A stretch of 13,635 nt of DNA from Candidatus Acetothermia bacterium (GTDB lineage: Bacteria > Bipolaricaulota > Bipolaricaulia > M55B111): the NCBI GenBank assembly GCA_046543235.1, contig JBKGZT010000036.1, forward strand, positions 1 through 13,635, read 5' to 3'. The notes beneath the pieces were generated by a model. The model was not told the DNA's origin. It saw nothing but the letters and a program-made list of their open reading frames with translations, and did not search any database. The position numbers and the translations under genes were made by a program. This document shows, in pieces, positions 1 through 13,635 of the stretch (positions are counted from its first letter, which is position 1; each line of letters opens with the position of its first letter).

Positions 1-23
1 AATTGCCACATGATGCGCTAGAA

Positions 24-52
24 AATATAGTGGTTTGGTGGGGGGATTTCAA
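24..52 (-). promoter_or_regulatory. Putative sigma70-type promoter reading off the left edge of the window
   Basis: Minus strand TTGAAA (52-47), 17 nt spacer, TATATT (29-24). The downstream gene lies outside the window. Confidence 0.5.
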
Positions 53-103
53 GAGGTAATTCTGGATGTAAACGGGGTTGACAGGGAAAACCGGGAGGGC
101 TGA

Positions 104-1078
104 TCAGCTCGAATCGGCGAACCTATCTCCTATCTTTAAATGGTAACCGTTTACGAAATCAACCCCGCTCATGGAGCACTTCGACGGGGGCTGTACCCGC
201 TTGAGCGCGAGGGCAGTAAAGTCTCCACACCTGACGATCAACCCGAGGCTACCCGTATCGATGACCTCTCCCGGCTCGGCGTTTCTTGACCTCCTGCCAA
301 GAGGAAGCCTGTCCAACAGCTCTCCGCTCAGCCTTCCGAGGTCCCGGGAACGGTACAGGCCTATGCGCTCCCCCTCGTAGTAAGAGTAGGCTCCCGGCCA
401 GGGATTCATGCCGCGGATCCGGTTGTGAAGATTCGAGGACTTCTGGCTCCAGTCAACAAGCCCGTCCTCCTTACTCAGCTTGGGAGCGAAGCTCGGCTCC
501 TCCTTTTGCTCACGCGGTTCCAGGGTTCCCGTTTCCAGCCCTTCCAGGGTCCTGAGAACGAGGTCACCCCCCATTTCGCTCAGGCGGTCGTGCACCTCCC
601 CCGCGGTCTCGTTCTCGCCGATCTTCGTCCTCTCTTTCATCAGTATGGGGCCAGTATCCAACCCCTCGTCCATTATAATCGTGGTGACTCCGGTTACTTC
701 CTCTCCCCGAATTACCGCCCAGTTTACGGGCGCGGCTCCTCGGTATTTGGGGAGCAACGACCCGTGGATATTCACCGGCCATTTGACCAAATCGAGGAAC
801 TCCCTCCCCACTTTCTGCCCATATGCCGCCAGTACGAATCCCTCGGGTTCTAAACCGCCGACCCTATCAAGGGATTCCTGGGAATTTACGTCTTCGGGCT
901 GGAAAAGGGGGATTTCTAACTCAAGCGCCTTTTCCTTGACCGAGGTATAACTGGCTTCCATTCCCCGCCCGCCAGCTCTATCCGGCTGGGTTATTACGAG
1001 CTCTAATTCGTGCTCCTCCGCTACGGACTCCAGTGAAGGTACGGCAAAATCGGCGGACCCGATAAATACTAGCTTCAC
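104..1078 (-). CDS. fmt: Methionyl-tRNA formyltransferase
   Basis: Motifs KLVFIGSADFAVPSL, VITQPDR, NIHGSLLPKYRGAAP, MDEGLDTGPI, IRGMNPWPGA. Start moved from 1099 to GTG at 1078, which follows a GGAGG Shine-Dalgarno and gives the canonical N-terminus. Confidence 0.97.
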   Translation of the reverse strand: MKLVFIGSADFAVPSLESVAEEHELELVITQPDRAGGRGMEASYTSVKEKALELEIPLFQPEDVNSQESLDRVGGLEPEGFVLAAYGQKVGREFLDLVKWPVNIHGSLLPKYRGAAPVNWAVIRGEEVTGVTTIIMDEGLDTGPILMKERTKIGENETAGEVHDRLSEMGGDLVLRTLEGLETGTLEPREQKEEPSFAPKLSKEDGLVDWSQKSSNLHNRIRGMNPWPGAYSYYEGERIGLYRSRDLGRLSGELLDRLPLGRRSRNAEPGEVIDTGSLGLIVRCGDFTALALKRVQPPSKCSMSGVDFVNGYHLKIGDRFADSS

Positions 1079-1183
1079 CCGAAACCTCCTCCCGGTCAAA
1101 TATTGAAATTAAAAATCGTCGGTAAAAGGCTGGAAACTCCGTCTCCAGAAATACTCTATAAAGTCAGCTCAAAGTCAACCCCG

Positions 1184-1212
1184 TTGCCCCGGCGTGATTT
1201 GAAGGTTATCAT
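1184..1212 (+). promoter_or_regulatory. Putative sigma70-type promoter for recG
   Basis: TTGCCC (1184-1189), 17 nt spacer, TATCAT (1207-1212), about 85 nt upstream of the recG ATG. Confidence 0.5.
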
Positions 1213-1297
1213 ATTTTAACCTCGAGTTAAACTCGATCTAAGTCGTCTGGTACGTGTTAACATTCTGCGCCCGACCGATAAATATCCAGGAGCCGGA

Positions 1298-3574
1298 ATG
1301 GATAAAAAACACAAAAGAAAACTAAAGAAAATCCTTAAACTGGAGAAAAAAACGGGATTCCAGAACGAAGCGGTACTAGGTGGATTGGAGAGCCTCTCCG
1401 ATAGTCTAATCCAAGATGCAAGGATCAGGGAGCTTCTCGACGGCTACGACGAAAAGAAACCCTTCAATCGCGGGGAAGTAGTCGAGGAGATAGAAAACTA
1501 CCTCGAATCAAGCGACACAAGCACCGCCGAGAGCGAGGTCAGCCTGGAAGATCCTATCAAAAACGCCGCGGGAGTGGGAGACAAGCGGGAAGAAAAATTC
1601 CTAGACCTGGGCGTGAGAACCATCCGCGATCTCTTCTTTTACTTCCCCCGAAGGATCGAGGACAGGAGGAAGGTAAAAAAAATTTCGGAAGTCAGCACCG
1701 GGGAAAGCTGTACCGTGCTCGGGAAGGTGGAGGGACTCTCCAAGCTCGAGCCCCGTCCCGGCGTCGAACTCGTCAAGGCGGCGATCAACGACGGAACTGG
1801 CACGGTTTACCCCGTCTGGTTCAACCAGCCTTGGATAAAAAACCAGCTGAGGCAGGAGGACGAAGTCGCGGTGTACGGCGAAGTCAAGAGGGAGTACGGC
1901 GAGAGGCAAATGGAGAACCCCACGTGGGAACCGGCGGAAGAGAAGAGCAAGACGAGAAAACTGGTCCCGGTATATCCTGCGACGGAGGATTTGAGTCAGA
2001 AGGTAATCCGCTGGATAATCCGGAAAAACCTGATCAAGTACATAGATGCAGTCCAGCAGTTTCCGTCATCGAAGACGGTTAAAGAACACGGCTTCATGGA
2101 AAGAAAGACCTCATTTAAGAGAATCCACGAGCCCCTGGAGACCGGCGACTTCGAGGAGGCCCGCCGGAGCCTTTCCTTTTCTGAACTTTTCCTCTTTTAC
2201 ACGGAGCTCCTGCAGGAATCGGAGGAAAAGAAAGTTGAGACGCCTCAGCTTTCCCGTTTAGGAGATCGACTCGAAGAATTTCGCGGGAAACTTTCCTTTG
2301 ATCTAACCGACGACCAGGAGCGGGCCCTGGGTGATCTGGCGGAGGATCTTAAATCTCCGGAACCGATGAACCGGCTTCTACAGGGCGACGTGGGAACAGG
2401 AAAAACCGTAGTGGCGGCCGCGGCCAGTTACATGGTAATCTCCTCCGGATATCAGGTAGGTATGATGGCACCGACAACCGTACTTGCGGAACAACACTAC
2501 CGAAACCTCGAAAACCTCTTCAGGGACCTATCCGCGGAGGTAGAACTACTTACCGGCGACCTCTCTAAGAAACGGCGGGAAAACGTCCTGAGCCGGCTCG
2601 AATCGGGAGAAATAGACCTACTCGTCGGAACTCACGCCCTCCTGGAGGAAACGGTAACTTTCTCAAGCCTGAATCTGGTCGTCATCGACGAGGAGCAACG
2701 GTTCGGAGTAGCCCAGAAGGAGAAGCTCGGATGGGGAAGCCGCACGGTAAACAAACTCGTCCTGAGCGCGACCCCGATTCCGAGAACCATTACGGCAACG
2801 GTTTACGGCGAGTACGAGGTCTCCAGGCTGGAAGAATTTCCTCACGGAGAAAAGGACGTCAGCACCTACTGGATCAGCAACTCGAAGAGAAATCAGGTCT
2901 ACGAGTACGTCAAAAAGGAGCTGAAAGGAGACAGCCAGGCCTTTATCGTCTTACCTCTGATCGAGGAATCCGACCAGCAGGAGGTAAAATCCGCCATAAA
3001 GACGAGGGAAGAGCTGGCGGAAAAGCAGCTCAAAGGATTCGAAATCGGTCTACTGCATGGTCGGATGAAGTCCGAAGAAAAGTCGGAAGTACTGAGGCGA
3101 TTCGAGAAAAGAGAGCTGGACGCCCTCGTCTCCACTACCGTAATCGAGGTCGGCGTCGATATCCCGAGCGCAAACATCCTGATCGTGGAGGAAGCGGATC
3201 AGTTCGGGTTGACCCAGCTTCACCAGCTACGAGGCAGGATCGGGAGGTCGGGCGACAAAGCGTACTGTTTTGCGATCGGTTCTCCTACGACCGAGGAAGG
3301 ACGAGAAAGGCTTGAAGCGTTCCGCGACATCTCCGACGGCTTCCAGCTGGTTGAGAAGGACCTGGAAATTAGGGGACCGGGCGATCTGTTGAGTTCGGCC
3401 CAGCACGGTTTCCACAACAGTTTTCGCGCCTGTAATTTCCTTAAAGACTACGATATAATGAAGGTTGCCAGGGACGAAGCCAGGAAACGGATTGAGTTAG
3501 AAGGCGAGAGTGGCCGCCTCAAGGATCTCTTCGAAAAATACTTCGGAAACCGGCTGGCGGAAGTCGAAAGTTAA
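1298..3574 (+). CDS. recG: ATP-dependent DNA helicase RecG
   Basis: Wedge/OB region (DLFFYFPRR, WFNQPWI, LVPVYPATE), RLLQGDVGTGKT, SATPIPRT, TTVIEVGVDIP, QLHQLRGRIGR and TRG motif DLEIRGPG. AGGAG SD before the ATG. Confidence 0.95.
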   Translation: MDKKHKRKLKKILKLEKKTGFQNEAVLGGLESLSDSLIQDARIRELLDGYDEKKPFNRGEVVEEIENYLESSDTSTAESEVSLEDPIKNAAGVGDKREEKFLDLGVRTIRDLFFYFPRRIEDRRKVKKISEVSTGESCTVLGKVEGLSKLEPRPGVELVKAAINDGTGTVYPVWFNQPWIKNQLRQEDEVAVYGEVKREYGERQMENPTWEPAEEKSKTRKLVPVYPATEDLSQKVIRWIIRKNLIKYIDAVQQFPSSKTVKEHGFMERKTSFKRIHEPLETGDFEEARRSLSFSELFLFYTELLQESEEKKVETPQLSRLGDRLEEFRGKLSFDLTDDQERALGDLAEDLKSPEPMNRLLQGDVGTGKTVVAAAASYMVISSGYQVGMMAPTTVLAEQHYRNLENLFRDLSAEVELLTGDLSKKRRENVLSRLESGEIDLLVGTHALLEETVTFSSLNLVVIDEEQRFGVAQKEKLGWGSRTVNKLVLSATPIPRTITATVYGEYEVSRLEEFPHGEKDVSTYWISNSKRNQVYEYVKKELKGDSQAFIVLPLIEESDQQEVKSAIKTREELAEKQLKGFEIGLLHGRMKSEEKSEVLRRFEKRELDALVSTTVIEVGVDIPSANILIVEEADQFGLTQLHQLRGRIGRSGDKAYCFAIGSPTTEEGRERLEAFRDISDGFQLVEKDLEIRGPGDLLSSAQHGFHNSFRACNFLKDYDIMKVARDEARKRIELEGESGRLKDLFEKYFGNRLAEVES

Positions 3575-3680
3575 TAGCAGGAAGCCTTAAACGTGCTGGA
3601 TTTTCGCCGGGGTGTCCGCTACTTTTATTTTGCTCAACCAGAACTACTATATTGGAGGTAATCGGTTAAAACCGAACGAG

Positions 3681-3971
3681 ATGATCGATAAAGAAACCGT
3701 AAAACACGTGGAAGATCTGGCAGAACTCAGTCTGACGGAGTCGGAACGGGAAGAGCTAACCGACGACCTGGCGGGGATTATCGATTACGTAAACAAACTC
3801 CAGGAACTGGACACGGATGAAGTAGAACCTCTAATGCATATCCTTGAAGTTGAAAACGTTCTGAGGAAGGACGAGAGGAAAACCAACCTGCCGGATGAAG
3901 AGGTCTTTAAAAATTCTCCCGCCAGAAAAGGTAATTTCTTCCAGGTTCCTCCGGTAATAGATCAGGACTGA
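3681..3971 (+). CDS. gatC: Asp/Glu-tRNA amidotransferase subunit C
   Basis: MIDKETVKHVEDLAEL, LQELDTDEVEP, NVLRKD and C-terminal FFQVPPVI match GatC. ATG 3681 gives the canonical N-terminus; exact start uncertain. Confidence 0.9.
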   Translation: MIDKETVKHVEDLAELSLTESEREELTDDLAGIIDYVNKLQELDTDEVEPLMHILEVENVLRKDERKTNLPDEEVFKNSPARKGNFFQVPPVIDQD

Positions 3972-3980
3972 AAAACCAAC

Positions 3981-4721
3981 CTAGCCCTGTCCGGGTGTGG
4001 GATAGACGAAAGTTCCTATTTCCTTTCCTCTCAGGATTTTAGCCGTGTTTCCTTTGGTGAAGAGATCGTAAACGACCATCGGAATTCCGGTCTCCCTGCA
4101 GATTCTGGCAGCGGTAAGATCTATGACCCCGAGTTCCTCATCCATCATCCTCTCGTAAGTAAGTTCGGTGATGAATTCCGCCTCCCCTCCACCTGCGGGA
4201 TCACCGGAATAAACTCCGTCTACGTCAGTTCCCTTTAAGATAAGATCAGCCCCTATCTCCCCCGCCCGCAGGGCGGCAGCACTATCCGTCGTAAAATACG
4301 GATTTCCGGTACCGCCGGCAAAAATGACGATACCGGAATCACCCAGGCGTTCGTCTGCCTGATCGGAATCAACTGGCTTGGCTATTCCATCCACGGGTAG
4401 AGCCGATTGAAGCTGCACCGCCAGGCCCCTATCCTCTAGGCTATCCTTGAGCACTATCCCGTTTACGATCGTAGCAACCATACCGGCAAAATCCCCGGCA
4501 GTTCGGCTGAGGAGGTCCTGGTCCGCGCCCCTAAGTACGTTGCCGCCCCCGACCACCAGGGCGAGCTCTATTCCCAGCTCAACAGCGCTTTCTACCTGGT
4601 CCGCGATGTAATCTATGGATTCCGCGTCGAGGGGGGTATCCCCACCAAAACCCGCGCCAGAGACCTTCAACAAGGCTCTGGAGGGTGTAAACCTGGTCGG
4701 GGGGTTGGATAATAAACTCAA
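3981..4721 (-). CDS. pyrH: Uridylate kinase
   Basis: LLKVSG, VVGGGN, FAGGTGNPYFTTDSAAALRA, KGTDVDGVYSGDP; lies downstream of rpsB-tsf. TTG start uncertain. Confidence 0.95.
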   Translation of the reverse strand: MSLLSNPPTRFTPSRALLKVSGAGFGGDTPLDAESIDYIADQVESAVELGIELALVVGGGNVLRGADQDLLSRTAGDFAGMVATIVNGIVLKDSLEDRGLAVQLQSALPVDGIAKPVDSDQADERLGDSGIVIFAGGTGNPYFTTDSAAALRAGEIGADLILKGTDVDGVYSGDPAGGGEAEFITELTYERMMDEELGVIDLTAARICRETGIPMVVYDLFTKGNTAKILRGKEIGTFVYPTPGQG

Positions 4722-4800
4722 TCTTACCGAGTTACCTCACTCTATGGTGAAACTGACGGTAAATTAAGCCGGATCGAAAACTACCGGGTTTTACGTGGGG

Positions 4801-5415
4801 TTAATTTTCCTCTTCTTCCTCTTCCGAGTCCGCCCCGACGTCGAACCGGGCAAACCTGGTTATCTCAATTTCCTCGTTGACCTTCGCCGAGAGCTCCCCC
4901 ATGATCTCTTCTATCGTCTTATCGGTCTCCTTGACGGACTCCTGTTCCAGCAAGCAGATTTCTCCGTAAAACTTGTCCAACTTCCCTTCCACGATATCCT
5001 CTATCACGTGATCCGGTTTTCCCTCTTCCTTGGCTTGCTTCCTGTAGACCTCCTCCTCTTCTTCAACTACTTCTTCCGGCACGTCCTCGCGGGATACGTA
5101 TTCTGGGGAAGCTGCGGCAACCTGGAGTGAGACGGTATCTACAAATTTTTGAAACTCGTCGCTATTAGCTGTAAAGTCAGTCTGACACTTAATTTCCACC
5201 AGAACTCCCACTTTACCGTCGTGGTGGATATAAGAGCCTACTCGGCCCTCGCCCGACTCCAGTTTTCCTTCGGACATCTCCATTCCCTGCTCCCTGAGCA
5301 TCTGTTTTGCTTCTTCCATGTCTCCATCCGTTTCCTGCAGGGCGCGCTTGCAGTCCATTATGCCAACGCCCGTCTCTTCTCTTAATTTCTTTACCTCTTC
5401 GGTAGTTATAGCCAT
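4801..5415 (-). CDS. tsf: Elongation factor Ts (short ~200 aa form)
   Basis: VKKLREETGVGIMDCKRAL, EGRVGSYIH, CQTDF, EICLLEQ, ITRFARF; AGGAGG SD; follows rpsB. Confidence 0.97.
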   Translation of the reverse strand: MAITTEEVKKLREETGVGIMDCKRALQETDGDMEEAKQMLREQGMEMSEGKLESGEGRVGSYIHHDGKVGVLVEIKCQTDFTANSDEFQKFVDTVSLQVAAASPEYVSREDVPEEVVEEEEEVYRKQAKEEGKPDHVIEDIVEGKLDKFYGEICLLEQESVKETDKTIEEIMGELSAKVNEEIEITRFARFDVGADSEEEEEEN

Positions 5416-5461
5416 TTAATATATCCTCCTAAACAAGGTGTGAAAATCGTGGAAAACGCTT

Positions 5462-6328
5462 CTAGGCTGAAGCTTCTTCGACTTCCGCTTCTTCTACTTC
5501 CTCGTCCTCGGCTTCTTCCTCGGCGACCTCAGCTTCCTTATCATCTTCTTCCGCTTCGACTTCGGGCTCCTCCGCTTCTTCGTCTTCCTCGGTTTCCGCT
5601 TCCGCTGCTTCTTCCTCGGCACCCTCTTCTTCAAGATTTCGATCGGCACCCTCTCTGCCTTCGATTACCGCATCGGCAAGCCGCGTGGTCAGCAGTCTCG
5701 TTGCCTTAATGGCGTCATCGTTCCCCGGAATAGGATAATCGATCAGATCGGGATCACAGTTCGTATCCGTGATGGCAATTACAGGAATGTCCAGGATTCC
5801 GGCCTCGTGCACGGCAATTTCTTCCGTCTCCGGATCTATTACGTAAACTATATCCGGGGGCTTCTCCATATCCCTGATACCGTCGTAGTTACGCCGCTTT
5901 TTCTTCAATTCTCGACGCAACTTCACTACTTCCTTATTGGGAAGTTGTTCGAAGGTCCCGTCTTCTTCCATCCGCTCCAGCTTTATCATCCTCTCGACGC
6001 TATCACGGATGGTATCAAAGTTGGTCAACGTTCCCCCGAGCCAGCGATGGTTCACGTAATGAGCACCACACCGCTTACCTTGCTTTTCCACTATATTCTG
6101 AACCTGGCGCTTGGTCCCGACGAAGAGAATTTCTGCTCCTCCCCTCACTTGATCCCGGACGAAATCGTAAGTCTTTTCGAACAGATCCTGCGTCGTCTCG
6201 AGATCGATTATGTGAATCCCTTTTCTCTCCATGAAAATGTAGTCTTCCATCTTGGGATTCCAGCGCTGAGTCCTATGTCCAAAATGGACACCCGATTCTA
6301 GAAGTTCCTTCATAGTTAAGAGTTCCAC
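5462..6328 (-). CDS. rpsB: 30S ribosomal protein S2 with long acidic C-terminal tail
   Basis: [49 protein letters not shown] start after AAGGAGG SD. Confidence 0.98.
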
Positions 6329-6388
6329 ATCTTTTCCTCCTTTATCGATGATCTCTCAAAATGCACTTCGATCTCTCGAAGGTAGGTG

Positions 6389-6418
6389 ATTATACAGGAA
6401 TATCGACTTCACCTTCAA
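6389..6418 (-). promoter_or_regulatory. Putative sigma70-type promoter for rpsB-tsf-pyrH
   Basis: Minus strand TTGAAG (6418-6413), 18 nt spacer, perfect TATAAT (6394-6389), about 60 nt upstream of rpsB. Confidence 0.6.
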
Positions 6419-6655
6419 GGCAGGCAGCTATAATTCCCTGTTCAAGTCCCGCTCGACCAGGGGTCCCGCAGCGAGACGATCCGCCAAACTCTCTCGGGAC
6501 GACAAAAACCAGGATCCCCTCGTGAATTATTCAAACTAGGGAGTTGGAAAGAGGGTCCAAGAACTTGGCTTCATCTCCTCTCCTCTACCGACAAGATCTG
6601 TTGGAAAGGCTAAAAGTTGTTCTCAAATGAGAAAATCGCACAACTTGGGTGAGTA

Positions 6656-6698
6656 GAAAAAGAAAATAGGCCTATTCGCCTTTAGGGCAAATAGGCCT
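6656..6698 (-). terminator. Intrinsic terminator after the arsR-glutaredoxin operon
   Basis: Minus-strand hairpin AGGCCTATT...AATAGGCCT (6698-6668, with inner GCC/GGC pairs) followed by ATTTTCTTTTTC, about 45 nt after the glutaredoxin stop. Confidence 0.75.
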
Positions 6699-6741
6699 GG
6701 AATGCGTATTCAAAAAAATCAAGAAGAAAAACAAACCAATG

Positions 6742-6984
6742 CTAGTTGACGTTTATCAGGGACTGCAGCTTTTCCTTGTTGAAGCCAACTACTATGTTAC
6801 CGTCGATATCTATAACTGGAGTACCCCGTTGACCGGATTTCTCGATCATCTCTTTTGCTTTTTGCCGGTTTTGAGAGACGTCGTAGTCAGTATATGTAAC
6901 GTTGTTTTCGTCCATCCAGTCCTTGGCGGCATTGCAGTATGGACATGAAGGAGTAGTATAAATAGTCACGTTATGGTCGTTCAT
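6742..6984 (-). CDS. Glutaredoxin-like protein (NrdH/YruB-like redoxin)
   Basis: 80 aa; VTIYTTPSCPYC active site, SGQRGTPVIDIDG cis-Pro region, VGFNK; AGGAGGT SD; ATGA overlap with the upstream arsR stop. Confidence 0.9.
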   Translation of the reverse strand: MNDHNVTIYTTPSCPYCNAAKDWMDENNVTYTDYDVSQNRQKAKEMIEKSGQRGTPVIDIDGNIVVGFNKEKLQSLINVN

Positions 6985-7292
6985 CCTAGGTCACCTCCTG
7001 AATTTTGTAGTAATACTTTGGGGTCGACACCCATGCTTTCCAGCAGATCGTAATTTATGTCGTAACAGTACTTGATGCCGTCCTTGTTCTTCTCGAGTAT
7101 TCCCGCGTGGGTCAGCTTGGATAGATGGTAAGATATATCCGGCTGGCTTAGTTCGAGCTCGCTTGATATTTCCTTCGCACATATGTTATCGTGTTCCAGC
7201 ACTAGCATAAGAATATTGAGGCGCTGAGAACTCGCAAGTGCTTTGAATACTGACTCCACGTCTTCCACTTCTAAAGCCCTATTATCTCTCAT
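6981..7292 (-). CDS. ArsR/SmtB family transcriptional regulator
   Basis: FKALASSQRLNIL, ICAKEI, LSQPDISYHLSKL..AGI winged-HTH pattern. Start placed at ATG 7292 because TTG 7307 is only 3 nt from the -10 box. Confidence 0.9.
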   Translation of the reverse strand: MRDNRALEVEDVESVFKALASSQRLNILMLVLEHDNICAKEISSELELSQPDISYHLSKLTHAGILEKNKDGIKYCYDINYDLLESMGVDPKVLLQNSGGDLG

Positions 7293-7310
7293 AAATATCT
7301 TCCTCAAGTG

Positions 7311-7355
7311 AGTATAACCTCTTCAAACACGTATGTCAATATTTAAAATTTTAAA
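7311..7355 (-). promoter_or_regulatory. Near-consensus sigma70 promoter of arsR-grx with adjacent AT palindrome (possible operator or UP element)
   Basis: Minus strand TTGACA (7339-7334), 17 nt spacer, TATACT (7316-7311); perfect palindrome TTTAAAATTTTAAA at 7342-7355. Confidence 0.75.
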
Positions 7356-7407
7356 AAGTTCAAAAGCAAGAACCCTTTTCCCTTCCGTCCTGAACTTCAA
7401 AACTAAA

Positions 7408-9486
7408 TCAGGAAGTTAACCTCATTCGTACGTCAGCTACGAGCGCCGTTTCAGTTGAAGCAAGGACGGGATTCAAATCCAGCTCTTCCACTTCCGGGAA
7501 ATCGATCGAAAACTTCGATACCCGTTGAACTATATCCACTATGGCCCCGATTTCAACCCCTTCGTTCCCCCTTACTCCTTCCAATATCGGGTAAGCATTT
7601 ATCGATTCCACCATTTCTCTGGCTTTTCTTTCGGATACCGGCGCCACGCCGTAGGAGACGTCCTCGAGAACTTCCACGTAGATACCGCCCAGGCCGAACA
7701 TGAGCAACGGTCCGAACTGGGGGTCGCGCTTCATCCCCACTATCACTTCTTCGCCCTCGGCGGCCTTTTGGATCCTTACTCCGTTGATCCGCGCATCCGG
7801 ATGGTTTTCCTTGATCTTCTCCGTCATTATTTGGAACTCGCTCCGGACGTCCTCCGGTTCAACCCCGACCTTTACCCCTCCGACGTCTGATTTATGAACT
7901 ATATCGGGCGAATCGATCTTCAGGACGACCGGGGCAGCAATCTCTTCGGCCAGGTCGACTGCCTCTTCCGGCGTACGAGCCAACCCGGCAGATAGAGTGG
8001 GTATCCCGTATTGTTCCAGCACCTCCAGCCCATCAAGCCCGACCACGTCACCGCTTTTTGCCTTTAATTCCCCCATTAGATCCCTGACTTCGTCAGCCTC
8101 GACGGAAAACTCGGTAGAGGTTCCAAGCTTCCTTTTCCGGACGTCCCCGTACCTGGCCAGGGCGGATAGAGCCCTCACCGCTCTGGCGGGGTCGAAATAG
8201 TTCGGGACGCCGGCCGACTCCAGCCTTTCCTTCGCTTTCGGCTCCAGCTGGCCACCCATCAGTGAACCGACAATCGGCTTATCGGTTCTTTCCCTGGCAT
8301 CGGCAAGGATGTCCGCCAGTTCCGGATATGAAAAGATAGCGGCCGGTGCCGACATGGCAAGTACCGACCCTACGTTATCGTCCTCGATCATGTATTCCAG
8401 GGCCTCCCGATAGTCGTCTTCGTCTGCCTTGCCGGTCAGGTCAATCGGGTTCTTTCGAGAAGCAAGGGACGAAAGTACCCCCTCCAGTTTCTCCAGAGTG
8501 GAGTCCTGGAGTTCGGCAAGCTCCAATCCGTAACCGCCCAGCGCGTCCGTGGCCATAACTCCCGGCCCACCGGCGTTGGTCAGTATACCTACTTTCTTGT
8601 TCTTCGGCGGCTTTTGATGGGCAAGGATCGAACCGAAATCAAACAGTTCCTCGATATCCTCAGCCCTAATAACTCCGCTTTGAGCAAAAGCAGCCTCGTA
8701 CGCATCGTCGCTCCCGGTCAGGGTGCCGGTATGGGAGGCAGCTGCGCTGGCACCTTCATCCGTTCTGCCGGATTTGACGACGACCATTGGCGTCTCCTCG
8801 GTAATTTCCTTCGCAACCTTCACGAACTCCTGACCCCTTTCTATTCCTTCCAAGTAAGCCAGAATTACGTCCGTGTCATCGTCCCTGTTCCATTCCTCGA
8901 TCAGGTCTATCTCGTCGAGCACGGCCTTGTTGCCGAGGGAAACGAAGTGGTTAAACCCCATGCCCGTTTCGTTCGCCCAGTCCAGGACGGCCGTACAGAA
9001 GGCACCGCTCTGACTCATGAAGGAAATATTCCCCGGCAGAGCCATCTCCTGGGCAAAGGTCGCATTCAAATTAGAACCGGTAGAGATGACGCCGATCGCG
9101 TTCGGTCCGATCACGTTCATCCCGTTTTCCCTGGCGACTTCGGCGAGTTCGCTTTCCAGCTTTGCCCCTTCTTCGCCGATTTCCTTGAACCCCCCGCTCA
9201 CCACTATGGCATTCCTTATATTCACTTCGGAACACTCCCGAAGGACGCCGGGAACCACCGGCGCCGGGACGGCGATAACGGCCAGGTCGACAGGACCCGG
9301 AACCTCGGCTATTCTATCGAAACATTCGAGGTCCTCCAGCCTGTCCGCCTTCGGGTTAACGGGATATACCTCCCCCTCGAAACTTTCGAGCAAGTTGGTA
9401 AGGACCTCCCTGCCCACCTCTCCTTTCTTCCTACTCGCACCGATTACCGCGACCGACGAAGGATGAAATAACTTCTCCAGACTCAC
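7408..9486 (-). CDS. Acetate/acyl-CoA ligase (ADP-forming), fused alpha+beta subunits
   Basis: N-terminal CoA-binding fold (SVAVIGAS, VYPVNP, IGPN), SQSGA, SLGNK, phospho-His motif AASHTG, TNAGGPGV, NPIDL, then an ATP-grasp domain (VLKIDSPDIVHKSDVGGV, DPQFGP, ELDLNP). No GNAT domain. GTG start with GGAGG SD. Confidence 0.92.
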   Translation of the reverse strand: MSLEKLFHPSSVAVIGASRKKGEVGREVLTNLLESFEGEVYPVNPKADRLEDLECFDRIAEVPGPVDLAVIAVPAPVVPGVLRECSEVNIRNAIVVSGGFKEIGEEGAKLESELAEVARENGMNVIGPNAIGVISTGSNLNATFAQEMALPGNISFMSQSGAFCTAVLDWANETGMGFNHFVSLGNKAVLDEIDLIEEWNRDDDTDVILAYLEGIERGQEFVKVAKEITEETPMVVVKSGRTDEGASAAASHTGTLTGSDDAYEAAFAQSGVIRAEDIEELFDFGSILAHQKPPKNKKVGILTNAGGPGVMATDALGGYGLELAELQDSTLEKLEGVLSSLASRKNPIDLTGKADEDDYREALEYMIEDDNVGSVLAMSAPAAIFSYPELADILADARERTDKPIVGSLMGGQLEPKAKERLESAGVPNYFDPARAVRALSALARYGDVRKRKLGTSTEFSVEADEVRDLMGELKAKSGDVVGLDGLEVLEQYGIPTLSAGLARTPEEAVDLAEEIAAPVVLKIDSPDIVHKSDVGGVKVGVEPEDVRSEFQIMTEKIKENHPDARINGVRIQKAAEGEEVIVGMKRDPQFGPLLMFGLGGIYVEVLEDVSYGVAPVSERKAREMVESINAYPILEGVRGNEGVEIGAIVDIVQRVSKFSIDFPEVEELDLNPVLASTETALVADVRMRLTS

Positions 9487-9519
9487 ATTACCCCTCCTTT
9501 AACCCCTCAATATGGGTTA

Positions 9520-9548
9520 ATTGTGGGAGAAAAGGAAGGATCTCTCAA
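9520..9548 (-). promoter_or_regulatory. Putative promoter for the acyl-CoA ligase
   Basis: Minus strand TTGAGA (9548-9543), 17 nt spacer, CACAAT (9525-9520); a 7-bp inverted repeat TTAACCC/GGGTTAA (9499-9520) lies between it and the SD. Confidence 0.4.
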
Positions 9549-9579
9549 CAAACCCCGATCCCCTCAGAACCCACTTACA

Positions 9580-9608
9580 TTGAAAAACCGGGCATGATTA
9601 CGTAACCT
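9580..9608 (+). promoter_or_regulatory. Putative sigma70-type promoter for prfA
   Basis: TTGAAA (9580-9585), 17 nt spacer, TAACCT (9603-9608), followed by GGAGG SD and ATG 9633. Confidence 0.55.
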
Positions 9609-9632
9609 GACTTGTCGGAGGAATGAATACCT

Positions 9633-10730
9633 ATGATAGACATCGTTAGCGAATTACCGGAGATCCGGGAGGAATACCAGAGGCTGGAAGAGAAAATGCA
9701 GAACCCGGACGTCATGGAAGGGAGCAAGTACCAGAAGGTCTCCCAGAAGTACTCGAGGGTCAAGAACGTCCTCCAGCTTACGGAAGACCTAAAAGAGACC
9801 TCACAGCGGATAGAAGAAAACGAGGAAATGCTTGAAACCGAAGAAGACGACGAGATGATCGCCCTGATCAAAGAAGAGCTCGAAGAGAACGAGCGGGAAA
9901 AATCACGCCTGCAGGAGGAGATCAAGGACCTCCTAATGCCCCAGCCAGAGGAAGACAAGAAGAACGCCATAGTCGAAATCAGGTCCGGGGCCGGGGGAGA
10001 CGAATCGGCACTCTTTGCTGCCGACCTGCTCAGGCTCTATCAGAGGTTCGCGGAGAGACAGGGATTCGAAGTAGAAACCCTGGAGAACAACCCGACCTCC
10101 ATCGGCGGCTTTACCCTCGTCTCCGTGGCGATAGAAGGAAAAAACGCCTACGGAAGATTCAAGTACGAAAGCGGTGTACACAGGGTTCAGCGCGTACCCG
10201 AGACGGAATCCTCCGGCAGAATTCATACCTCCACGGCCACGGTAGCGGTGTTACCCGAGGCGGAAGAAATCGACGTCGAGATAGACGAAAACGACGTTCG
10301 GGTAGATACCTTTCGTTCATCCGGCCCCGGAGGACAGCACGCCAACGTGACCGACTCGGCCGTCAGGTTGATCCACGAACCTACGGGTATAGAGGTTCAG
10401 TGTCAGGACGAAAGCTCCCAACACAAGAACAGGAAGAAGGCCTGGCGCGTACTGAGGTCCCGCTACAAGGAAAAGATAGAACAAAAGAGGGCGGAAAAAA
10501 GAGATAGCAAGCGGAGGGGGCAGATCGGTCAGGGACAGAGAAGCGAAAAAATAAGGACCTACAACTTTCCTCAGAACAGGTTAACCGATCACCGGATAAG
10601 CTACACGACTCACAACCTGGAAGCCATCATGGAAGGGGAAATAGACGAGTTAATAGGAAAGCTGGAGGAAGCGGAAAAGGAGGAGATGCTGGAAAACCAG
10701 GGCGTAGCCGAACTCCTCAGCGTAGACTGA
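9633..10730 (+). CDS. prfA: Peptide chain release factor 1
   Basis: [24 protein letters not shown] (RF1-specific PxT), [35 protein letters not shown]. Confidence 0.98.
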
Positions 10731-10786
10731 TATCGGTAACGGCCTGCCAAACTCCGGTTCTTCAGCCCCTACCAGCCGCCTCAACC

Positions 10787-10815
10787 TTGAAAAAGAAAAT
10801 CCCAAACAATAGAAT
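10787..10815 (+). promoter_or_regulatory. Sigma70-type promoter of tRNA-Ile
   Basis: TTGAAA (10787-10792), 17 nt spacer, TAGAAT (10810-10815), 10 nt before the mature tRNA 5' end. Confidence 0.75.
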
Positions 10816-10825
10816 AAGCAGGCAT

Positions 10826-10902
10826 GGGTCTATAGCTCAGTTGGTCAGAGCGCACGCCTGATAAGCGTGAGGTCCCTGGTTCGACTCCAGGTAGGCCCAC
10901 CA
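10826..10902 (+). tRNA. tRNA-Ile (anticodon GAU), CCA encoded
   Basis: Cloverleaf: acceptor GGGTCTA/TAGGCCC, D arm GCTC..GAGC, anticodon arm CACGC-CTGATAA-GCGTG, T arm CCTGG-TTCGACT-CCAGG, ACCA end; 77 nt. Confidence 0.98.
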
Positions 10903-10908
10903 CCTCTC

Positions 10909-11340
10909 TCAACTCCCGTTTTCCCCTTCGAAGTAACTGATCAGGTCATCCAGCGTGAAGGACTCGAGTACCTCGGTAAACTTCTCGTAAATTACCTCCC
11001 AGACTTCCAGGGTGGGGCAGTTGCTTTCGAGCGGGCAGGGTTTACCTTCGTCGGGCAGGAGGCAGTTCACTGGGGCCAGACTACCGTCTTCCAGGACGGA
11101 AATCACCCTCTTTATGGAAACCTCTTCCGGGTCGTTTGAGAGTTCGTATCCCCCTCCTCGGCCCCGCTTGACCTCGACCAGTTCGGCGTCCTTGAGTTCC
11201 CTCATTATCTTTTCGAGAAAGGGCTGTGGGAGGTCGTACTTCTCGGCAATTTCCTTGGTAGAGAGGTAAGTAGTATCGTACTTCTGCGCCAGCTCGGCCA
11301 TCGCGACCAGCCCGTAGCCGCTCTTTTTTGTAACTCTCAT
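10909..11340 (-). CDS. Rrf2 family transcriptional regulator with three Cys (probable Fe-S binding, IscR-like)
   Basis: MRVTKKSGYGL, FLEKIM..LK.AELV...RGRGGGYEL, VLEDG, C-x8-C-x5-C, FTLDDL; AAGGAGG SD; directly downstream of cysE. Confidence 0.92.
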   Translation of the reverse strand: MRVTKKSGYGLVAMAELAQKYDTTYLSTKEIAEKYDLPQPFLEKIMRELKDAELVEVKRGRGGGYELSNDPEEVSIKRVISVLEDGSLAPVNCLLPDEGKPCPLESNCPTLEVWEVIYEKFTEVLESFTLDDLISYFEGENGS

Positions 11341-11386
11341 ATCCTTCCTCCTTTAAATTACCGCATATTCGTCGGGCTGAACCGAG

Positions 11387-12085
11387 CTAGACGCCGACGT
11401 TCGTGTGATCCAGGTCACCCTCGTCCTTCTGGGAACCCAGGCGGTCCTCCAGCTCTTCAACGGTGGCCTCGAGTTCGAGCTGGCGTTTTAACATGTAATC
11501 AAAAGCATCGCCAAGGGGGTTCGGTATATCCCCGTGATCCAGCTCGAAATCCGGCTGGGGCCTACGCCCTTCCTTGGAAACCTGAGCCGGAACTCCGACG
11601 GCCGTAGTAGTCGGAGGCACGGATTTGGTAACTACCGAGCCCGCACCAACACGAGCACCTTCTCCGATCGTAATCGGTCCAAGCAGAATCCCTCCTGCTC
11701 CGACCTCGACGTTGTTCTCCAGGGTCGGGTGGCGCTTCCCGGATTCCTTGCTCGTCCCTCCGAGAACTACGCCCTGATAAAGCAGGACGTCGTCGCCTAT
11801 TTCTGCCGTCTCCCCGATCACTACACCGCTACCGTGATCTATGAAGACGCCGCTCCCGATTTCCGCTCCCGGATGTATTTCCACGCCGGTCAGAAGTCGG
11901 CTCAAGTGCGAAACCAGTCGCCCAACTAATTTGAGGTGGTGACGCCAGAGAAAGTTGGCAACCCTGTGCATCCACAGAGCGTGAAGTCCAGGATAGCAGC
12001 ACAGTACCTCGGCCAGGTTCCTGGCGGCAGGATCCCTTTCGAACACTGCCTCGACATCCTTACGAAGGCGTTCAAACAGTTTCAT
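11387..12085 (-). CDS. cysE: Serine O-acetyltransferase
   Basis: [57 protein letters not shown]. Start moved from 12250 to ATG 12085, which has an SD and gives the canonical N-terminus. Confidence 0.96.
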
Positions 12086-12194
12086 GAAACCTCTGCTCCT
12101 CTCCCGTATATAAAATTTATCCACAACTCCTGCGGCGTCCCGTTTATTAACTAATAACCGAACTTCAACGTTCAAAAAAATCCAATCCAAGACC

Positions 12195-12223
12195 ATGGTA
12201 GACGGCAGCCCGCTATTTTTCAA
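12195..12223 (-). promoter_or_regulatory. Putative sigma70-type promoter for cysE-rrf2
   Basis: Minus strand TTGAAA (12223-12218), 17 nt spacer, TACCAT (12200-12195). A second candidate, TTGGGT-16-TATAAT, lies at 12353-12326. Confidence 0.55.
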
Positions 12224-12358
12224 GAGTAATTTGGTCCAGTTTTTCGCCATTTGCCAGAAGGAACCACCTGGTTTAATTCACATAACGGGTGGGATAAAGA
12301 TACTTTTGCCCCCTTGTTCGCTGGTATTATAGAAAATAAGTAAAAATACCCAAATTAG

Positions 12359-12485
12359 GCCCTACCCAAGGTAGGGCGAAGTACACGGAAGCCAATAAAA
12401 TAGAACTGAAAGCATGCTGTTCTATCGGATGGTAGGGGGTTATAGGAAGACAAATACCTACAAGGAGTCTTTTGCATCGCCCTAC
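12359..12485. repeat. Cluster of GTAGGG/CCCTAC inverted repeats (REP-like)
   Basis: Hairpin GCCCTACC-CAA-GGTAGGGC (12359-12377), GGTAGGG (12431-12437), and CGCCCTAC (12478-12485) complementary to GTAGGGCG (12371-12378). Confidence 0.45.
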
Positions 12486-12653
12486 TACAGGGAAATATAA
12501 GAGTTAAAAATTTACGATCTGTAGCAAATGTTAAAAGTTTACATTATTTCTACATAAAAGGAGAAGACTCGGGTGTAGTTCCTAGCTGACTTGGTTTACC
12601 TTTCGTCTCTTAACCCTTTGGGAAAGAATGATGGCATAGAAATTTCCGTCTTC

Positions 12654-13157
12654 TCAAATTGCAAGTGTAACGCTTCCCGAAGTCCCGTCATACACCAAAA
12701 GACAGTGCCGGAGAATATCCCGCCCAATTAAAGCAGAGATATTTTGTCTCTTGAGATCGCTACCGAGAACATTTAAGGAGGTCATATCCGGCAGCCCCTT
12801 GCCTGGAAAAGAGAATTTCACCGCATATAATTCCTGGGTAGCCTGACCGGAAGGAGTGCTCACCTTAGTTGCACCAATGGGAGAAATATTTAGCTTTTGT
12901 AACAAATCTAGGTCGATAGCTGAAATTGAGGCACCGGTATCGATCAAACCCTTGCTTGATTGAGGTGAGGGTATCTCCTTATCGTTGTCTTCAAGTATCT
13001 TGGCGTGTTGGTCGGTAATATGTACCTCGACGTCCATAGTGGAGCCATCTTTAGCTAAAGCGTCGGGATCCGGCTCTACCACTACCTGATCGGGTTGGTC
13101 CTCTTTTTTCGTGCCGGGGAAGCCTATGTTGACCCTAAAATCACTATTTACCGGCAT
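12654..13157 (-). CDS. Retropepsin-like (clan AA) aspartic protease
   Basis: Catalytic LIDTGAS (DTGA at 12941-12930), flap-like VSTPSG and ALIGRDIL (GRD at 12725-12717). Single-domain, so presumably a homodimer; no signal peptide or TM segment visible. Confidence 0.88.
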   Translation of the reverse strand: MPVNSDFRVNIGFPGTKKEDQPDQVVVEPDPDALAKDGSTMDVEVHITDQHAKILEDNDKEIPSPQSSKGLIDTGASISAIDLDLLQKLNISPIGATKVSTPSGQATQELYAVKFSFPGKGLPDMTSLNVLGSDLKRQNISALIGRDILRHCLLVYDGTSGSVTLAI

Positions 13158-13425
13158 GTATTATCCCAAGCTCTAAGGCAGGTAGATGATCAACTTGCTC
13201 TTCTTTGGATACCCGTTGAACGAGAAACGGCTGTAGGCCAAATTTGTTCAGTCCTTCCTCGTAAGCTTTCTGTTGAGAATCGTAAGGGCCAAGGACGGCA
13301 TCCCCCTGGATTGCTATGAACTTACCCTCACCGTATTCGTCCACCCAGTCCTCCTTTTTTGACTCATAAAGCTCTATTTCGTTTCTCAATGTTAGTTCCT
13401 CGCTTTCCTCGACCATTTTTATCAC
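13144..13425 (-). CDS. Small acidic hypothetical protein, DUF5678-like
   Basis: 93 aa; pattern YGEGKFIAIQGDAVLGPYDSQQKAYEEG...PFLVQRV resembles DUF5678 proteins (recognised by eye). GAGGT SD before the GTG; overlaps the protease gene by 14 nt. Confidence 0.7.
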   Translation of the reverse strand: MIKMVEESEELTLRNEIELYESKKEDWVDEYGEGKFIAIQGDAVLGPYDSQQKAYEEGLNKFGLQPFLVQRVSKEEQVDHLPALELGIIHAGK

Positions 13426-13441
13426 CTACTACCTCTAATAC

Positions 13442-13470
13442 ATTTTAAGAAAAAGCGGACTAGATTTCAC
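13442..13470 (-). promoter_or_regulatory. Putative promoter of the DUF5678-like/protease module
   Basis: Minus strand GTGAAA (13470-13465), 17 nt spacer, TAAAAT (13447-13442), immediately upstream of the SD. Confidence 0.5.
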
Positions 13471-13564
13471 TTTTGAACTCCTACCACGACTTATTCTTGT
13501 TCCGCCGAATATGCTGATCTGCTGCCACCCCGGCCTGCCCGACGTGTTTATGTCGGTATTAGAT

Positions 13565-13635
13565 TTAACCTGACGCCCCTCGAAATGACTTCATCGCCCC
13601 TTCAAGCTCCTCGTCCACGATATGAGTGTAAATCA
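13565..13635 (-). CDS. C-terminal end of a tyrosine recombinase/integrase (partial, runs off the right edge)
   Basis: Minus strand from 13633 reads IYTHIVDEELEGAMKSFRGASG*. IYTH followed by a final helix is the catalytic-Tyr end of XerC/D-like recombinases. Only 22 residues are visible. Confidence 0.75.
   Translation of the reverse strand, partial: IYTHIVDEELEGAMKSFRGASG

Follow-up and report, generated by a model that had tools for sequence, protein, structure and literature searches.

Two overlapping genes near one end of a 13,635-nucleotide contig, a small gene encoding an acidic protein and a gene encoding a retropepsin-like aspartic protease, raise the question of whether they form a functional unit and what the small protein (hereafter, the partner) does to the enzyme. 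The window analyzed here is that entire contig, C34 of genome G000 (Candidatus Acetothermia bacterium). An earlier note on this DNA had described the two genes as a recombinase-linked module and had proposed a toxin-antitoxin (TA), anti-phage or signalling system in which the small protein is an inhibitor, a dimerisation switch or a substrate. The pair is real, widespread, mobile and apparently undescribed, and we propose that the partner might serve as a cognate inhibitor of the protease.

Results

Gene organization

Both open reading frames of the earlier note were recovered (the smaller at 13144-13425 on the minus strand when its 93 residues are counted from GTG), as were the intact motifs of the protease (Table 1) and a base composition richer in AT than that of the core genes (GC of 0.45-0.47 versus 0.525 over window positions 1-12250 and 0.527 over the genome). 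GC at third codon positions was 0.47 in the pair versus 0.55-0.69 in nine core genes. ATG 13416 is more likely than GTG 13425 to be the start of the small gene, because AGGTGA lies 5 nt upstream of it, the database record has 90 residues, and one base is missing between GTG and ATG in a relative; partner residues in the interface and tail are numbered from this ATG. The candidate promoter that had been assigned to the operon is weak alone, since the search returned five promoter-like sites compared with 2.1 ± 1.6 in shuffled sequences, but its -10 element and the Shine-Dalgarno-like sequence are retained in a related locus, L011. A search for an operator found no inverted repeat of 12 nt or longer at the promoter.

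Contigs from three sequencing runs span the pair unbroken with 1-5 differences, and the pair is therefore no assembly artefact. The runs containing 88-97% of the stretch's words are metagenomes of hypersaline lake and mat samples from a single study, possibly the source of the stretch, and the nearest named relatives of both proteins belong to Candidatus Bipolaricaulia. Elsewhere in the window, a tRNA-Ile(GAT) gene (10826-10902, plus strand) lies between prfA and the rrf2-cysE operon, and cysE (11387-12085, minus strand) probably starts near 12085, compared with a longest-ORF start at 12250, because its Pfam matches begin at residue 57 and the genes of congeners begin there.

Table 1 Features of the protease-partner locus in the window
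Feature	Position	Strand	Remarks
Small acidic partner protein	13144..13416	-	90 aa from ATG 13416; 93 aa from GTG 13425
Retropepsin-like clan AA aspartic protease	12654..13157	-	167 aa; PF13650, model and fold matches
Catalytic D-T-G-A motif (Asp73; residues 73-76)	12930..12941	-	
I-G-R-D motif (residues 144-147; hydrophobic-hydrophobic-Gly of psi-loop)	12717..12728	-	
Partner/protease overlap, 14 nt	13144..13157	-	
Shine-Dalgarno-like AGGTGA before ATG 13416	13422..13427	-	Sequence; kept in L011
Candidate sigma-70 promoter, GTGAAA-17-TAAAAT	13442..13470	-	Score 9/12; -10 kept in L011
Relic of a second, type B tyrosine recombinase (its final ~23 codons)	13481..13552	-	
Final 22 codons of type A tyrosine recombinase (multi-copy), truncated at contig end	13565..13633	-	
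AT-rich spacer (about 40% GC), left insertion edge	12275..12653	.	Similarity to DNA upstream of cysE in congeners stops at 12274

A retropepsin-like protease

The protease passes PF13650 (26.9 bits; cut-off 24.3), and the best of the 30 PDB matches of its structural model (pLDDT 94; matches at E ≤ 0.001) are to retroviral proteases (HTLV/FIV), DDI1 and APRc. A profile of 72 relatives matched HTLV-1 protease with an E value of 1.3e-7, and DDI1 as well. Two other clan AA families fell short: TIGR03698 was matched with 13 bits against a cut-off of 57.35, and TIGR02281 gave no match at E ≤ 1. The two motifs by which PMC11313796 defines such enzymes, D-T-G and a downstream hydrophobic-hydrophobic-Gly, are present within LIDTGA (71-76) and LIGRD (143-147). 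D-T-G is invariant in all 39 rows of the alignment built from a homologue search (A2), while the invariance of D-T-G-A in 72 of 72 rows of the locus-derived alignment (A6) arises by selection, since the pattern that found the loci held the motif and rows were filtered for D-T/S-G. In the 72 rows, G145 is kept in 70 and D147 in 69.

Enzymes of this clan are active as homodimers according to PMC11313796 and PMC11957791. The protease has no hydrophobic segment (the highest 19-residue hydropathy is 0.85) and is probably cytoplasmic. A helix at residues 49-57, inserted before the catalytic strand, is typical of its subfamily. The extended N-terminus containing Pro and Asp, to which the earlier note had drawn attention, corresponds to a loop near residues 13-30; it turned out to be a lineage-specific insertion confined to the closest relatives. 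One paired protease (L012:1330-1914) carries a C-terminal Cys motif, which in our estimation resembles SEC-C.

Conservation of the gene pair

We kept 80 loci, two of them near-identical copies, from 123 relatives in genome contigs and searched them with a partner profile that was built, independently of these loci, from the matches of a partner search. The two genes do co-occur in other genomes, as had been expected of a genuine module: the partner lies directly upstream of the protease in 77 of the 80 loci, as it does in three of four viral loci. The loci span Nitrospirota, Acidobacteriota, Planctomycetota, Chloroflexota, Cyanobacteria, archaea and others. The partner is missing at three loci, two of which are at contig ends: the protease is truncated at its 5' end in both L043 and L052, and in L091 it has an internal stop, with 40 bases of DNA upstream. 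Among 184 genomes of the window's own phylum, 18 gave a protease match, 15 of them along with a partner (weak in three), and the pair is patchy within the genus (2 of 15 genomes). A reverse check of 20 partner places in the phylum found a D-T/S-G protease downstream of the partner in 14, a D-M-G look-alike ORF in three, a contig edge in one and neither in two; the look-alike ORFs gave no Pfam match where tested. Distant pairs in which D-M-G replaces D-T/S-G are L120:1717-2124, L123:1039-1446 and L121:1232-1665, the last a frameshifted copy between two HicAB modules.

Among the 77 pairs with an assigned start (of 85 given), the two genes share exactly 14 nt in 37, and 35 of these 37 carry Ala at position -3 of the partner, a near-terminal codon that is forced by the Met-Pro start of the protease within the overlap. 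We considered whether the overlap or a Shine-Dalgarno sequence incidentally conserves the tail, which holds for this near-terminal Ala only; Gly at -7 is encoded by each of its four codons (GGG 12, GGA 9, GGT 8 and GGC 6 of 37), and P-A-L is kept at the protein level. A frameshift fusion of the gag-pro type was rejected, as a stop codon lies two codons before the protease ATG in the protease frame of the window and 23 of the 37 pairs with a 14-nt overlap have a stop within five codons.

Both genes are under purifying selection, with pN below pS in all 40 pairs of 60-99% identity (window versus L019, pN 0.17 and a saturated pS of 0.84-0.90; L037 versus L038, pN 0.011-0.014 and pS 0.11-0.14). 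Distances in the two protein alignments are correlated (r = 0.76), which we do not count as evidence of binding because co-inheritance alone would produce it. No third conserved gene was found among 139 neighbors at 75 loci called with our own heuristic; dnaN and mscL recur beside the pair in one clade only. This acidobacterial clade (L087, L089, L090 and L097) has short-tailed partners encoded between mscL and dnaN.

The partner protein

The earlier note had called the partner DUF5678-like, a likeness that its own sequence does not reveal (no Pfam match at E ≤ 1, and thus below the DUF5678 (PF18929) gathering cut-off of 23.2) and that holds through its relatives. A profile of nine close partner sequences retrieved 1,399 clusters at 50% identity (E ≤ 0.001); when 140 of the 150 listed matches of the partner profile were scanned, 56 matched DUF5678 at E ≤ 0.05 and 16 scored above the cut-off. 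On these scores the partner is a distant relative of DUF5678 and not a member. A cluster in the Atlas with 10% DUF5678 members is among the nearest to the partner by features and structure; NCBIfam gave neither a match to the partner itself nor a consistent family for it.

The partner is acidic (20 D/E versus 9 K/R), and its model alone has a helix-strand-strand-helix-strand core (pLDDT 77) and a flexible tail (below 50 at 74-84). Structure comparison returned no solved fold, with a best Z of 4.1 among 48,161 chains and nothing from Foldseek at E ≤ 0.001, which does not show that the fold is new; HicB-like and RNase H1 N-terminal-like folds were unsupported by the comparison. Pfam and fold searches yielded no HTH or RHH match and no DNA-binding domain in the partner, and one relative gave a weak N-terminal RHH_5 match (E 0.022). 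Conserved positions are E13, G43, A51, L65 and P79. The segment 73-78 (acidic-x-Val/Ile-x-x-hydrophobic) is ungapped in all 72 partners, about two thirds of which have a PALxLG tail extension, and tails vary between subfamilies. At least seven tandem double partner proteins occur among the matches listed. In two fusions, P0090 and P0128, two DUF5678 domains are joined to a retropepsin, a Pro-rich linker and a hydrophobic C-terminus; these membrane-anchored fusions suit a pro-domain equally as well as an antitoxin. P0044 has a protease and a tail like those of P0090 and P0128 without the DUF5678 domains.

Predicted complex

An interaction between the two proteins, which the earlier note had anticipated, is predicted by a 2:2 model (two copies of the protease and two of the partner, each chain given 72 alignment rows in matching order) that scored 0.75, compared with 0.11 for the best of three controls. 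Three 2:2 runs scored 0.74-0.77, with contact agreement of at least 68% and partner pLDDT of at least 77. In calibration, 116 of 157 solved complexes attained the score mark, as did 2 of 215 mismatched pairs; these rates apply roughly to our own alignments and a 2:2 job, in which the score refers to the partner and not to the protease dimer itself. On the protease side the predicted interface comprises residues 50-55, Asp73, 75-78, 92-100 (the flap), 105-112, 128-131, 143 and 145, and on the partner side 8-14, 48-56, 60-67 and 73-81; the tightest predicted pairs join partner 63-67 with flap 92-96, and Tyr52 with residues 112 and 128.

The suggestion that the tail LPALELGII occupies the active site survives in part: residues 73-81, through LPAL, touch the protease, but ELGII is not in the interface and about a third of partners lack PALxLG. 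Taking the two residue lists together, we infer that segment 73-81 may lie in the substrate cleft, a placement that protease-peptide structures could have biased; no tail-to-catalytic-residue pair is among the 25 best predicted pairs. The model supports binding without proving it, and a substrate bound in place of an inhibitor would give the same picture. Inter-chain covariation gave no clear signal (10% of the top 50 pairs in the interface against a background of 6.8%, with about 54 effective sequences), and interface residues were not significantly more conserved (p 0.06-0.6).

Recombinases and mobility

A recombinase does end 140 nt from the pair as the earlier note described, with only its last 22 codons inside the window, and the intervening 140 nt hold the relic of a second one. 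This type B relic and the C-terminal end of the L011 recombinase, a PF00589 protein, are 61% identical over 23 residues (E 5e-4); the type B recombinase directly precedes a frameshifted pair in L011 and likewise in second copies from two runs. The type A recombinase is multi-copy, with a depth of 148-846 versus about 24-56 over the pair in the runs examined, and congeners encode Phage_integrase proteins of ~200 aa that share its last 18 residues. The terminal sequence was seen in five further genomes of the genus; at the four of these places that were fetched no pair is near, the full recombinase is present in three, and a BrnT-like/CopG TA pair follows in one of those three, L139, in the same slot behind the same recombinase. 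L137-L139 show this stand-alone ~200-aa tyrosine recombinase as multi-copy in the genus with varied cargo (a PIN gene, a BrnT-like/CopG pair). As a family trait, the proposed recombinase linkage did not hold up: none of the 139 nearest neighbors is a Phage_integrase, the same recombinase carries other cargo in congeners, and recombinase pieces were found by tblastn with two queries in the flanks of L037 and L039 only, among the 80 loci. The recombinase link is local, not a family property.

The placement of the pair on mobile DNA, in turn, gained support. At 10 of the 11 loci from congeners mutM is the next gene beyond cysE, the eleventh ending inside cysE, and congeners lack the pair at the cysE-mutM site. 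Because mutM adjoins cysE in congeners and the likeness to them ends at 12274 in genome G000, where mutM opens contig C80, the pair is part of an insertion, a cassette evidently placed between cysE and mutM. In L019, whose protease is 71% identical, the pair stands alone in a 1.4-kb cassette (L019:25-1536) between two complete 81-bp direct copies of tRNA-Arg(CCG), with no integrase inside. Adjacency to a tRNA was seen in few of 60 loci only, the window holds no convincing att-like repeats, and one query (the L022 protease) found no match in 72,556 plasmids and 50,697 phages. Nine of the 139 neighbors are transposases, and most are housekeeping genes.

Decay of the pair

The protease carries a stop or frameshift beside an intact partner in 9 of the 80 loci (L037, L045, L047, L054, L061, L062, L068, L077 and L081), and the same protease-only decay is seen in L010 of the phylum set; the converse, a broken partner with an intact protease, was found in none of the 80. 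Both genes are broken in L011. Excluded from this count were L025 (unusual start) and L055 (contig end), and 11 partner break flags were read as the profile running past the true stop codon of partners with short tails. If gene length alone decided where breaks fall, all nine landing in the protease would have a p of about 0.02, in a post hoc test that treats loci as independent and draws on draft genomes in which frameshifts may be errors. Since the search was seeded on the protease, lone proteases would have shown up. The one-sided decay fits an inhibitor or antitoxin.

Possible links to defence systems

A defence identity of the PADLOC type was not borne out: two stray matches occurred among 72 partners, and 8 of 72 proteases matched PDC-M08B weakly (family best E 5e-6, at fold level). 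PADLOC matched 11 of the 139 neighbors, of which about five are credible and six are housekeeping look-alikes, a raw count. Other observations hint at a link between the family and defence. P0202 and P0203 are protease-TIR and TIR-protease fusions, a CAP12-type TIR gene (L095:8451-9578) follows a pair by 10 nt, and restriction-modification genes lie beside L021 and L039. In Sulfolobales, aspartic proteases adjoin type III CRISPR modules, according to PMC3973734. L086:7980-8480 and L094:648-1148 keep the linker of P0202 without the TIR domain. We found no description of PDC-M08 in the literature accessible to us, and M08 is absent from the main text of 10.1101/2024.01.29.577857.

Discussion

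Mechanism and competing explanations

We propose that the partner is a cognate inhibitor or antitoxin that keeps a cytoplasmic aspartic protease shut, in a cassette akin to type II TA systems, and we judge this proposal to be about equally likely to be right or wrong. It is the simplest account of the coupled, partner-first operon, the predicted clamp on flap and catalytic residues, the one-sided decay, the patchy spread and the TA-like cargo slots. The two genes would be translationally coupled with the partner made first, and the protease would dimerise to form one Asp73/Asp73' site. Two partners would bind the dimer, the last core strand (63-67) docking on the first flap strand (92-96), Leu10 and Tyr52 of the partner helices packing against the helix insertion of the family and the strands close to it, and segment 73-81 blocking the substrate cleft. 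Stress or infection might then cause the partner to be lost, degraded or displaced, and the freed protease might cut a host target. A bolder and more tentative version, possible though doubtful, is that of a widespread TA or abortive-infection family in which the toxin is a retropepsin, an HIV-protease-like dimer whose flaps are locked and whose cleft is filled by a DUF5678-like antitoxin, with the antitoxin domain reused as a fused pro-domain and TIR fusions coupling release to an immune effector.

Alternatively, the partner would be an obligate activator or adaptor that stabilises the dimer and flaps or selects substrates, so that the complex would be the enzymatically active form in a small pathway for stress or signalling. 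The best-defined predicted contacts run from core to flap rather than from tail to catalytic residues, natural partner-protease fusions exist, and the activation of characterised bacterial A2 peptidases involves other proteins (PMC11957791), yet catalytic-site residues fall within the predicted interface, and loci with a broken partner would be expected, because an orphaned inactive protease would be harmless, whereas there are none among the 80. We regard an activator as unlikely. Quite unlikely is a dedicated substrate, whose core would act as an exosite and whose cut tail would switch an effector or signal. The tail is flexible in the partner alone and ordered at the cleft side in the complex model, and it keeps a hydrophobic residue followed by Pro at 78-79, presumably resembling a retropepsin cleavage site; nevertheless, the conserved residues of the partner form no effector domain or active-site-like set, tails differ between subfamilies, and a substrate role alone leaves the one-sided decay unexplained.

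An anti-phage function by abortive infection, with the partner as a sensor displaced by a phage protein, lies on a separate axis and is compatible with an inhibitor. The TIR fusions and the TIR gene at L095, the weak PDC-M08B matches, the restriction-modification genes and the CRISPR-side proteases (PMC3973734) lean toward it, but the partner has no consistent PADLOC match, the PDC-M08B likeness is at fold level, and few neighbors are credible defence genes, so that we consider this function rather unlikely. That the genes are chance neighbors on a decaying mobile element, as the pile of recombinase relics at the site might suggest, is refuted by their co-occurrence across phyla, and the conserved overlap, selection, fusions and predicted complex also speak against it; we assign this reading next to no probability.

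Should the partner prove to be an inhibitor, that role would give a name to a large family (the 1,399 clusters come from one profile) with no assigned role or solved fold, an aspartic protease would join the enzymes of toxins and defence, and the partner would offer a protein scaffold of natural origin for blocking the active site of a retropepsin. Exact residues to mutate can be read from the predicted interface, which makes the question directly testable.

Comparison with known systems

No description of the protease-partner pair emerged from a literature search, mostly of open-access text, in which PMC7159879 was also searched by term without a match. For DUF5678 the search gave one paper, on a plant pathogen. 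The Pfam model of DUF5678 covers 49 positions, corresponding to the core of the partner without the start of the N-terminal helix or the tail. To our knowledge no TA toxin is a retropepsin, and we know of no protein inhibitor family of such a kind. The protease shares its fold, its motifs and one catalytic Asp per chain with retropepsins and single-domain clan AA enzymes (HTLV-1, FIV and HIV proteases, DDI1 and Rickettsia APRc; PDB 2b7f, 1fiv, 3s8i and 5c9f), from which it differs in being 15-24% identical, in the inserted helix 49-57, which lies in the predicted partner site, and in its dedicated upstream partner gene. It lacks a membrane anchor, whereas APRc is membrane-embedded according to PMC4140852. 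RimB of the Pseudomonas RimABK system and RloA of rlo operons (9g59; PMC11957791 and PMC12239564) are likewise retropepsin-like enzymes with co-encoded partners, but they act with ATP-grasp ligases and polyglutamate, and none of these was found among the 139 nearest neighbors here. The window's protease is a weak match to the B subunit of PADLOC's PDC-M08 (E 7e-4). Its partner matches none of the PDC-M08 models, and none of 72 partners matched the A subunit.

Type II TA systems are usually, though not universally, autoregulated through a DNA-binding domain of the antitoxin and an operator. The pair differs from them in having an aspartic protease as its enzyme; neither a DNA-binding domain nor an operator was found, plasmids were negative with one query, and its membership in the TA class is putative. 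It nevertheless appears to work most like a type II TA or a protease-inhibitor cassette, sharing with BrnT/CopG, HicAB and ParDE a small overlapping bicistron with the small gene first, a patchy and mobile distribution, a predicted direct complex and the loss of the enzyme before its partner.
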